A stretch of DNA of 64,000 nt, from the IMG/VR virus record IMGVR_UViG_3300047558_000092, one strand, 5' to 3'. This document shows positions 1 through 64,000 of this stretch, one piece after another. The notes beneath the pieces were generated by a model, which did not search any database, was not told where the DNA came from, and saw only the letters and a list, made by a program, of their open reading frames with translations. A program made the position numbers and the translations under genes. The stretch is from a virus. Lineage: Duplodnaviria > Heunggongvirae > Uroviricota > Caudoviricetes. Within the stretch, counting starts at the first letter, position 1; each line of letters starts with the position of its first letter.

Positions 1-64
1 GCGTTTATCTTTAGTAATTACATTAGTTATTAAAGCTAAACACAACACATAATTAGGAAATATT

Positions 65-3000
65 ATGGATTTACAAACATTGACGTTCAAAGTTGAAACT
101 GGCGAATTAACTAAAGCAGTTACAGCAATAAAAGAGTTAGGTGCAGAAGTTTCTAAGCTTAATAAGCCTGTAAAAGAATCTACTGTAAGCACAGAAAAAG
201 CTACTAAAGCTACAAAAGAAAATACGACTGTACTACAGCGTCAGCAAGATATCCTGAAATACATGACAGAAGGCTACTCTAAGGGTCAAGCTTCAGTTAT
301 GGCTTATGCTAAGGCTTCTGGTGCTTTAAACGGTGATATTGAACTCTTAGGTAAGACTTTAAAGACACAGAGAACTTTAATGGGTACAGACCCATTTGAT
401 AAAAGTATTGGTGCTTTACAAACCCTAAGAAACGAATATAAAATGGTTAATGAGGTGCAGAACCTTTACAACCAAAACTTAGGTTTAACTAAGTCTCAGA
501 TGGAAACATTGGCGCGTGAAAAACAACGCCTAATTGCCTTATATGAGATTGAAGGTAAAGATGTTAAAAATCTTGAGCTAGAATACAAGTTACTAGTTGA
601 TGAAGCCACTAGAATTGCACAAGCTGAGAACGCTATTGCAACTAGTATGCGTAATAAAGAAAAAGCTTTAACTGAAACAGCTAAGGCAAACGCTTATCTT
701 GAAAAAGAAACTCGTAGATTAGATAGTGCCTTAAAGGAAACAAATAAGGATTTATCTTCAGGGTCTAACAACGCTCTATTACGTTTTGAAGAAGCTTTAC
801 GTAAATCTGGCAAAACTGCTGCTGAACAATCAGTCGCTCTTGAAGCTTATCGCCAAAAATTAACTGCTGTAAATAAAGCCAGTGGAAACAGACAAGTAGA
901 TTATTTATCTCGTGCTTTAGGTCCACAAATTACCGACATTGGTGTTGGTTTACTTACAGGTCAAAGCCCATTAATGGTTCTACTCCAACAAGGTGGTCAA
1001 TTACGTGACCAATTTGCATTAGCTGGTGTAGCGGGTAAGGACATGGGTAAAATGCTCGTAGACGCTTCTAAAGCGATGGTAACAAGTATTAAAGATGTGG
1101 CATTAGCTGTCGGAGGTTTACTCTTCAATGCATTAAAATCTGTAGCTACAACAATTAGTGGTGGAATGTTCACCTTATTCGTAGATGGTTTTAAGGCTCT
1201 AGTATTAGGTGGTGAGGCTGCTGCAGTTTCATTAGAACGAGTTAAACTTGCCGCTATTGGCTTAGGCAAGGTAGGTTTAGTAGCCTTAGTTGCAACATTA
1301 GCCGCACTAGGAAAAGGTTTCTATGATAGCGTAGTTCAAAGTGATGCACTTGTAAAACAACTTACATTAACTGGTGGTTCATTAGGTTTAACAAAAGACC
1401 AAGCTATCCGTTATGCAGAAGCATTAAATACGGTTGGTATTAGCACAACAAAAACTCTAAGTGTTATTTCAGCTATGGCTAAAGAAGGTGGTTTTCTGGC
1501 CTCTCAAATTGCCTTAGTAACTAAAGCTGCTGTTGACATGCAAACATACGCTGGTGTTCCAATTGAAGACACAGTTAAGTCTTTTGCTAAAATGCGCGAT
1601 GAACCAGTAAAAGCTATGTTTGAATTAGCTAAAGCTACTGGAATGGTTCCTGCTGAAACTATTCGTGCAGTTGTAGAATTAGAAAAGCATGGTAAAGCTG
1701 CAGAAGCTACAGCTCTTGCAATTAAGACATTGGCAGAAACTAATCGTACACAAATTTCTAAGATGAAAGAAGACTATAGCAGTTTTGCTATCTTCATGAA
1801 AGAAACTGGTGCAGCAATTGCAGACTTCTTCGATAAAGTTTTCACTGATTTATGGTATAAAGCTGACCCTAAGACTGCAATTAAAGAACAGATTGCAGCT
1901 ATCGATGATTTATTAAGTAATAATGCTGGTTTAGCTGGTATTGTTGTAGGAAAATTCGGTATTGGTGAAGAAGGCTTCAAAGCGCAGAAAGCAGCTCTAC
2001 AAGAGAACTTACGTTTAATTGAAAAAGCTGCTGCAGCTGAACAAGACAGAAAAGCTCATGCTTCAGAAATAGCTAAAGCTTATGAAGGTTATAACAAAGA
2101 CCAAGAACAGTTTGCAACTAACCGTCAAAAACGTGAAAAGGAAATTGCAGAGGCAACCATCCGAAATCAGAAATTGATTGCAGACGGTATTATTACACAA
2201 GCTCAACATGAAGAGCAAATTGCTAATATCCGTAAGAAGTATAAAGATGAGCAACGTTCATTAACATTCTTTGAATCTGAAATGCAGAATGCCCAAAAGA
2301 TGGTAGCTGTATATGAAGATGCTCAGATTAACATGAATGAGGCTCAAAAGCGCATGTTATCTTTAGCTGTAGACCCACGCTTCTTAGAAGAAGGTCAAAA
2401 GAGACAGCAAGAGATTATGGTTGCACTTGTCAAAGCTTCAAATGAAATTAATGCTAAGACTAGATTTCAATACGGTACTAAGAACAATGCAGCACTTCTA
2501 GAAGAAAACGAAGCACTGAGAGTCCAAACAGAAATGATTGGTGCTACTGATATAGCTAAAATTAAATACACTAGGACATTAGAAGCCGAGAAGAAATATC
2601 GTGCAGAACTATTAGATATTGATAAACAAGCTTGGAGTTCTAGCGATAAAGAACTTGAGCGTATGGCTGCATTAGAGCGTTATAATCAACGTGTAAAAAA
2701 CGCAGACACAGAGATTGCCAATGTACTAAAAGCTGAACGTGTTAACGCATACGGTGCAGCATTCGAAAATGCATTTAACGGTATGGCTGATGCCCTCACT
2801 ACATTTGCTTTAACAGGTAAATTAAGTTTCAAGGGTTTAATTGACTCAATGATTACGGACCTTATCCGTTTTGAAATGAGAGCACAAATGACTGCGGTTT
2901 ATCGTAGCATTGGTGGCGCACAAGGTATTATGAGTGCATTTACAGGTGGTTGGCAATCAGGTACACAGGCTTCAGGTGCAACTGTTGGTGGCCCTATGTC

Positions 3001-3445
3001 TGGTGGTGGTCAATCTATGGTAGCTACTCCAATTGGTCCATTGCAAGCCGATGGTGGTGCATGGGCTAACGGATTACAGATGTTTGCTAAAGGCGGCTCA
3101 TTTACGAATTCAATTGTAGATAGTCCTACATTATTCAAGTTTGCTAAAGGCACTGGAATGATGGGTGAAGCTGGTCCAGAGGCTATTATGCCTTTACGCC
3201 GTGGAGCTGATGGTTCCTTAGGGGTACAAGCACAAGGTGGTGGAGGTAGTAATGTATCTGTTAATATTATTAATAACTCCAATGCCCAAGCAACAACGCA
3301 AGAGTCTACAGATTCCAGAGGAAATAGAAAAATTGAAGTTGTAATCGGAGATATGACAGCTAGTGAAGTGCAACGTAGTGGTAGTTCTTCACAAAAAGCT
3401 ATGAAAAATACATTCGGTGTACAACCGCAACTAATTAGGAGATAA
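65..3445 (+). CDS. tail tape measure protein
   Basis: 1126 aa, long coiled-coil/Ala-Lys-Glu-rich helical body, hydrophobic central segments, Gly-rich C-terminus; sits directly upstream of tail-tip genes. Confidence 0.9.
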   Translation: MDLQTLTFKVETGELTKAVTAIKELGAEVSKLNKPVKESTVSTEKATKATKENTTVLQRQQDILKYMTEGYSKGQASVMAYAKASGALNGDIELLGKTLKTQRTLMGTDPFDKSIGALQTLRNEYKMVNEVQNLYNQNLGLTKSQMETLAREKQRLIALYEIEGKDVKNLELEYKLLVDEATRIAQAENAIATSMRNKEKALTETAKANAYLEKETRRLDSALKETNKDLSSGSNNALLRFEEALRKSGKTAAEQSVALEAYRQKLTAVNKASGNRQVDYLSRALGPQITDIGVGLLTGQSPLMVLLQQGGQLRDQFALAGVAGKDMGKMLVDASKAMVTSIKDVALAVGGLLFNALKSVATTISGGMFTLFVDGFKALVLGGEAAAVSLERVKLAAIGLGKVGLVALVATLAALGKGFYDSVVQSDALVKQLTLTGGSLGLTKDQAIRYAEALNTVGISTTKTLSVISAMAKEGGFLASQIALVTKAAVDMQTYAGVPIEDTVKSFAKMRDEPVKAMFELAKATGMVPAETIRAVVELEKHGKAAEATALAIKTLAETNRTQISKMKEDYSSFAIFMKETGAAIADFFDKVFTDLWYKADPKTAIKEQIAAIDDLLSNNAGLAGIVVGKFGIGEEGFKAQKAALQENLRLIEKAAAAEQDRKAHASEIAKAYEGYNKDQEQFATNRQKREKEIAEATIRNQKLIADGIITQAQHEEQIANIRKKYKDEQRSLTFFESEMQNAQKMVAVYEDAQINMNEAQKRMLSLAVDPRFLEEGQKRQQEIMVALVKASNEINAKTRFQYGTKNNAALLEENEALRVQTEMIGATDIAKIKYTRTLEAEKKYRAELLDIDKQAWSSSDKELERMAALERYNQRVKNADTEIANVLKAERVNAYGAAFENAFNGMADALTTFALTGKLSFKGLIDSMITDLIRFEMRAQMTAVYRSIGGAQGIMSAFTGGWQSGTQASGATVGGPMSGGGQSMVATPIGPLQADGGAWANGLQMFAKGGSFTNSIVDSPTLFKFAKGTGMMGEAGPEAIMPLRRGADGSLGVQAQGGGGSNVSVNIINNSNAQATTQESTDSRGNRKIEVVIGDMTASEVQRSGSSSQKAMKNTFGVQPQLIRR

Positions 3446-3447
3446 GT

Positions 3448-3813
3448 ATGGCATATGCATATATCTGGCCTGTAACCTTACCACAGAAGCCTAACGTAAA
3501 TTATTCTGAAACCAGTGGAACGTTGATTATTCGAACATCCACGGATGCTGGTCCAGCTAAGATGCGTAGGCGTGGAGCTAGAACAAATACGCTGCAAGTT
3601 TCGTTTGAAATGTCTACAGCTCAGGTAGAGATACTTCGAGAATTCACTGAAGATACTTTAAAAGGCGTTACACGTTTTGGTTTTACACATCCACGAACTA
3701 ATGAAATTGTAGAGGTCAGGATTGTCCCACAACAGGACGGTGAACTATACTCAATTAACTATATTCTACCAGAATATTGGAGAGTTAATATGCAATTGGA
3801 AGTATTACCATGA
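3448..3813 (+). CDS. minor tail protein (distal tail / gpM-like position)
   Basis: 121 aa ORF tightly coupled (3 nt) after the tape measure gene; position and size fit a lambda/T1-style minor tail protein. Confidence 0.5.
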   Translation: MAYAYIWPVTLPQKPNVNYSETSGTLIIRTSTDAGPAKMRRRGARTNTLQVSFEMSTAQVEILREFTEDTLKGVTRFGFTHPRTNEIVEVRIVPQQDGELYSINYILPEYWRVNMQLEVLP

Positions 3814-4331
3814 GTCGATTAACCAGTATGTCGCCAGAAGCGATTAAGGCAGTATTCTCTCCAGATTCAGACGCAGACTTAATCTTTTTATTAACTGTCT
3901 ATGACCCTCTTCATCCATCACAAGTAGTTGCAAGATTGTCAGACGGTTTTACACAAAGATTAAGCGAAACAGAAAATGAAGTAATCTATGGGGTAAGAAG
4001 TAATGGCAGTGATTTTATCTTCTTACCTATGGAGGTTGGTTTACCTACTGAAGAGGAAGCTCAGGCTCCGCGCTGTTCAATTACTTTGCACGATGTTACC
4101 AGATATATTATACCAATTATTAGAAATATTACAGCTCCACCACCTATTAAGATGGAGCTAGTATTATCGAAAACACCTGACATTGTGGAGGTATCTTTTG
4201 ATGGTTTTTATATTAACAGTTTTACGTACAATGCAGATTCTGTAACTGCTAACCTCTCTATGATTGATTTGGAGAGAGAACCATTTCCAGCTCACTCTTT
4301 TACACCGAGATATTTCCCGGGTATGTTCTAA
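3810..4331 (+). CDS. minor tail protein (gpL-like position)
   Basis: 173 aa, start overlaps upstream stop (ATGA); lies between tape measure and tail-tip genes. Confidence 0.45.
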   Translation: MSRLTSMSPEAIKAVFSPDSDADLIFLLTVYDPLHPSQVVARLSDGFTQRLSETENEVIYGVRSNGSDFIFLPMEVGLPTEEEAQAPRCSITLHDVTRYIIPIIRNITAPPPIKMELVLSKTPDIVEVSFDGFYINSFTYNADSVTANLSMIDLEREPFPAHSFTPRYFPGMF

Positions 4332-4353
4332 TTACATTTTTATGAGGTATTAA

Positions 4354-7300
4354 ATGTGGTCAAATAATTATATCGGCATTCCTTTTAAGTATAAAGGGAG
4401 AAACGAAGATGGCTTAGATTGTTGGGGTCTAGCTCGGCTCATTTATAAGAATGAGTATAATATTACCCTTCCATCCTTTAGTACTGAATATGAAGACAGT
4501 GATGCCGAACGTATCGCTGAACTTATTGCTCAGTACAAGGAGGGTTGGGATTCTATAGATACCCCTTCCGAAGGCACAGCTGTCGTATTCAGAATTCTAG
4601 GCCACGAATCTCATATCGGTGTTGCAGTTTCAAATACACATTTTATTCATGCAAGAGAAGGTTATGATTCAGCTATTGAATCTTTTGATTCACCTTACTG
4701 GAGAAAACGCATTGTCGGGCATTTTAAGTATAACTCTAATAAGGGTGTGATACTAAATACAGTACCGCATCCATTACGAACAGAGCGATACACCATGCCA
4801 GTTCCAGCAGGAACTAAATTGGACATATTAGCGGATTGGATTTTAAAAGAATATAATGTTGCCGAAGAAATTAAAAGTAAGGTTAATATTCTAGTTAATG
4901 GTAGAGTTATTGCAAAATCTGACTGGTCTTCTATTACTTTAAATGATAGTGATGTAGTTGAGTATCGAGCAGTACCTAATGGTGGTAACACAACGCGATT
5001 AATACTTACGCTTGCCGTTATGTATATTGCTTTTCAATTTGGTGGCGCTGTGGGCGGTCAAATGGGTTTTACAGGCGCTACGGCTCAAGCTGTTGGCTCT
5101 ATGACAATCTCAATGATTGGTACTGTAGCAATTAATTATATTGCGCCTATCAGACCTCCAGACATGGGGCCAGACCCTAAAGACGCAGGTAGCGCTGAAC
5201 GAGCTTTAATGGTTACTGGTGCTCAGAACCGTGGAACGCCTTATCAAGCTATTCCAGTGGTTTTAGGTAAAGTGCGTGTAACACCGCCATTAGGAGCTAA
5301 CAACTATTTAACTTATGAAACCGAGCGCGATAATTACTTATCTATGTTATTAGTATGGGGCTATGGCCCATTAACTATTTATGAAGATACTTTCAGAATT
5401 GGTGAGCAAACTATTTCAAATTATACGGACTATACATTAGTTAATTTAGATAGAAAAACTACTGAGACATTTGACGATCTTACCAAATTCAATGCAATAT
5501 ATGGTTCAGATATCACACAAACAAATCCGCGATTAGAATTAGTTTGTGAAGGAAATCCAGAAACCACTGTAACTGCTGGACCTTGGGCTGAAGCTGTGTC
5601 AACTGAGACTGTGCATTCATTAACCGTTGCAATTCATTTTCCACAAGGTTTACGTAAAGTTAAAACTAAAGGTAATGGTGCAGGTGATAGCTTAAAAGCT
5701 CCAGTATCTTTTGATATGGAGTACTACTTTAACAATACTTGGATTAATCTAGGCTCTGTTACAATAGGTGCAGATTCACCTAAAAAGGACGCTTTTACAT
5801 ATACAAAAACTTTCTCAGTATATGCAGACGATTTACAACTTCCCCTATATAATGAAGGTTTAACCTTCAGAATTCGAAGAACTACTGGAGATAATGTTGA
5901 AGATAATCCAGATTACCGATATTATTTTCAAGCATATCTGCAAACTGTGACTTTTTCTCAGAATGCAGCCCCTGCTTCAGACCCAAACAACTGTAAGCTG
6001 GCAAAATCAGCTTTTAAAATTAAAGCTACAGATCAGTTAAATGGCTCTATTGAAGGTATTAATGCAATTGTTCAAACCTACGCTAAAGATTGGAATGGCT
6101 CGTCTTGGGTTTTAAATAGCACGAATAATCCAGCTTCACTATTTAGATATGTATTAGAACATCCTGCCAATGCTCAGAAGATTACAAGCACTTCTAAACT
6201 AGATTTAGTACAACTTCAACACTGGCATACATATTGTGCAAATAAAGGTTTTACCTTTAACTCTGTATTAGGAAGTCAGAAAAGTATTTTAGAAGTTCTA
6301 AGAGATATCTGCGCAGCTGGTCGTGCAAGTCCTGCATTAATAGATGGTAAATGGACAGTGACTATTGATGAAGAGAAACCTAATGTCATACAACATTTTA
6401 CACCGCATAACAGTTGGGATTTTGAATCAACAAAAACTTTACCACGAATTCCAGACGGTCTACGAGTAACTTATTTTGATGAAGATCAGAATTATCAAGA
6501 GAGTGAAATTATTGTATACTCTGCAGGTAAGAATAGTGGTAACTCATCAATGTTTGAGTCTATTCAGTTACCTGGTGTAACTAAAAAATCTGCCGTAATC
6601 GATCATGCAAGATGGCACATTGCTCAAGCTAAACTCCGCCCTGAACTTTATACATTAAATACTGACATTGAGTATCTTGTATGTAATAGAGGTGATCGAG
6701 TTAAAGTAGCTCATGATGTGCCTATGTGGGGTGTCGGTAGTGGTCGAATTAAAAATAGAGTATCTAATGTCGTTTTTGATTTAGATGAACCTCAAACTTA
6801 CGATTCCACTAAGGAATATTTAATAAGAGTTAGAGGCTCAAATGGAGCAAGCACTGTTAGAAATTTAGTGACTACTGCAACTGTTACTAGCTATTCTACA
6901 TCGAATAATTATAGTACAGTTGTATTTGATGGTACAGGGCACCCATTCAGTATAGGTGCATATGTTAAAGTAACATTAGATACTGCTTCCGAGCATTATT
7001 TAGATATGCTAGTACAAATTACTGATATAACTGAAAACAGTGTAACCTACTATAATATCGAGGGTGATGATGAAGTAACAGCAGCCACTGGAACACTTAC
7101 TCTTGCTGACGGATATATTACAAGGGTAAAATTAGATGATACAACTACTCAAGCCGAGGTAAATAGTTCAGACTTATTTATATTTGGTGAAATAGAGTCT
7201 GACTCTCAGGACTTGATTGTATTAAGTATTGAGCCTACAACTAACAAGTCTGCAAGGATTACGTTAATTGATTATGGAGTAACTTCAGACTATAATATTT

Positions 7301-9492
7301 TTACTGATTATTTAAACCTAACTGAAAATACTGTATTTGAATCACAAATAACATTACCAGCTAAATTACAATTAGGTAGTTTTAAGGAGAATCAAATCCC
7401 TGTTATTACTACACTTACCAGTAATGAAGCAGTAATGGAGAAAATTGCAGCAGGAGTATTTAAGTATAATCTTAAAGTCTCTTATTCCAATGTTTCAAAT
7501 TTACCTAAAGCTACAGACTTAGTACAAGTTCAATATGACTTAGCTAGTTCTACAGACAATCTAAATAATAGATTAGTATCCGCAGATTTTATGCAAGGTT
7601 CTATAACTGTGCCAGATGTGACAGAAGGTGAAAATTATAAGTTGCGTATCAGATATGTCTCCGCTGAAAGTAAGGTTGGCCCTTGGTCAGATTGGGTTAC
7701 AACAACTATTGTTGGTAAAACAACTCAACCTAGTGCAGTAACTAACTTTAATACTGAGGCAGATTCTACAACAGGCAGACTTTTGTTAAGTTGGGATAAT
7801 AACTCTGAAGTTGATATTAAAGGTTATGAAGTACGGACAGAAGATGCCGAATGGGGTTCAAATACTAATAGGCCCTTCTACGGTTCGGCAAATAGTTGCA
7901 CTGTGCCTCCAGAAGATGCTGAACATACTAGAACATTCTACATTAGAGCTTTTGACTATGGTGATAACTACAGTGTAAGTTCTACCAGTGTAACCTTTAC
8001 TGCACCATTACCAAATCAAGTTACTAACTTAAGTTATGTATATGGCACTACTAGTAACACTAATTCAACTGTAACTTTCAGTTGGGATTCACCTGTTGGT
8101 TCTTTATTTACAGTTAAACATTATATTGTGAAAGTATCAAAACCAAACGTAGCTGATGAAATATTAGTTACTGCAAGCACTAAATTTACAACTAGTGCGG
8201 ATTGGTTAGGTAATGCGAAACTTTCAATTATTACTGTAGATATGGCTAACAGTCAAAGTGCTGCGGCAGAGTTAACTGTACCTAAGTATGCACCAAATCC
8301 TCTTGTTACATTAGACACAGAAGTTGTAGATAATAACGTTCTACTTCGTTGGGAGTTTCCAGCTGTAACTAGTTTACCAATAGCTCAAGTTATGATTAAA
8401 CGTGGCGAGACATGGGAGACTGCAGATAAAATTATCGGAACTAAAACTGGTACATTCACATCGGTATTTGAATTGTCAGGTGGTCGCTACACTTATTGGG
8501 TTGCTACTGTTGATACAGACAATAGAGAATCTACACCACTAGCAGTTTCTGTAACAGTTTCACAACCCCCTGATTTCGTTTTTAATGCAGAATACAGAAG
8601 TACTTTTGATAGTACAAGAGTTAATGCAGCTAAAATTGTTAACAGTTCAAGTCTACTTATGCTTGTAGATACTTCTGAAACATGGGCAGAGCATTTTAGT
8701 TCTAATTCTTGGGCTAATCCTCAAGCACAGATAAATGCAGGTTATGGTTATTATGCGTTGCCAGCCTTAAGTTCAGCTTCTTATCAAGAAGTGTTCGACT
8801 ATGGGCAAGTTCTTGCAAGTAGTAGTATTACAGTCAGTCAACTTGGTATAGCAATCTCTGGAACACCTAACGTATATGTACAAATTGAAACCAGTTTAGA
8901 TAACATAACGTGGACTACTCCACAAAATGTTACTTCAATTTTTGCATTTAATTTTAGGTATATTAGAGTTACCGTTGTGGCTACATCCAGTGCAGATCAA
9001 AACTTATACATGTTAACACATTTGGTAGTACGTTTAGATAATAAACAAATTACAGATGCTGGCAATATGTCTGCAGTTAGTTCAGATACAAGCGGGACAA
9101 TTGTAAACTTTAACAAAGAGTTTATCGATATTCAGAGTATTAACCTGACAGCAGCTGGAACAACACCTATTACAGCTATGTACGATCATAAGGATTCAGT
9201 TTTAAACGGAACTTATAATCTTACAAATAATATATGTACAGTCGATATAAATTCGCATGGCTTAATTACTGGACAAAATGTACGATTAGCATTCTTAACT
9301 GGTGAGGCAACTAATGGTGTCTACACTATCACCAGAATTAATGACAATCAGTACACTGTAATATTAGACGGTGTAGCAGACACTTCAGGTACTCTTTCAA
9401 CATATGCTCAATCAATGCGAGTATATACATTCAATTCAACATCTGGCACTAGAACATCTGCTCAAGTTAGCTGGCAAATTAGAGGATATTAA
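4354..9492 (+). CDS. tail tip / host specificity protein fused to N-terminal NlpC/P60 domain (K-I-J-like fusion)
   Basis: 1712 aa; N-terminus has an NlpC/P60 Cys-His signature (DCWGLARLIY ... HIGVAV ... HFIHA); then a hydrophobic gpI-like segment; then a lambda J-like region (GPDPKDAGSAER...NRGTPYQAIPVVLGKVRVTPPL) and Ser/Thr-rich FN3-like repeats. Confidence 0.8.
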   Translation: MWSNNYIGIPFKYKGRNEDGLDCWGLARLIYKNEYNITLPSFSTEYEDSDAERIAELIAQYKEGWDSIDTPSEGTAVVFRILGHESHIGVAVSNTHFIHAREGYDSAIESFDSPYWRKRIVGHFKYNSNKGVILNTVPHPLRTERYTMPVPAGTKLDILADWILKEYNVAEEIKSKVNILVNGRVIAKSDWSSITLNDSDVVEYRAVPNGGNTTRLILTLAVMYIAFQFGGAVGGQMGFTGATAQAVGSMTISMIGTVAINYIAPIRPPDMGPDPKDAGSAERALMVTGAQNRGTPYQAIPVVLGKVRVTPPLGANNYLTYETERDNYLSMLLVWGYGPLTIYEDTFRIGEQTISNYTDYTLVNLDRKTTETFDDLTKFNAIYGSDITQTNPRLELVCEGNPETTVTAGPWAEAVSTETVHSLTVAIHFPQGLRKVKTKGNGAGDSLKAPVSFDMEYYFNNTWINLGSVTIGADSPKKDAFTYTKTFSVYADDLQLPLYNEGLTFRIRRTTGDNVEDNPDYRYYFQAYLQTVTFSQNAAPASDPNNCKLAKSAFKIKATDQLNGSIEGINAIVQTYAKDWNGSSWVLNSTNNPASLFRYVLEHPANAQKITSTSKLDLVQLQHWHTYCANKGFTFNSVLGSQKSILEVLRDICAAGRASPALIDGKWTVTIDEEKPNVIQHFTPHNSWDFESTKTLPRIPDGLRVTYFDEDQNYQESEIIVYSAGKNSGNSSMFESIQLPGVTKKSAVIDHARWHIAQAKLRPELYTLNTDIEYLVCNRGDRVKVAHDVPMWGVGSGRIKNRVSNVVFDLDEPQTYDSTKEYLIRVRGSNGASTVRNLVTTATVTSYSTSNNYSTVVFDGTGHPFSIGAYVKVTLDTASEHYLDMLVQITDITENSVTYYNIEGDDEVTAATGTLTLADGYITRVKLDDTTTQAEVNSSDLFIFGEIESDSQDLIVLSIEPTTNKSARITLIDYGVTSDYNIFTDYLNLTENTVFESQITLPAKLQLGSFKENQIPVITTLTSNEAVMEKIAAGVFKYNLKVSYSNVSNLPKATDLVQVQYDLASSTDNLNNRLVSADFMQGSITVPDVTEGENYKLRIRYVSAESKVGPWSDWVTTTIVGKTTQPSAVTNFNTEADSTTGRLLLSWDNNSEVDIKGYEVRTEDAEWGSNTNRPFYGSANSCTVPPEDAEHTRTFYIRAFDYGDNYSVSSTSVTFTAPLPNQVTNLSYVYGTTSNTNSTVTFSWDSPVGSLFTVKHYIVKVSKPNVADEILVTASTKFTTSADWLGNAKLSIITVDMANSQSAAAELTVPKYAPNPLVTLDTEVVDNNVLLRWEFPAVTSLPIAQVMIKRGETWETADKIIGTKTGTFTSVFELSGGRYTYWVATVDTDNRESTPLAVSVTVSQPPDFVFNAEYRSTFDSTRVNAAKIVNSSSLLMLVDTSETWAEHFSSNSWANPQAQINAGYGYYALPALSSASYQEVFDYGQVLASSSITVSQLGIAISGTPNVYVQIETSLDNITWTTPQNVTSIFAFNFRYIRVTVVATSSADQNLYMLTHLVVRLDNKQITDAGNMSAVSSDTSGTIVNFNKEFIDIQSINLTAAGTTPITAMYDHKDSVLNGTYNLTNNICTVDINSHGLITGQNVRLAFLTGEATNGVYTITRINDNQYTVILDGVADTSGTLSTYAQSMRVYTFNSTSGTRTSAQVSWQIRGY

Positions 9493-9494
9493 AT

Positions 9495-10256
9495 ATGGCT
9501 AATCATAATTTACCTACGCAAACTAGTGGGTACTTAGATTTCGTTACACAGTTGGATTCACGATTTGATGATTTAGCAAGGGGTCTTGACCCCTCTAAGT
9601 CGCCAGTAGGTGACCCAACTATCAGTAATTTACCAGTTGATTCAATTGGCTGGAGTAGTGAAAATAATAAATGGCGTAAGTGGAATGGTAGTGCATGGGT
9701 TTCCCTTGTAGTAAACGACCTTTACGCTATTAATATTTCAGGTAATGCTGCCACTGTTACTAATGGTGTTTACACAACTGGCACTCAAACTATTGGAGGC
9801 TCTAAAACCTTCTCTAGTGTTATTAGTGGCTCTATTGACGGTAATGCTGCTACTGTTACAGGCGGTGTTTATACTTCAGGTAATCAGACAATTGCTGGTA
9901 TAAAAACATTTAGCAGCACCATCGTTGGCTCGATCAATGGTAATGCTGCTACCGTTACAGGTGGTGTTTATACTTCTGGTGACCAAACTATTGCAGGTAT
10001 AAAAACATTTTCTAGTAAGATTACTGGGTCTATTAGCGGTAACTGCGATGGTAATGCTGCTACAGCTACAAGTGCTGCTACTGCTACTACTGCTACTACT
10101 GCTACTAAAGCAACTTCGTTGCAGACTACTGGTTGGGTTGTGGAAGAAGTCGGAACGGTACTGCAATTTAAATATGGCGGCATTGTTAAGATGACATTGG
10201 ATATAGATGGTAATATTAAGGCACTAGGTGATATCGAAGCCTACAGCACAATTTAA
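9495..10256 (+). CDS. tail fibre protein with tandem ~32 aa repeats
   Basis: 253 aa; four repeats of GNAATVTGGVYTSGxQTIAGIKTFSS followed by an Ala/Thr trinucleotide-repeat tract; immediately downstream of the tail tip gene. Confidence 0.7.
   Translation: MANHNLPTQTSGYLDFVTQLDSRFDDLARGLDPSKSPVGDPTISNLPVDSIGWSSENNKWRKWNGSAWVSLVVNDLYAINISGNAATVTNGVYTTGTQTIGGSKTFSSVISGSIDGNAATVTGGVYTSGNQTIAGIKTFSSTIVGSINGNAATVTGGVYTSGDQTIAGIKTFSSKITGSISGNCDGNAATATSAATATTATTATKATSLQTTGWVVEEVGTVLQFKYGGIVKMTLDIDGNIKALGDIEAYSTI
9735..10115 (+). repeat. ~96 bp tandem repeats (x4) plus GCT/ACT trinucleotide tract inside the fibre gene
   Basis: repeated ggtaatgctgctactgttacaggcggtgtttatacttcaggt... units and gctgctactgctactactgctactactgctact. 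Confidence 0.6.
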
Positions 10257-10270
10257 GTAAAGGGTGAGTA

Positions 10271-10498
10271 ATGCAGGAGCAAATTGAACATAGAGTTATT
10301 AAATTAGAATTGAAAGTAGAAGACCATGCGACTGAACTGAAGAAACTTCAGGATATTTCAATTGACCTTCGCAGTTCATTATCTGGTATAGAGAAAACTC
10401 TTAATCAAATTAAATATTTAGCTATTGGTGCAGTACTTGTAATTGTTTCACAATCTGCAGGTATCACTACAGTACTTAAATTAGTAGTTGGTTTATAA
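10271..10498 (+). CDS. small membrane protein (holin/antiholin or fibre-associated candidate)
   Basis: 75 aa, N-terminal coiled coil, single C-terminal TM helix; followed by a strong terminator. Confidence 0.35.
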   Translation: MQEQIEHRVIKLELKVEDHATELKKLQDISIDLRSSLSGIEKTLNQIKYLAIGAVLVIVSQSAGITTVLKLVVGL

Positions 10499-10503
10499 AT
10501 AAC

Positions 10504-10526
10504 ATCCCGCTTCGGCGGGATTTCTT
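10504..10526 (+). terminator. rho-independent terminator
   Basis: atcccgc-ttcg-gcgggat hairpin followed by a T-rich tract. Confidence 0.65.
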
Positions 10527-10537
10527 AGGGGGGTATT

Positions 10538-11026
10538 ATGCTACCATTATTAGCGGGAATTGTAAGTTCCCTAGTCTCAAACGGTTTAGGTAAAGTTGCA
10601 GAAGCTGTTACCTCAAAAGGTTTAGACTATGTGGAGGAAAAATTAGGTGTTAAATTGGAACCTAATATGTCTCCTGAAAAATTAGCAGCTGTGCAAGAAG
10701 CTGCAATGAAACATGACGAGTTTATGTTTGAGCAAGAAGTAAAAGATAGATCAAGCGCTAGAGAGATGCAACAAGCCGCATTAGCTCAAGGTGATTCTGA
10801 AAGTAAAAATTTCGTATATCGCTTTGCATGGTTCTGGTCTGTAGTCTCAGCACTATATTTCTTCTGTGTAACTTTTCTAACTATGCCAGAAGGTTCAAGA
10901 GACTTCGCTAACATCATTTTAGGTTTCCTATTAGGTACAGCGATTGCTTCAATCTTTAACTTCTTCTATGGCTCTTCTAAGTCAAGTGCAGATAAAACTC
11001 AAGCAATGATTAAAGGTATTAAATAA
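10538..11026 (+). CDS. holin candidate
   Basis: 162 aa, hydrophilic N-terminal half, two TM helices in the C-terminal half; start codon of the downstream endolysin overlaps its stop. Confidence 0.5.
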   Translation: MLPLLAGIVSSLVSNGLGKVAEAVTSKGLDYVEEKLGVKLEPNMSPEKLAAVQEAAMKHDEFMFEQEVKDRSSAREMQQAALAQGDSESKNFVYRFAWFWSVVSALYFFCVTFLTMPEGSRDFANIILGFLLGTAIASIFNFFYGSSKSSADKTQAMIKGIK

Positions 11027-11517
11027 TGGAAAATCTTTCAGAACATTTTACGTACAAAGAAGGTACGTACTCAGCTAAAGCAGTTGAACTAGGCGTAGAT
11101 AATACACCTTCAACTATTCAGCTTGCAAACATGCAGGTTGCAGCACAAGGTATGGAACAAGTTCGTGCATTACTTGGCAAGGCTATTAGCATCCAATCTT
11201 GGCTCCGTTTACCAAAAGTTAACGTAGCTGTTGGTGGCTCAGAAAAGTCAGCACATATGGATGGTTTTGCTATCGACTTTCGTTGTAATGGCTTCGGCTC
11301 ACCATACGAAATCTGTAAGGCAATTGCAGCCTCTGGTATTAAGTATGACCAGTTGATTCATGAATATAGTATGACACCTGATAAAGGTTGGGTACATATT
11401 TCATTTGACCCTGCTCTACGCAGACAAAACTTAACGATTATGCGTCCAGCTAATCCACATAAGATGTATGTATCTGGTATCCTAACTGCTGCCGAATACG
11501 CAGCTTGGAAACCATAA
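11026..11517 (+). CDS. endolysin, peptidase M15 family (L-alanyl-D-glutamate peptidase)
   Basis: 163 aa; SAHMDGFAIDF zinc-peptidase motif (VanY/M15 type) plus C-terminal His; T5-type endolysin architecture. Confidence 0.8.
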   Translation: MENLSEHFTYKEGTYSAKAVELGVDNTPSTIQLANMQVAAQGMEQVRALLGKAISIQSWLRLPKVNVAVGGSEKSAHMDGFAIDFRCNGFGSPYEICKAIAASGIKYDQLIHEYSMTPDKGWVHISFDPALRRQNLTIMRPANPHKMYVSGILTAAEYAAWKP

Positions 11518-11523
11518 AAGAAA

Positions 11524-11563
11524 AACCCCGTAATACCAACTAAGGTACTACGGGGTATTTTTA
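11524..11563. terminator. bidirectional terminator between convergent late and early transcription units
   Basis: ccccgta...tacgggg hairpin with A-run upstream and T-run downstream; lies between the + endolysin gene and the first - gene. Confidence 0.6.
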
Positions 11564-11566
11564 CGT

Positions 11567-11827
11567 CTATTGTAAATGCATGACTTCAGCTTTGCCAGAA
11601 CCATCATCAGGTTTATAATGCAGACTTGCTAGTGCATCACGATAACCCTCCTTGTAGCCAGCTTCATAAGAACCGTGTAGCCAATCACTAAGAAATTTAC
11701 TCAAGGTATTATTCTCAGCTGCAACTTTGGCCCATTGAAAACAACGTTCAGCTTTGAACTGAAAACCATCTTCATTTTGCCAAAACCATTCTTCGAACTT
11801 CTCGGCAATCATTTCATTAAGTTTCAT
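11567..11827 (-). CDS. hypothetical protein
   Basis: 86 aa ORF, Trp-rich, translationally coupled to the thioredoxin gene. Confidence 0.45.
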   Translation of the reverse strand: MKLNEMIAEKFEEWFWQNEDGFQFKAERCFQWAKVAAENNTLSKFLSDWLHGSYEAGYKEGYRDALASLHYKPDDGSGKAEVMHLQ

Positions 11828-12069
11828 GAACAGAACTCTTGCAGTTGAGAAGCGGTCATAGCGCCACTAGAACGCTTGATAACTTGATTATCTTCCATGA
11901 GTAATACCGTGGGGACACCTCGCACTGCAAACTCTCTAGCGGCCTCCATATCTTCATCGATATCGATAGTCTTAATCTGAGCAACGGGCAAGGGTAAATC
12001 TTGCATTGTCATTGCTAGTGCTTTGCATGGACCGCACCATGATGCTTTAAATACAACTAAATGTTTCAT
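11824..12069 (-). CDS. thioredoxin
   Basis: 81 aa with WCGPCK active site. Confidence 0.75.
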   Translation of the reverse strand: MKHLVVFKASWCGPCKALAMTMQDLPLPVAQIKTIDIDEDMEAAREFAVRGVPTVLLMEDNQVIKRSSGAMTASQLQEFCS

Positions 12070-12078
12070 ATAAACTCC

Positions 12079-13782
12079 TTATTGACAAGCTTCACATTCA
12101 CCTTTAGCAGCTTGTACGCCAGCTTGAGTATAAATGTAGTATAAAGCTAAAATGTTTTCATCTAAGAATGCTTCTTTGTGAACTTCAGCAATCCACGCAG
12201 GGTCTTCATCAGCAGCAAAGAACAGATTCAATGATTGCCATTGGTCGATGTACTTGCTACGTGCAGAAGCTAATCTTAACACAGCTTTCTGGTTAATCTC
12301 AAAGGCAGTCTTAAAAACTTCCTTTTCTTCTGGTGTTAGCCAATCGACATGCTGTACAGAACCTTGTTTATCGGTAATCTCCTGCAAGTGCTTCTTAGTA
12401 TAAACACCTTTCTTTTTCATAAGTTCTAAGAGGATAGGGTTAGTTCTATCAACTTCACCAGCTGCAGTCATTTGGTTGAAACTCATAGCAGGGTCTGGAT
12501 TGATACCTTCAGAGATACCACCCATTAACAGTGCAGTAGATTTGGTAGGAGCAATAGCAATACGATGAGTATTACGTACACCATAACCTTTGCACCACTC
12601 TGGTTCACCTAAGATTAAAGCTAAGTCTTCACTTGCACGTAATGATTCTTTATCAATGTGTGCTTGAATCTCTTGGCTTAACATGTGAGCATCGAACGAT
12701 TCGAATGGCAGCATCATACTCATGAACAAAGTATGAATGCCACATAAGCCTAGACCTAACGCATGACTCTTTTCTGTGAATCGTACAGCTTTTTCTAGAC
12801 CGCTAATACCTTTAGCTCGTTCAATGAATTCACTGGCAACACAATCTAAGAATACTGTAGCCCAATAAACTGCTTCTGTATCCTTCCACTCAGGGTACTT
12901 AGCACCATTCATAGAAGATAGAACACAAGTGTATGTATGCTCGTGGTCGTTGAATAACATAATCTCAGAACAAAGCTGAGAGTTATTAATCAACATGCCT
13001 AACTCTCTGTACATTACTGGACGTTTAGCATTAGCCTTATCAATGAAGAAGAAGTAGCCCTTGCCAGTTACCATTTTAACTTTCATTGCAGCTTGGAAAC
13101 GTTCGACAGCTTCTCGGTCATTTGCATTCAAACGGTCAATAAAAGTTTGGCGAATTGTCCAACCGATATTTAAGTCATCTGGCTCAGAAGAGATTAAGTT
13201 AACTACTTCGTGAAAATCGCCATGTTCAATATCTAAGTAACAAGCCCATGCACCTCTACGCGCAGTACCTTGTGCAATATTACGCATAGCATTAACGTGT
13301 TCTTTAATGATAGGTATAACACCAGAAGCTTTACCGCCTACGCTGATAGAAGTACCACGAGGACGAATATGAGAGAAGTCACTAGCAGTACCAAAACCGT
13401 ATTTAGTTAACATAGCAACTTCATGCAAGTTACTGTAGAAACCGTCTACTGAATCATCGACTACTGTACCAGAGCAAGATACAGGCATTCCACGAGTAGT
13501 ACCCATATTTGCTAATACTGGTGTAGATGGACTTAACCAACCTTTCCAGAATAGATTAAAGAACTCAGCTTCAGCTGTAGCTTGGAAATAAGCAGGTAAG
13601 TGTTTAGCTGCAGTCTTAGCAATGCGCTCAAACTGTCCACGAACAGATTTCCCGTTTGTTTCATACTCATATTTATCCTTAAACATTTGGTAGCCAGCGG
13701 TAGTGTACCATTCAGGGACTAAGCCCTGAGCTTGTAACTCTTTACGTTCTTCGCTTAACTTCTTGTAAATATTATCTGTCAT
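12079..13782 (-). CDS. nrdA: ribonucleotide reductase large subunit
   Basis: 567 aa; class I RNR alpha hallmarks (catalytic Cys/Asn/Glu region CSEIML..., C-terminal Cys pair CEAC); followed by nrdB. Confidence 0.85.
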   Translation of the reverse strand: MTDNIYKKLSEERKELQAQGLVPEWYTTAGYQMFKDKYEYETNGKSVRGQFERIAKTAAKHLPAYFQATAEAEFFNLFWKGWLSPSTPVLANMGTTRGMPVSCSGTVVDDSVDGFYSNLHEVAMLTKYGFGTASDFSHIRPRGTSISVGGKASGVIPIIKEHVNAMRNIAQGTARRGAWACYLDIEHGDFHEVVNLISSEPDDLNIGWTIRQTFIDRLNANDREAVERFQAAMKVKMVTGKGYFFFIDKANAKRPVMYRELGMLINNSQLCSEIMLFNDHEHTYTCVLSSMNGAKYPEWKDTEAVYWATVFLDCVASEFIERAKGISGLEKAVRFTEKSHALGLGLCGIHTLFMSMMLPFESFDAHMLSQEIQAHIDKESLRASEDLALILGEPEWCKGYGVRNTHRIAIAPTKSTALLMGGISEGINPDPAMSFNQMTAAGEVDRTNPILLELMKKKGVYTKKHLQEITDKQGSVQHVDWLTPEEKEVFKTAFEINQKAVLRLASARSKYIDQWQSLNLFFAADEDPAWIAEVHKEAFLDENILALYYIYTQAGVQAAKGECEACQ

Positions 13783-13783
13783 T

Positions 13784-14755
13784 TTATTCCTTATTCCATA
13801 CGAACGCTGAACTGTCCCAATTACGATGATATTGATTACCCATACCGCTAAAGAAGTCGTTGAAAGTATAATCGTTAATTCCTTTGTAGAACCACTCAGA
13901 AATTGGATTATATTTTACATCGTACTCTTTAGCAAAGCCTAGATTCTTCAAGCATTCGTTTACACGAGATTGCACAAAGTTTTCTAACTGGTGAGCCGTA
14001 ATACCTTTGATATCACCCTTCTCAAATAACATGGCAATAATTTGGCACTCATGCTCGTAAATCTTCTTCGCCACTTCACGAACCTTAGCTTCAATCTCTG
14101 CTACGTACTCTGGTGTAGCATCCTTACCCATTTGAGCTAGTTTATATTTGAATGCCCATGCGCCACCTTGTGAATGCATATTCTCGTCACGTACTGAGAA
14201 GTTGATACCACGTACAATATTCATTAACTTATTCTTACCCTGAGATTGGTAATGCTTCAAGAAAGCAAATGAACTGTACAGAATAACACCTTCTACCATT
14301 GAGAAAGCAGCTAACGAAACTAAGTCGTCCTTATGCTCAATAATTTCACCAATATGTGCTACACGATTCTTCAATACTTCGTTATCCAAATAAGACATAT
14401 AGAACTCTGGAGTATCAATATGTAATAGTTGATTAATCTTATTATAGAACGGAGCATGTACGGCTAGTTCAAACATGGAGAATACAGAAGCCATACGGTG
14501 AAACTCTGCACTATCGAACATGTCTTTAAAACGACCACCCCAATATTCAGAACCTGCGTGGGTTTCGTAGATGCTGAATAATTTAAGGGTGGTAATTACT
14601 GCATGCTTTTCAGCTTCAGTAAAGTTTACTAATACGTCCTGCACATCCTTCTCGACTTTAATTTCATCAGGTAACCAGAATACTTTTAATTGTTGGTCTG
14701 CAAACTCAACAGGTTCTGGTCGTTCATTAATCGGTAGCAGGTGTTTTTCTAGCAT
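13784..14755 (-). CDS. nrdB: ribonucleotide reductase small subunit
   Basis: 323 aa ferritin-like di-iron protein (EGVILYSSFAFL, RDENMH motifs). Confidence 0.85.
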   Translation of the reverse strand: MLEKHLLPINERPEPVEFADQQLKVFWLPDEIKVEKDVQDVLVNFTEAEKHAVITTLKLFSIYETHAGSEYWGGRFKDMFDSAEFHRMASVFSMFELAVHAPFYNKINQLLHIDTPEFYMSYLDNEVLKNRVAHIGEIIEHKDDLVSLAAFSMVEGVILYSSFAFLKHYQSQGKNKLMNIVRGINFSVRDENMHSQGGAWAFKYKLAQMGKDATPEYVAEIEAKVREVAKKIYEHECQIIAMLFEKGDIKGITAHQLENFVQSRVNECLKNLGFAKEYDVKYNPISEWFYKGINDYTFNDFFSGMGNQYHRNWDSSAFVWNKE

Positions 14756-14756
14756 T

Positions 14757-15176
14757 TTATTCCTCTTCTTTTACTACATTGTAGCGGTCACGAGCCTCTA
14801 GTGAATCTTGAGCGTCTTGCGTTAGATAACGACTACGGTACAAGTCTTCTAAAATCTTCGAGCCACTGGCTTTATCGATAGCTTCTCTACTAGCGTAACC
14901 GCTATATAGCCAAGCTTCATCTAGTCTCTCTTCTCCAACCCACCGACTGCATACTACTACTTCATTTAAGCGATTACGATGCTGTAAACCGTCTTGGCGT
15001 AGCACAGGTTTGTCGATATCCATACCCAACGAATGCAAGAACTTATTAAAAGCTACTGTATCATTCTCAAAGTCAGATGAGTAATTTGGCATTACTTTTA
15101 CAATCTCTGATTCAGACACAATACATAAGGCTACAATGGCTGAAGGACGGGGTGGAAATGTTAATTTTTTATTCAT
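14757..15176 (-). CDS. hypothetical protein
   Basis: 139 aa ORF tightly coupled upstream of nrdB. Confidence 0.4.
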   Translation of the reverse strand: MNKKLTFPPRPSAIVALCIVSESEIVKVMPNYSSDFENDTVAFNKFLHSLGMDIDKPVLRQDGLQHRNRLNEVVVCSRWVGEERLDEAWLYSGYASREAIDKASGSKILEDLYRSRYLTQDAQDSLEARDRYNVVKEEE

Positions 15177-15209
15177 GGTTTACCCTTTATTGAGAGAGAA
15201 ATGATTATA

Positions 15210-15347
15210 TCATGTAGATTTGGTTAAATCAAGGGCTGTTTCACCCTGATTCTTAATGTCAGCTAAGTGCAGTTTGAGTGCAGCTATCCCCATGAGAATG
15301 TACGGAGCAGTCAATATACCTAACGCTAAATAAACTAATACTTCCAT
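15210..15347 (-). CDS. small hydrophobic protein (below the 60 aa track cutoff)
   Basis: about 45 aa ORF, MEVLVYLALGILTAPYILMGIAALKLH..., start adjacent to upstream stop. Confidence 0.25.
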   Translation of the reverse strand: MEVLVYLALGILTAPYILMGIAALKLHLADIKNQGETALDLTKST

Positions 15348-15348
15348 A

Positions 15349-15912
15349 TTAACCTTTCTTTAAACTAGGGTTCAGCATAAATTCCAACAGGAACATTGCA
15401 TTAACGGCTACAGCAGCCATGTGAGGCATGTTTGGTGTCGTACTATCAGTGTCATAGATTTCACCCCTTCTATGGGCCTCTAAGTGCCTGTAAAGTGCAT
15501 CTAGGTATCTCTGTTCTGCGTTAGGGACTAACTGCCAGTTATTACGCTGTTTATACTTCTCTAAACCAGCTGTAAGATTACGAGCTACTTCCGCTAATGC
15601 ATGAGGTGGTACTAAACTATACTGAAGCTTGCCACTGTCATATTTAGTTCCTGCTACTTGTTCGGTAGACTCTGGCATACCTGCCGCTACCCATTCATCT
15701 ACATCTTTTTTAATTGACACTGGTTCCTCCACTTCTACCCATATAATCCCATCCTCGAAACAATTGGTTGCATCCCTAAATTCGTCACACAGTTGCATGT
15801 AGCTTTGACCTGCACAACCGTGGCATCCGTTATCACAATCAGGTACAGCCTTATAGTTAACGTCACCAATTGTGACAAAATCAAGAGACATTTGGAAATC
15901 CTTCAAAACCAT
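15349..15912 (-). CDS. hypothetical protein, possible nucleotide-hydrolase partner of the MazG-like gene
   Basis: 187 aa, Cys-rich N-terminus (CDNGCHGCAG); overlaps the MazG-like ORF by 32 nt. Confidence 0.35.
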   Translation of the reverse strand: MVLKDFQMSLDFVTIGDVNYKAVPDCDNGCHGCAGQSYMQLCDEFRDATNCFEDGIIWVEVEEPVSIKKDVDEWVAAGMPESTEQVAGTKYDSGKLQYSLVPPHALAEVARNLTAGLEKYKQRNNWQLVPNAEQRYLDALYRHLEAHRRGEIYDTDSTTPNMPHMAAVAVNAMFLLEFMLNPSLKKG

Positions 15913-16405
15913 TACTTAGAACATACATTGGAATGCAGCTAGATAAATCATTTGAAACAAAGTTAATAGGCTTACGAACCTTATCTTGGTCATCTTTAAT
16001 TACAAACAAGTCGTAAGCTGAATTATATGTAACTGAAACATTTACATTATCAGCTTCAAATTTTTGAGCAGTGAGTACAGCAATTGATTCCTGAATAGGG
16101 TACTTGCTTAAGTTATTGGCGGCAGTATCATATAAAGCTTTCTGAGAATTGAAACCTAAAGCTTCCAGTTTCTGTAGTAAACCTAAACCTGTGACTAACA
16201 CATCTACCACACCATCCAGTACTTCAACTGGATTATTCTCTCTAAGACCATCGGCAAGCTCTTTTAGTTCTTCAGTAATTAATGAAAACTGTTTGCACAA
16301 GTCTAAATGAGTAGCAGCCTTATCTTTACCTGCAATTTCATTGAACGCATATACGTCAATCTTAAAGTCGTCAAATGTATAATCGTTATGTGGCATCTTA
16401 TTCAC
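15881..16405 (-). CDS. MazG-like nucleoside triphosphate pyrophosphohydrolase domain protein
   Basis: 174 aa; EELKEL...E..D..DVLV pattern typical of MazG/all-alpha NTP-PPase. Confidence 0.45.
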   Translation of the reverse strand: MNKMPHNDYTFDDFKIDVYAFNEIAGKDKAATHLDLCKQFSLITEELKELADGLRENNPVEVLDGVVDVLVTGLGLLQKLEALGFNSQKALYDTAANNLSKYPIQESIAVLTAQKFEADNVNVSVTYNSAYDLFVIKDDQDKVRKPINFVSNDLSSCIPMYVLSNGFEGFPNVS

Positions 16406-16408
16406 CTT

Positions 16409-16561
16409 TCATTTTGTTAATATCTTTTAAATCGTAAATTGCATCTTTTGCAGCATCAGGTAGATAAACCAACCAATAGATAGGCAAAACAATCAGCCAT
16501 ACGATATACACAAGAAACTTTGCTCGGTGATTAACACACCATTTAACCCAACTGCGCATAT
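16409..16561 (-). CDS. small membrane protein (below track cutoff)
   Basis: 51 aa MRSWVKWCVNHRAKFLVYIVWLIVLPIYWLVYL... with GGAG Shine-Dalgarno upstream. Confidence 0.3.
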
Positions 16562-16579
16562 AGACTCCTTTCAAGAGAC

Positions 16580-16604
16580 AAAAATCCCCGCTGTTAGGCG
16601 GGGT
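16580..16604 (-). terminator. rho-independent terminator (minus strand)
   Basis: ccccgc-ctaaca-gcgggg hairpin followed by a T-run when read on the minus strand. Confidence 0.55.
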
Positions 16605-16645
16605 GTGATTTCAAATTGTTAACGTATTATATCACAAAGCAAGCA

Positions 16646-17575
16646 TTATGCCAATAGTGATTTACGTTTTTCTTTTGTTGTTTTAGGTACGCGATGACGA
16701 TGTATAGCACCACAAGAGTTACAGCGAATTTCATCAAACTTATTTAATGAAGTTTCGGTTGTACGCCCTGTCTCTTCTACATCAGCACTACCGCAAACTC
16801 GGCAACGAACTAAATCATCATCGAAGTATAGTGCAGCATTAAAGTCTGAACCAGCACGACCTAATTGACGAGTACGTAAGTAAACTTCAACGAGTAAATC
16901 TACGTCTTGCTCACAGTACTTTACCATGTCAGCCATCGCTTTAGTGTCACCTGATTGTACAGCTTTCCACAGTGAAATACCACCAGTAGAAATCTTACGA
17001 CCTAAGTTAAAGAACTCACCGATAGCGTCTAAGCGATTGCTTGGCAATTTGAGATACTTCTTGACTAGTTGTAACGTATCTAACACCTTGACTTGTGGTA
17101 ATGGAGGAAAGCCATTATAGATCGCACGAGTTTGCACAACCTTGTGGTCAAAGCCTTGAGAGTTATGTGCAAGTACAGCGTCAGCTTCTTCGTACAAGTC
17201 GAATAACTTAGCAACAATACGACTATCATCATAGTTACGAACTTCGGCTGGAGTTAGGTAAATACTTTGTGTCTTAGCTTCACCCAACCAGCGCCAGCAA
17301 GCACACATAATCCAACCACCATTCTCTAAAATATTGTCTTGAGATAGGTTAACCTTGAATCGACCAAAGGTAAGCGCAGTAGCTGCAGCTGTCTCTGTAT
17401 CGTAAACTAGGATTCGTGGACCATCACCATTCTTTACTGGTGTTTGACCATTACGTTGAATTGCATAGTTGATACCGCTTTTACTGATACCTAATAGTTC
17501 TGCAATTTGTCGTGAAGATAAACCATCACGGTTCATTTCTAAAATAGCTTCGATAGTTTGGTCTGTATATTTCAT
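16646..17575 (-). CDS. DnaQ-like 3'-5' exonuclease with N-terminal HTH and C-terminal zinc ribbon
   Basis: 309 aa; HTH (LSSRQIAELLGISKSGINYAI); exonuclease motif I (LVYDTETAA); C-terminal CxxC...CxxC. Confidence 0.6.
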   Translation of the reverse strand: MKYTDQTIEAILEMNRDGLSSRQIAELLGISKSGINYAIQRNGQTPVKNGDGPRILVYDTETAAATALTFGRFKVNLSQDNILENGGWIMCACWRWLGEAKTQSIYLTPAEVRNYDDSRIVAKLFDLYEEADAVLAHNSQGFDHKVVQTRAIYNGFPPLPQVKVLDTLQLVKKYLKLPSNRLDAIGEFFNLGRKISTGGISLWKAVQSGDTKAMADMVKYCEQDVDLLVEVYLRTRQLGRAGSDFNAALYFDDDLVRCRVCGSADVEETGRTTETSLNKFDEIRCNSCGAIHRHRVPKTTKEKRKSLLA

Positions 17576-17793
17576 TTATTTCCTTTTGCTAGTAGTGCCA
17601 CGTTTGAATTTGTATTAACCCATTGGTTATTACCCCATTGTCTCACACCGCTCGGATATGATAATTGAAAGTTAGTTTGCTTATTTAATGCGACACCTAA
17701 CTGCTCATAGAGTTTGTTAGCGTCTTCCATTGTAATTTCATAATCTGTACTACCAATTGTTAGAGTCATCTTTTGATTTAACTCAATTTTCAT
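17572..17793 (-). CDS. hypothetical protein
   Basis: 73 aa ORF with overlapping start/stop. Confidence 0.4.
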   Translation of the reverse strand: MKIELNQKMTLTIGSTDYEITMEDANKLYEQLGVALNKQTNFQLSYPSGVRQWGNNQWVNTNSNVALLAKGNK

Positions 17794-18320
17794 CGTACCT
17801 CCTGTTGTTCTCTAAACCTTTTCTTAACCTCTTCGAAGTTAATTGGCTTATAGTCTGTATGTTCTACACTAACACACAAGTAACGAGGGTCGATTCTACC
17901 ATCCTTCATTACTCTGTTATTGTGCAAGTGACCATGAATGTTACCTTCGTAACGGCCTAACGATTCTTCATGAATTGGCATATGCGTTAGCATATATTTA
18001 TCAAGATAGTGATAAGCTCGAATGTCACGATAGTATGGTAAGTATTCATCTAATCGAAAGATATCGTGATTACCTTTGATTAGTATTTGGTCACCATTTA
18101 AACGTGATAGTAATGAAAGAAATCTGCGGTTAATAACTACGTCACCTAAATGATAAACTTTATCCTTAGGTCCGACAGTTTTGTTCCACATATCAATCAT
18201 ATCTTCATTCATCTTTTCAGGGTCATCCCAAGGTCTGCATTTAGTTCCATCTGCCATAACGAACTTACAAACCCCAACATGACCCCAATGAGTGTCGCTA
18301 GTTAGAAACACTTCAGCCAT
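17790..18320 (-). CDS. calcineurin-like metallophosphoesterase (Ser/Thr phosphatase family)
   Basis: 176 aa; DTHWGH, GDVV, GNHD, GHLH metallophosphatase motifs. Confidence 0.75.
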   Translation of the reverse strand: MAEVFLTSDTHWGHVGVCKFVMADGTKCRPWDDPEKMNEDMIDMWNKTVGPKDKVYHLGDVVINRRFLSLLSRLNGDQILIKGNHDIFRLDEYLPYYRDIRAYHYLDKYMLTHMPIHEESLGRYEGNIHGHLHNNRVMKDGRIDPRYLCVSVEHTDYKPINFEEVKKRFREQQEVR

Positions 18321-18528
18321 CTACTACCTCACAATCCAATTTACGAATCCAGTTTAGACAGTTCCATGAATTGCGCTCCCTAGTCCAATAGACAGCTTCC
18401 TCTTCACGCAGAACTTCGAATACTTCACCGACATGTTTAGCATACCATAACATTGAATCATGGCATTTTAATACCTTAATTTTCATATTATTCCTTTGCT
18501 TGTTCGATAAAGTCACAAAGTATATCAT
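18313..18528 (-). CDS. hypothetical protein
   Basis: 71 aa ORF. Confidence 0.35.
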   Translation of the reverse strand: MIYFVTLSNKQRNNMKIKVLKCHDSMLWYAKHVGEVFEVLREEEAVYWTRERNSWNCLNWIRKLDCEVVDG

Positions 18529-18985
18529 AACTGAACTGCTTTGTCAAGATTGCAGCTTGAAATGCTTTCTTACGTTCAGCACCATTCTTGCACTTATTGC
18601 AACCTAAAGCATTCAATACTTTGTCCTTATTGGATTCGTTTAACTTATTAAAAGCTGTATTAACTTTCTTTATCCAATGGGGATGGTTGTAACGGTCATC
18701 ATCTGGTCTACGTAAGTATTCAGCAGATTGCTCTAAAAACGTAGGTAAGTCATGAGGATACCAGTAACTTAAGTATCTAGTCCAGATATTCTCAATCTTA
18801 CCTAACGCTGCATTAGATTGTCTAGCCAGTACAGCTCGTACTCTCATGGTATCATGGTTGTGGTCTAGGCAGTGTTGCTTAGGTTCAATCGGCAGTTTAG
18901 TTAGAGCATCGATATTATCTTGCTCCTTCGTTAGTGCTTCTCGAACCTTCTTTACGTCAGCTGCATTGTATAAGTCAATTGTCAT
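18488..18985 (-). CDS. Endo VII / HNH-like nuclease-fold protein, degenerate
   Basis: start moved to MTIDLY... (ATG at 18985); LDHNHDTMRVRAVLARQSNAALG resembles the Endo VII motif (compare 26719..27198) but the zinc Cys residues are replaced. Confidence 0.4.
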   Translation of the reverse strand: MTIDLYNAADVKKVREALTKEQDNIDALTKLPIEPKQHCLDHNHDTMRVRAVLARQSNAALGKIENIWTRYLSYWYPHDLPTFLEQSAEYLRRPDDDRYNHPHWIKKVNTAFNKLNESNKDKVLNALGCNKCKNGAERKKAFQAAILTKQFSYDILCDFIEQAKE

Positions 18986-19463
18986 AGATACACCGCACCC
19001 ATTTTGCAAATAATTTTAACTCTGAAACGCTTGCATCTGACTTCATTCTGTTGGCCTTATGACTAATTACCTGAATATTGTTTTTTAGATAACCTAAAGA
19101 TGTATCTATTCTATCAATTGTTGGAGAACAGTCATGTAGTTTACCATCACCTACTTCAAGATTTAAACCTAAGATAGGGCATTTATTTGGAACAGTTATA
19201 TCTTCAAGTGTTAAATCGAAAGTTAAACCATTCTTTTTTGCTCTTTGTTTTGCTTTTTTAAGAAGCTCATTGGAAGGATTAATTCTTCTCTTAGCCTTAC
19301 CTTTTTCACTAATAATACCCTTATTTTCTAGATATTTTTTAGCAGCTTTTTCCTTAATGATAGCTTTATACTTTTCTCTATATCTCGCTTTAGATACTGC
19401 ACGTTTTGCTTTATCCCGCATAAACACCTCTTTCTCCTGCAAATTGTACGAAACTACTTTCAT
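18975..19463 (-). CDS. HNH endonuclease with Lys-rich N-terminus
   Basis: 162 aa; CPILG...HDCSPTIDRID...YLKNNIQVISHKANRMK HNH_3-type motif. Confidence 0.6.
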   Translation of the reverse strand: MKVVSYNLQEKEVFMRDKAKRAVSKARYREKYKAIIKEKAAKKYLENKGIISEKGKAKRRINPSNELLKKAKQRAKKNGLTFDLTLEDITVPNKCPILGLNLEVGDGKLHDCSPTIDRIDTSLGYLKNNIQVISHKANRMKSDASVSELKLFAKWVRCIYDN

Positions 19464-20394
19464 CGTCCCAACTGCGCTTCATATAGGCACAGGTCCAATA
19501 TAACTGAAGCATGTCAAACCAAGTAACATCAGTATGTTCTATACCATGACAATCAGTATAGTTAAATGGTTCAGGGTATAGAAATTTAAAACCACTAATC
19601 AATGCTTCTAAAATTTCTTGCTCAGTTTTACAATCTTTTAAAAGATTCATAGCCTTTGTAGGGCCATACTTAACTTGAGACAAATCGTAACCGCAGTAAG
19701 CGTCAGCTGTATCACCAGCTAAAGTCTGTAAAGCTAAGAACATAAGTCCATCACCTTTAACTACAGCTTTTTCTTTGTATAATGAACCAACAGTGGGGAT
19801 TAACTTGATTTCCCAAGGGTCTTTCTGCCAGTTTAAAACCTGAACACCAGAGCTTTGTTGTGCATCCTTATCATTACTGACAAGAATAGGGTCATTACCT
19901 TTAGCTAACTCTTCGTATGAACGAATTGTAGTTACATCGTCAACTTCTAGTGTACCAGCAGGTACAACTTTTGCACCGTATTTAACTTTTAGATAGTGCC
20001 TAGTATCATCAAGTAGTAATGGTCGTAAGTTTTCTGTACGATTACTTTTGTAACCAGTTGGCAATGGTAATCTATGTCTGAAAGTGTCACCAGAACCGAT
20101 GTATATTTCTACACGATCAGCCCATGTTTCCTCTTTCATTCTATCTAAGAATTTTTTGATTGTACCTAAAGTAAAATCTTTACTGCCTACAGTCTGTATA
20201 TCTTCCATTGCATAATCTTCTGGAATATACTCGTAATTCTTTTCAGCTAAGAATTCTTTAAAGGTAGTACGGTTCTTAAATATTTGCTCTTTATTAGATT
20301 TAATGTGCTTAACTAATACGCTACGTTGTTCACCAGCTGCAGCAAAGCGATAGGCAATTAAGTCACCATCAATGATTAGTACTCTTTCCGACAT
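19411..20394 (-). CDS. 5'-3' exonuclease / flap endonuclease (FEN, T5 D15 / T4 RNase H-like)
   Basis: 327 aa; N-terminal LIIDGDLIAYRFAAA PIN-domain acidic cluster and downstream Asp clusters. Confidence 0.8.
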   Translation of the reverse strand: MSERVLIIDGDLIAYRFAAAGEQRSVLVKHIKSNKEQIFKNRTTFKEFLAEKNYEYIPEDYAMEDIQTVGSKDFTLGTIKKFLDRMKEETWADRVEIYIGSGDTFRHRLPLPTGYKSNRTENLRPLLLDDTRHYLKVKYGAKVVPAGTLEVDDVTTIRSYEELAKGNDPILVSNDKDAQQSSGVQVLNWQKDPWEIKLIPTVGSLYKEKAVVKGDGLMFLALQTLAGDTADAYCGYDLSQVKYGPTKAMNLLKDCKTEQEILEALISGFKFLYPEPFNYTDCHGIEHTDVTWFDMLQLYWTCAYMKRSWDDESSFVQFAGERGVYAG

Positions 20395-20743
20395 TGGTAT
20401 CCTTTACTAAATATATAAACACATTCAACTGCTTATTACGAGCTTGTTGAATCATATTAGCAGTACCTTTACTCTCACCATCCCAAATAGCAATAAGCGC
20501 GTCAGCATACTCAGCCATTTGTTTGTTTCGAATAGGTCCAGCTGCCCTACCATGTTGGCTCCAATCCGCAGGAAAAGCCTCTACAGGGACGTTATTTGCT
20601 AAGGCCCATACCTCACCTAGGGTATCAACACCTTTAGCCTTACCAGACACAATCTGGCTAATCTCAAATCCAGAGATTTTTATGGCCTCTTCGACCAAAG
20701 CATAATTGGTGAAATCTCGTCCACCTGCAACGATTACTTTCAT
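20369..20743 (-). CDS. SLOG/DUF2493-type Rossmann-fold protein
   Basis: 124 aa; MKVIVAGGRDF...SGKAKGVDTLGE...PIRNKQM pattern typical of LOG/DprA-like SLOG domains. Confidence 0.5.
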   Translation of the reverse strand: MKVIVAGGRDFTNYALVEEAIKISGFEISQIVSGKAKGVDTLGEVWALANNVPVEAFPADWSQHGRAAGPIRNKQMAEYADALIAIWDGESKGTANMIQQARNKQLNVFIYLVKDTNVGKSTNH

Positions 20744-20756
20744 AAGTCTCCTTAAC

Positions 20757-20790
20757 GAAAAACCCGAAGGTTTTATCCCTCGGGTCTTAT
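20757..20790 (-). terminator. rho-independent terminator (minus strand)
   Basis: acccgaggg...ccttcgggt hairpin followed by TTTTTCG on the minus strand. Confidence 0.5.
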
Positions 20791-20794
20791 TAAA

Positions 20795-21013
20795 TTAGCT
20801 ACGTGAAATATCGATAGCTTTGAGAACTTCGTTAGACTTTGCAATTAAGTCGTCTACTTTATTCTTTACAATAGCCTTAGCTACTGCGCTTAGAATAGCA
20901 GGGTCTAAGCCTGATTCTTTTGCTTCATCCTTAACGGCTTTAACGTCTTCGGCAAGCGATTGTTCTTCTGTGTATAAGCGTACTAGCTTTGCGATTGCTT
21001 CTTTACTTTGCAT
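20795..21013 (-). CDS. hypothetical protein
   Basis: 72 aa helical Ala/Lys-rich ORF. Confidence 0.4.
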   Translation of the reverse strand: MQSKEAIAKLVRLYTEEQSLAEDVKAVKDEAKESGLDPAILSAVAKAIVKNKVDDLIAKSNEVLKAIDISRS

Positions 21014-21014
21014 A

Positions 21015-21221
21015 TTAATCCTTTTTAAATGACACGCTTGAACGTAATGTTAAATTCAACACTACAACTGCTAACCAACTATAAAAGTTGTATGGAATAG
21101 CCAATAGAGGGAACAATGTATTCACTGCCCACAATGTAACCAACGGGCCAAAAATTAAAGCTAAGATTGCAAATGCAAGAATTGCAATAAGGCTTAAAAT
21201 ATCTTTATTTGTTTTTGTCAT
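21015..21221 (-). CDS. small membrane protein
   Basis: 68 aa, two TM helices. Confidence 0.4.
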   Translation of the reverse strand: MTKTNKDILSLIAILAFAILALIFGPLVTLWAVNTLFPLLAIPYNFYSWLAVVVLNLTLRSSVSFKKD

Positions 21222-21242
21222 AAATTCCTTTCAGTAATCTAT

Positions 21243-21262
21243 GGAAAAGGGCCGAAGCCCTT
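21243..21262 (-). terminator. rho-independent terminator (minus strand)
   Basis: aagggc-ttcg-gccctt followed by TTTTCC on the minus strand, just downstream of the SSB stop. Confidence 0.5.
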
Positions 21263-21266
21263 AACC

Positions 21267-21920
21267 TTAGAATGGTGTATCTTCATCCTCAGCTGCTTCT
21301 TTAGCGACTTTAGCCTTAGCAGGTTTAGCAGCCTTAGCTGGCTTCTCTGCAGGGGTATCGTCACCATCGCCAGCGTCATCATCGAATTCAGAACCAGCTT
21401 GGTAATTACTCTCAGATTGAGTGTACTCAACTAAGTCTGTTACTAAAACGTTCTTTAAGAACAATGATGCACCACCAGTTTGACGTTCAAACTTATCTAC
21501 GCTAATAGAACCGTATGAACCGTTACCGATTAACTTGGAATGTGTAATATCGACTAGTGTTTTACCGACTTTTTCGAAGGCTTTTGGTTGGTAGAGTTCA
21601 GGTACTGGTTTGCCAGTTTTGCCAAGCTCGACACTCTTGCGTAATGTAAAGACCCATACATTCTTTCCATCACCTTCAGGAGGTGCTACCTTGTAGATAT
21701 TTTCGAATTCTGTACGCTTAACTTTCTTGAGGGAAATCATCGTATCTAATTCTTTTGCATATGCTTCTAGATCATCTGCATAATCTTCATCGGTAATAAC
21801 TACGCTTGCTTTCCATTCATCAGGCTTCTTAGGTGCGCCAGCTTTTTGTAGCGCCTTCTTTGCCTCGTGAACGGAAACGTAAACTAACATACCAGAAATT
21901 TTTTCTCTGTTAAAACTCAT
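21267..21920 (-). CDS. single-stranded DNA-binding protein, T7 gp2.5-like, with acidic C-terminal tail ending in Phe
   Basis: 217 aa; OB-fold-sized N-terminal region; C-terminus ...DDDAGDGDDTPAEKPAKAAKPAKAKVAKEAAEDEDTPF (acidic tail plus terminal F as in T7 gp2.5). Confidence 0.65.
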   Translation of the reverse strand: MSFNREKISGMLVYVSVHEAKKALQKAGAPKKPDEWKASVVITDEDYADDLEAYAKELDTMISLKKVKRTEFENIYKVAPPEGDGKNVWVFTLRKSVELGKTGKPVPELYQPKAFEKVGKTLVDITHSKLIGNGSYGSISVDKFERQTGGASLFLKNVLVTDLVEYTQSESNYQAGSEFDDDAGDGDDTPAEKPAKAAKPAKAKVAKEAAEDEDTPF

Positions 21921-21998
21921 ATAAACTCCTTACTTTAGGGTTGACTTTAGGATTGACTATTTTTGGTAGTTTTGATAGGTCTACCAACCTATAAACGC

Positions 21999-22027
21999 AT
22001 TATAACAGAATCGTTATAAATTGTCAA
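21999..22027 (-). promoter_or_regulatory. consensus sigma70-type promoter for the SSB operon
   Basis: on the minus strand: TTGACA, 17 nt spacer, TATAAT, about 70 nt upstream of the SSB start. Confidence 0.6.
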
Positions 22028-22028
22028 C

Positions 22029-22104
22029 TGGTGCGACAGGATGGAATTGAACCACCGACCAAGGTATTATGAGTACCCTGCTCTAACCACTGAGCTACTG
22101 TCGC
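22029..22104 (-). tRNA. tRNA-Met (anticodon CAT)
   Basis: reverse complement folds as GCGACAG-TA-GCTC-AGTGGTTA-GAGC-A-GGGTA-CTCATAA-TACCT-TGGTC-GGTGG-TTCAATT-CCATC-CTGTCGC-A-CCA. Confidence 0.8.
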
Positions 22105-22109
22105 TTATC

Positions 22110-22559
22110 TTATACTTTATCGAAGACTGTGACTTGTTTTACTGTAGGCTTTACAATAAAGAAGCTTCGCATTTCCGAACCATCATATGAAGAGTAGTAA
22201 CCGTCAAACTTAACGAAGCAGTCTTCTACACCGTCACTGAACGAATAAACTTTCCAGTAAACATTACCGTCTTCCTCTTCGTCACCGCCTAGTGATTCAG
22301 CAAGATGGAATGTAATATTATGCGGTACAAAACGTGCCTTGATTTTATTGACAGCTGTAGCATTACAGTATCCACGGAACATGCATTCCTCTACATCAGA
22401 ACGAGGTGTATCTTCTAAGAAGTAGATAACCTTATCCGCTAACGAAGCTTTCTTGAGTAATTCAGCTTCTTTCTCAGCTACCAAGGCAGCAATCTGGTCT
22501 TTCAAGGTTTTTGTTTCCTCTTTTAACTGAGCGCGTAATGTCTTCTTAACCATATACAA
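22110..22559 (-). CDS. hypothetical protein, paralog A of a duplicated ~65 aa C-terminal domain
   Basis: 149 aa; N-terminal coiled coil; C-terminal VYWKVYSFSDGVEDCFVKFDGYYSSYDGSEM homologous to the next ORF. Confidence 0.5.
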   Translation of the reverse strand: MYMVKKTLRAQLKEETKTLKDQIAALVAEKEAELLKKASLADKVIYFLEDTPRSDVEECMFRGYCNATAVNKIKARFVPHNITFHLAESLGGDEEEDGNVYWKVYSFSDGVEDCFVKFDGYYSSYDGSEMRSFFIVKPTVKQVTVFDKV

Positions 22560-22911
22560 TTACCTCCACTTTCTTAGGTTTTACGAACGAGTACTCAGTC
22601 ATTTCAGAGCCATTGTAGGATTGATACCAGCCGTTAAACTTAACAAACTGTTCTTCACTATCTTTAGTAAATTTGTAGACTGTCCAGTACTGGTCACCTT
22701 CGCCTTCACCACCATGCTGCTCTACACACTCAAACTTGATGTTAGCTTCATTCAATGCTTTACTTAAAGCACCCACAGACTCTTCATCACCCTCTTCATC
22801 AAAGTCGTAGTACTCATCGGTAATACCTTCGTGAAAGAATCCCTGTTCTAAGATACTGTCACTTGTTTCACCAAATAAACTACCTAATGTTGCTTTCAAA
22901 CTCATACTCAC
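22546..22911 (-). CDS. hypothetical protein, paralog B (acidic N-terminus)
   Basis: 121 aa; QYWTVYKFTKDSEEQFVKFNGWYQSYNGSEM region is about 50% identical to paralog A. Confidence 0.5.
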   Translation of the reverse strand: MSMSLKATLGSLFGETSDSILEQGFFHEGITDEYYDFDEEGDEESVGALSKALNEANIKFECVEQHGGEGEGDQYWTVYKFTKDSEEQFVKFNGWYQSYNGSEMTEYSFVKPKKVEVIVYG

Positions 22912-23711
22912 TCCTTTTCTAAGATTGCTTTTACAGCGTTAATTTTGTCTGCATTAAACAGACCGAGAATACTAGGGTAGTTATCGATAGCAAAATCTCT
23001 AAACCAACCTGAGCATAATGTCGTACATACTTTATCTAGCGACTTAGTATACGCTAAACGATAAGGGTAATTCCATTCTTTAGGTACAAGAAATCTTTCG
23101 ATACTGATTACATATGTTTCTTCAGCTACACACCGAATCTTTTCATCAAACGTTAGCTTATGCCACAAATCTCTGTCGCACCACGCAGAAGTTGAATTAT
23201 GCTGAAGTTGAGTATACAACGGACGAGAATAAAATGCAACTAGTTCGTGTAAATAATCGTGATTATATTTCTTAGTAACAGCGTCATCAAAGAAATCGTC
23301 AACTGATTGATTTAAGTTTGGGTTGCCTTGTGGAAACTCTAAGTGTGTCATTCTTGTACGTAAACCCAACAGCATTTCATCTAAATCATTGAACATGGGT
23401 CGCACATCTGCTAGACCAAATTTATGATAGTGAGTAATATGTTTTTGAAACGACAAATTACGCCACAGGTGACTTCGCTTGACTATAGCTAATCCGATTG
23501 GGTCTACTACGTGCAAGGTCTTGCCATTAAACTGTACAGTCTTCTGTGTTGCATATTGCTCAAGTTCATGATTCAATAGGAACTCAGGGTTATGCCATTC
23601 TGTATCTTCAATAGGTTCTTTACTGATTACGTCCCAATCAGTATCAACCTTAATTTTAAGGGATGGCTCCCAAACGCTTAAAGCTCGTGAACCAATCAAA
23701 AGATTTTTCAT
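22908..23711 (-). CDS. hypothetical protein, possible Pol-beta-type nucleotidyltransferase fold
   Basis: 267 aa; N-terminal GS-x14-DTDWDV resembles the GS...[DE]h[DE]h nucleotidyltransferase motif; otherwise no recognisable features. Confidence 0.3.
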   Translation of the reverse strand: MKNLLIGSRALSVWEPSLKIKVDTDWDVISKEPIEDTEWHNPEFLLNHELEQYATQKTVQFNGKTLHVVDPIGLAIVKRSHLWRNLSFQKHITHYHKFGLADVRPMFNDLDEMLLGLRTRMTHLEFPQGNPNLNQSVDDFFDDAVTKKYNHDYLHELVAFYSRPLYTQLQHNSTSAWCDRDLWHKLTFDEKIRCVAEETYVISIERFLVPKEWNYPYRLAYTKSLDKVCTTLCSGWFRDFAIDNYPSILGLFNADKINAVKAILEKE

Positions 23712-24021
23712 ATTACTCCTTCAAAGTATACTAAGGTTTATTCGTCAAACTCCTTAGATGGTTAATCTAAGTCCTAACGCTTTTCGAACCGTGGACCAAT
23801 ACGGCAGGAATAAACCTTAGTATACCCTCAGTCCCTAAACTGAAAATATACTCTCTTTTGTGTATCGGACGAGAATCCTCAAGTCTAGAAGGCCCGTACA
23901 GTTACTCGACTAATTGTAACATGTATTTTACCCATATGCGGCAAGATTTATGCTCACATGGCGCTGAAGTGTGCTGCTAACTCTAGGGATACGAGCAACA
24001 AGCATAGCGGGACTTATTATA

Positions 24022-24098
24022 TGGTGTGTCTGGAGGGATTCGAACCCCCGACATGCGATGTAGAAGATCGCTGTTCTGTCCAACTGAACTACAGACAC
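24022..24098 (-). tRNA. tRNA-Arg (anticodon TCT)
   Basis: reverse complement GTGTCTG-TA-GTTC-AGTTGGACA-GAAC-A-GCGAT-CTTCTAC-ATCGC-ATGTC-GGGGG-TTCGAAT-CCCTC-CAGACAC-A-CCA. Confidence 0.8.
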
Positions 24099-24177
24099 TT
24101 GTTTGTACGGGCTTTGCACCCGATGGTAGCTCAATCTCAGCTATGAGTTATTAGGGCGCGACCCTAACATGCCTAGA

Positions 24178-25914
24178 TTATAACATAATATTAACGATGT
24201 TACGAATCTCTTCGATAGAAGTTTCTTTTACAAGCTTACCATCTTTAAAGACAGTTTGCAAGCAACCTTGCGCTTCTTGTTCTTTGGTTTGTTGGTCATA
24301 CAAAACAAACTTACCATCTTCAAACTCTACTCGCAATAAACCTTTGGCAGATTTCTTAGTACCGTTATCAGTAATAGGGTCTTTGAATAACTCAGAACCT
24401 TCACCGTTAACTTCAGCATAAGTAGCTTTCATAGCAAAACCAAATGAATCACGAGTGACATATTGGTAAGTATAAGAGCCGATACCGAAGACTACGTTAC
24501 TAGAAGCAAAACCTTTGGCTTTCAAACGTTTAAGAATCTGGTCAGCACGTTCTAAGGTAATTGAATCACCGTAGATTAAACCAACGTGTTCATCAAGCAT
24601 CTTGAAACCTTCAGCATTGATTGTACCACCGAATGTATCCCACAAGCATTGTACTGCACCTTTTTGTGCTGGAGTTAACTCAACAGGTTCAAAACTTTGT
24701 AGGTTACTTCCATCGACATAGTAGTATTGCTTGTCGTAACGGTTCCATTCAATCTCAACAACAGCCTTATAAACTTGACCTTGAAACTTGAAGTAATCGG
24801 TTACAACATATTCACCACACTCACCGTGGTCAGTTGTAGCTGCTACATTATTTTCAATCATATCTTGAGCATAGTCTTTTGCTTGTTCAATATCTGAAAA
24901 AGCAAAGGGCCACTTACTTAAATCTGTCACTTCGATACCACAAATGATTTCAACAGGGTCACCAGAATCGGGACGGAATACGACTTTGTTCAAACCAATA
25001 GCGTTAGGAGTACGAGCCATAATCTCAGGCTTTAACTCTGCAGCCATGTCGGTAATAACATGCCAGAAATCCCATGTGTCGCTAACAATACTGACAACAC
25101 CAGAAGGACAGACTTCAGTAATCAAACGGCGAAAGGTTTCAATCTCTGATTCTTTACCACCAGCACACATAACTGAGTGTTCAGTAGCAGGTACAGAACC
25201 ACCGATAAACGTGTTTAAACCACCGTAGAAGGCTTCCAAATAGTCAATGGCAGGGATAGTATCAGTACCCAAGAAAGAGACTAAGTGACCGCTGGCGCTG
25301 GCAGCATCGTTCAGACCGCTTAAACCACGGTAACTGAAGTCATGACCTTGCCACAATACGAAGTCTAATGGCGCACCAGTTTCCTTAGCATACTGAGTGA
25401 GAAGCTTGCGATATTCAAACGCAGTAGTTGCTGTAGTGATTGGCTTCCAAAGCTCAGTACTAATTGCAGTCTCAAGATAGTTAGTCAACCAGAAGAATTC
25501 TGGCAATGTATTCTTGATAGTCAATACTGGTACTTTGATATCGACCAATGAACCTTCTGGCAAAGCTTTGATTTCGATTGGCAAGTAACCTAAATCCCAC
25601 AAGGCAGCAATGTGTTCAGTACCGACAACACCTTCACCTAGGGACATATCCACACGGCGCTTGTACTCAGCAACTACTTGAGAACGAGACTTACAGAAAA
25701 AACCATAGTTGAAAGTGTCAATCAAGAAGGATTTGATAAAACCTTGCAAACCATACCAAAGAATTTTCTCTGGTTTCTTAGCGCCAGCACTAGGTGCAAG
25801 ACGATTAGAGCGAGGTGTGAAGTTGCTGTAAATCATAGTAGTACCTTTAGGGTACATATCTTTGTGGCCTACTTTGTAAAAATCACAAGCTGTCATTGGA
25901 TTAATAAAACTCAT
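24178..25914 (-). CDS. nicotinamide phosphoribosyltransferase family protein (NAMPT/NadV or NARP1 Namat-type)
   Basis: 578 aa; N-terminal MSFINPMTACDFYKVGHKDMYP matches the NAMPT family start; full-length PRTase type II size. Confidence 0.85.
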   Translation of the reverse strand: MSFINPMTACDFYKVGHKDMYPKGTTMIYSNFTPRSNRLAPSAGAKKPEKILWYGLQGFIKSFLIDTFNYGFFCKSRSQVVAEYKRRVDMSLGEGVVGTEHIAALWDLGYLPIEIKALPEGSLVDIKVPVLTIKNTLPEFFWLTNYLETAISTELWKPITTATTAFEYRKLLTQYAKETGAPLDFVLWQGHDFSYRGLSGLNDAASASGHLVSFLGTDTIPAIDYLEAFYGGLNTFIGGSVPATEHSVMCAGGKESEIETFRRLITEVCPSGVVSIVSDTWDFWHVITDMAAELKPEIMARTPNAIGLNKVVFRPDSGDPVEIICGIEVTDLSKWPFAFSDIEQAKDYAQDMIENNVAATTDHGECGEYVVTDYFKFQGQVYKAVVEIEWNRYDKQYYYVDGSNLQSFEPVELTPAQKGAVQCLWDTFGGTINAEGFKMLDEHVGLIYGDSITLERADQILKRLKAKGFASSNVVFGIGSYTYQYVTRDSFGFAMKATYAEVNGEGSELFKDPITDNGTKKSAKGLLRVEFEDGKFVLYDQQTKEQEAQGCLQTVFKDGKLVKETSIEEIRNIVNIML

Positions 25915-25925
25915 TTTAAACTCCT

Positions 25926-26726
25926 TTAAATGACTGTCACAGAATCTGCAACAGATTGGTTCATGTTGTTGTGTACGTAGATTGTATCATAGAGTTTCAA
26001 CAATTCGTCCGTACCTTTAGAAAAAATTCCATGCGTTACATAAAGATTCAACGATGTGATATTTGGTTGTGTCCGTTTTAGCATTTCAGCTAAAGACAAG
26101 AAAGTAGCACCACCATCACAGATATCGTCTACCACGCATACATCACCACTAATTGTATCATATGCTTCACCAAAATAAGTTACTTGACCGTCTTTACGGG
26201 TCTTTAGTAATGTGTGACAAAGTGTACCTAAGCCAACCTGATAGTGTGTCATGACCTTCTCAGCTGCACCTTTATCTGGTGCAATTAGTACGCTAAACTT
26301 AGGCAAGTACTTAGCGCACGATGCCTGTGACATATGTTGAACTTGTACGCCATAACCCATCAAAGCTTGATGTGTAACTTCACTGTGCATATCCTTGATG
26401 TAGATGTTATTGTAGTGAGGGAAAGCCTTCAACATATGTGCAAATACACGCAATGCAAAGCTTTCACCTTCATGGCACACACGGTCTTGACGACCATAAG
26501 GAAAGTATGGAATAAACAAATCAATGTTGTCACGTTGAACACCTTGTACAGCTAATGCATCTAACATGTTCAGTGCAATAAAGATTTCATCTGACGTAGG
26601 CATAGTCAGTACAATTCCTACCTTTTCGTGCTTTTCAATTTGTGGGATTTTTACACCCACTTCACCAGCTGGAAATTTCCAACTCTTAAACTCAACCTCA
26701 TGACCGTTTACTTTTAAATTAATCAT
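25926..26726 (-). CDS. ribose-phosphate pyrophosphokinase-like protein (Prs, or ADPR-PP synthetase of NARP1 type)
   Basis: 266 aa; PRPP-binding loop CVVDDICDGGATF; shorter than canonical Prs (~315 aa); adjacent to the NAMPT-like gene. Confidence 0.75.
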   Translation of the reverse strand: MINLKVNGHEVEFKSWKFPAGEVGVKIPQIEKHEKVGIVLTMPTSDEIFIALNMLDALAVQGVQRDNIDLFIPYFPYGRQDRVCHEGESFALRVFAHMLKAFPHYNNIYIKDMHSEVTHQALMGYGVQVQHMSQASCAKYLPKFSVLIAPDKGAAEKVMTHYQVGLGTLCHTLLKTRKDGQVTYFGEAYDTISGDVCVVDDICDGGATFLSLAEMLKRTQPNITSLNLYVTHGIFSKGTDELLKLYDTIYVHNNMNQSVADSVTVI

Positions 26727-27198
26727 CTGTAACTCCTTTGTGACGTTTCAAATACCTTGTTGCAGATTCTAACACAGAAACCTTATCCTGTAAGAACCCT
26801 AACGCTCTGTTGCATAAATTACACAATAGACCTCTGACCTTACCTGTCTCATGGTCGTGGTCTACAGCGAATGAAACTAATCGGTCATTCGCTACGCCTT
26901 CACCAGCAGGATTGATAGTACCACAAATTGCACAAGAGTTGCCTTGGCTTTCTAAAATATTTTCATATTCCATATATGCCATATTGTATTTAAACATTAG
27001 CCACCGTCTTTTGTAACCCAACCAAGTTGGATTTTCTTTCTTAGGTATGTTACGGTTTCTAGAGGTCTTTCTTGCAAGATTATCACAAGATTTGCATCTA
27101 TAACCGTACCCATCTTTCTCCCTATTGGATTTATAGAACGATTGTAACGATTTTTCTTCTTTACATACAGTACAAGTTTTCAATGGCACTGCCCCCAT
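26719..27198 (-). CDS. endonuclease VII-family (T4 gp49-like) resolvase/HNH nuclease
   Basis: 159 aa; CAICGT...LSFAVDHDHETGKVRGLLCNLCNRALG Endo VII zinc motif; N-terminal CxxC...CxxC. Confidence 0.75.
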   Translation of the reverse strand: MGAVPLKTCTVCKEEKSLQSFYKSNREKDGYGYRCKSCDNLARKTSRNRNIPKKENPTWLGYKRRWLMFKYNMAYMEYENILESQGNSCAICGTINPAGEGVANDRLVSFAVDHDHETGKVRGLLCNLCNRALGFLQDKVSVLESATRYLKRHKGVTDD

Positions 27199-29477
27199 GA
27201 GGAACCGGGTATATACTCGAATCCTAATTCCACTCTTAAGTTTAACTCTTTCACAGCGGTTTTAATCCCTTCTTCAATACATTGAACTGGCAAGGTTTTT
27301 AGACCTACATATGGCCCTTTAGAACCGTGACCAATTGCACTACAACCTTCATTAGCTTCTACAAACTCTTTAGCTTCGTCTTCTGTAGTAAAGCCTTTGA
27401 CTTGCATCAATGAAGGATGACAAGCCATTTGTTGTTCGTCATGCATGTGAATTAGCCACCACACCTTAGAATCTGCTTTGGTATCGCTAAACGGGTCACC
27501 TAAGATACCGCGCTCTTCCATAGCTTGAGCTAATCGTACAGCAGACCACTTAGCAGCAATAGCGCCGCCAGATTGGAATAGAACGTTAATAAGGCTGTGT
27601 TTACTGCGTGTTGATAGCAGACGACCATCTAGACCTTTAATGTGCTTCTTATCGCGTGATACCCATGCCTTTTCCAAGTCTTCTTTTAGCTCCTTCAATG
27701 CAGGTACAGCGTCCCAATAGTTGTTGAATAGTACCTTGGCCTCTTCCAAACTAATGCCTAGCATCTTAGCAAGCTTCTTAGGTTGAGCGCCATAAATAGC
27801 AGCATAACTAAATGACTTCGCTGAGTTACGGTCAATACCTAATTTACGTGCGTTGATACTGTGAATATCATTTGGCTTCTCTGCAATCAGTGAAATAGCT
27901 AATGCTTCACCGTCAGTGTACGGCAGTACATAGTGACCCATTACACGCGCTTCCAATGATGCGAAGTCGTAGCCTAGTTGCCACAGACCTTTACCAGCAC
28001 CAAATAGGTTACGCATTTGCTCACCGTATAACGAAGTTACACGAGGAACGTTACATACAATCTTGTGACGGTATCGACCAGTGTTAGCACCTAACGTATC
28101 AGCAGGTGTAGGAATACGACCATCTTCACGGACGTTAGCCAAGAAGCCTGTTACGGGGTCACCATCCTCGTCTAGTACACCACCAGCAATTGAATTACGG
28201 CGGTGACGGTACGTGTAGTAATGCACAACGTCTTTTACGAACTCTGCTTTTTCACCTAACTGAATAAGTGCAGGACAGATTTCTTTTTCAACACCTACTG
28301 TTAGCTTTGGTGTAGTTGGCAAATAGATTGGTTTACTACCGTCAATCTTACCTTCTAAGAACCGCTGTAGGTTATTCATACTGCAGCCGAGCATATCTAA
28401 ACGTAACTCACGGAATACGGATGTTTCGGTTTGTTGTACGTAGCGTTCAATGGCGACTAAGATTTCAGCATATGTGCGGATTGATTTATCAGTCTTCTTG
28501 ACAATATCACGTTCTTTAACTTCTGTTGGCTCCCAACCTAATGAAATCAAGTAACCCTTTACTACATCAATATCTTCAATGTCAGCATCTACGTGTGTCT
28601 TCAATGGCTCATCAGTAGTAATCGGAAATGTTTTCCCTTCGAAAACAATCGTTTCCTTATCTTCAGATAATACAGCACCAGTTTTCTCACAGAACTTTAG
28701 AAGGTGTGACGATACATCACCATTCTTTTTAAAGCGAATCTTCGGTAGCTCATAGAAACTGGCAGCTACCTTAGTCATGCGCTTCTTAGGTAACAATGGG
28801 TCTACCGTCTTAGCGATATCTGCCATCATCTTATTAAGCTCTACAAGGTTTTGCTCTGCTAATTGCACGTTAAAGTCAAAGCCGAACAACTCTTGACGTA
28901 GTGTTAAATCCGTAAGCTTAATCTCAACAGAGTATGCGCGGTCCCAAGGATAGTCACCCTTCTCTTCAAGCAACTCGTAATGTACAGTCTCGTTGACACT
29001 TGTATCTTGAATACAGTAATCCAACATTTCCTGTGAGAAACGGTCCCACTCTTCGAAGTGAGTTTTGTGGTTACCTAAACGCTTACCCCATGCGTCAAGA
29101 CTATGACCACCGAAACGGTCAGGACTGAGCAACTTAGACCACAGCAATGTATCTGTAATCTTGCAAGGTACACCAAAGACTGTAGATGGTTGGTCAGGAT
29201 AACCTACACGGTAATCCATTACACCGTACAGCTTCAATACTGGCAAGTCGAATGCAACAATGTTATGACCGATAATCTCGGTGCAGTCTCGCAGGATATG
29301 CTGCAAACGTTCTTTGGTAATCTCTTCTTTAACCAATGAAATAACGGCTTTAGTGTCCAAGTTACGGATAACTACACACCATACCTTGTAATCAGGTTTG
29401 AGTGCATATGGCATCACAGAGTAATCCAAACCGTTCTGTAAAAGGTTGGTACTCTCAATGTCTATAATAAAACGCAT
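27180..29477 (-). CDS. DNA polymerase, family A, with 3'-5' exonuclease domain
   Basis: 765 aa; N-terminal exonuclease region; motif A GYDFASLEARV, motif B RNSAKSFSYAAIYG, motif C HMHDEQQ. Confidence 0.9.
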   Translation of the reverse strand: MRFIIDIESTNLLQNGLDYSVMPYALKPDYKVWCVVIRNLDTKAVISLVKEEITKERLQHILRDCTEIIGHNIVAFDLPVLKLYGVMDYRVGYPDQPSTVFGVPCKITDTLLWSKLLSPDRFGGHSLDAWGKRLGNHKTHFEEWDRFSQEMLDYCIQDTSVNETVHYELLEEKGDYPWDRAYSVEIKLTDLTLRQELFGFDFNVQLAEQNLVELNKMMADIAKTVDPLLPKKRMTKVAASFYELPKIRFKKNGDVSSHLLKFCEKTGAVLSEDKETIVFEGKTFPITTDEPLKTHVDADIEDIDVVKGYLISLGWEPTEVKERDIVKKTDKSIRTYAEILVAIERYVQQTETSVFRELRLDMLGCSMNNLQRFLEGKIDGSKPIYLPTTPKLTVGVEKEICPALIQLGEKAEFVKDVVHYYTYRHRRNSIAGGVLDEDGDPVTGFLANVREDGRIPTPADTLGANTGRYRHKIVCNVPRVTSLYGEQMRNLFGAGKGLWQLGYDFASLEARVMGHYVLPYTDGEALAISLIAEKPNDIHSINARKLGIDRNSAKSFSYAAIYGAQPKKLAKMLGISLEEAKVLFNNYWDAVPALKELKEDLEKAWVSRDKKHIKGLDGRLLSTRSKHSLINVLFQSGGAIAAKWSAVRLAQAMEERGILGDPFSDTKADSKVWWLIHMHDEQQMACHPSLMQVKGFTTEDEAKEFVEANEGCSAIGHGSKGPYVGLKTLPVQCIEEGIKTAVKELNLRVELGFEYIPGSSWGQCH

Positions 29478-29538
29478 AACTTCCTTTCAAAATGCAATAA
29501 GCCCCAAGTCTATCACAACTTAGGGCTTACGTCAACTG

Positions 29539-31269
29539 TTACTTGATATCGCTAACATTATCTTTCATCCACTGCTTAAGATTGTGCAATGTATGTGTAG
29601 TGTTATCGTAGTAGATAGAACCAGCTGGACCTGTCAAACCGCATACGCGATTCTTAGTTACACTGATTTCTGTGCTATTACGTGTTAGCTCGTCTTCAGC
29701 CATTTTATCTCGTTTCAACAAGATGTTGGCAGATGCAGATTTAATAATGGTACTTGAACCCATAATGTTTTGTTCGCTATCGGCTCCATTTTGACCCGCA
29801 GGTGTTTTACGCATGTGGTTAATGAATACGAACGTAACGCTATGACTTTTCATAAAGCCCTTAGCCCACTTCATGAACTCGGCTTGCTCTTCATTACCTA
29901 AACCATCTAAGATATCTTGTAATGGGTCTAAGACAATTACCTTAGCACCACAACCTACAACTAATTCTTCGATAGTGTCTTTAATGTCATCCACTGAACC
30001 ATCACGGTTATCTAGCAGATAGAAACGCGAGTTACCACTAGAGTCTAGCATCAAATCTTGAGCTTGTGCTTTAACCTTATCAGAGCGTAAGAATGCTAAC
30101 TTCTCTTCCTGTGACGGAATAAGAGCTAACTTCTTTTCGATATGACGAGATAAGAGTGCTTCACCATATTGACCTGCATCAAGTTCCATAGAAACAATGC
30201 CAATCATGTGAGGTGAATTGAAAATCCAGTAGTAAATCATTTCATTCACTAATGTGGTTTTACCGATACCAGTATCTGCAGCAATATTAATGATATGACC
30301 TAATGGCATACCACCAATAAATAAATCATTCAATTCACCCATAAAAGGTGGGAATGGAATTTTTGCTACTGACGACTGATTCAAGATACGGTCATACAAA
30401 CCACTAGAGGGTAACACACCAACTGGTACATAAGCCTTGGCATTGTAGAAGTCACTAATGAATGCTTTCTCTTCGCCCTTCTGCAAGTACTCATTGGCAT
30501 CCTTATAACGCATACTCATAATCTTGACCTTACCCTTAGGTAAAACCTTGACAATAGTTTCTACTGCATCTTGACCAGCTTTATCACTGTCATACGCTAC
30601 AATAATCTGTTCAAATGAATCAAAGAACTTATATTGTGCTGCAATTTGCTTGTGTGAATTAGCTCCCGTAGTCGGACTAACTACAGCAGTTTCATAGTCA
30701 CCCTTAGTCTTGTTGTAATCTGCGAACATTTGATATGCAGATAATGCATCAAGTTCACCTTCGGTAATGATTACGTAGCGACCACCACGATTGAACTTAA
30801 ATTGCATGAACAATTCGCAGTCAGCGCCAGTACGACCCTTAGAATAAAAATTCTTAGGGACTTCACGAATCTTATAGCCAACTAGCTCACCAGCTTGAGT
30901 ACATGTATATGCTTGCTCAATAACTTCACCAGTTTCCTCTGAGTATGAGTAACGCACATTAAACATCGTGTTAAATTCGTCACGAATACCTCTAAAGCCT
31001 TTACCCTTAGTAGAAGTCTCAGACTTAAATTCTTGTTGCTCTTCTTTTGTCAGAGCAGGTTTAGTGCTAGGTTTAACTTCCATATCTTCAACTTCCTTTA
31101 CTTTTTTAACTTTACCTTTGCGCTTCTTGGAGTCCAGATGGTCCTTGTAGTCTTCACTTAAAGATTTATCTTTACAGACCCAACAGTAATGGCTACCATC
31201 ATTGTAGATAGCCTTTCCATCCGAACTACCGCATTTATCGCAATTGACATGCTTAACGAATAATGCCAA
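29539..31269 (-). CDS. bifunctional primase-helicase (T7 gp4-like)
   Basis: 576 aa; N-terminal zinc ribbon CDKCGSSDG...CWVCKD, TOPRIM region, DnaB-family helicase Walker A (IAADTGIGKTT). Confidence 0.85.
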   Translation of the reverse strand: MALFVKHVNCDKCGSSDGKAIYNDGSHYCWVCKDKSLSEDYKDHLDSKKRKGKVKKVKEVEDMEVKPSTKPALTKEEQQEFKSETSTKGKGFRGIRDEFNTMFNVRYSYSEETGEVIEQAYTCTQAGELVGYKIREVPKNFYSKGRTGADCELFMQFKFNRGGRYVIITEGELDALSAYQMFADYNKTKGDYETAVVSPTTGANSHKQIAAQYKFFDSFEQIIVAYDSDKAGQDAVETIVKVLPKGKVKIMSMRYKDANEYLQKGEEKAFISDFYNAKAYVPVGVLPSSGLYDRILNQSSVAKIPFPPFMGELNDLFIGGMPLGHIINIAADTGIGKTTLVNEMIYYWIFNSPHMIGIVSMELDAGQYGEALLSRHIEKKLALIPSQEEKLAFLRSDKVKAQAQDLMLDSSGNSRFYLLDNRDGSVDDIKDTIEELVVGCGAKVIVLDPLQDILDGLGNEEQAEFMKWAKGFMKSHSVTFVFINHMRKTPAGQNGADSEQNIMGSSTIIKSASANILLKRDKMAEDELTRNSTEISVTKNRVCGLTGPAGSIYYDNTTHTLHNLKQWMKDNVSDIK

Positions 31270-32325
31270 TCATTCACCACCTTTCAATAACCATTTGTTA
31301 CTAATAGCTTTGAAACTTAAGTCATGTACGGTATTTGATTTGAACACAACACCTTCACGTTCTGAACCATTGAGCTGCGACTTACCCTCAGCAAAATCAA
31401 TAATGCTTTGGATAGTTTGTTGCTTAATATCGGTGTTAGATACGATGATAGGTACGTGCTTTAAACCTAAACGCTTACATGCAGATTCAAGCTGAATTGG
31501 CAAGATATACTCGCCAGTACTTGTATTGTACATGTCGTAAACGTAAAAGTCAAGCCTTGTCTTGTACTGATTGCCTTGAATACCTTCACCAATCATTTCA
31601 CCTTGAATTGCCATACCAGACAAACTATGGCGGCGCATAATACCTTCGATATCTAACTGCAAGGCTAACTGCCAGAAAGTGTTACCTTCAGTTTGCTTTA
31701 GGTCTAGGTTACGACTGCATACGTGGAATTCACCAAACAAGTCAAGATAAAACGTGCAAGAGGAACCGTCAAGCTTTTCAGTGATTGACCATGTATCTTC
31801 TTGCAGCTTCTCGAAGTTACGAGTAAGGTTTTGAATACGGGCTTGGTCAGTCTTAGGTACTAACGCAGGGAAATTGCCTCGTGCCATACCTGCAAGTTGA
31901 GCATTCATAGGGCGCTCCCACTTTTTAATGCCCAAGGCTTCTGTTACATCATCACCTTCACGAACTGTTAGTGAATATTCACCAACCTCATCGTTGTATA
32001 GCATCAAGTATGTGCCAGTGATATCGTTATGTACTGGTAACAGTAAACCCTGTGAAATTTGACCACGTAATTTTACAGTACGTAGGCGCTCACCTTTAAC
32101 ACCTTCATACTCACGAGGCTCTTTACCTTTAGATAAGAATGGTGCTAATTCTGTTGGAACCCACGAATCCAATTCGAAGTATACGGCTAATTGGTCTATA
32201 GCGAACTCACCCTTCTTAACTACTACTTTCCAACCATCGATAACAGCTACTTCGATTGCATCTGCACCTTCAATAGGCTCTAATGCTGCGATTTTACGGA
32301 TGGTTGCTAATTGACGTTCTGACAT
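31270..32325 (-). CDS. ATP-dependent RNA ligase with N-terminal OB (tRNA-binding-like) domain (Rnl5/DraRnl-like)
   Basis: start set at MSERQLATIRK (AAGGAG 7 nt upstream); N-terminal EMAP/Trbp111-like OB motif (VKLRGQISQGLLL); nucleotidyltransferase motif I EKLDGSS. Confidence 0.55.
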   Translation of the reverse strand: MSERQLATIRKIAALEPIEGADAIEVAVIDGWKVVVKKGEFAIDQLAVYFELDSWVPTELAPFLSKGKEPREYEGVKGERLRTVKLRGQISQGLLLPVHNDITGTYLMLYNDEVGEYSLTVREGDDVTEALGIKKWERPMNAQLAGMARGNFPALVPKTDQARIQNLTRNFEKLQEDTWSITEKLDGSSCTFYLDLFGEFHVCSRNLDLKQTEGNTFWQLALQLDIEGIMRRHSLSGMAIQGEMIGEGIQGNQYKTRLDFYVYDMYNTSTGEYILPIQLESACKRLGLKHVPIIVSNTDIKQQTIQSIIDFAEGKSQLNGSEREGVVFKSNTVHDLSFKAISNKWLLKGGE

Positions 32326-32335
32326 ATTTACTCCT

Positions 32336-32791
32336 TTACGATTTTCTTTTCCATCTTCCATTTTCATCACGCACTACATCTTTCATTACGTATGCACGAT
32401 GTTCAGCATTGGACATTCTTTTGCTATTAGCTATATCCATCTTTTGACGATGCTCTGGTGTGATTATACCTTGTCTATTTTTCTTTACCATATCGAGTGC
32501 ATTCTCCTGTACAGTACCCCAAAATAAATGTTCTGGCTCAACACAGTTTGGATTATCGCACGTATGGCATGCCAAATGTTTATCACTAGGTCTAGGTCTG
32601 CCAGATTTCTCCAACATGACTCTAGACACACGCTTTTGTTTAGAGTTTTCATCTCTAATAACTGGATATCTACCTCTACCAGCTTTAGCCCCTTGCCATT
32701 CTAAACAACCATCCGAAGTTCTAATACAACTTTTTAACGCAGTCTCAAGTCTTTGTTCAAAAGTAATATCTGAGTATTGATTTCTAATCAT
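32336..32791 (-). CDS. HNH homing endonuclease
   Basis: 151 aa; CLEWQG...H-x-CDNPNCVEPEHLFWGT...N HNH signature; inserted between the RNA ligase and DNA ligase genes. Confidence 0.7.
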   Translation of the reverse strand: MIRNQYSDITFEQRLETALKSCIRTSDGCLEWQGAKAGRGRYPVIRDENSKQKRVSRVMLEKSGRPRPSDKHLACHTCDNPNCVEPEHLFWGTVQENALDMVKKNRQGIITPEHRQKMDIANSKRMSNAEHRAYVMKDVVRDENGRWKRKS

Positions 32792-33690
32792 AAGTCGTCT
32801 GGGTGTCTAATAGCAATAAAAATAGGAAATCTCGGAACTGAATAACCAGTACCTACATCAAAATACTTGACCTTTGCAAGCTGACCTGCTAATGTATCAC
32901 GAATCGCCCATAGCTCTGCACGTAGAGCGTCAGTGAATCCACTGCCACAACCGAATTCTAAGCCCTCAGAGGTACGTAGAAGGAGTGTTCCCATAGTGTC
33001 TAGAGCTACCATACCATCCTTAGCTGTAGAGCGTTCTGTGCGTCCTAGTTCATTAGTCTTTGCTTCATTGGTATTGTGGTACTTCGGTTCCCAACCAATG
33101 ATTTCAAATTCCTTGTCTACGAAACGCTTAACCTTCTGTAGTTCTGGATTCTTTGTACCAGAGCGACCACATTTATATTTAGCTTGTGCATCACGTAACA
33201 TAACACCTTCAGCACCTAAATCTAAGAAATAGGCTTCAGCTGCATCAATATCTTCATCACTAGCCATGAATGAGTGCTTAAGCAATTGGGCACGTTGTGG
33301 AAAACGTCCACGGTCATGCATATCTTGCAACTGATTGTAACGGTCCAACCATACCTTATCTGGATGGTAGTAGTCGAACACCCACAATGTGAAGTCAGGT
33401 TCACCTTCAATACGCATAACACCAGAAGTTGATTGTGTGAATACATCTGGTGCATTCTTGTCACCGACAATAATTTCACAATCCATACCTTCGAGTACTG
33501 TAGCATGGTGCGCTACATAGGCTTGAATTGATAGGTTAGGAATCTTTTTAAGACTGCGGCTGTACGCAACACCACCGAAGATTACACAACGGATACCGTC
33601 AAGCTTTTCGCTTAAGTAACGCAATGTAGGTTGTGTCTTAACCTTAGTTTGCTCAATTGCCAATGATGGCTTAAAACCTGCTGGAATCAT
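32788..33690 (-). CDS. ATP-dependent DNA ligase (minimal type)
   Basis: 300 aa; motif I EKLDGIRCV (KxDGxR), further nucleotidyltransferase motifs, small OB domain. Confidence 0.75.
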   Translation of the reverse strand: MIPAGFKPSLAIEQTKVKTQPTLRYLSEKLDGIRCVIFGGVAYSRSLKKIPNLSIQAYVAHHATVLEGMDCEIIVGDKNAPDVFTQSTSGVMRIEGEPDFTLWVFDYYHPDKVWLDRYNQLQDMHDRGRFPQRAQLLKHSFMASDEDIDAAEAYFLDLGAEGVMLRDAQAKYKCGRSGTKNPELQKVKRFVDKEFEIIGWEPKYHNTNEAKTNELGRTERSTAKDGMVALDTMGTLLLRTSEGLEFGCGSGFTDALRAELWAIRDTLAGQLAKVKYFDVGTGYSVPRFPIFIAIRHPDDL

Positions 33691-33872
33691 CGTGGACCTA
33701 CTTTCAATATGCGGTAACGTTTGTTACCAAGTTTCAAATACAAACCTGCGTAATAGAAAATCTTTGGGCTATGCCAAATTAGTTTAGGTAATGTCATCGC
33801 ATCACCACCGAGAGAATCATGTTGATACCCATGATAACTTGTTGTTGCTCTTGTGGATGCAACTGATGCCAT
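33687..33872 (-). CDS. hypothetical protein
   Basis: 61 aa ORF with start overlapping upstream stop. Confidence 0.3.
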   Translation of the reverse strand: MASVASTRATTSYHGYQHDSLGGDAMTLPKLIWHSPKIFYYAGLYLKLGNKRYRILKVGPR

Positions 33873-33927
33873 TGGCGGTTATCACCAAACTTAGCAGACA
33901 TTGCAATCCAAAACTTTTCTACGTCAC

Positions 33928-34536
33928 TCATTTTGATTCTCCTACTTTTACACCTGCGTTAAAACATTGTTCGAGTATATCACACAATTTGGCAAATTTT
34001 TCATCATCGTTTTGAGCATATACAAAAAGAAGTTCAGAGGCTAAAGGAAAACCTTCACGCATTGTAGACTTCGCAGTAAAGAACCACTTGTTGAAGTCCG
34101 ATTCTGTTACCACCTCTTGAAAAGCTTTATCAACATCGCTGAATTCTAGCATTCTGTAGTCCAATTCGTCAGAGAAAAGTTGTTCCATATATGTGCCGTG
34201 GATATGATGTTGAGTATCCAGTATAGCACGAATATGGTCAGTATCCATGTTGCACAAACGAATAATTTTACCGTCTGGAAATTCACCATCTTTACCATAG
34301 GTTTTCCATGTAACTACTTGGCGTTTTTGGTAATGTGGGTCTTTCATAGTTAATGTCAACTCTTCAGCTGGCACTTTGTTTACACTACGGCGCATGTAAT
34401 CATTACCACCATCATTGACGTACCATTCACCAGAGACTGTATCGAAGTGCTCTAAGTAATCATGACGGTGGCGACTGTGCAAGATAGTACCATCTGGTGT
34501 ACGAATGGCGTTAAAAACGATTTTATTTTCATCCAT
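33928..34536 (-). CDS. hypothetical protein
   Basis: 202 aa ORF, His-rich N-terminal region. Confidence 0.45.
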   Translation of the reverse strand: MDENKIVFNAIRTPDGTILHSRHRHDYLEHFDTVSGEWYVNDGGNDYMRRSVNKVPAEELTLTMKDPHYQKRQVVTWKTYGKDGEFPDGKIIRLCNMDTDHIRAILDTQHHIHGTYMEQLFSDELDYRMLEFSDVDKAFQEVVTESDFNKWFFTAKSTMREGFPLASELLFVYAQNDDEKFAKLCDILEQCFNAGVKVGESK

Positions 34537-34544
34537 GTCAGTCC

Positions 34545-35342
34545 TTACTTTACGTTGACCATACCTTTGAAATCCATAGGGACAACAATGGTGTTTACTT
34601 TACCTTCACGAATACCTTCTGCGATTTTCATTTGTGCTTGAGCATTCATGTAAGCGATGGATTGACCAGAGTTAGAAGACAATGCAGCCATACGTTCTGA
34701 TTCTTTCTTAGCGATTTCAACTTCAGTTTGTTTAATCTTCAGCTCGTTTTGAGCGCGAACATAATCCGTAGCTGACTTCAAGATTTCAGCATTAGGTAAG
34801 ATATTACGGATTTGTACTACTGTGACATTCACTGATGTATCCAATTTCTCAGCCTTCAGTGTCTCAGAGACTACTGCCAAGATTTCATCTTCCATTTTCT
34901 TACGGTTATCCGCAGCTTCAAGTGATTTGTATCCTCGCACAACCTTATACGCTGCATTATTAACCACTGTCGTCATGTAGTTCTGCATCAAATAGATATC
35001 ACCTTTGTATTCAATGTGAAAACTTTTAGACTTAGTGCTATACAATTCAGCTGCAGCCGAAGGGTTAATAGCATAAACTACCGTGATATCAAAATCTTGT
35101 AATGGGCTATTATCAGAAGTCATTGGTGTTTTGTTATCGATAGCTACTACGATATCTTTAACTGGAAAGGTCAAGATTGAACCAACCATAGTTTGATAGA
35201 AACCACCAGCAGGTAGTTCATTGCCTTCGATTTGCTTAGATGCGTTAATACGCACACCAACCTCGCCAGTTTCAATACGAGTACAACCCGTAGTTAGAAA
35301 AACAAGTGCAAGTGAAAGGATGATTGCCTTCAAAAATTTCAT
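34545..35342 (-). CDS. SPFH/band-7 (prohibitin/HflC-like) domain lipoprotein
   Basis: start moved to MKFLKAIILSLALVFLTTGC (AAGGAG 7 nt upstream); lipobox LTTGC; SPFH core and C-terminal coiled coil. Confidence 0.65.
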   Translation of the reverse strand: MKFLKAIILSLALVFLTTGCTRIETGEVGVRINASKQIEGNELPAGGFYQTMVGSILTFPVKDIVVAIDNKTPMTSDNSPLQDFDITVVYAINPSAAAELYSTKSKSFHIEYKGDIYLMQNYMTTVVNNAAYKVVRGYKSLEAADNRKKMEDEILAVVSETLKAEKLDTSVNVTVVQIRNILPNAEILKSATDYVRAQNELKIKQTEVEIAKKESERMAALSSNSGQSIAYMNAQAQMKIAEGIREGKVNTIVVPMDFKGMVNVK

Positions 35343-35353
35343 AATAAACTCCT

Positions 35354-35530
35354 TTAGAAAATGTTCACAATTAAGAACAATGAAAATGCGGCAAGTGCTG
35401 CACAAGTGATAATGTAGCATGAAAATCGGATGAGTTTCAATACCTGACTAAACTCTGTGGCTTTTACCCATTGGATGATGCCCACAATAGCAATAGTAAA
35501 CAGTAACCAGATTGCGATAATTTTAATCAT
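35354..35530 (-). CDS. small membrane protein
   Basis: start moved to MIKIIAIWLLF...; two TM helices; the longer track ORF overlaps the upstream gene. Confidence 0.3.
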   Translation of the reverse strand: MIKIIAIWLLFTIAIVGIIQWVKATEFSQVLKLIRFSCYIITCAALAAFSLFLIVNIF

Positions 35531-35822
35531 GGCGGTCAAACGTAGGTGCAAAAGTTGCACGAATTTCTGGTGTAATTTGTTTATAAATAGTATTACGAGT
35601 TTCAAAACCACCATCAAACTTACGTAGTACTGTACTTGTCCGTACATCTCTGCACAAGCCTAGGTTTGGGTGATTTAGTACAAAATCTAAACTTGCAACT
35701 TCGTCTTTACCATTGAACCAAATCCAAAAATGCGGTTCACCTTCGTAGTAAACTTCTGGCTTATTTTTACTACCGTCTGTAACTCCAGTAGCTACAGCTT
35801 GTTGTCCGTATGGGTCGTTCAT
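35523..35822 (-). CDS. hypothetical protein (first gene of the minus-strand block)
   Basis: 99 aa ORF downstream of the divergent promoter region. Confidence 0.4.
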   Translation of the reverse strand: MNDPYGQQAVATGVTDGSKNKPEVYYEGEPHFWIWFNGKDEVASLDFVLNHPNLGLCRDVRTSTVLRKFDGGFETRNTIYKQITPEIRATFAPTFDRHD

Positions 35823-35912
35823 AGTGTTCTCCTTGTAACATTGAAAACTGCACTATAACATAGTTCATGTTAGAACGCAAGCACAATGTTAGAAATATTT
35901 TCATAAAAGGTG

Positions 35913-35941
35913 TTGCAAATGGATAAAAGATGTGATACTAT
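35913..35941 (+). promoter_or_regulatory. sigma70-type promoter for the plus-strand early block
   Basis: TTGCAA, 17 nt, TACTAT about 30 nt upstream of the AAGGAG / ATG of the first early gene, in a divergent intergenic region. Confidence 0.5.
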
Positions 35942-35972
35942 AGAGCCTTCAATAACTTAAAGGAGTCTTTAA

Positions 35973-36422
35973 ATGCAAATGAAATCTGAATTCGATAGCT
36001 TGGTTGAACGTATGGGTCTTGATGAAGATGAACGTAATTTAGCTGAAATCTTCTGGAAACGTGCTGAAAAAGCTGTGCAAGGTAAACCTATTCAAGAAGC
36101 TTTCCTTTTAGGCGGTGAGCCAGTAAATTTCGAAGTACGTAACACCGTTATCCTGCACAATATCGAAACCTTAAGCAACGAAGAAATTGATTTTATGGTT
36201 CAAATGAATCGTGGTGCGCTAACCGCATTGGAAGAGATTAAGAAGCTTATCAATCAATCAATTCAAAGTGAATGGGTACAGTGTGACCCTGAAAATCCTG
36301 CTACACTTGATTCCTTCCAAGCACTGAACGAGTACAAAAAACTGAAGCGCAAGATTAAGCGTCAATCTAATACACTCGCAGGTATTCAACGTAAACTCAA
36401 GAAAGCTAAGGGCACTCTCTAA
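35973..36422 (+). CDS. hypothetical protein
   Basis: 149 aa, strong RBS, helical, basic C-terminus. Confidence 0.5.
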   Translation: MQMKSEFDSLVERMGLDEDERNLAEIFWKRAEKAVQGKPIQEAFLLGGEPVNFEVRNTVILHNIETLSNEEIDFMVQMNRGALTALEEIKKLINQSIQSEWVQCDPENPATLDSFQALNEYKKLKRKIKRQSNTLAGIQRKLKKAKGTL

Positions 36423-36769
36423 TGTCGAGTAGAAAACGCTACACTATCGTAGCTACATGTTTTGACCGCAAAGGTAAGGTACTAGGAACTGGTACTAACA
36501 ACTATAATAAGTCTCACCCGCTTATGCAGCACTTCGCAGTCAAAGCTGGAGAATCAGACGAAAAGATTTACCAACATGCAGAGTTATCCGCTGTGCTACA
36601 ATCTGGACGTAAAGATATCCACAGCATTCTAGTGCAGCGTTTTCATGATAATGGTGATATGGCTATTGCCAAGCCTTGTCCAACTTGTCAAGCAATGCTG
36701 AAAGGTTTTGGTGTTCGCTTTGTTCGTTATACTTCAGAGAATGGTGTACAAGAATATGAAAATACTTAA
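36422..36769 (+). CDS. small cytidine/deoxycytidylate deaminase-fold protein
   Basis: 115 aa; zinc motifs HAE (YQHAELSAV) and PCxxC (KPCPTCQAM). Confidence 0.5.
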   Translation: MSSRKRYTIVATCFDRKGKVLGTGTNNYNKSHPLMQHFAVKAGESDEKIYQHAELSAVLQSGRKDIHSILVQRFHDNGDMAIAKPCPTCQAMLKGFGVRFVRYTSENGVQEYENT

Positions 36770-37304
36770 TATTTCTGACATTTTTTATTATGATGAAACT
36801 AGTCCTAGCTGTTTGCGTTGGAATATTTCTCCCTCTAAATTAATACAAATTGGCTCAGTCGCGGGTACAATTAATATCAGTGGAGATATCGAAAGATATC
36901 GAGTTATGTATAAAGGCAGCTTTTATCAAGTGGCTAGAGTTATATTCAAAATATTTAACCCTAGTATGGATGAAGAACTTTATGTGGACCACTACGATGG
37001 TAATACCTTAAACAACAGAATAGGGAATTTACGACTAACTGATGTTAAAGGTAATGGTCAGAACCGTAAGAAAAACTACAATAATTTGTCAGGAGTCACT
37101 GGTGTATATTTTCATACTAAAAGTAACTCTTGGAGGGCAGCTTGGAAAGAAGATTCGAAAACAATTCAAAAGTCTTTTTCGTGCAACAAATATCTTAATG
37201 CTTTCGAGATGGCTTGTGCATATCGAAAAAATATACTAGAATTGTTAAATAATAATGGTTGTAATTATACAGAAAGGCATGGTAAAGAATATGAAGTTTT
37301 ATAA
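36756..37304 (+). CDS. HNH homing endonuclease with AP2-like DNA-binding domain
   Basis: start set at MKILNISDIFYYDETS...; VDHYDGNTLNNRIGNLR HNH core; C-terminal AP2-like SGVTGVYFHTKSNSWRAAW; paralog of 39911..40492. Confidence 0.7.
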   Translation: MKILNISDIFYYDETSPSCLRWNISPSKLIQIGSVAGTINISGDIERYRVMYKGSFYQVARVIFKIFNPSMDEELYVDHYDGNTLNNRIGNLRLTDVKGNGQNRKKNYNNLSGVTGVYFHTKSNSWRAAWKEDSKTIQKSFSCNKYLNAFEMACAYRKNILELLNNNGCNYTERHGKEYEVL

Positions 37305-37560
37305 TCCGTTTAAAGCTCACATTGTAGAGTTTGCTGATGGTACTTTCGCTGTACGTAAGCGAGGTTGGTGTGGTTTACTGTGGGTATATAAGGACCGCAA
37401 TGCGTGGTTGGGTGGATTCTTTGAAGATATCATGTGGTGGACTATTGACTATATTGACCATTCTAAAGTTAGCACTTTTGAAAGAGCTGTAGAAGTTATG
37501 GAGAAACAACCTCCAGATAAATTAACACCTAAGACTATTGTAAAGGTGTATCATGGCTAG
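37255..37560 (+). CDS. hypothetical protein
   Basis: 101 aa ORF, Trp-rich. Confidence 0.4.
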   Translation: MVVIIQKGMVKNMKFYNPFKAHIVEFADGTFAVRKRGWCGLLWVYKDRNAWLGGFFEDIMWWTIDYIDHSKVSTFERAVEVMEKQPPDKLTPKTIVKVYHG

Positions 37561-38005
37561 TCAAAAAGAACTTGATAGTGTTTACATGCAGACAGCTCTA
37601 ACTCATGCAATGCTCTCAAAAGCTATTAGAGCGCAGGTAGGAGCTGTTTTAGTTACTAGTCATGGGGTAACCCTCACTGGTTACAATGGTACTGCTAAAG
37701 GGCGTGATAATTGCTGTGAAGTTCTGAAACCACAACCATTTCCACACGAACCTGCTTTGGAGACTAAATCAGAAGTTATCCATGCAGAATTGAACTGTAT
37801 CTTGAAAGCTGCCAGAGAAGGTGTGAGTTGTATTGATTCAACGGTATACGTAACGCTTGCACCTTGTGTACAGTGCGCTGCTATGATGGTTCAAGCTGGC
37901 GTAAGACGTTTAGTTTATAAGACACCTTACCGCGATACCTCTGGCTTAAACTTGCTAGAAGGTTCTGGTGTAAGAATCCAACAGTACAGTGAGACACAAC
38001 TATGA
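37553..38005 (+). CDS. dCMP deaminase
   Basis: 150 aa; HAELNCIL and PCVQCAAMM zinc motifs with typical dCMP deaminase spacing. Confidence 0.75.
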   Translation: MASQKELDSVYMQTALTHAMLSKAIRAQVGAVLVTSHGVTLTGYNGTAKGRDNCCEVLKPQPFPHEPALETKSEVIHAELNCILKAAREGVSCIDSTVYVTLAPCVQCAAMMVQAGVRRLVYKTPYRDTSGLNLLEGSGVRIQQYSETQL

Positions 38006-38211
38006 TTAAATGGCTAGGCACAATAACCTATCTAATTGGTATGGTATTAACTGCATTCAATATTTTTCCATTAAACTTAATCTTCAGTGCAATAGGTGGT
38101 ACACTTTGGTGTATCGCTGGCTTTATTGCTAAAGACAAACCCCTAATCTTGGTTGAAATGGCTTCTGCTATGATATACTTGATTGGACTAATCCATTGGA
38201 GTATTAAATGA
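38002..38211 (+). CDS. small membrane protein
   Basis: 69 aa, two TM helices. Confidence 0.4.
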   Translation: MIKWLGTITYLIGMVLTAFNIFPLNLIFSAIGGTLWCIAGFIAKDKPLILVEMASAMIYLIGLIHWSIK

Positions 38212-38390
38212 CTGATAAATTTAGTGAAGTTTTGGAACTCTACTTGCAAGAACGTGACCGACAAAATAGTGACTACTATGAGGGTCGATTTTTAGGTGAT
38301 AGTGTAGCGGGTAGGTACTATATGGAAGATTTAGCTAAACAACTAGATGATATGGTTCAAAAGGTAACTGAACATGAACAAACGAATTAA
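38208..38390 (+). CDS. hypothetical protein
   Basis: 60 aa ORF in a coupled series. Confidence 0.35.
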   Translation: MTDKFSEVLELYLQERDRQNSDYYEGRFLGDSVAGRYYMEDLAKQLDDMVQKVTEHEQTN

Positions 38391-38604
38391 AGAACTAATG
38401 GCAGAAGCTGACCGTAGATGTAGTGAAACGCGCGGTATTTATGATGAAATCCTCGCCGAGTTAATTGTGAAGGACTCTATATGTCAAATTGAAAAACAAG
38501 CATATGGTCTAACATCTACTGAGTGGGACCAAGGTTTTCTTGCTGGACTGAGAACAGCTCAAGCAGTATTGAAGAATTTTGGAGTTGAATATGCAGGGTC
38601 ATAA
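38374..38604 (+). CDS. hypothetical protein
   Basis: 76 aa ORF. Confidence 0.35.
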   Translation: MNKRIKELMAEADRRCSETRGIYDEILAELIVKDSICQIEKQAYGLTSTEWDQGFLAGLRTAQAVLKNFGVEYAGS

Positions 38605-38767
38605 CTTCAACCGTACATTAAATGCTAAGGGCATGTTCGTTTACTGTGGAAAGTGCGGTCTAATACGCTTAGGTAATCGAGCAACCGAAAAAGCTATCAA
38701 TAAGCCTTGTACTGGTGTACGAGACTTGGATGATGAACAATACTTAAAACTGAAAGGTAAGAAATGA
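38579..38767 (+). CDS. hypothetical protein (Cys-x2-Cys containing)
   Basis: 62 aa ORF. Confidence 0.35.
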   Translation: MELNMQGHNFNRTLNAKGMFVYCGKCGLIRLGNRATEKAINKPCTGVRDLDDEQYLKLKGKK

Positions 38768-39282
38768 TAGAAACAATTCACCCTGAGCTGGAAGAGCGTT
38801 TGTACCAGATGCACAAGAAATTTGAAAAAGTTACAAGCTTTGCTAAACTTCTTCCATTGTACTCTAATGAAATTATTTCCAGAGAATATACTGGTGAGAC
38901 ATATTGCGCTTTATCAAATCGATATAAGGATATGTACTTTGCTTGGGATATTGCTTGGCAGGTTAGTAAACCTACGAATTTTCCAGATGACCGTACATAT
39001 GAAGAAGGTACAATCTGCATTTATGTTAATTGTATGAGTATATTCAATGAAGATTTATATCATATGGCAAAGGATAAACTCAATGAACATATGCAAGATA
39101 CACCTGTATACTTCTACGATGGTTGGAATAGTACGTACTATTTTAAACCTAATGAACTGGAAGTTGGTCTAGAGGCTTTAAACAATTGGTATTTAGATAC
39201 TAAATCAAATGTTGAGACATACCTCAAAGAAAAGCGCCGTAAAGAATTGCAAGCTGAACTTGAGAAATTGGAGAAGGCATGA
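38764..39282 (+). CDS. hypothetical protein
   Basis: 172 aa ORF. Confidence 0.45.
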   Translation: MIETIHPELEERLYQMHKKFEKVTSFAKLLPLYSNEIISREYTGETYCALSNRYKDMYFAWDIAWQVSKPTNFPDDRTYEEGTICIYVNCMSIFNEDLYHMAKDKLNEHMQDTPVYFYDGWNSTYYFKPNELEVGLEALNNWYLDTKSNVETYLKEKRRKELQAELEKLEKA

Positions 39283-39497
39283 CTAACGCTGAAATACTTG
39301 AGATTCACCGACTTGGTAAATCTTTCGATTCTACTCCCTTGGGTAATTTATTTAACAGGTTTGTTAGATTGCATGCTCGTGCTTGGCAACTGGATAGTAC
39401 TGATTACCATAAATCGCAAGATAAAGCATGGAAGGAATTAGAACCAGTTGAAAACGAATTGCGAAATAAACTAATGGAAATTGCAGGAGTAAAATAA
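39279..39497 (+). CDS. hypothetical protein
   Basis: 72 aa ORF. Confidence 0.4.
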   Translation: MTNAEILEIHRLGKSFDSTPLGNLFNRFVRLHARAWQLDSTDYHKSQDKAWKELEPVENELRNKLMEIAGVK

Positions 39498-39896
39498 ATG
39501 AAACCTACCTTATATTTAATCCGTGGTGTATCTGGCGCAGGTAAGTCTACCTTTGCTATGACATTATGGGCTGCTGGTATAGTTGAACGTATGTTTGAAG
39601 CAGATGATTTTTTCTACCATAATGGTGTATACCAATTCAACCCTGCTAGATTATCTGAAGCACATCGTTATTGTCAATTGAACACTAAGTATGTGCTTGA
39701 GCAAGGTAAGTCTGTCTCTGTATCGAACACAAGTACTACTGAATTTGAAGTTCTGGTGTATGAAACTATTGCTAAAGAATGCAATGCAAATTTTGTCAGT
39801 ATTATCGTTGAAAATCGCCATAATGGTGTTAACATCCACAACGTACCAGAAGAGAAACTTGAGCAAATGAAAAGGAGATTCAGTGTTAAGCTATAA
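39498..39896 (+). CDS. P-loop kinase (polynucleotide kinase-like, AAA_33 type)
   Basis: 132 aa; Walker A LIRGVSGAGKSTFA near the N-terminus, minimal kinase size; lies upstream of the RNA ligase. Confidence 0.55.
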   Translation: MKPTLYLIRGVSGAGKSTFAMTLWAAGIVERMFEADDFFYHNGVYQFNPARLSEAHRYCQLNTKYVLEQGKSVSVSNTSTTEFEVLVYETIAKECNANFVSIIVENRHNGVNIHNVPEEKLEQMKRRFSVKL

Positions 39897-39910
39897 AAGG
39901 AGGGTAAAGA

Positions 39911-40492
39911 ATGTCAGATTACAATTCAATCAATTGGCATGATATTTTCTACTATGATGCAACAAGTGCATCAGGTCTAAGATGGAAGACAGATGTTCGA
40001 AACTTGCATCACAGGAAAAGAATTCTGGTCGCAAAAGATGCAGAAGCTGGCACACGAATGTATCGCCCAAATAAAAAACCAAAAGCATGGGTTGTAGTTT
40101 ACGATGGTAAACAATATGCAGTGCATCGAATCATCGTAGTACTTTTAAAAGGCTCTATTGAAAATGATAAAGTCGTAGACCATTTAGATAGAAATCCTTT
40201 CAACAATGTTGAGAGTAATCTCAAAATTAAGACTAGAGCTGAGAATAATAGAAATGCTAATAAATTTAGCACTAATAAAACTGGAGTAACAGGTGTATGT
40301 CTAATTTACAATAAAAATGTTCCTGCATATGCTGCCACTTGGTCTATAAATGGTAGATCATATAAGAAAAACTTTTCATGTGCAAAATATGGTCAAGAAG
40401 AGGCATTTAGACTTGCTTGTGAGTATCGAAAAAGTATGATAGAATTGTTACATTCTAATGGACACTATTATGAGGAAAATCATGGAAGATAA
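39911..40492 (+). CDS. HNH homing endonuclease with AP2-like domain
   Basis: 193 aa; VDHLDRNPFNNVESNL HNH core and TGVTGVCLIYNKNVPAYAATW AP2-like region; inserted between the kinase and ligase genes. Confidence 0.7.
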   Translation: MSDYNSINWHDIFYYDATSASGLRWKTDVRNLHHRKRILVAKDAEAGTRMYRPNKKPKAWVVVYDGKQYAVHRIIVVLLKGSIENDKVVDHLDRNPFNNVESNLKIKTRAENNRNANKFSTNKTGVTGVCLIYNKNVPAYAATWSINGRSYKKNFSCAKYGQEEAFRLACEYRKSMIELLHSNGHYYEENHGR

Positions 40493-41363
40493 ACTGTTAA
40501 CTTATGAACAGGCTTTTGACTTAGTTCAACGTGGACTTGCTGTTATGAAAAATGATGGTAAATTTACAACCTTTAAATATCATAGACGAGCTATGTATGA
40601 TTACTTATGGCATTCTGTACCTCAGCTTATGGAATGTCGAGGCGTAGTATTTTGTAGTAATACAAAAGAACTTGTGCAAGCTGCTCCACGTAAATCGTTT
40701 AACTATCTTGAGAATGATTACTGGTGGAAAGATGTACCATTACACGAGCCAGTCTATATTGATAAGAAGCTCAATGGTTACATGGCTTGTGCTACTGCAT
40801 ATAAAGGTGAGTTAGTTGTTTCTACAACAGGGTCTACTACCTCTGAATATGCAAAATGGGCTAAAGAACTGTTGATTAAGCAGCCATTGACGTTAGACTT
40901 TGTTATTTGCGAGGAAGCAAGTGCGCTTTTTGAGGTAATTGTTCCACAAGACCCTCATATCGTTAAAGAAAAGATGGGTGTCCATCTTCTAGGCTCTCGT
41001 TACAAATCTGACGGAAGATATAGGCCTCTTTGTGATGAAGATGATGTAATTACATTAGCAGAAGCAATAGCTAAAGCTGAAATTGACAGAGGCGAAGGTT
41101 TCATGGTTTACCGTGTAAGTGATAAAAATTGCTTATCACCGTGTAAACTGAAAACACCTTACTATGTTGGTAAGAAAAAGCTCATGCGTATGTCAGCTAA
41201 GAACATTGAAATCATGTACAAAGACTCATTTCTAATTGGAGCACAATTACCAGCAATGTGGTACACCGCACCAGAGTATATTGTACAAACATATACAAAA
41301 GAAGAATGGCTAAGTTTTGATGACCAACAACGCCGAGTTTTTCTTGAACAATTGAAAGGTTAA
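40458..41363 (+). CDS. RNA ligase 1-like (T4 RnlA family)
   Basis: 301 aa; LMECRGVVF matches the T4 Rnl1 ALECRGIMF block; candidate motif I lysine in KKLNGYMA at the expected distance. Confidence 0.6.
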   Translation: MDTIMRKIMEDKLLTYEQAFDLVQRGLAVMKNDGKFTTFKYHRRAMYDYLWHSVPQLMECRGVVFCSNTKELVQAAPRKSFNYLENDYWWKDVPLHEPVYIDKKLNGYMACATAYKGELVVSTTGSTTSEYAKWAKELLIKQPLTLDFVICEEASALFEVIVPQDPHIVKEKMGVHLLGSRYKSDGRYRPLCDEDDVITLAEAIAKAEIDRGEGFMVYRVSDKNCLSPCKLKTPYYVGKKKLMRMSAKNIEIMYKDSFLIGAQLPAMWYTAPEYIVQTYTKEEWLSFDDQQRRVFLEQLKG

Positions 41364-41364
41364 T

Positions 41365-41859
41365 ATGAAATATATGGAAGGTGATTTAATTGAATTAGCT
41401 CGTCAAGGGCATTTCAACTACATTGTGCATGGCTGTAATTGCTTCTGCACTATGGGTAAGGGTATCGCTAGACAGATTAAGGCAGAGTTTCCTGCAGCTT
41501 ATGCAGCAGATTGCTTGACTTACTATGGCGAACGTAGTAAACTCGGTACGTACAGCATCATGTATGGCCCGATTACTATTGTCAATGCATACACTCAATA
41601 TGATTTTGCCAAAGGTTACGATGGTAAAGACGATTATTTTGAGTACGAAGCATTCCAGAAAATCTTAGACCGTTTGGTTAAAGAGCATGGTCACCGTGAC
41701 TTCGGTTTTCCGTACATTGGTATGGGACTAGCAGGAGGCGATAAGGACCGCATTCTAGGTATGCTACAAGGCTTTGCAGATGCTGTTAAAGCTAAAGGTG
41801 GGTCCGTAACATTAGTGAAGTACCCAATGAGTCGAATTTTACGAAAGGAATCAGTTTGA
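41365..41859 (+). CDS. macro domain protein (ADP-ribose / Appr-1''-p processing)
   Basis: 164 aa; NYIVHGCNCFCTMGKGIARQI and GIGLAGGD-like macro-domain glycine loops. Confidence 0.65.
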   Translation: MKYMEGDLIELARQGHFNYIVHGCNCFCTMGKGIARQIKAEFPAAYAADCLTYYGERSKLGTYSIMYGPITIVNAYTQYDFAKGYDGKDDYFEYEAFQKILDRLVKEHGHRDFGFPYIGMGLAGGDKDRILGMLQGFADAVKAKGGSVTLVKYPMSRILRKESV

Positions 41860-42044
41860 CAGATGTAAGATTTAACGAACCTATTTGCACTACTGATGGT
41901 ACGCCATATGTATCTGTAGGTCAAAATGAAATGCAAGTTTATATTAGACTTGAACGATATAAAGATTTAGCAGTTGTTTTAGATAAACGCTGCTTACCTC
42001 AACTAATCCCACAATTAAAGGAAATATTGGATGATTTCAGCTAA
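41856..42044 (+). CDS. hypothetical protein
   Basis: 62 aa ORF. Confidence 0.35.
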   Translation: MTDVRFNEPICTTDGTPYVSVGQNEMQVYIRLERYKDLAVVLDKRCLPQLIPQLKEILDDFS

Positions 42045-42933
42045 AATTATTGCAGACAGTTATAACGAAATCCACGGAACTCGCCTAACTACATTTGAAT
42101 TAGTTTATCCACGATTTATTCATGGCGAACTAATGACGCATCGCAAGTTTAGCCGTAATGCTGCCAGCTCTCGTGCTATCCCAATTGATAAGGTAATTGA
42201 ACTGGTTGAGACAACACCAGCTATGCCTGTACATTGGGGTGCTAACCAAGCAGGTATGCAAGCTAAGGCAGAAGTATCTGATAAAGAACGTGCAATTAAA
42301 TTGTGGTTATCCTCTCGTGATAGCGCAGTAAAGTATGCTAAGGCTATGAAAGATGCAGGGTTACATAAACAAATTGTAAACCGTATTCTTGAGCCATATC
42401 AGCTTATGAAGACAATCGTAACTGCTACCGATTATAATAATTGGTTCTGGTTACGTGACCATGAAGATGCACAACCTGAGATTGCAGAACTTGCAGCGGT
42501 AATGTGTGTAGAATATGCTGCACATATTCCAGAAGAGTTAACTGTCGGTGAGTGGCATGTACCTTATGTAAAAACATACCGTGATTCACATACTGGTGAG
42601 CGATTCTATCTAGATGAAAACGACAAGTACATCACTATGGAAGAGGCCCGTATGATTAGCGCCAGCTGTTGCGCTCAAGTTAGCTATCGTAAGAACGATG
42701 GTAGCTTAGAGAAGGCTTCTATGGTGTTTGACCGATTGATTAACTCAGTACCAGTGCATGCATCACCAGTTGAGCATATCGCTACACCGATTGACGATGT
42801 ACCGTTTGTTGAAGAATACCTTAAGATTGAAGGTGTAACTCACATCGACAAATACTATCAACCTCACAGTGGTAACTTATGTGGTTGGATTCAATTCCGT
42901 CAGCTAATCCCTAACAATGTAAAGGAAGGTTAA
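42031..42933 (+). CDS. thyX: flavin-dependent thymidylate synthase
   Basis: 300 aa; ThyX signature ELMTHRKFSRNAASSRAIP (RHRxxSxxxxSxR). Confidence 0.7.
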   Translation: MISAKIIADSYNEIHGTRLTTFELVYPRFIHGELMTHRKFSRNAASSRAIPIDKVIELVETTPAMPVHWGANQAGMQAKAEVSDKERAIKLWLSSRDSAVKYAKAMKDAGLHKQIVNRILEPYQLMKTIVTATDYNNWFWLRDHEDAQPEIAELAAVMCVEYAAHIPEELTVGEWHVPYVKTYRDSHTGERFYLDENDKYITMEEARMISASCCAQVSYRKNDGSLEKASMVFDRLINSVPVHASPVEHIATPIDDVPFVEEYLKIEGVTHIDKYYQPHSGNLCGWIQFRQLIPNNVKEG

Positions 42934-42934
42934 T

Positions 42935-43165
42935 ATGATTTCAGATATTGATTTACAAGATTGGAAACCTGAAGATTTTACACAACCTGTAGGTGAATTA
43001 AATACCTATGATGTATTTACATTTGCCAGCTCTCCAACTAGGTTTAGATTTATCTCTAAGAATTGCTTCGGTGACTCTGTTGTGCAAACTATGTCCGATA
43101 ATGTTCAGGATGTAAAGAACTACGTGCTACCTTCGTTTATGGAGATTATCAAATGGTCAAAGTAA
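42935..43165 (+). CDS. hypothetical protein
   Basis: 76 aa ORF. Confidence 0.35.
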   Translation: MISDIDLQDWKPEDFTQPVGELNTYDVFTFASSPTRFRFISKNCFGDSVVQTMSDNVQDVKNYVLPSFMEIIKWSK

Positions 43166-43464
43166 ATACACTGACTATGCTTAAGAAAACAGCAAAGTCT
43201 AGTAACTATAAATTATACGAGGTTCAAGATGTATTTGAGCATTTGATTGCACATATTCAAAATGAACTAATCGCAGGTAATGAAGTTAAGCTTAATGGTT
43301 TAGGTACTATCGCATCTAAAAAATATAAGCCAAGAACTATTGCTTTGGGTGGCAGACCTGCAATAACTGTGTATAATGCAACTGGTCTAGCCCTCAGGAT
43401 GGACGAATCATTACGCAGACAAATGAAGGAGAGTACGAATGAAGAAAGCAGCACAGAACAATGA
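43153..43464 (+). CDS. HU/IHF-like DNA-binding protein
   Basis: 103 aa; EVKLNGLGTIASKKYKPRTIALGGRPAITVYNA resembles the HU beta-arm (R-x-G-R-N-P). Confidence 0.55.
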   Translation: MVKVNTLTMLKKTAKSSNYKLYEVQDVFEHLIAHIQNELIAGNEVKLNGLGTIASKKYKPRTIALGGRPAITVYNATGLALRMDESLRRQMKESTNEESSTEQ

Positions 43465-43590
43465 CAACCGCATGGTATGGCCCTTTCCAACTGATAATGG
43501 TGTACGTACTCCAGAAAGTCAAGCACTGTTAGACAAGAAGCGTCATCCACCAACTAAGCCAGATTTATCTGACGTAGAAGACGCACCACT

Positions 43591-44052
43591 ATGAGCGTAG
43601 ATATGCAACAAGGTTATATGGTCTACCTCGACAAAATCGTGGAAGATGACAGTGACCTACCAACATACTTAGTACGCGCTGGTAAGGAACTGCAGCAATG
43701 TGGTTACCTTACTGCTGGTGACTTCTTTGAGCGATTAGAGGACGTAGAAGTTCTGCATTTGACTGCATTGATGAATTCAGTACATACAGCTGACTTTAGG
43801 TTATATACTGTCGATAGCGAAGAGGCTGGTAAAAGCTTGTATCATCTATCGTTAGTATGTTTCGTATTGGCGCTAGGTGAAGGTGAAGTACAAATTACAC
43901 CAGAGTTTCTGCACGAATCAATGAAGGCTTTATTTATCTTAATTGCTGTTGAGAATTTATACAGAGAAGGTAAAGTTCTAGTGTTTAGAGAAAACTTCAC
44001 TATCCTAGAATCAAATCGACCGATAGCACAAGTTATTAAAGGACAGATGTAA
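43591..44052 (+). CDS. hypothetical protein
   Basis: 153 aa ORF. Confidence 0.45.
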   Translation: MSVDMQQGYMVYLDKIVEDDSDLPTYLVRAGKELQQCGYLTAGDFFERLEDVEVLHLTALMNSVHTADFRLYTVDSEEAGKSLYHLSLVCFVLALGEGEVQITPEFLHESMKALFILIAVENLYREGKVLVFRENFTILESNRPIAQVIKGQM

Positions 44053-44315
44053 TGCAATCCCTAAAAGAATTAGAGCGTACAGCTTATCTATCTGGTGCTG
44101 TTGTAACTGTAGATATCATGTCTAAGTTTGAAGCATTACTAGAGGAACGTGAAGCAGAAATTAAGTTATTGGAAGAGCGAATCGATAAACTCGAAGAAGA
44201 GCAAAATGACTTATTTGCCGAAATTTCAGACTTATCTCAAGAGTTGCATGAAAAGCAAGGTATCATTGAAGACCTGGAATTTAAAGCGTGGAGGCTGGAA
44301 GAACTTGAAAAATAA
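44052..44315 (+). CDS. hypothetical coiled-coil protein
   Basis: 87 aa, heptad-rich. Confidence 0.4.
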   Translation: MQSLKELERTAYLSGAVVTVDIMSKFEALLEEREAEIKLLEERIDKLEEEQNDLFAEISDLSQELHEKQGIIEDLEFKAWRLEELEK

Positions 44316-44470
44316 AGTTAAAAAGACTAGACAAGTCAATGAAGTTGATGTATACTCACGATTCTCTGAAAGTAATCTAGAGTTTGTAAGCGTACATGAT
44401 GAACGAGAAGTAATTGCAGCTATGCGATACTCTCAAGAGAAAGAATTTTTTAACCATGAAAGGGAATATT

Positions 44471-44761
44471 ATGACCAAAATCACTGAGCAAGAGTTTAAA
44501 CAAGCATTAGACCAGTTGGTAACTGCAGGTTTGAATTCATTGGATGTGTCCGTAGTATACGGTCAACTATCTATCACTAAGCAATTCGTTGAAGTGGTGT
44601 ACGATACTAACGTAGTACAATATTTAGACAAGATGCGTCAACAACAAGCTATTGCGGCTGAAGCTGCTCGTCAACTAGAAGCTCAACAAGCTGCTAACGA
44701 TTCAGCTAAGGCTAAATTAGCTTTAGTACCGTCAGGTGATGAAGCTCCAAAGGCTGAGTAA
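44471..44761 (+). CDS. hypothetical protein
   Basis: start set at MTKITEQEF (AAGGGA RBS); Ala/Gln-rich C-terminus. Confidence 0.4.
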   Translation: MTKITEQEFKQALDQLVTAGLNSLDVSVVYGQLSITKQFVEVVYDTNVVQYLDKMRQQQAIAAEAARQLEAQQAANDSAKAKLALVPSGDEAPKAE

Positions 44762-45399
44762 TGAATATAGATAACTTCGAGTACCAACTGCAAAAGCTGA
44801 TTCATGAAGCCAATGCAGCTGGTATTGATATCGGGGACTTATACTCTAGGTTGCATACTCAAGACGTTTTGCTTGAGACATTGCTTAGATTAGAAGTCGA
44901 AAATGCTTATAAAGAAAGGTTCAAATAATGCGTTATACTGTCAAGTGGAACAATGGTTACTGGAAAACTTTTGATACGGTTCAATTCACGGATGTAGCAC
45001 TACACCGTCTAAAGACTGAAGCAGAAGCTAACGTAGCTCGTTTAAACGGTAAGTAAATCAAGGAGTATCACATGAAAAAAGAATTTGTAATTGTTCGTAA
45101 TGCAGAAGTTAAATCATTGTATGATGTAGTTTGTGTCGATTACGCAACAGAAAACGTAGATTTTATGGCAAAAGCTGTAGATTTCGAAGAAGCACAGAAA
45201 ATTCTCGATTTGTGTGATACACTACAGACTGCTTAACTAACTAAGGAAACTAAAATGCAAAGCTCTTACCTTCAGAACAACAAAGGCAAGAAAAAACAAT
45301 TCGATGATGCAGGTTACGAAGACTATCAGAATCGTGCTAAGAAGCGCAAGAAGAAAGACTTCTCACAACAGCGTCAGTCTAAGCGTGGAGAAAATCTCT

Positions 45400-45945
45400 A
45401 TGCTTAAAATATCTGAAGCTAAACTCATCGTTATTTTGCTTTGCATTTTAACCTTAATCACTGTGTTAGGTTATCGTGTAACTACACTGGTAATCGAACA
45501 ACAAGAGCAAAACCGTATTCTGGAAGAGTACAAAGCTAATGAGCGTAATTGTCTGATTACTGCCTTATATCATGAAGCTCGTGGTGAAGGCGTAAAGGGT
45601 TTGAATGCTGTAGCTTCTGTAATCTACAACCGTAAGAATCACCCATATTACCCTTCGAGTTACTGTGGGATTGTTAATCAGTACAAACAATTCAGTTATA
45701 CTCTGCTCAATAAACCGTTTGGAGAAGCCTTAGAAGCCTCTGTACCAGTTTATGAAGTGAAGGTATATGCTGAGATACTTGCACTGTCTGAACTAATGGT
45801 TAATAACCGTTTTAAGCCTACCTTAAAGCCTGATGTGCTATGGTATGCTGAACGTAAAGTAGTTAACCGATGGACAAAGAAAAAGCAAGTAGTTGCTGAG
45901 ATTGGTAAACATAAATTCTATGCTGACATGAAAGGTAAAATCTGA
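45400..45945 (+). CDS. SleB-like cell wall hydrolase with N-terminal membrane anchor
   Basis: start set at MLKISEAKLIVILLCILTLITVL (TM); CLITALYHEARGE...GLNAVASVIYNR...CGIVNQYKQFS matches the SleB/Hydrolase_2 signature. Confidence 0.65.
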   Translation: MLKISEAKLIVILLCILTLITVLGYRVTTLVIEQQEQNRILEEYKANERNCLITALYHEARGEGVKGLNAVASVIYNRKNHPYYPSSYCGIVNQYKQFSYTLLNKPFGEALEASVPVYEVKVYAEILALSELMVNNRFKPTLKPDVLWYAERKVVNRWTKKKQVVAEIGKHKFYADMKGKI

Positions 45946-46259
45946 TGATTAAACGTAAAGTCCGAGTCACTATCGAAAAAGATATTGAAATCATTATGCA
46001 TCCAGCATATGAAAATCCAGCGTTTGTGGCTGCTGAGATTCAAGAGTTTAGTGAATGCTTTCACAAGGTCCACTCTTTAGATGATATCATTCTGTACGCT
46101 GCAGAAAATCTTGCACGTTTTGGTGAAGATATGTTCATTGAAGGTTTTGGTCGTGCAGTAGATGTGTACGATAAAGCTAAATTACAATTGCCACATGATT
46201 ACAGTAATACAGCAATTGTTCGCATGGAAGACACAGATGTTCAATCGGAGTTTATCTAA
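45945..46259 (+). CDS. hypothetical protein
   Basis: 104 aa ORF. Confidence 0.4.
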   Translation: MIKRKVRVTIEKDIEIIMHPAYENPAFVAAEIQEFSECFHKVHSLDDIILYAAENLARFGEDMFIEGFGRAVDVYDKAKLQLPHDYSNTAIVRMEDTDVQSEFI

Positions 46260-46459
46260 TGAAAAAATTACTATCAGCTTTCGTTTTAGCTTTTAGCTTA
46301 TCAGGTTGTGTGTATCAAAGCGTAAACTTCAGTGATATTGATGCAGCTGCTAAAGCTTGTGGAGGTATTGACCAGATTTCCGAACTATCCTCCAATTGGA
46401 TTGGATTTGAATCAGTTATCTGTCATAACCGAAATAAATTTGTTTTAACAAATAAGTAA
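46259..46459 (+). CDS. small lipoprotein
   Basis: 66 aa; signal peptide with lipobox LSGC. Confidence 0.45.
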   Translation: MKKLLSAFVLAFSLSGCVYQSVNFSDIDAAAKACGGIDQISELSSNWIGFESVICHNRNKFVLTNK

Positions 46460-46467
46460 GGAACATA

Positions 46468-46947
46468 ATGAAATATTATTTTGATACACCATTAACCTAT
46501 GATGAACGTCTAGAGTTAATCCCCGCTTTATCTGATGTTGCACGTATGTACTACGATGAACCAGATACAAAGATTAATATGTTTGCTGGTATCTGTTATC
46601 AACTAGTTCATTTTGCTAATGTCAAAAGTGCATACAGTAAAATGGCTCGTCTAATGGTAGAGATTGGCTACTCAGGTGAAGACAGTTACTTCGAAGGTCC
46701 ATCACCAACAACTTTCACAAGCTATGATGATTGGGAACAACGCGCATTTATGTGCTTGTTGTTATCCGACTATCTTTTCAGTACTTTAGATGAATATGCT
46801 GAAGAGATTGAAATCGATGAAACTGAGCAAAAATCTTTATTCCAAAAAGTAAAAGACAAGTTCAATAGTTTTGTTGAGCATATCGCTGCTTTCCACAAAG
46901 CTAAGGCTGCTCTCAATCAGAAGGTACTAGAAACTAACCATGCATAA
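46468..46947 (+). CDS. hypothetical protein
   Basis: 159 aa ORF. Confidence 0.45.
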   Translation: MKYYFDTPLTYDERLELIPALSDVARMYYDEPDTKINMFAGICYQLVHFANVKSAYSKMARLMVEIGYSGEDSYFEGPSPTTFTSYDDWEQRAFMCLLLSDYLFSTLDEYAEEIEIDETEQKSLFQKVKDKFNSFVEHIAAFHKAKAALNQKVLETNHA

Positions 46948-47233
46948 TTCACGTATTATCTGTGCTGCTAACAAGTTACAATTAGAGGATGGGTCAATCG
47001 TTGTTGTAGCTGGCGCTCGTCATTGGGATATGGGTATGCATAAAATTGTGGGCTGCATGCACTGTGAACTAGAGCGAGAGTTAGAGCAAGGTTTCATTGA
47101 CCAGTTCAACAACTTCTATACCCGTGAAGAAGCATGGGTTATCGCTGAAACTAATGGTCAAATCATTCGCCGTGTAGGTGGTGATATGTCACTAGATGGT
47201 AAGGGTAGACTGTTCTCTGAGAATCTGTACTAA
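46940..47233 (+). CDS. hypothetical protein
   Basis: 97 aa ORF. Confidence 0.4.
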   Translation: MHNSRIICAANKLQLEDGSIVVVAGARHWDMGMHKIVGCMHCELERELEQGFIDQFNNFYTREEAWVIAETNGQIIRRVGGDMSLDGKGRLFSENLY

Positions 47234-47239
47234 GTTGTA

Positions 47240-47265
47240 GGGTTATTAGCATAGACTAAAAATCT
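47240..47265 (+). promoter_or_regulatory. phage promoter, extended -10 type (AGACTAAAAATCTGTGCTATACT)
   Basis: TGTGCTATACT extended -10 (TATACT at 47260..47265); the 25 nt motif recurs at 52996..53017 and related TGTGTTATACT at 48570 and 53232. Confidence 0.5.
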
Positions 47266-47331
47266 GTGCTATACTTCTCTTCATCGGATACGAAGCAAGC
47301 TTCTATCCTTACATCTTAACAAGGAGTTGAT

Positions 47332-47769
47332 ATGAAGACAGTTCTTTCCGTTGACCGTGGTGTTACATCCTCTGCTGAAACTAACGACTGTACGGTCAGA
47401 AGTTTAGCAAATGCAGCTGATATCGCGTATGAGACAGCTCACGCTGTACTGAAAAAGCACGGTCGTAAGGACCGCAGTGGTGCTACATTCAAAACATTGC
47501 ATGCGGCTTATGAAGAGTGTGGTTTTCGTTTGGTTAAGGTATGTGGTGATGGTAAGCGTTCTCGCTTTGCTGCTCAACATACAGCTGCTCGATGGGTGGA
47601 CGGTATTACCTTTGGTAAGTTGGTCCCACAACTGCCATATGGCGAGTACATTATCAACGTAACAGGTCATGCTGTTGCAGTCGTTAACGGTAAGGTTATC
47701 GATACTTTTAATAACAATGCTCGTAAGCGCGTTGTTGCAGTCTATAAACGTATTAACTTTGGAGAGTAA
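47332..47769 (+). CDS. hypothetical protein
   Basis: 145 aa ORF with AAGGAG RBS. Confidence 0.45.
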   Translation: MKTVLSVDRGVTSSAETNDCTVRSLANAADIAYETAHAVLKKHGRKDRSGATFKTLHAAYEECGFRLVKVCGDGKRSRFAAQHTAARWVDGITFGKLVPQLPYGEYIINVTGHAVAVVNGKVIDTFNNNARKRVVAVYKRINFGE

Positions 47770-47770
47770 A

Positions 47771-47968
47771 ATGAAAGAGAAGATGAAAAGTTTGTTTGAT
47801 GCTGTATTAAAGCCAGCATTGATTGGTTTTGTAGCTCTTGTTGTCATTATGACAGTTCTATCTATTCCTACGCTGGCTGGTACTGTAGCTGGTATTGCAG
47901 CTGCATGGGCATTCGGTAAACTTATTATGTTCGGTTATGCACTGTACAAGGAGGACTTCAATGACTAA
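47771..47968 (+). CDS. small membrane protein
   Basis: start set at MKEKMKSLFDAV; two TM helices. Confidence 0.35.
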   Translation: MKEKMKSLFDAVLKPALIGFVALVVIMTVLSIPTLAGTVAGIAAAWAFGKLIMFGYALYKEDFND

Positions 47969-48305
47969 TTTACTGAAACCAAGCCAAGCTCTCATGCGTG
48001 TCAAAAGCATGTTGCCTATGACATATGAAACTGAGTCAGATAACTCACCATATATCTGCGATAATATCCGTGAGTTGCATCTACGAGGTAAGATTACAGA
48101 AGAAACCCGAAATCAGCTCACTGGGCATATTCGTGTACTTCTAGACGATGCATTTTGTCTAAAGTCGTGGCTACTTGGTAACAAACACATCACATATGAC
48201 GAACTTAAAAATGACCTTGAAGAGAATGATGGTTTGATGTTGCAATATACGCGACAAAACTGGTTGAATGATATGGTATTCTATTTTAAATCGAAAGGTA
48301 TGTAA
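47961..48305 (+). CDS. hypothetical protein
   Basis: start set at MTNLLKPSQ after a GGAGG RBS. Confidence 0.4.
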   Translation: MTNLLKPSQALMRVKSMLPMTYETESDNSPYICDNIRELHLRGKITEETRNQLTGHIRVLLDDAFCLKSWLLGNKHITYDELKNDLEENDGLMLQYTRQNWLNDMVFYFKSKGM

Positions 48306-48526
48306 TGGCTCATGATGCAGGTAAAGGCGGTAAACCTCGTCCATTTAGTGTTTCTCAGGATGATTATACTAAGAACTTAGAGGCTATCATTAATAAACCA
48401 GAGATAGATGATGACGATTGGACTTGTGATTCTTGCGGAGGCCCGATGTACAGTCAACCGCACTGGCTGTGGTGTTACTGTGACGATTGTGGTAATCGTG
48501 TAAAGAAAGAACCAATGGAACCTTAA
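48305..48526 (+). CDS. zinc-ribbon protein
   Basis: 73 aa; CDSCGG...CYCDDCGN. Confidence 0.4.
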   Translation: MAHDAGKGGKPRPFSVSQDDYTKNLEAIINKPEIDDDDWTCDSCGGPMYSQPHWLWCYCDDCGNRVKKEPMEP

Positions 48527-48569
48527 TATCCGAGTCCCTTGTGTGGTTATTCCATGCAAGGGATTTTTT

Positions 48570-48579
48570 GTGTTATACT
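48570..48579 (+). promoter_or_regulatory. extended -10 promoter element TGTGTTATACT
   Basis: about 30 nt upstream of the ATG at 48610. Confidence 0.4.
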
Positions 48580-48609
48580 TCATCATCGATTCAACAACAG
48601 GAGTTAAAC

Positions 48610-48900
48610 ATGTCAAACAAAACTTACAAATTCTACGCAGATGCTGGTCACGGTTGGTTGGCTGTAAAAACCTCAGAATTGCACGAGTTAGGTATCTTCA
48701 GTGATATCACCTTGTACAGTTATATCAAAGGTCAAACTACGTATCTTGAAGAAGACTACGACATGTACTTGTTCTCAAAAGCCTACGAAGCAAAGTACGG
48801 TAAGAAGCCTGACTATGTTTACAAGAATGTAGGTGATGTAAGCCCTATCCGAAGCTATCAACGCTTTCCCTCTCAAGTCCGTAACTATAAAGGAATGTAA
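48610..48900 (+). CDS. hypothetical protein
   Basis: start set at MSNKTYKFYADAGHGWLAV (GGAG RBS). Confidence 0.45.
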   Translation: MSNKTYKFYADAGHGWLAVKTSELHELGIFSDITLYSYIKGQTTYLEEDYDMYLFSKAYEAKYGKKPDYVYKNVGDVSPIRSYQRFPSQVRNYKGM

Positions 48901-48901
48901 T

Positions 48902-49285
48902 ATGTCAGTTAAAATCAAGTATAAAATCTCAGATATCTTGCATGATGCAGCGGATAAAGAGTTGGCACATAATCAAGAAACATATTGGTGTTCTGATAGT
49001 GCAATACGTAAGGCAAGTCTTGAGCGCTTCTCATGCTGTGCTATTGATAATGCTGTGAGTAAATTTTTGGATAAAAAATATCCACAGTGGAATTGGATTC
49101 ATAGGGATAATATTCGAGAGAATATCTTTGAAGATATTAAGAAGGGTTTAGAAACTATGGGTTTAGATGTTAACTCTACTCGTGCATTTGGTAAGGAACC
49201 TGATAATGTATGTCCAGATATTCAAGGGCAGCGTTACTTCTGGTTGAAGTGGGCAGCTTTGATGGCAGAAGAACAAGGGGTGTAA
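48902..49285 (+). CDS. hypothetical protein
   Basis: 127 aa ORF. Confidence 0.4.
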   Translation: MSVKIKYKISDILHDAADKELAHNQETYWCSDSAIRKASLERFSCCAIDNAVSKFLDKKYPQWNWIHRDNIRENIFEDIKKGLETMGLDVNSTRAFGKEPDNVCPDIQGQRYFWLKWAALMAEEQGV

Positions 49286-49286
49286 T

Positions 49287-49547
49287 ATGCAACCGCATAA
49301 ACGAGAAACATGGACTGTTGAATATGGTGAACTTACTGAAGATGTACGTATGTCTTATTATCGTGGCTATTGGGATGATACTGGACCTGCAATGGACGAA
49401 TATGATGTACCTGCTGGTACAACTGTACGCATCGTCATGGTGAGCCGTTTTGGTGATGTAGGTATCACTGAAAAACTGGATAGAGAAGCTGGCTATGGTA
49501 AACGTTTGGATATTAGCAAACTTGCTAATTTACGAAAGGTGCTATAA
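49287..49547 (+). CDS. hypothetical protein
   Basis: 86 aa ORF. Confidence 0.4.
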   Translation: MQPHKRETWTVEYGELTEDVRMSYYRGYWDDTGPAMDEYDVPAGTTVRIVMVSRFGDVGITEKLDREAGYGKRLDISKLANLRKVL

Positions 49548-49735
49548 TGAAACTCTCGGACCAGTATTTTCTATATATGATTACAGGTAATGATGATGCT
49601 GCTTACCATATGGAATGCCAATACGGGTTAGATGGATATTCGCCAGCTTTGGTTTCTGTAATTTTCAATGCAATAGATAAAGGAGAAGATGTAGATGACG
49701 CAATCGAGCGATACACAACTGAATGCAATTCGTGA
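49547..49735 (+). CDS. hypothetical protein
   Basis: 62 aa ORF. Confidence 0.35.
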   Translation: MKLSDQYFLYMITGNDDAAYHMECQYGLDGYSPALVSVIFNAIDKGEDVDDAIERYTTECNS

Positions 49736-49988
49736 GTTACGCGACAAGCTCGACCCTAGCAGTATTGAGCGTATTGCTTTGACTAAAGCTATTACTAAGT
49801 ACGAGCATCAAGAAAATAAAATACTTGTGCATGATACGTTAGTGTACACTGCACCTAAGAATTTCTATTCTATGTTTTTGGATGCTCTGCAAGCAGAAGA
49901 GGACCATATTAAATACATTAACCGTATTAAATATCTAATTTTTGGTGCATATGCATTGTTTGTTCTTTACATGTTAATGGGGTACTGA
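49695..49988 (+). CDS. hypothetical protein with C-terminal TM helix
   Basis: 97 aa ORF. Confidence 0.35.
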   Translation: MTQSSDTQLNAIRELRDKLDPSSIERIALTKAITKYEHQENKILVHDTLVYTAPKNFYSMFLDALQAEEDHIKYINRIKYLIFGAYALFVLYMLMGY

Positions 49989-50185
49989 TGACATTCCGAA
50001 TCATTCGCAAGACAATTGAAGGCTACGAACCAGCATACTACTTTCAAGAACGCTATTTCGGTTTTTGGTGGTGTACACTAGCATGGGGCGTAGATTATGA
50101 GCATATCAAACAAGTAGCTGAAAAGCATTTGTATAATTTGCGTAATCATACCGAAGATAAGGTACTATGGGAGGCTAAATTATGA
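49988..50185 (+). CDS. hypothetical protein
   Basis: 65 aa ORF. Confidence 0.35.
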   Translation: MTFRIIRKTIEGYEPAYYFQERYFGFWWCTLAWGVDYEHIKQVAEKHLYNLRNHTEDKVLWEAKL

Positions 50186-50427
50186 GTCATGAACTAGCAG
50201 AGACTGAATGGAAAGGTATGCCTGAATTCGTACAGGAAAAGCAGGAACCATTTGCTAAAATTAATGTACGATTTCGTAATCAAGCTGACCTAGACGAGTT
50301 TGCAGCATTGATTGGTCAAAAGCTTACGCCTAAGACTAAGAGTATCTGGCATCCATTCTTAGAGCGAGGTATCAACGCGAATAAAAGGTATGTAGATGAC
50401 ACGGAGGGACACGCAAGTGAATCCTAA
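50182..50427 (+). CDS. hypothetical protein
   Basis: 81 aa ORF. Confidence 0.35.
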   Translation: MSHELAETEWKGMPEFVQEKQEPFAKINVRFRNQADLDEFAALIGQKLTPKTKSIWHPFLERGINANKRYVDDTEGHASES

Positions 50428-51283
50428 ATATCCTATTTACATTGTATCTAAGGGTAGAGCGCATACACGACTAACTAGTAAGGCTCTAGAACGCACGAGA
50501 GTACCCTACAGCATCGTTGTTGAAGAGCAGGAATACCTAGAGTACTCCAAGGTGATTGACCCCTCTAAAATCCTTGTTTTACCACAGAGCTGGTTAGATG
50601 AGTATGATACTTGTGATAGTTTAGGCTCAACACTCAGTAAGGGACCCGGTGCGGCTCGTAACTTCTGCTGGTGGCATGCCAAACACCGAGGGTTCAAACG
50701 TCATTGGGTTATGGACGATAACCTAGACGCTTTCCATCGACTGAACCATAACATGAAAGTTGTGGTAGAAACTGGGGCTTGCTTTGCTGCAGCCGAGGAT
50801 TTTGTTGACCGTTATACCAATGTGCCATTAGCTGGTTTTAACTACTATTCGTTTGCAAAGGCAACAGATAGAGTAGCACCTTTTATTACAAACACACGAA
50901 TCTATTCATGTCTCTTAATTGAGAATTCTGCACCTTATCAGTGGCGTGGTAGATACAATGAAGATACGGACTTATCCCTACGTATGTTGAAAGATGGATG
51001 GTGTACAATTCAATTCAATGCATTCTTGCAGGGTAAGGTAACTACTCAACGTATGAGGGGTGGTAATACTGAAGAGTTCTATCGTCACGAAGGCACTAAG
51101 AACAAATCACAAATGCTGGTAGACTTACATCCTGATGTAACTAAGCTTGTATGGAAATTTAATCGGTGGCATCATCAAGTTGATTATCGTCCGTTTAAAA
51201 ATAATCTGTTGATTAGACGCGAAGGACTAGAAATTCCTGATACAATCAACAACTATGGAATGAAACTAATCGAAAGGTCTTAA
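50396..51283 (+). CDS. hypothetical protein, possible GT-A-fold glycosyltransferase
   Basis: 295 aa; N-terminal YPIYIVSKGR beta-strand/Rossmann start and a VMDDNL DxD-like motif; weak. Confidence 0.35.
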   Translation: MTRRDTQVNPKYPIYIVSKGRAHTRLTSKALERTRVPYSIVVEEQEYLEYSKVIDPSKILVLPQSWLDEYDTCDSLGSTLSKGPGAARNFCWWHAKHRGFKRHWVMDDNLDAFHRLNHNMKVVVETGACFAAAEDFVDRYTNVPLAGFNYYSFAKATDRVAPFITNTRIYSCLLIENSAPYQWRGRYNEDTDLSLRMLKDGWCTIQFNAFLQGKVTTQRMRGGNTEEFYRHEGTKNKSQMLVDLHPDVTKLVWKFNRWHHQVDYRPFKNNLLIRREGLEIPDTINNYGMKLIERS

Positions 51284-51284
51284 C

Positions 51285-51503
51285 ATGAAACAAACTACAT
51301 TCGAAGTTACGATGGAAACTCGTGCATATAATGCTATTGGTATCTTTGAGAAGAAACGAATCAAGGTGTGTGCAGAAACTTCACAAGAAGCTACGTGCAA
51401 AGCTTTACAATATGCTAAAATGCTGGAGTTAGAAACCCGATTTGTTTTGTCGGTTATTGAAACACCAGATGAAGTATGCTATACTCACCACTACAACAAC
51501 TGA
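51285..51503 (+). CDS. hypothetical protein
   Basis: 72 aa ORF. Confidence 0.35.
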   Translation: MKQTTFEVTMETRAYNAIGIFEKKRIKVCAETSQEATCKALQYAKMLELETRFVLSVIETPDEVCYTHHYNN

Positions 51504-51512
51504 AAGGAAACT

Positions 51513-51734
51513 ATGACTTTAACTAACGAACAAAAACTCGCCTTTACCGTATTCGGTATGATGATTGCATCTGAGCCTGAGCTTCTTCTGGAACATATGT
51601 CTAATAAGAAATTAGTTGCTTTATGTGGCGATGTATCTGACTACATTAGCCCTCTTGTAAATGATGATATTGATTTGGTTACACCAGCTATTTCTGTGTT
51701 ACAATCTCTTATCGAACAACTTAAGAAAGACTAA
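51513..51734 (+). CDS. hypothetical protein
   Basis: 73 aa ORF. Confidence 0.35.
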   Translation: MTLTNEQKLAFTVFGMMIASEPELLLEHMSNKKLVALCGDVSDYISPLVNDDIDLVTPAISVLQSLIEQLKKD

Positions 51735-51735
51735 C

Positions 51736-52020
51736 ATGCTCGTCAAAGCTCCGAAGTGCGAAGTAAATGCTGGCTCAAACTATGACCGTACTGGTCAATG
51801 GGTTATTGCTAAATATCTTAATTGTGCTTGGGTAACAGGCATTGTACAAGATAGCCGTGTGAAATATGGTGGCAAAGTACAGCACAGCATTATCTCTGAT
51901 TCTCCTACGTTTATTGGAGGTGGAGATAGCAAAGGTAATCGTACTGAAGAGTTGCGTGAAATTGGCTCAACTTTTCTAGTTGAAGAACAGCATCTAATGA
52001 TTGCACAAAAGGAGTTTTGA
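51736..52020 (+). CDS. hypothetical protein
   Basis: start set at MLVKAPKCEV. Confidence 0.35.
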   Translation: MLVKAPKCEVNAGSNYDRTGQWVIAKYLNCAWVTGIVQDSRVKYGGKVQHSIISDSPTFIGGGDSKGNRTEELREIGSTFLVEEQHLMIAQKEF

Positions 52021-52021
52021 T

Positions 52022-52210
52022 ATGAAACGTAATGAAGTGGCTATTATGATTTGGAGTGTAATACTAGGTGCTATACTCATGTCAGGTATGCTTAATTTAT
52101 CAGAACCGAAGTGGATTGACAATGCTCGTAAAGCTAAGGCTGAATGCGAGGAAAATATTCCACGTAAAGAGGTATGTGTAGCAGTGTTCTTGCCACGTTC
52201 GAAGGATTGA
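52022..52210 (+). CDS. small membrane protein
   Basis: start set at MKRNEVAIMIWSV. Confidence 0.3.
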   Translation: MKRNEVAIMIWSVILGAILMSGMLNLSEPKWIDNARKAKAECEENIPRKEVCVAVFLPRSKD

Positions 52211-52375
52211 TATGCAAATGAAAATCGGTGGTTTGTATAAATGGAAGCATGACGTTCAACAGCTAATCTACTTAGGTAGATACGGCAGTTGGCATCAGTT
52301 TGCACTTGCAGCTGTACCAGAGCATGTTTGGTGTGAAGTACTTACTCAAGATTTACACATGTTGGAGGCTATCTA

Positions 52376-52840
52376 ATGCACGAACTAATTCAAGAACTTA
52401 AAGAAAAATCCGTTGTGGAATACCCAATGGGTTTTGATGGTGTTAAGTATGTATTTTCACCAGAGCTATTTGCTGAGTTAATAGTTAGGGAATGTGCTAA
52501 ATTTATGGACGAAAATTCTGGCTATAGTGCTACCAATGGTTGTTGGTTTCCAGAACCAGAAGATATGTTAAAACATTTTGGAGTTGAAGTACCAGAACCA
52601 AAGACTCAAGGAATCGATTTAAACGACCCTAGCTGGCGTAAACTTTTAGGTTTGAATAGACGAGTACTAACTCCATCAGAATCAGCTGCATTCATATCTA
52701 AAATCACTGGAGAAGATTTGGCTCCGTTGTACTCAACTAACAATCAACGTAGTATCACAGAAGTGTATGATATTGACGGTGTAAAATTTCATGTAAACTA
52801 CCTTGATGAAGGTGAAATGATTGTGGAGGAAATGCTATGA
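52376..52840 (+). CDS. hypothetical protein
   Basis: 154 aa ORF. Confidence 0.45.
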   Translation: MHELIQELKEKSVVEYPMGFDGVKYVFSPELFAELIVRECAKFMDENSGYSATNGCWFPEPEDMLKHFGVEVPEPKTQGIDLNDPSWRKLLGLNRRVLTPSESAAFISKITGEDLAPLYSTNNQRSITEVYDIDGVKFHVNYLDEGEMIVEEML

Positions 52841-52995
52841 ATGATACGTTTTATGCAGGTGTAATCATCTTTGCTATTGCTTTTGGTAGTGCTGGAGCTG
52901 CAGCTGGATGGGGCTTCTTTGGTTTGATGCTCATGTTTGGTGGGCTAGTTCGCTACTTTGATAATAACCACAAGGTTTACTCGGATAAGAACGCA

Positions 52996-53017
52996 GACTA
53001 AAAATCCGTGTTATACT
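52996..53017 (+). promoter_or_regulatory. phage promoter (AGACTAAAAATCCGTGTTATACT), duplicate of the 47240 element including the RBS cassette
   Basis: near-identical 25 nt motif; downstream cttaacaaggagttgatATG is identical to that at 47318..47334. Confidence 0.5.
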
Positions 53018-53042
53018 TCATGCAACTTAACAAGGAGTTGAT

Positions 53043-53231
53043 ATGCAAGTTTTTATCGTAAGTATTGAATCAGAGCGTGAAGGTGTATTTTGTTGGGATG
53101 TTGACCGAGTATTCTCTACAATGGATTCAGCTAAAGCTTATATTGCTGAACGTCAATTGCAGTATCGCTCTGGTCGCTTTCCACAACTTTGCCCAGAATT
53201 TGACATTGAAGTAGAAGAAGTTTACGCTTAA
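53043..53231 (+). CDS. hypothetical protein
   Basis: 62 aa ORF. Confidence 0.4.
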   Translation: MQVFIVSIESEREGVFCWDVDRVFSTMDSAKAYIAERQLQYRSGRFPQLCPEFDIEVEEVYA

Positions 53232-53243
53232 TTGTGTTATACT
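53232..53243 (+). promoter_or_regulatory. extended -10 promoter element TGTGTTATACT
   Basis: 30 nt upstream of the ATG at 53274. Confidence 0.4.
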
Positions 53244-53273
53244 TTCAACATCGACAAACACTAGGAGTTACAA

Positions 53274-53705
53274 ATGGCTTGGGTTCAAAAATCTACAATT
53301 GACAAAGTTCGCTCTGGTCTGAAAATTCTCAATAAAGAGTACGGCATGAAGACTACCGTATCTGGTACGAATAGCAGCAGCTTGAAGGTTCGTATTCTTT
53401 CAGGTAAGATTGATTTTATTCAGAACCGTATCGATATGCTAACTAATGACCCTCGTTATACAGAAGCAGAAAAAGCTCATAACATTCAGTACATGACTGA
53501 ATTCAATTCAGGTATTCAGGTCAATCACTACTGGCTTGATACGGCATTCTCTGGCATTGCATTGGAGTATCTGGAGAAGGTCAAAGCTATCATGTCAGTA
53601 GACCATTGGGATAAGTCAGACATTCAATCTGATTATTTTCATTGTGCTTACTACATGAATATTGACATTGGTAAGTGGGATAAGCCCTACGAATTGACTA
53701 ACTAA
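53274..53705 (+). CDS. hypothetical protein
   Basis: 143 aa ORF. Confidence 0.45.
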   Translation: MAWVQKSTIDKVRSGLKILNKEYGMKTTVSGTNSSSLKVRILSGKIDFIQNRIDMLTNDPRYTEAEKAHNIQYMTEFNSGIQVNHYWLDTAFSGIALEYLEKVKAIMSVDHWDKSDIQSDYFHCAYYMNIDIGKWDKPYELTN

Positions 53706-54336
53706 GGAGTATTTATGTATTTGATTAATTTGTTCTTCTGTTTCTTAGCTGTGTTTTTCATGGTAGAATGTAAAGATAATCGTGCATTGTTCTGGTTGAA
53801 TGCTTTATCTTTGGTATTGAACTTTGCAGCTTTTGCTATGGGAGTGCTTGTATAATGAAGAACTGTCAAAACTGTAAGTTTCATTCACAAGGTATCGGTG
53901 CAGTAACTGCTAATGGTACTAAGTGGATGTGGCAAGAGTGCAGTAAGAATTGGGGTAAGCCTACACCTATTGGAGTTCTCAAAAACTTATGTGGGTTATG
54001 GCAAACAAAAGGAGATAAGTAATATGGGTTCAGGTTCTAAGTTTCGGTCCGATAGTGACTATACCTTCATTGCATTCGGCTTGGCGATTATACCTAAGGG
54101 TGAGCATGCGTTGAGTATTCATATTAATCTAGTCTTCTGGCATTTCTATTTTGGATTTGGTAAGGGCTATGACGAATAACTTAGTAAGGTAAACTGACTA
54201 TAAATACCTTGATTATCCGATAGTTAAATGCTATAATAGTTAAGCAATAGTTAAAGAAGTCATGAACTTTAATGATAAGAGCAGCTTTCCGTGGCTGCTT
54301 TTTGCTTTTCTATTACGGGTATTTATCGGAGAATAT

Positions 54337-54816
54337 ATGAAGAAATGTAGTTGCTGTAGAATTGAAAAACCTTTTACTGAGTTTCATAAGAATAAATCAG
54401 CTAAATCTGGTTATTCTAATTACTGTATCGAGTGCAGGAAGCTTACTAGAAATAACCCTAGAGGTACAAGACAAGCACTTGATGTGTTTGACCAAACTAG
54501 AGGGAATCATGTAGTATACCAATTCTATGATGTAAATGATGAATGTATTTATGTAGGTCAAACTGTAAATTTTATCAGGCGGTTGAACGATCATAAAGTT
54601 AGTAAGGTATTTTATAATCAAATTACAAAAATAGTGTGTAATATTGTAGAATCTTATCCAGACATGATATTCTTAGAGGCGCAATTAATTATAGAGATTA
54701 AACCAAAATATAATAAACAAGTTATTGGAGCTATTGCATCAAAATCAAAAATCTATGTAGCTAAAATAGTTGAGTACGATATTGAAGGTGTCGAACTAAA
54801 ACGTAAAACAATTTAA
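54337..54816 (+). CDS. GIY-YIG homing endonuclease
   Basis: start set at MKKCSCC; N-terminal Cys cluster, then VYQFYDVNDECIYVGQTVNFIRRLNDHK GIY-YIG core. Confidence 0.6.
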   Translation: MKKCSCCRIEKPFTEFHKNKSAKSGYSNYCIECRKLTRNNPRGTRQALDVFDQTRGNHVVYQFYDVNDECIYVGQTVNFIRRLNDHKVSKVFYNQITKIVCNIVESYPDMIFLEAQLIIEIKPKYNKQVIGAIASKSKIYVAKIVEYDIEGVELKRKTI

Positions 54817-54953
54817 AAATCCACGCACCCCTTTCGGAATTAAAAAGCCGTGAGGGGTTTTGTTTTGCCTAAAAATTCTATTCTACCAAAAAGCCGCGAT
54901 TAAACCAAAAACCCACGTGCCATTTGGTGAAATAAAATCAGTCTAATGCTCAA

Positions 54954-55031
54954 ATTTTGCGCCGAAATTTTGCATCGTGAAACGCGATTTTGCATTGTGA
55001 AATTAACCGTTTTACATCGTGAAAAATAGCC
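54954..55031. repeat. AT-rich iteron set: about 3.5 copies of a ~22 bp unit ATTTTGCATCGTGAAA
   Basis: attttgcgccga / aattttgcatcgtgaaacgcg / attttgcattgtgaaattaacc / gttttacatcgtgaaaaatagcc. Confidence 0.6.
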
Positions 55032-55066
55032 GTAACTTGTTGATTTTAAACGATTTTATGGCCACA

Positions 55067-55416
55067 GGTGACCAGCGCCTGAACCAGCAGCGAAGCGGTA
55101 AAGGTAACCAGCAGAGGAAACCAGCGAAGGTGACCAGCGCCTGAACCAGCAGCGAAGCGGTAAAGGTAACCAGCAGAGGAAACCAGCGAAGGTGACCAGC
55201 GCCTGAACCAGTACAGGTAACCAGCAGAGGAAATCAGCGAAGGTGACCAGCAGAGGAAACCAGCGAAGGTGACCAGCGCCTGAACCAGTACAGGTAACCA
55301 GCAGAGGAAATCAGCGAAGGTGACCAGCAGAGGAAACCAGCGAAGGTGACCAGCGAAGGTGACCAGCGCCTGAACCAGTACAGGTAACCAGCGAAGGTGA
55401 CCAGCAGAGGAAACCA
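55067..55416. repeat. complex tandem repeat array built from GGTGACCAGC / GGTAACCAGC modules (two perfect 62 bp units, then 51/26/13 bp variants)
   Basis: 55067..55128 and 55129..55190 are identical; GGTGACCAGC occurs 9 times; the minus-strand ORF 55046..55426 is a translation artefact of the repeats. Confidence 0.7.
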
Positions 55417-55890
55417 AAGAACACAAACAAACTAAAATCTAGTACTTTTATTTGCAGAATACCGATAGATTTTATTTATTGCACCGATAGAAAATATTTA
55501 TGATGAAAGTGGTTTTATCTGGTTTTATTTGCCATAATAGAGGCACTCAAACAAATCAACCACAGGAAAAATAAACCATGTTTATGCTCAAAGTATCAGC
55601 CGCAATGATTATCGGGGCAGGTGTAATGCTCACAGGGGCAGCGCAGGGGAGCGCCTTAATTATGGCCGCACCATTTATCATTTTAATGACAATCATTTGC
55701 GTGAAAGGTTAAGCATGAAAACCAAGATTTTAAACGCCGTTATTTTCGCCGCATCATTCGCCGTGATTCTCGCATGTATGCTAGAATACTTTGATTGTCT
55801 CACACGTTAAATTGTCAGTTATAGCCCCTGATTCAAGCGGGAGCTATAGCGGGTAATTTCACCCGATATTGTCTCACAGGAATAAACACC

Positions 55891-56223
55891 ATGACAAACG
55901 AAACCAGCACCACAGCAGCAGCCGCCACCGTTACAGCACCAGCACCAGCGAAGCAGCCGCAGCGATACACAAAAACGGTTTTTATCACAGGCACAAAACA
56001 GGCCGAACAATTCGCCGCGCTCCGTGTCGGTCAGTGGGTCCACGGGTTAAGCCTTAACGGACAATCAGGGCTTTACAGGGGCCAGTTTTTGGGCTTTGAT
56101 AACGTGGGTTTACCCGTGGTAAATTTCCGCATGGATAACACCCCGAACCGCCTACAATGGCGCGAACAGTTCGCAAGTAATAAGCCCCTGCGAACCTTCG
56201 CCAAGATTAAGAGCACAATCTAA
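55891..56223 (+). CDS. hypothetical protein in the high-GC island
   Basis: 110 aa, Ala/Thr-rich N-terminus; GC-rich codon usage unlike the rest of the window. Confidence 0.4.
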   Translation: MTNETSTTAAAATVTAPAPAKQPQRYTKTVFITGTKQAEQFAALRVGQWVHGLSLNGQSGLYRGQFLGFDNVGLPVVNFRMDNTPNRLQWREQFASNKPLRTFAKIKSTI

Positions 56224-56237
56224 ACTAGGGGCATAAC

Positions 56238-56426
56238 ATGAAGCGAATCATTCTCACAATTCATGCAGACGGAACAGCCACCGCGAAGGGCTTATTTATT
56301 GACGCGCGGGAAAGTGTAAACAGCTTAAACCGTACATATAAAACCGAAGCCCAAGCACTGCAAGATTTTGCAGACATGCGCGACCGTGACTGTGAATTCT
56401 CTTTTACAGTTAGCCGCAAGGTTTAA
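56238..56426 (+). CDS. hypothetical protein (high-GC island)
   Basis: 62 aa ORF. Confidence 0.35.
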   Translation: MKRIILTIHADGTATAKGLFIDARESVNSLNRTYKTEAQALQDFADMRDRDCEFSFTVSRKV

Positions 56427-56505
56427 CAGCCTTACAACGCCCCGAAGCTTGACCACCTAGGGGTTAGCCTACCAACTCGACCAATAAACAACCAGAGCCG
56501 ACAAA

Positions 56506-57180
56506 ATGACAACATATAAAACCTTTGAAATTGTAGACCTCAGCAAGAAACAAGCGCAGAGCGTATGCGGTAGCCTTACCACAACCAGTAAGATGCCTTG
56601 TAAGTCGTACAGTTTACCGACTGAAGCGTGCAAAACGGGTTACAAAATGGCTCAAATTAGCGGCAGTATTTGCGCTTCATGTTATGCGGATAAAGGGAAT
56701 TATGCGCGATATGCTAACGGCATAAAACCCGCGCAATTCGCCCGACTTGATGCAATTATGCACCCTTACTGGATTAGCGGTATTATCGCCCTCATTGGCT
56801 CAGACGCTTATTTTAGGTGGCATGATAGCGGAGATTTACAGAGCTTAGAGCATCTAGAGCAAATCGCAGAGGTTGCCAAGTTGACCCCTAATTGTCAGCA
56901 TTGGCTACCGACTAGGGAATACGGCATTGTAAAAGCGTATATTGAGAAACACGGCAAACCGCCCTTTAATCTGACAATTCGACTATCGGCAATGTATGCA
57001 GATAAACCCGTTATTATCCCTAAATCTTTGCAGAATATCCAAGGGGTAACAGCTTCAAACGTACACACCAAGGGCAAGACCGTAAGCGGTACACAGTGCA
57101 AAAGTACAGAGCAACAAGGAGAGTGTAGAGAATGCCGCCTATGCTGGACGGGTGAAATTGTCAGTTATCAGATGCACTAA
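56506..57180 (+). CDS. Cys-rich hypothetical protein (high-GC island)
   Basis: 224 aa with several Cys clusters (CGS...C, CASCYADKGNY, CRECRLC). Confidence 0.4.
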   Translation: MTTYKTFEIVDLSKKQAQSVCGSLTTTSKMPCKSYSLPTEACKTGYKMAQISGSICASCYADKGNYARYANGIKPAQFARLDAIMHPYWISGIIALIGSDAYFRWHDSGDLQSLEHLEQIAEVAKLTPNCQHWLPTREYGIVKAYIEKHGKPPFNLTIRLSAMYADKPVIIPKSLQNIQGVTASNVHTKGKTVSGTQCKSTEQQGECRECRLCWTGEIVSYQMH

Positions 57181-57339
57181 AGGGCTCAATTATGCGTTAT
57201 ATACTGATTCTGGTTTCATTCTGGTTTATATTGTGGTGCATTGTGCTAGGTGTATGCTTATTGGCATATAGCCGCGCCTATACCGCGCAACAGTTACGCC
57301 TATTTAACCCGCCTTAATAGCCGCGCCTTATACGCGCAT

Positions 57340-57372
57340 AAAACCCGCCCCTAATAAGGCGGGTATTTTTTC
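57340..57372 (+). terminator. rho-independent terminator
   Basis: cccgcc-cctaataa-ggcggg hairpin followed by tatttttt. Confidence 0.55.
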
Positions 57373-57920
57373 GCCCCTATAATTTGCAATAATCGGACAT
57401 AATAGCGGGTATTTAATAGGGGGCTAGATAGCTTGGGGGTTTAATGATTCGCATGGAGTGCTATACAAAGCCCCGCGCATAAGTACCAAACGATAACCCA
57501 ACGATATAACGCGCATATAATCGGACGCATAATAGGGCGTAAAAAAATTGCTCTTCTCCGATTAGGTTATTGTTTATAGTTACGTCAGAACTACCCTTAT
57601 TGAACGGATATTTTAGAATCGTATAATCAGTGGTAAATCCACCATAGCGGCCTATCAAGCACCCATGACTACCTGCAATAATATTCCATTTACCTGTCAT
57701 TCATGCAATAAAATTTCACCGTATAGAATCAAAGTATTAACAGCTCAAATAACAACCCTAAAGCTGCTTAAACGTACATAAAAGGTCATTAAACACCCAT
57801 TGTAACGCACCAGAACGCTCTGTAGCAGCTTATAATCCAACGGACGACTCAATGTACAGGAAACACATATAACTCGTTGTAGGCCGTTTAAATCGGCCCG
57901 ATATATTTAGACGTAAAAAT

Positions 57921-57953
57921 AGCCCTAGGGACGTTAATCCGAAGGGCTAAAAT
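57921..57953 (-). terminator. terminator at the end of the minus-strand ClpP/PhoH unit (hairpin usable in both directions)
   Basis: agccct-agggacgttaatccga-agggct hairpin flanked by A/T runs. Confidence 0.45.
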
Positions 57954-58730
57954 TTATTTTTTATTTTTAGTAGATTTTGGAGCTTTGACTTTAGCTGCAT
58001 CATCTAGTTGTTCGAGAACTTTCTCAACCTCTTCAGGTTCCATAGCTTCGATTTGTTTAACCAGAGCTTTTTCTACCTTTTTAAGTTCAGCTTTCTCTTT
58101 CTTGACTCTTTGCATAACTAGTTGCTCTCTGCGTTGTAGTCTTTCTACAATCTCTTCAGAGTTGAACCACATTTCCTTACCCATGATAACATCGGCTAGT
58201 TCTTTGTCAGTTAGGAAATCTTTATACACATCATGCATTAGACCCTTAACCTGCTTATCTACGAATGAAGCATGGGAAATTACATCCGATTGCTTACCGT
58301 AGGCTCCGAACGTAGCAGCATGAATCATCATACTGGCATAAGGACTTACGCTTACCGAAGGACTAGCTAACGCAATGAGCGAACCTGCACTAGCAGCGAT
58401 ACCATCGATATGACAATGTACATTAGCACTGGTATTTTGAATTGCATTGATAATTGCGATAGCGCCATCTAAATGACCTCCGTAGGTATTAATACTTAAC
58501 CATACAATATCATCATCACCTAAACTGTCGATAGTGTGAATGAGATTACGGTAATATTTAGCTTCTTTTACACCTTCGTCAATGAACGCTTTGATGCACC
58601 GATTAACTTGAGTACTTTGGAAATAAGGCAAATGCTGATTAGCAAGCATAGGGTTAGTAGAATCGTCATCTTCATCGTCCAATTTATTTAAGGGTGTAAA
58701 ATTTTTAAACTTTTTTAGTTTGTCTAACAT
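57954..58730 (-). CDS. ClpP-like serine protease (S14 family) with Lys-rich coiled-coil C-terminus
   Basis: 258 aa; LSINTYGGHLDGAIAIINAIQ...HIDGIAASAGSLIA (Ser and His of the ClpP fold); C-terminal ELKKVEKALVKQIEAMEPEEVEK. Confidence 0.6.
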   Translation of the reverse strand: MLDKLKKFKNFTPLNKLDDEDDDSTNPMLANQHLPYFQSTQVNRCIKAFIDEGVKEAKYYRNLIHTIDSLGDDDIVWLSINTYGGHLDGAIAIINAIQNTSANVHCHIDGIAASAGSLIALASPSVSVSPYASMMIHAATFGAYGKQSDVISHASFVDKQVKGLMHDVYKDFLTDKELADVIMGKEMWFNSEEIVERLQRREQLVMQRVKKEKAELKKVEKALVKQIEAMEPEEVEKVLEQLDDAAKVKAPKSTKNKK

Positions 58731-59490
58731 TAGCTTTCTCCTTTGTTGTGCTTTGAGTTACGGCAGTACCATCAATCTCAGCAATGAGTTCATCCTCGAA
58801 AGCAATTACGAATTCTTTGGTTAATCCGCTGCGTACTACGTCTGCTCTACCGAATGTAGTAAAGCTGCAGTCATCGATATTATATTTGACGCAAATCTTT
58901 TCCAAGTATGTCAGTCCATCCATACCCTTCTTTACATCGGTTTGAGGTCCAGTGTTATCACCGCAGAACACAATCTGAGAATTAGTGCCTACACGGGTGG
59001 TAAGGGCTTGAATCTCTGGAACGTATAAGTTCTGGCTTTCATCTACGATAATAATGCTGTCATTCCAGCTACGACCACGGATGGTTTCTAAGCTACAGAT
59101 TTCAATAGTCTTATTTTTGAGATGAATTTCGGTGGTAGCCTTACCGAGATAGTCTTCAAAGTAATCAATCATCTGTTGGTAGAAGGGTAATAACTTCTCT
59201 TCCGCTGTACCGGGGAGGAATCCAATGCTCCGACCAGCCAACGGTTGATAAGCACGAATTAATACTACCTTCTTAATATCAGCATAATGCAATTTCTTCG
59301 CTGCATGCCAAACCGCCAATAACGTCTTACCTGTACCAGCACTACCTCTAGCTACAACTAAGGTATTATACTTTAGAGCTTCTAGTAACTCTGTCTGCTT
59401 TGCATTCATTGGTAACAGCACAGGAAACTGCTGGCGCTGGAACTTTTCTTTTTGAATACGTTGTGCTGCAACTTTTTGATTTCTTTTCAT
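58705..59490 (-). CDS. PhoH-like ATPase
   Basis: 261 aa; Walker A VVARGSAGTGKT; Walker B IIIVDESQN. Confidence 0.8.
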   Translation of the reverse strand: MKRNQKVAAQRIQKEKFQRQQFPVLLPMNAKQTELLEALKYNTLVVARGSAGTGKTLLAVWHAAKKLHYADIKKVVLIRAYQPLAGRSIGFLPGTAEEKLLPFYQQMIDYFEDYLGKATTEIHLKNKTIEICSLETIRGRSWNDSIIIVDESQNLYVPEIQALTTRVGTNSQIVFCGDNTGPQTDVKKGMDGLTYLEKICVKYNIDDCSFTTFGRADVVRSGLTKEFVIAFEDELIAEIDGTAVTQSTTKEKANVRQTKKV

Positions 59491-59537
59491 AGACCTCCTA
59501 AAATAATTAAGCCCTCCGTAGAGGGCCGTATGAACAA

Positions 59538-59921
59538 TTACTTATTCTTTGGTTTAGGACCGCGCTTTGCAGGTTCCTTAACTTCTGGAGTTTCGTGAGT
59601 CTCAACTTCGGTAGTCTCTTCTGTAACTACTTCAGTTGTCTCTTCAGTGTTTTGTTCCGTATTCTGTACAACTTCTTCGGTTTGTTCAGTTTCAGTAACA
59701 CTTTCACCAACCTGCTCAGTTTCAGTTTCAGTAGTCTCTTCCGCTACTTCTTCTACTGTCTCACTAGCCTTAACAAGACCGCAAGTAAGCATAGTGCCAT
59801 AAGCCGTAGGAAAGTTTTCATTGGTATCAAAATCGAAGACATAACCTTCTTTGAAAGCTGCTTCAATGTCTTGGCAGAAGTCGTAGAGGCCGTAAGATTC
59901 GATTCGTTTAACATTTGTCAT
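59538..59921 (-). CDS. highly acidic Thr/Glu-rich protein (DNA-mimic candidate)
   Basis: 127 aa; ~50 aa folded N-terminus, then a long ETTETETEQ... low-complexity acidic tract and a basic KRGPKPKNK end. Confidence 0.45.
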   Translation of the reverse strand: MTNVKRIESYGLYDFCQDIEAAFKEGYVFDFDTNENFPTAYGTMLTCGLVKASETVEEVAEETTETETEQVGESVTETEQTEEVVQNTEQNTEETTEVVTEETTEVETHETPEVKEPAKRGPKPKNK

Positions 59922-60037
59922 GTGTACTCCTTTTAGGGTTAATAAAAGTTAATTATAACATAACCTCAGTTCAGAGTCAAGGCTTAGGAAATATTTTGAG
60001 CAAAGTATTGACAAATCGTAAAACGTGTGATAACCTT

Positions 60038-60466
60038 ATGGAGTCTTATAAAGGAGTTCGTGTGCAATCAACTAACATTGTAAAATTAGAAAAGAAAACT
60101 AGTCCAAAGAACACATGGATTAGGTCTTCGCACGAGCTACTGAAACGTAAGGACTTAACATCTAATGCTAAATTAGTATATTCACATATGTTGGATAAAT
60201 ATGTATTCTTTAGTAGTCAAAATAAAGAGTACTATGAAAATCTAGTGGATATTGGTGAAGCCTTAGGTGGAATGGCTAAACAAACTGTTAGCGACTGCAT
60301 CAAGAAATTAAAAGAAGCTAACCTAATTATTGTACGTACAAAAAATGTCTACTCAAGCACTAAATCAATTGTGTCGAATAACTACATTGTGAAAGATGTG
60401 TACGGTATTTATGAACCACAGAAGCCTAAGCGAAAGCACTATGACGAAGATGATACGCCATTCTGA
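60038..60466 (+). CDS. winged-helix DNA-binding protein with SSB-like acidic C-terminal tail (candidate origin-binding/initiator protein)
   Basis: start set at MESYKGVRV (track ORF starts at 59915); HTH GGMAKQTVSDCIKKLKEANLIIV; C-terminus KPKRKHYDEDDTPF parallels the SSB tail EDEDTPF; iterons immediately downstream. Confidence 0.45.
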   Translation: MESYKGVRVQSTNIVKLEKKTSPKNTWIRSSHELLKRKDLTSNAKLVYSHMLDKYVFFSSQNKEYYENLVDIGEALGGMAKQTVSDCIKKLKEANLIIVRTKNVYSSTKSIVSNNYIVKDVYGIYEPQKPKRKHYDEDDTPF

Positions 60467-60473
60467 TAGTCCG

Positions 60474-60540
60474 AAAATCTTACCTATGATAGTCCGAAAA
60501 TCTTACCTATGATAGTCCGAAAATTAGCCCCTAATAAGAC
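60474..60540. repeat. three tandem 22 bp iterons (GATAGTCCGAAAATCTTACCTAT)
   Basis: tgatagtccgaaaatcttacctatgatagtccgaaaatcttacctatgatagtccgaaaattagcccc, directly after the stop of 60038..60466. Confidence 0.7.
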
Positions 60541-60756
60541 TGACCAACAATACTGATATAACTATACTGATATTACTATGTATAGTATAACGTACATTAG
60601 GCTTTCAGCCTGTTTGCTGGTGAGCTTTTAGGTTTGTTGTATAAAAACAACAGTACAACCCTACATACCTAACTTACACCTATCTAGCACATAGAACTAA
60701 TAGATTGTGCTAAACGATTAAGTTATGCTTACTAAATTAATAACTATAAGGATATT

Positions 60757-61236
60757 ATGTTAAAAGAACTATTGCTATATTGTGCATTAGAGGGTGAGTT
60801 CTACATACTCAAGGCTGACAAACCTTACCGTAGGCTTTTCCCTGATGCTGACGGATACCTAATATTCTACAAAAAAGGTAAGAAGTACAAGTTGAAAGCT
60901 AATAGGGTAGCAATAGAGTTAGGTAATGACTTGATTGTGCCAAAAGATAAAGTAGTGCTGCATCGTAATCTGGACTACAATGATTACAGACTGCAAAACT
61001 TACGTTTAGTCACTAGAAAAACTTTTAATACTATCAAAGAGGCTCAACGTAATTTAGGTGGTGCTTTACGTATCGTACCACATCATCAAGATATGTTCAG
61101 TTATACCCTATGCTGGAGAGAAGATGGTAAGGATAGAGTGTTAGTCGTACAAGATATCGTAGTGGTACGTAGGTTATATAATAAACTACAATTAAAGTAC
61201 GCTAAAACACTCAGTAAGTACTGCGTGTTTGATTGA
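60757..61236 (+). CDS. hypothetical protein
   Basis: 159 aa ORF. Confidence 0.4.
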   Translation: MLKELLLYCALEGEFYILKADKPYRRLFPDADGYLIFYKKGKKYKLKANRVAIELGNDLIVPKDKVVLHRNLDYNDYRLQNLRLVTRKTFNTIKEAQRNLGGALRIVPHHQDMFSYTLCWREDGKDRVLVVQDIVVVRRLYNKLQLKYAKTLSKYCVFD

Positions 61237-61541
61237 ACGTTAAGCGTAAGGCGAAGGCTACGGTAGTAGACTGAGCTACTTTCTGCAAATTTTATTGATT
61301 TGCTCTTGATATTTGACTAAACTTGTGATATAATTACTTTATCGTAGCAAATTTCAATAATACTTTTTAATAAATACGCGCATTAAAAGTTCGTAACCTG
61401 TTAAATAATACTTGTCATTGAACGACTGCTATGATATAATCTTTTCAGTTTCGTAGTTGCTTTCAAACTCCTTTCACAATTACCTAGCTGAAAGCTGGAT
61501 AAGTAACCAGCACTAATACTAACATAACGAAATGAGATAAC

Positions 61542-61736
61542 ATGAAGTGCATTGTATGCAATCAATATTTTAAGCAAAGCGTATTTAACCAAGGGTATGA
61601 ATGCGATGATTGCTCGAATGTATTATTGAATGAAGTAGATTCAGAGTCCGAAGTAGATTTCGAGATTCTAAAGAACCCTAGTGGAAAGACTGCAGCGCAG
61701 ATTCACTATGATTGGGACGATTCCCACGGGTTTTAA
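61542..61736 (+). CDS. small zinc-finger protein
   Basis: 64 aa; CIVCNQ...CDDCSN. Confidence 0.35.
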   Translation: MKCIVCNQYFKQSVFNQGYECDDCSNVLLNEVDSESEVDFEILKNPSGKTAAQIHYDWDDSHGF

Positions 61737-61842
61737 TTAATAGCGGAGTGGAGAAGTGGTCATCTCGTTACCCTCATAAGGTAAAGAACGCTTGTTCGAA
61801 TCAAGCCTCACGCTTCCATTACAAAGTCATCGAAGGATAGAC

Positions 61843-62247
61843 ATGAAAGATAAGAAAACAGAGCAGCTAGGTATGAATCCTAGCACAGCAAGTCACAGGT
61901 TAGTAAAAGATATCCTTTGGGCTTTAATTTTACAAACTGGTCAAGATAAATGTTGTAAATGTGGTCATCAAATGACTAGAGAAACATTTTCAATTGAACA
62001 TAAGATACCTTGGTTAGACAGTGACAATCCTAAAGAATTATATTTTGATTTAAATAATATAAGTTTTAGTCATTTATCATGTAACGTAGCTGATTCAAGG
62101 AAACCAGCTTCAAAATGTGGTACAATAAACAAATATGACAAACATGGTTGCAGGTGCGAAGCTTGTAAAAATGTTAAAAGAGAAGTTCAAGCTAGATACT
62201 ACACACCAGAACGTAGAAAATCTATATACGCTAGAACAGGTCATTAG
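61843..62247 (+). CDS. HNH endonuclease
   Basis: start set at MKDKKTEQ; CCKCGHQM...FSIEHKIPW...H-LSCN HNH motif and C-terminal CGT...CRCEAC zinc cluster; sits just before the tRNA cluster. Confidence 0.55.
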   Translation: MKDKKTEQLGMNPSTASHRLVKDILWALILQTGQDKCCKCGHQMTRETFSIEHKIPWLDSDNPKELYFDLNNISFSHLSCNVADSRKPASKCGTINKYDKHGCRCEACKNVKREVQARYYTPERRKSIYARTGH

Positions 62248-62404
62248 ATATTCGCTATTCGGAAATACCGAAGGCACAAAAGGCAATAGCAGAAGCTACG
62301 TAACTTAATCTAACGTTACTGAGGTTGTAGACACCGAAAGTCAGAAGTCTACTAGTTCTACATGGAGCCTAGTCCTCTGTAGATACGAATATACTCTAGG
62401 ATTA

Positions 62405-62478
62405 GCTGAATTAGTTCAACGGTAGAACACTGGTTTTGTAGTCCAGTGATGAGTGTTCGATTCATTCATTCAGCACCA
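62405..62478 (+). tRNA. tRNA-Thr (anticodon TGT), tentative
   Basis: GCTGAAT-TA-GTTC-AACGGTA-GAAC-A-CTGGT-TTTGTAG-TCCAG-TGAT-GAGTG-TTCGATT-CATTC-ATTCAGC-A-CCA; U-U at 31-39. Confidence 0.55.
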
Positions 62479-62479
62479 T

Positions 62480-62555
62480 GCGGAGATAGCTCAGTTGGTA
62501 GAGCGTTGTCTTGATAAGGCAAATGTCACTGGTTCAAACCCAGTTCTCCGTACCA
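62480..62555 (+). tRNA. tRNA-Ile (anticodon GAT)
   Basis: GCGGAGA-TA-GCTC-AGTTGGTA-GAGC-G-TTGTC-TTGATAA-GGCAA-ATGTC-ACTGG-TTCAAAC-CCAGT-TCTCCGT-A-CCA. Confidence 0.75.
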
Positions 62556-62608
62556 GTTTCGAGAAGATTACAAGTATTTGTTCATAGCCTATTGTATCCG
62601 TTAGGATT

Positions 62609-62622
62609 TGTGCTATAATCTT
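62609..62622 (+). promoter_or_regulatory. extended -10 promoter element (TGTGCTATAAT) inside the tRNA cluster
   Basis: tttgtgctataatc about 13 nt upstream of tRNA-Glu. Confidence 0.45.
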
Positions 62623-62634
62623 CTCACTTATTAA

Positions 62635-62709
62635 GCAGCATTCGTCTATCGGTTAGGACACACGGTTTTCATCCGTGCAAGGGGAGTTCGATTCTCCCAT
62701 GCTGTACCA
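62635..62709 (+). tRNA. tRNA-Glu (anticodon TTC)
   Basis: GCAGCAT-TC-GTCT-ATCGGTTA-GGAC-A-CACGG-TTTTCAT-CCGTG-CAAG-GGGAG-TTCGATT-CTCCC-ATGCTGT-A-CCA. Confidence 0.7.
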
Positions 62710-62714
62710 AATTT

Positions 62715-62801
62715 GGATTGTTGGCTGAACGGTTAAGGCAGCGGATTGTAAATCCGTCATCCCAAGGGATATTAGTGGTTCGAATCCATTGCAATCCACC
62801 A
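62715..62801 (+). tRNA. tRNA-Tyr (anticodon GTA), long variable arm
   Basis: GGATTGT...GCGGA-TTGTAAA-TCCGT-var(CATCCCAAGGGATATT)-AGTGG-TTCGAAT-CCATT-GCAATCC-A-CCA. Confidence 0.7.
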
Positions 62802-62805
62802 AATT

Positions 62806-62906
62806 TTGTAGTCTTAGTCTGGAACTAGGGTAAAGGGTGTTGCGGAAGCTTAAATGCCGTTAAATATCGAAGCGCAACTTTAATGAATGTGTGCAGCCTA
62901 CTACAA
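62806..62906 (+). ncRNA. ~100 nt structured RNA candidate (not a canonical tRNA)
   Basis: outer helix TTTGTAGT (62805..62812) / ACTACAAA (62900..62907) and inner helix GTTGCG (62839..62844) / CGCAAC (62873..62878); no T-loop consensus. Confidence 0.3.
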
Positions 62907-62915
62907 ATCAAATAT

Positions 62916-62992
62916 TGACCTATAGCTCAGTTGGTAGAAGCGTCTAACTGTTAATTAGAATGTCCGTGGTTCGAGCCCACGTAGGTCAGCCA
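62916..62992 (+). tRNA. tRNA-Asn (anticodon GTT)
   Basis: TGACCTA-TA-GCTC-AGTTGGTAG-AAGC-G-TCTAA-CTGTTAA-TTAGA-ATGTC-CGTGG-TTCGAGC-CCACG-TAGGTCA-G-CCA. Confidence 0.7.
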
Positions 62993-62998
62993 AATTAT

Positions 62999-63072
62999 TG
63001 GGGATTAGTTAAATGGTATAACCACGGATTTTGATTCCGTTGTCGTAAGTTCGATTCTTGCATCCTCTGCCA
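62999..63072 (+). tRNA. tRNA-Gln (anticodon TTG)
   Basis: TGGGGAT-TA-GTTA-AATGGTA-TAAC-C-ACGGA-TTTTGAT-TCCGT-TGTC-GTAAG-TTCGATT-CTTGC-ATCCTCT-G-CCA; 1-72 mismatch. Confidence 0.6.
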
Positions 63073-63076
63073 ATAT

Positions 63077-63152
63077 GTTCCGATAGCTCAACTGGCAGAG
63101 CAGTGGATTCCAAATCCGAAGGTTGGAGGTTCGATTCCTTCTCGGTTCGCCA
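63077..63152 (+). tRNA. tRNA-Trp (anticodon CCA) with two U-U mismatches in the acceptor stem
   Basis: GTTCCGA-TA-GCTC-AACTGGCA-GAGC-A-GTGGA-TTCCAAA-TCCGA-AGGTT-GGAGG-TTCGATT-CCTTC-TCGGTTC-G-CCA. Confidence 0.55.
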
Positions 63153-63155
63153 AAT

Positions 63156-63247
63156 AGAAGATTGGTCGAGTGGTTTATGGCATCTGTTTGCTAAACAGAC
63201 GGTGGCTTTACAGCCGCCCATAGGTTCGAATCCTATATCTTCTGCCA
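63156..63247 (+). tRNA. tRNA-Ser (anticodon GCT)
   Basis: AGAAGAT...TCTGT-TTGCTAA-ACAGA-long variable arm (CGGTGGCTTTACAGCCGCCC)-ATAGG-TTCGAAT-CCTAT-ATCTTCT-G-CCA. Confidence 0.7.
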
Positions 63248-63258
63248 ATAAAAATTTA

Positions 63259-63346
63259 GGATGGGTGGCAGAGTGGTCGATTGCGACAGGCTTGAACCCT
63301 GTTGGTCCGAAAGGGTCCGTGAGTTCGAATCTCACCTCATCCTCCA
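63259..63346 (+). tRNA. tRNA-Ser (anticodon TGA)
   Basis: GGATGGG...ACAGG-CTTGAAC-CCTGT-long variable arm (TGGTCCGAAAGGGTCC)-GTGAG-TTCGAAT-CTCAC-CTCATCC-T-CCA. Confidence 0.7.
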
Positions 63347-63355
63347 AATACAATT

Positions 63356-63442
63356 CCGTTTTTAGGCTAGTCAGGTCAAGTCACTCGGTTTGGGGCCGAG
63401 AGCAGCAATGCATCGTAGGTTCGAATCCTACAGAACGGACCA
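63356..63442 (+). tRNA. tRNA with anticodon TGG (Pro) and atypically long, structured variable region
   Basis: CCGTTTT-TA-GGCT-AGTCAGGTCA-AGTC-A-CTCGG-TTTGGGG-CCGAG-var(AGCAGCAATGCATC, GCA/TGC stem with GCAA loop)-GTAGG-TTCGAAT-CCTAC-AGAACGG-A-CCA; 87 nt. Confidence 0.5.
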
Positions 63443-63470
63443 ATTTTAACAAAGGTGAATTATGACATTA

Positions 63471-64000
63471 CCCGCTTCTGGTGCTATAGCTATGTCTCAG
63501 GTAAATACTGAGCTAGGTTTAGGTTCCACAAATACTATCAGTTTAAATGATTCAGCTGTACGTGCTTTAGCTGGTGTTGCTAGTGGTGCTATTAGTTTAA
63601 GTAACTTATACGGTAAGGCTAACCAATTTGCATTCTCATTTAATGGTGGGACTAATATAGACCTTAGATCACTAGCTATATCTTTTGGTTGGAATGGTAC
63701 GTCTAAGGTTGTAGCTACTAATACAGGTGCAATTTACTCAAATTCTACAGGTACTCCAGCTTTAACAGTCAGTGGCTCGTTTCCGGGAGGCGTACAACTA
63801 ATCAACAACAGTACGATTCTTGGTCGTGGTGGTGATGGAGGCTTGGGTGGCGGCGCTATACCTACTAACCAAATCCCCCCAACAGGTGGCGGCGCTGGTG
63901 GAACAGGTTTGTACGCAGTAGTTGCTATGTCTGTAACTAACAACGGCACTATTAGCGGCGGCGGTGGCGGTGGCGGCGGCGGTGGCGGTGCCTATCAGAG
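63471..64000 (+). CDS. Gly-rich structural (fibre/spike-like) protein, partial (runs off the window)
   Basis: ORF from ATG at 63471 (AAAGGTG RBS) open to the window end: MTLPASGAIAMSQVNTELGLGS...GGGGGGGGGGGAYQ; not in the ORF track because it has no stop in the window. Confidence 0.45.

What the first reader, a model, noticed from the sequence alone, without database searches (positions are those of the whole stretch)
59915..60540. Winged-helix protein carrying an SSB-like acidic C-terminal tail (…DEDDTPF), followed by three 22 bp iterons: candidate origin-binding / replisome-recruiting module
The SSB at 21267..21920 ends in ...EDEDTPF, the acidic-tail-plus-terminal-Phe arrangement that T7 gp2.5 uses to dock onto its DNA polymerase. 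The small protein at 60038..60466 is a basic winged-helix DNA binder (GGMAKQTVSDCIKKLKEANLIIV) but ends with almost the same tail (HYDEDDTPF). Immediately after its stop are three perfect or near-perfect 22 bp direct repeats (GATAGTCCGAAAATCTTACCTAT). An initiator-like DNA binder sitting next to its iterons and sharing the polymerase-docking tail of the SSB suggests an origin-binding protein that recruits the T7-like replisome. I do not recall this arrangement being described.
Basis: partly seen in the sequence, partly recalled or inferred. Interest (0 to 1): 0.75.

Follow-up and report, generated by a model that had tools for sequence, protein, structure and literature searches.

The report
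Small DNA-binder with SSB docking tail
A small early phage protein binds three repeats placed right after its own gene and ends in the short acidic "...PF" peptide that single-strand-binding proteins use to recruit replication enzymes; a large uncharacterised protein family shares this design, which looks like a minimal origin marker, but origin activity is unproven.

Summary
The gene (most likely 60062..60466, 134 aa) encodes a winged-helix protein whose disordered C-terminus ends in DEDDTPF. The only other ORF in the window with this tip is 21267..21920 on the minus strand (EDEDTPF), and I confirmed that one as a T7 gp2.5-fold SSB. The repeats are 23 bp, not 22 bp: two perfect copies plus a third at 74% identity, starting in the stop codon.

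New evidence:
- All non-redundant relatives examined carry 3-5 such repeats at the same place.
- The repeat core switches together with the recognition helix, so the protein almost certainly binds the repeats.
- The winged helix belongs to the replication-initiator type (DUF6945, HTH_36, DnaD_N; PHROG initiator families).
- The tip is the bacterial SSB-Ct type (acidic-x-PF), not the T7 type (-DF).
- 81 of 149 distant family representatives also end in PF.

Best reading (about 0.45): a minimal initiator that marks a site next to an easily melted block and displays SSB-type docking peptides.

Unproven or against: origin activity and polymerase docking are untested. A cultured relative (Limnohabitans phage DC31) lacks the gene. 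A second repeat-rich region, with DnaA-box clusters in relatives, is a rival origin. A role as a transcription factor remains possible.

The parts
60008..60036 (+). Sigma-70-type extended -10 promoter of the winged-helix gene: TTGACA, 17 nt, TGa-TAACCT
   Evidence: Read from the sequence. The same TTGACA-N16/17-TGn-TAnnnT is present in L001, L003, L004 and phage DC31. The simple scanner missed it because its -10 hexamer is weak.
59952..59980 (-). Divergent strong sigma-70-like promoter (TTGACT-17-TATAAT with TG) for the minus-strand operon (AT-hook-like protein, PhoH, ClpP-like)
   Evidence: 11 of 12 matches.
60062..60466 (+). Gene for a 134-aa initiator-type winged-helix protein. An alternative in-frame ATG lies at 60038. 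Shine-Dalgarno AAAGGAG at 60050-60056.
60443..60463 (+). Codons of the C-terminal tip DEDDTPF (SSB-Ct-type docking peptide) at the end of a disordered linker
   Evidence: sequence; pLDDT below 50 for residues 128-141. P and F are at least 90% conserved while the linker varies; 25 of 29 close and 81 of 149 distant relatives end in PF.
60464..60532 (+). Three tandem 23-bp binding sites (iterons): TGATAGTCCGAAAATCTTACCTA twice, then TGATAGTCCGAAAATTAGCCCCT
   Evidence: Arrays lie at the same position in all related loci, and the repeat core co-varies with the recognition helix.
60533..60588 (.). Invariant block CTAATAAGACTGAC plus three ACTGA motifs spaced 13-14 bp apart, then the AT-rich palindrome TACTATGTATAGTA. 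This is the candidate unwinding element; a weak sigma-70 -35/-10 reading is an alternative.
   Evidence: Alignment of 10 loci. TRF finds a 14-nt repeat at 60546-60579. 60549-60588 is the third least stable 40-mer duplex of the window, z = 3.4. Weak promoter-like hit CTGACC-17-TATACT.
60634..60653 (.). Conserved palindrome TTGTTGTATAAAAACAACAG (TGTTG-N8-CAACA), function unknown
   Evidence: Invariant core in 10 loci. Unique in the window.
21267..21920 (-). gp2.5-fold SSB ending in the same tip (EDEDTPF)
27180..29477 (-). Family A (T7-like) DNA polymerase. It is a possible but untested receptor of the tip.
29539..31269 (-). gp4-like primase-helicase, without an acidic-Phe tail. It is a possible but untested receptor of the tip.

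Best explanation
The gene at 60062..60466 is expressed early from a host-type promoter. It makes a small sequence-specific duplex-DNA binder whose winged helix is of the kind found at the N-terminus of phage and plasmid replication initiators (lambda O-like, DnaD-like, RepA_N-like).

Several copies of the protein occupy the three 23-bp sites that begin at the gene's own stop codon. These sites directly abut an invariant, easily melted block containing three ACTGA motifs and an AT-rich palindrome.

Where full-length initiators carry a helicase-loader-recruiting domain, this protein has only a 15-20-residue disordered linker ending in acidic-x-Pro-Phe-COOH. That is the same tip carried by the phage's own gp2.5-fold SSB and by bacterial SSB (DDDIPF).

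The bound array would therefore display, at one fixed place on duplex DNA, a cluster of the docking peptides that SSB-coated single-stranded DNA normally displays. This would concentrate SSB-tail-binding replication proteins there. Candidates are the phage polymerase or primase-helicase, the SSB's own DNA cleft, or host clients such as PriA, primase or Pol III chi. The effect would be to nucleate initiation.

Shown here: the fold and family of the protein; the tail and its conservation; the repeats; the protein-repeat specificity coupling; the identity of the SSB.
Inferred: that the site is an origin, that the tip is a docking peptide in this context, and which partner it binds.
For: 1. The winged helix is of the initiator type. 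DUF6945, E = 2e-12. phrog_8102, 270 and 428 'replication initiation protein' and the DnaD-like loader families match the N-terminal part of their profiles. All 50 distant relatives hit phrog_8102 (best E = 3.5e-24); 48 of 50 hit DUF6945, 27 of 50 HTH_36, 7 of 50 DnaD_N. Among otherwise generic fold hits are the staphylococcal RepA N-terminal domain bound to iteron DNA (5KBJ, 4PQL) and the DnaD N-terminal domain (2V79).

2. The protein binds the adjacent repeats.
- 3-5 repeats with a 22-23-bp period start at or just after the stop codon in every related locus, including a relative only 34% identical.
- The helix ..KQTVSD.. always goes with TAGTCCGAAA. ..RRTV[AG]D.. always goes with TATGGCGAAA..GCACA. 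..KNTVRD.. goes with TAGTACG. ..NRTTVHR.. goes with ATACGCAAAAYGC.
- P0020 (KQ) and P0021 (RR) are 85% identical outside the helix yet have different repeats. P0021 is only about 61% identical to the other RR proteins. This implies at least two independent co-switches.

3. The tail is under selection and matches the SSB tail.
- PF is at least 90% conserved while the linker varies in length and sequence.
- 81 of 149 distant representatives end in PF and 106 of 149 end in an aromatic residue after acidic residues.
- In the gp2.5-fold SSB family 115 of 120 end in PF, and DDDIPF is the commonest tip.
- On the same contig the winged-helix and SSB tips read TPF/TPF, SPF/SPF, SPF/SPF and EPF/SPF.

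4. The anatomy resembles an origin.
- The repeat period of about two helical turns matches plasmid iterons.
- The repeats are followed at once by an invariant block and by the third least stable 40-mer of the 64 kb.
- There are no copies of the site in the gene's own promoter region.

5. The architecture recurs in an element that has no replisome genes. A 4.6-kb integrative element inserted in moaC carries an integrase, a 212-aa family member ending DDESGMPF, GTGCA repeats plus a 70-bp AT-rich tract right after its stop codon, and an Mrr nuclease.

6. Precedents exist for linear motifs on replication proteins.
- T7 gp2.5 and gp4 tails dock on gp5 (PMC12339929).
- The RK2 initiator TrfA recruits the beta-clamp through a clamp-binding motif (PMC4980987).
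Against: - No functional data exist. PHROG and RefSeq names such as 'replication initiation protein' are annotation, not tests.
- Fold search cannot separate this protein from MarR/ArsR-type regulators.
- The cultured relative Limnohabitans phage DC31 has the same synteny and the same promoter but no such gene. It has about 330 bp of AT-rich non-coding DNA there instead. The module is therefore dispensable in this phage group.
- Three close relatives lack the tail but keep the repeats.
- Homologues in KLEP7 (which has the PF tail) and in Vequintavirinae lack repeats right after the gene.
- A second repeat-rich non-coding region lies at 54820-55580. Its counterparts in relatives hold 3-13 perfect DnaA boxes. 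This is a rival origin.
- The block after the repeats can also be read as a weak sigma-70 promoter.
- On polymerase docking specifically: only two of the four residues of the T7 front basic patch align with basic residues, and there is no homologue of the thioredoxin-binding insert.
Confidence: 0.45

Rival explanations
1. The protein is a transcription regulator. Bound to the three sites, it activates, represses or roadblocks transcription into the downstream operon (HNH_3-like gene, Zn-ribbon gene, tRNAs, terminase, portal). It would act either at a promoter formed by the invariant CTGACC-17-TATACT block just downstream of the sites, or by blocking read-through from its own promoter. The acidic tail would contact RNA polymerase or have another role.
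For: - Weak promoter-like hits overlap or follow the repeats (60463, 60486, 60540).
- The sites would lie roughly at -40 to -110 of that putative promoter.
- The gene heads the block that leads to the structural genes.
- Depositors annotated homologues as 'transcriptional regulator' in KLEP7 and as MarR/GbsR in JGI records.
- The fold is generic winged helix, with many MarR/PadR hits.
- DC31 does without the gene, as expected for a dispensable regulator.
Against: - Sequence-family hits go to initiator and DnaD-like families rather than regulator families.
- The model shows no MarR-type dimerisation helices.
- There is no operator in its own or the divergent promoter.
- A transcription role does not explain why the tip matches the SSB tip in this phage and across a family of at least 261 clusters.
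- The promoter-like matches are only 9 of 12, and the ACTGA triplet is more strictly conserved than a promoter would require.
Confidence: 0.25
2. The protein binds the repeats, but the true primary origin lies elsewhere. The main candidate is the repeat-rich non-coding region at 54820-55580, whose counterparts in relatives carry DnaA-box clusters. The winged-helix module would then be an accessory or secondary site, for example a second origin or a switch between replication modes.
For: - 54820-55580 holds four TTTTGCATCGTGAAA-like direct repeats, about 25 copies of a 13-nt ACCAGC unit, and an AT-rich flank.
- The homologous gap in L001 has 3 perfect TTATCCACA boxes, and in L003 it has 8 perfect boxes plus several close variants.
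- The main divergence of gene orientation and the minimum of cumulative GC skew lie at about 35.9 kb, not at 60 kb.
- DC31 lacks the gene.
Against: - The window phage itself has no perfect DnaA box anywhere in 64 kb. That region is therefore much less conserved than the winged-helix, iteron and ACTGA module, which is invariant in layout across all loci.
- GC skew here simply follows the direction of transcription.
- Phages often have several origins, so the two readings are not exclusive.
Confidence: 0.15
3. The tail is not a recruiting peptide. One option is an intramolecular DNA mimic that folds back on the basic winged helix to tune DNA binding, as SSB and gp2.5 tails do on their own DNA clefts. 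The other is a soluble decoy that competes with host SSB for its client proteins as a form of host takeover.
For: - From established knowledge, the acidic tails of gp2.5 and of E. coli SSB compete with ssDNA for the protein's own binding surface.
- Tail-less variants still keep the repeats, so the tail is separable from DNA binding.
- The tip equals the bacterial SSB-Ct consensus type.
Against: - An electrostatic DNA mimic would not need a strictly conserved Pro-Phe-COOH. That pair is the hallmark of pocket docking.
- A decoy would not need a sequence-specific DNA-binding domain with co-evolving sites.
- The tip tracks that of the phage SSB in 3 of 4 paired genomes.
Confidence: 0.1

Closest known systems
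Iteron-binding replication initiators: plasmid Rep proteins (pPS10 RepA, R6K pi, RK2 TrfA), staphylococcal RepA_N (pSK41/pTZ2162; PDB 4PQL, 5KBJ), lambda O, SPP1 G38P and DnaD-like phage 'replisome organisers'
   Same: - Winged-helix DNA-binding domain with sequence-level similarity to the N-terminal domains of these families and fold hits to RepA_N and the DnaD N-terminal domain.
- Tandem direct repeats with a period of about two helical turns, next to the gene and followed by an AT-rich, easily melted block.
- Cognate specificity.
   Different: - Only 134 aa. The second domain that dimerises or recruits a helicase or loader (lambda O C-terminus, DnaD DDBH2, Rep WH1, RepA C-terminal domain) is missing. 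A disordered linker with an SSB-type tip takes its place.
- No origin activity has been shown.
Acidic C-terminal tails of T7 gp2.5 and gp4, which dock on T7 DNA polymerase
   Same: - A disordered acidic tail ending in a C-terminal Phe.
- The tail is shared by more than one protein of a phage that has a T7-like polymerase, a gp4-like primase-helicase and a gp2.5-fold SSB (PMC12339929).
   Different: - T7 tails end in -DF (gp2.5 ...EADEDGDF; gp4 ...SNDTDF). This one ends in -PF.
- Here the second carrier is a duplex-DNA binder, not the helicase; the primase-helicase ends ...NVSDIK.
- Only part of the T7 front basic patch is retained in this polymerase.
Bacterial SSB C-terminal tip (SSB-Ct, DDDIPF), the hub for PriA, DnaG, Pol III chi, RecQ, ExoI and others
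   Same: Same motif class: acidic residues, one variable residue, then Pro-Phe-COOH at the end of a disordered linker. DDDIPF itself is the commonest tip in the phage SSB family. PMC5872125 gives DDDIPF as the conserved SSB-Ct.
   Different: - The tip is attached to a sequence-specific dsDNA-binding winged helix rather than to an OB-fold ssDNA binder.
- I found no report of this combination.
The RK2 initiator TrfA, which recruits the beta-clamp through a clamp-binding motif
   Same: The concept is the same: an iteron-bound initiator carries a short linear motif that brings a replisome component to the origin (PMC4980987).
   Different: A different motif (clamp-binding QL..LF type versus SSB-Ct type), a different partner, and a much larger multi-domain initiator.
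MarR/ArsR/PadR-type winged-helix transcription regulators
   Same: Generic winged-helix fold and similar size. Some depositors name homologues this way.
   Different: - No MarR dimerisation helices in the model.
- No operator in its own promoter.
- Pfam regulator families score below their thresholds, whereas DUF6945 passes its threshold.

Membership tests
Iteron-type replication initiators (Rep / lambda O / DnaD-like organiser) | Winged-helix DNA-binding domain homologous to initiator N-terminal domains | tested here: met
   phrog_8102 E = 1e-10, plus phrog_270, 428, 7882 and 186. 50 of 50 distant relatives hit phrog_8102; HTH_36 27 of 50; DnaD_N 7 of 50.
Iteron-type replication initiators (Rep / lambda O / DnaD-like organiser) | Cognate tandem direct repeats in or next to the gene, phased at about 2 helical turns | tested here: met
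   23-bp period, 3 copies. Arrays are present in all related loci, and helix and repeat co-vary.
Iteron-type replication initiators (Rep / lambda O / DnaD-like organiser) | Adjacent AT-rich DNA unwinding element | tested here: inconclusive
   60549-60588 is the third least stable 40-mer of the window (z = 3.4), but the tract is short, and at 100-bp scale it is unremarkable (z = 1.8).
Iteron-type replication initiators (Rep / lambda O / DnaD-like organiser) | A second domain that oligomerises and/or recruits a helicase or helicase loader | tested here: not met
   The protein ends about 20 residues after the wing. Residues 128-141 are disordered. PHROG matches cover only the first ~100-130 positions of profiles 308-455 positions long.
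Iteron-type replication initiators (Rep / lambda O / DnaD-like organiser) | The site supports initiation of replication | not testable with these tools
   Needs marker-frequency or nascent-strand mapping, or an ori-plasmid assay.
SSB-Ct-type docking tails | Disordered acidic segment ending in Pro-Phe-COOH | tested here: met
   DEDDTPF; pLDDT below 50; PF conserved in 25 of 29 close and 81 of 149 distant relatives.
SSB-Ct-type docking tails | Carried by an OB-fold ssDNA-binding protein | tested here: not met
   The carrier is a winged-helix protein. The OB-fold carrier in this phage is the separate gene 21267..21920.
SSB-Ct-type docking tails | Phe-dependent binding to a pocket on partner proteins | not testable with these tools
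   No complex prediction or binding assay is available here.
T7-type acidic tails (gp2.5 / gp4) | Tail ends in Asp-Phe and is also present on the primase-helicase | tested here: not met
   T7 tails are ...EDGDF and ...NDTDF. Here the tail is ...TPF, and the primase-helicase ends ...NVSDIK.
MarR-type transcription regulators | N- and C-terminal dimerisation helices flanking the winged helix, and a palindromic operator at its own or a divergent promoter | tested here: not met
   The model has H32-36, H42-60, H69-75, H81-93 and a two-strand wing only. There is no copy of the site in 59922-60061. MarR_2 scores 15.7 bits against a cutoff of 27.
gp2.5-like SSB (for 21267..21920) | gp2.5 OB fold with a disordered acidic tail | tested here: met
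   Foldseek top hits are 1JE5 (E = 1.5e-6), 4KLK and 5ODL. Residues 182-217 are disordered.

The most novel reading that the evidence does not exclude
A widespread, so far undescribed class of minimal replication initiators. Each consists of an origin-recognising winged helix plus a C-terminal SSB-tip peptide. Arrayed on iterons, they would make a stretch of duplex DNA look like SSB-coated single-stranded DNA to the replisome or to the host SSB interactome (PriA, primase, Pol III chi, or a T7-like polymerase). That would bypass DnaA-type melting and loader proteins, and would give phages with T7-like replisomes but no phage RNA polymerase a way to choose an origin. The same device would serve tiny integrative elements that encode no replisome at all.
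Probability: 0.3. Interest if true: 0.85.

Novelty: new variant of a known kind. Interest (0 to 1): 0.62.

Why it matters
For most lytic phages with T7-like replisomes but no phage RNA polymerase, it is not known how the origin is chosen.

This locus gives a concrete, testable candidate: a 134-aa protein, its three mapped sites, and a two-residue motif (PF) whose deletion should separate DNA binding from recruitment.

The architecture is not a one-off. Of 149 representatives of a family with at least 261 clusters (Pfam calls it only DUF6945), 81 end in PF. The family spans uncultured freshwater phages, a cultured Pseudaeromonas phage and a 4.6-kb integrative element.

If the tip really docks SSB clients, it would extend the SSB-Ct interaction code from ssDNA-bound hubs to sequence-specific duplex-DNA binders. 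It would also give a name and function to a large DUF.

If instead the protein is a regulator, the shared tip still points to an unrecognised link between SSB partners and gene control.

Tried and rejected
- Close cultured relatives of the locus by DNA: none. By protein, only KLEP7 at 34% identity. No family member was found on PLSDB plasmids, where a sole-Rep context would have been near-proof.
- Searches of genome contigs gave nothing usable.
- A third protein with the tail: the Zn-ribbon ORF 61542..61736 ends DWDDSHGF, but this ending is not conserved in L004 and L092 and is not of the PF type. Rejected.
- The conserved palindrome TTGTATAAAAACAAC as a repeated phage-specific (late) promoter: it is unique in the window. 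Rejected.
- GC skew as an origin marker: it follows gene orientation and is uninformative.
- DnaA boxes in the window: none beyond chance, although relatives have clusters elsewhere.
- Rfam: nothing in 54.0-62.5 kb except tRNAs.
- Tail co-variation between the winged-helix protein and the SSB: only four paired genomes could be recovered, and 3 of 4 agree at position -3. This is suggestive only, because the genomes are related.
- Conservation of the T7 polymerase front basic patch: partial (KK aligned to R590/R591, with K587/K589 falling in a deletion). Inconclusive.
- Fold search of the winged helix: all hits have E of about 1e-2, so it is generic and not discriminating.
- Literature: no paper mentions DUF6945, and none describes an SSB-Ct-like tip on a duplex-DNA binder or initiator. 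The phiPMW paper says nothing about its 'replication initiation protein'.
Full report
**1. What is in the sequence**

An ORF ending at 60466 encodes a protein that ends ...KRKHYDEDDTPF.
- It has a Shine-Dalgarno AAAGGAG five bases upstream.
- Most homologues begin at that position.
- A conserved extended -10 promoter (TTGACA 60008-60013, 17 nt, TGa-TAACCT) would start the transcript near 60043. This promoter is also present in L001, L003, L004 and phage DC31.

The gene is therefore an early gene transcribed by host RNA polymerase. It lies back to back with a strong divergent promoter at 59980..59952.

Tandem Repeats Finder reports a 23-bp unit, 2.7 copies, 100% matches, at 60464-60524. In register, two copies are identical and the third (60510-60532) is 74% identical. 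The array starts inside the TGA stop codon. The 14-nt core occurs nowhere else in the 64 kb beyond chance-level hits with 2-3 mismatches.

The 'SSB' at 21267..21920 is on the minus strand and ends ...EDEDTPF. Among all ORFs of at least 40 aa in the six frames, only these two end in this way.

**2. The two proteins**

The small protein passes Pfam DUF6945 (E = 2e-12). It is sub-threshold for MarR and Crp HTH models. In PHROGs it matches only the N-terminal ~100 positions of 'replication initiation protein' families 8102, 270 and 428 and of DnaD-like helicase-loader families.

AlphaFold2 with 30 homologues gives a confident winged helix (H42-60, H69-75, H81-93, two-strand wing). Residues 1-28 and 128-141 are disordered. 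Foldseek against the PDB returns only weak, generic winged-helix hits. These include the staphylococcal RepA N-terminal domain bound to iteron DNA (5KBJ, 4PQL) and the DnaD N-terminal domain (2V79), alongside many MarR/PadR regulators. Fold alone does not decide between the readings.

The putative SSB has no Pfam hit. Its model (pLDDT 76.5, tail disordered) matches T7 gp2.5 (1JE5, E = 1.5e-6), DUF2815 (4KLK) and the Enc34 SSB. The rest of the replication module is T7-like: a family A polymerase and a gp4-like primase-helicase. The primase-helicase ends ...NVSDIK and has no acidic-Phe tail.

**3. The repeats are the protein's binding sites**

I found 29 close homologues and recovered their loci from metagenomic and viral contigs. 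In every locus, 3-5 repeats with a 22-23-bp period start at or within about 17 nt of the stop codon.

The repeat core changes together with the recognition helix:

| Recognition helix | Repeat core | Loci |
|---|---|---|
| ..G(G)M/L-x-KQTVSD.. | TAGTCCGAAA | window, L001, L003, L005, L007, L092, L093, L103, L104 |
| ..RRTV[AG]D.., with Lys to Arg in the wing | TATGGCGAAA..GCACA | L004, L008, L091, L106 |
| ..KNTVRD.. | TAGTACG | L090 |
| ..NRTTVHR.. (a relative only 34% identical) | ATACGCAAAAYGC | L108 |

Outside the helix, P0020 (KQ type) is 85% identical to P0021 (RR type). P0021 is only about 61% identical to the other RR proteins. The switch therefore happened, or was exchanged, at least twice. 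I take protein-repeat recognition as close to established (about 0.9).

**4. The tail**

In the close family the linker varies in length and sequence. The last residues are [DE][DE]-x-P-F in 25 of 29 proteins. One further protein reads ...TPFW. Three proteins lack the linker and tail altogether but keep the repeats.

A profile search of 1.84 billion representatives found 261 family members, mostly 100-190 aa. Of the 149 listed, 81 end in PF and 106 end in an aromatic residue preceded by acidic residues. The cultured Pseudaeromonas phage KLEP7 gp58, annotated 'transcriptional regulator', ends ...DFEDDNDPPF.

In the gp2.5-fold SSB family 115 of 120 end in PF. The commonest tip is DDDIPF, which is the conserved bacterial SSB-Ct hexapeptide (PMC5872125). 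T7's own tails, read from NC_001604, are ...EADEDGDF (gp2.5) and ...SNDTDF (gp4). The motif here is therefore of the bacterial SSB-Ct type, not the T7 type.

In the four genomes where both proteins could be paired, the winged-helix and SSB tips are TPF/TPF, SPF/SPF, SPF/SPF and EPF/SPF. This is suggestive, but the genomes are related.

**5. Family placement**

All 50 sampled distant relatives hit phrog_8102 'replication initiation protein' (best E = 3.5e-24). 40 of 50 hit phrog_428 and the DnaD-like loader family phrog_186. 48 of 50 hit DUF6945, 27 of 50 HTH_36, and 7 of 50 DnaD_N.

RefSeq names the homologues in phiPMW and in Vequintavirinae 'replication initiation protein'. These names are automatic: the phiPMW paper does not mention the protein.

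At the level of domain ancestry the protein is an initiator-type DNA-binding domain. It lacks the second domain that defines full initiators.

**6. The neighbourhood**

An alignment of ten intergenic regions shows these elements after the iterons:
- An invariant block, CTAAnnAGACTGAC, with three ACTGA motifs 13-14 bp apart.
- An AT-rich palindrome.
- A variable hairpin.
- An invariant palindrome, TGTTGYRTAAAWACAACA, which is unique in the window.

The 40-mer 60549-60588 is the third least stable duplex segment of the 64 kb (z = 3.4). Several of the least stable segments of the window cluster between 60.1 and 62.1 kb.

Iterons followed directly by short AT-rich repeats is the layout of iteron-plasmid origins. 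However, the same block also gives a weak sigma-70 match, CTGACC-17-TATACT, so a promoter reading cannot be excluded.

**7. Evidence from other contexts**

For the initiator reading: a 4.6-kb element is integrated in moaC, and its host contig shows a duplicated moaC fragment. The element carries only an integrase, a 212-aa family member ending ...DDESGMPF, an Mrr-type nuclease and small HTH genes. Right after the family member's stop codon come several GTGCA repeats and a 70-bp tract that is almost pure A/T. This element has no replisome genes. If the tip recruits anything there, the partner must be a host protein.

Against indispensability:
- Limnohabitans phage DC31 is a cultured relative (SSB 68% identical, ending ...DDDEIPF). 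It has the same gene order and the same promoter but no winged-helix gene. About 330 bp of very AT-rich non-coding DNA with ATAGGTTATAACAT repeats sits there instead. That layout, a promoter running into an AT-rich tract, resembles the T7 primary origin (my knowledge of T7). It suggests the locus is a replication or regulatory hub and that the winged-helix/iteron unit is an exchangeable module.
- KLEP7 gp58 and GAP31_179 have no repeats directly downstream of the gene. phiPMW has three 21-bp repeats upstream of its gene.

**8. A rival origin**

The non-coding region 54820-55580 contains four TTTTGCATCGTGAAA-like repeats, about 25 copies of a 13-nt ACCAGC unit, and an AT-rich flank. The homologous gap in L001 has three perfect DnaA boxes. 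In L003 it has eight perfect boxes plus several close variants. The window phage has none. That region is a serious alternative or additional origin. It is also far less conserved than the winged-helix module.

**9. Mechanism and verdict**

Best reading (0.45): this is a minimal initiator. It marks a site by cooperative occupation of the 23-bp repeats next to a meltable block. Through several copies of an SSB-Ct-type tip, it concentrates proteins that normally recognise SSB tails.

Precedents for each half exist. T7 gp2.5 and gp4 tails dock on the polymerase front basic patch (PMC12339929). The RK2 initiator TrfA recruits the beta-clamp through a linear motif (PMC4980987). I found no description of the combination.

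I put it at about 0.2. Only two of the four basic-patch residues align with basic residues, and the thioredoxin-binding insert has no homologue here.

Rivals:
- Transcription regulator or roadblock for the downstream operon (0.25).
- Accessory site, with the main origin elsewhere (0.15).
- Tail acting as an intramolecular DNA mimic or as a decoy for host SSB clients (0.1).

Novelty: a new variant of a known kind, namely an iteron initiator domain fused to an SSB-type docking tip. It generalises to a large DUF family. Interest is 0.62: the finding is real, conserved, not described in the literature I searched, and directly testable, but its function is still inferred.

Noticed in passing
window 54820-55580; L001 3808-4710; L003 3572-4329: A roughly 0.8-kb non-coding region with three kinds of repeats: four TTTTGCATCGTGAAA-like direct repeats (about 54950-55025), about 25 copies of a 13-nt (A/G)GGT(A/G)ACCAGC(A/G) unit (55066-55416, GC 0.47), and an AT-rich flank. 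In relatives the same gap holds clusters of perfect DnaA boxes (3 in L001; 8 in L003 plus several close variants) and repeats of the (A/G)TGCCAGC type. The window has no perfect DnaA box. This could be an origin or a DnaA sink.
   Followed up: partly
L101 (Limnohabitans phage DC31, PQ492658.1) 14420-15068: This cultured relative has identical synteny and the same TTGACA promoter but no winged-helix gene. About 330 bp of extremely AT-rich non-coding DNA with three ATAGGTTATAACAT-like repeats occupies the site.
   Followed up: partly
window 59538-59921 (-): The divergent neighbour has a conserved ~55-aa N-terminal domain, a Thr/Glu-rich acidic linker of variable length, and a conserved C-terminal KRGPKPKNK (PRGRKPK in L004; KRGRKPK in DC31). 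That C-terminus resembles an AT-hook. The protein has no Pfam or PHROG hit. It might bind the AT-rich DNA next door.
   Followed up: partly
window 60757-61236 (+): A 159-aa HNH_3-like protein (the I-HmuI-type nicking-endonuclease domain; Pfam E = 1.4e-5). It is syntenic and of constant length in all related loci, including DC31. It is therefore a core gene next to the putative origin rather than a mobile homing endonuclease.
   Followed up: partly
window 21267-21920 (-) and 120 homologues: A large family with no Pfam annotation (529 hits). It has the T7 gp2.5 fold, but its tails end in the bacterial SSB-Ct motif (115 of 120 end in PF; DDDIPF is commonest) rather than the T7 -DF ending.
   Followed up: partly
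L095 6437-11015 (JGI Ga0453205_0000040); L096: A 4.6-kb integrative element inserted in moaC. It carries an integrase, a 212-aa member of the winged-helix family with a PF tail, GTGCA repeats plus a 70-bp A/T tract right after that gene, an Mrr-type nuclease and a small HTH gene. It has no replisome genes.
   Followed up: partly
window 61542-61736 (+): A 64-aa CxxC...CxxC zinc-ribbon protein ending DWDDSHGF. The acidic-Phe ending is not conserved in L004 and L092 (...DTGDSI), so it is not part of the PF-tail set.
   Followed up: yes
window 60634-60653: A palindrome, TTGTTGTATAAAAACAACAG (TGTTG-N8-CAACA). Its core is invariant in ten related loci and it is unique in the window. It lies about 100 bp upstream of the HNH_3-like gene. 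Its function is unknown.
   Followed up: partly
window 61743-61814 (+): Rfam finds a tRNA (50.8 bits) that ARAGORN did not report. It overlaps the TTG-start extension of ORF 61792..62247, whose true start is probably further downstream.
   Followed up: no
L090 (Logan ERR2843944_158579), contig end: A 22,967-bp contig ends inside the third iteron, 53 bp after the stop codon. This is most likely an assembly break at a short tandem repeat. A physical genome end was not excluded.
   Followed up: no
window 24178-26726 (-): An NAD+ salvage pair: nicotinamide phosphoribosyltransferase and ribose-phosphate pyrophosphokinase. Together with an RNA ligase, a DNA ligase, PhoH, a ClpP-like protease and at least 12 tRNAs, this places the phage near Pakpunavirus / Felix O1-like freshwater myophages. 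The host is probably in the Comamonadaceae.
   Followed up: no
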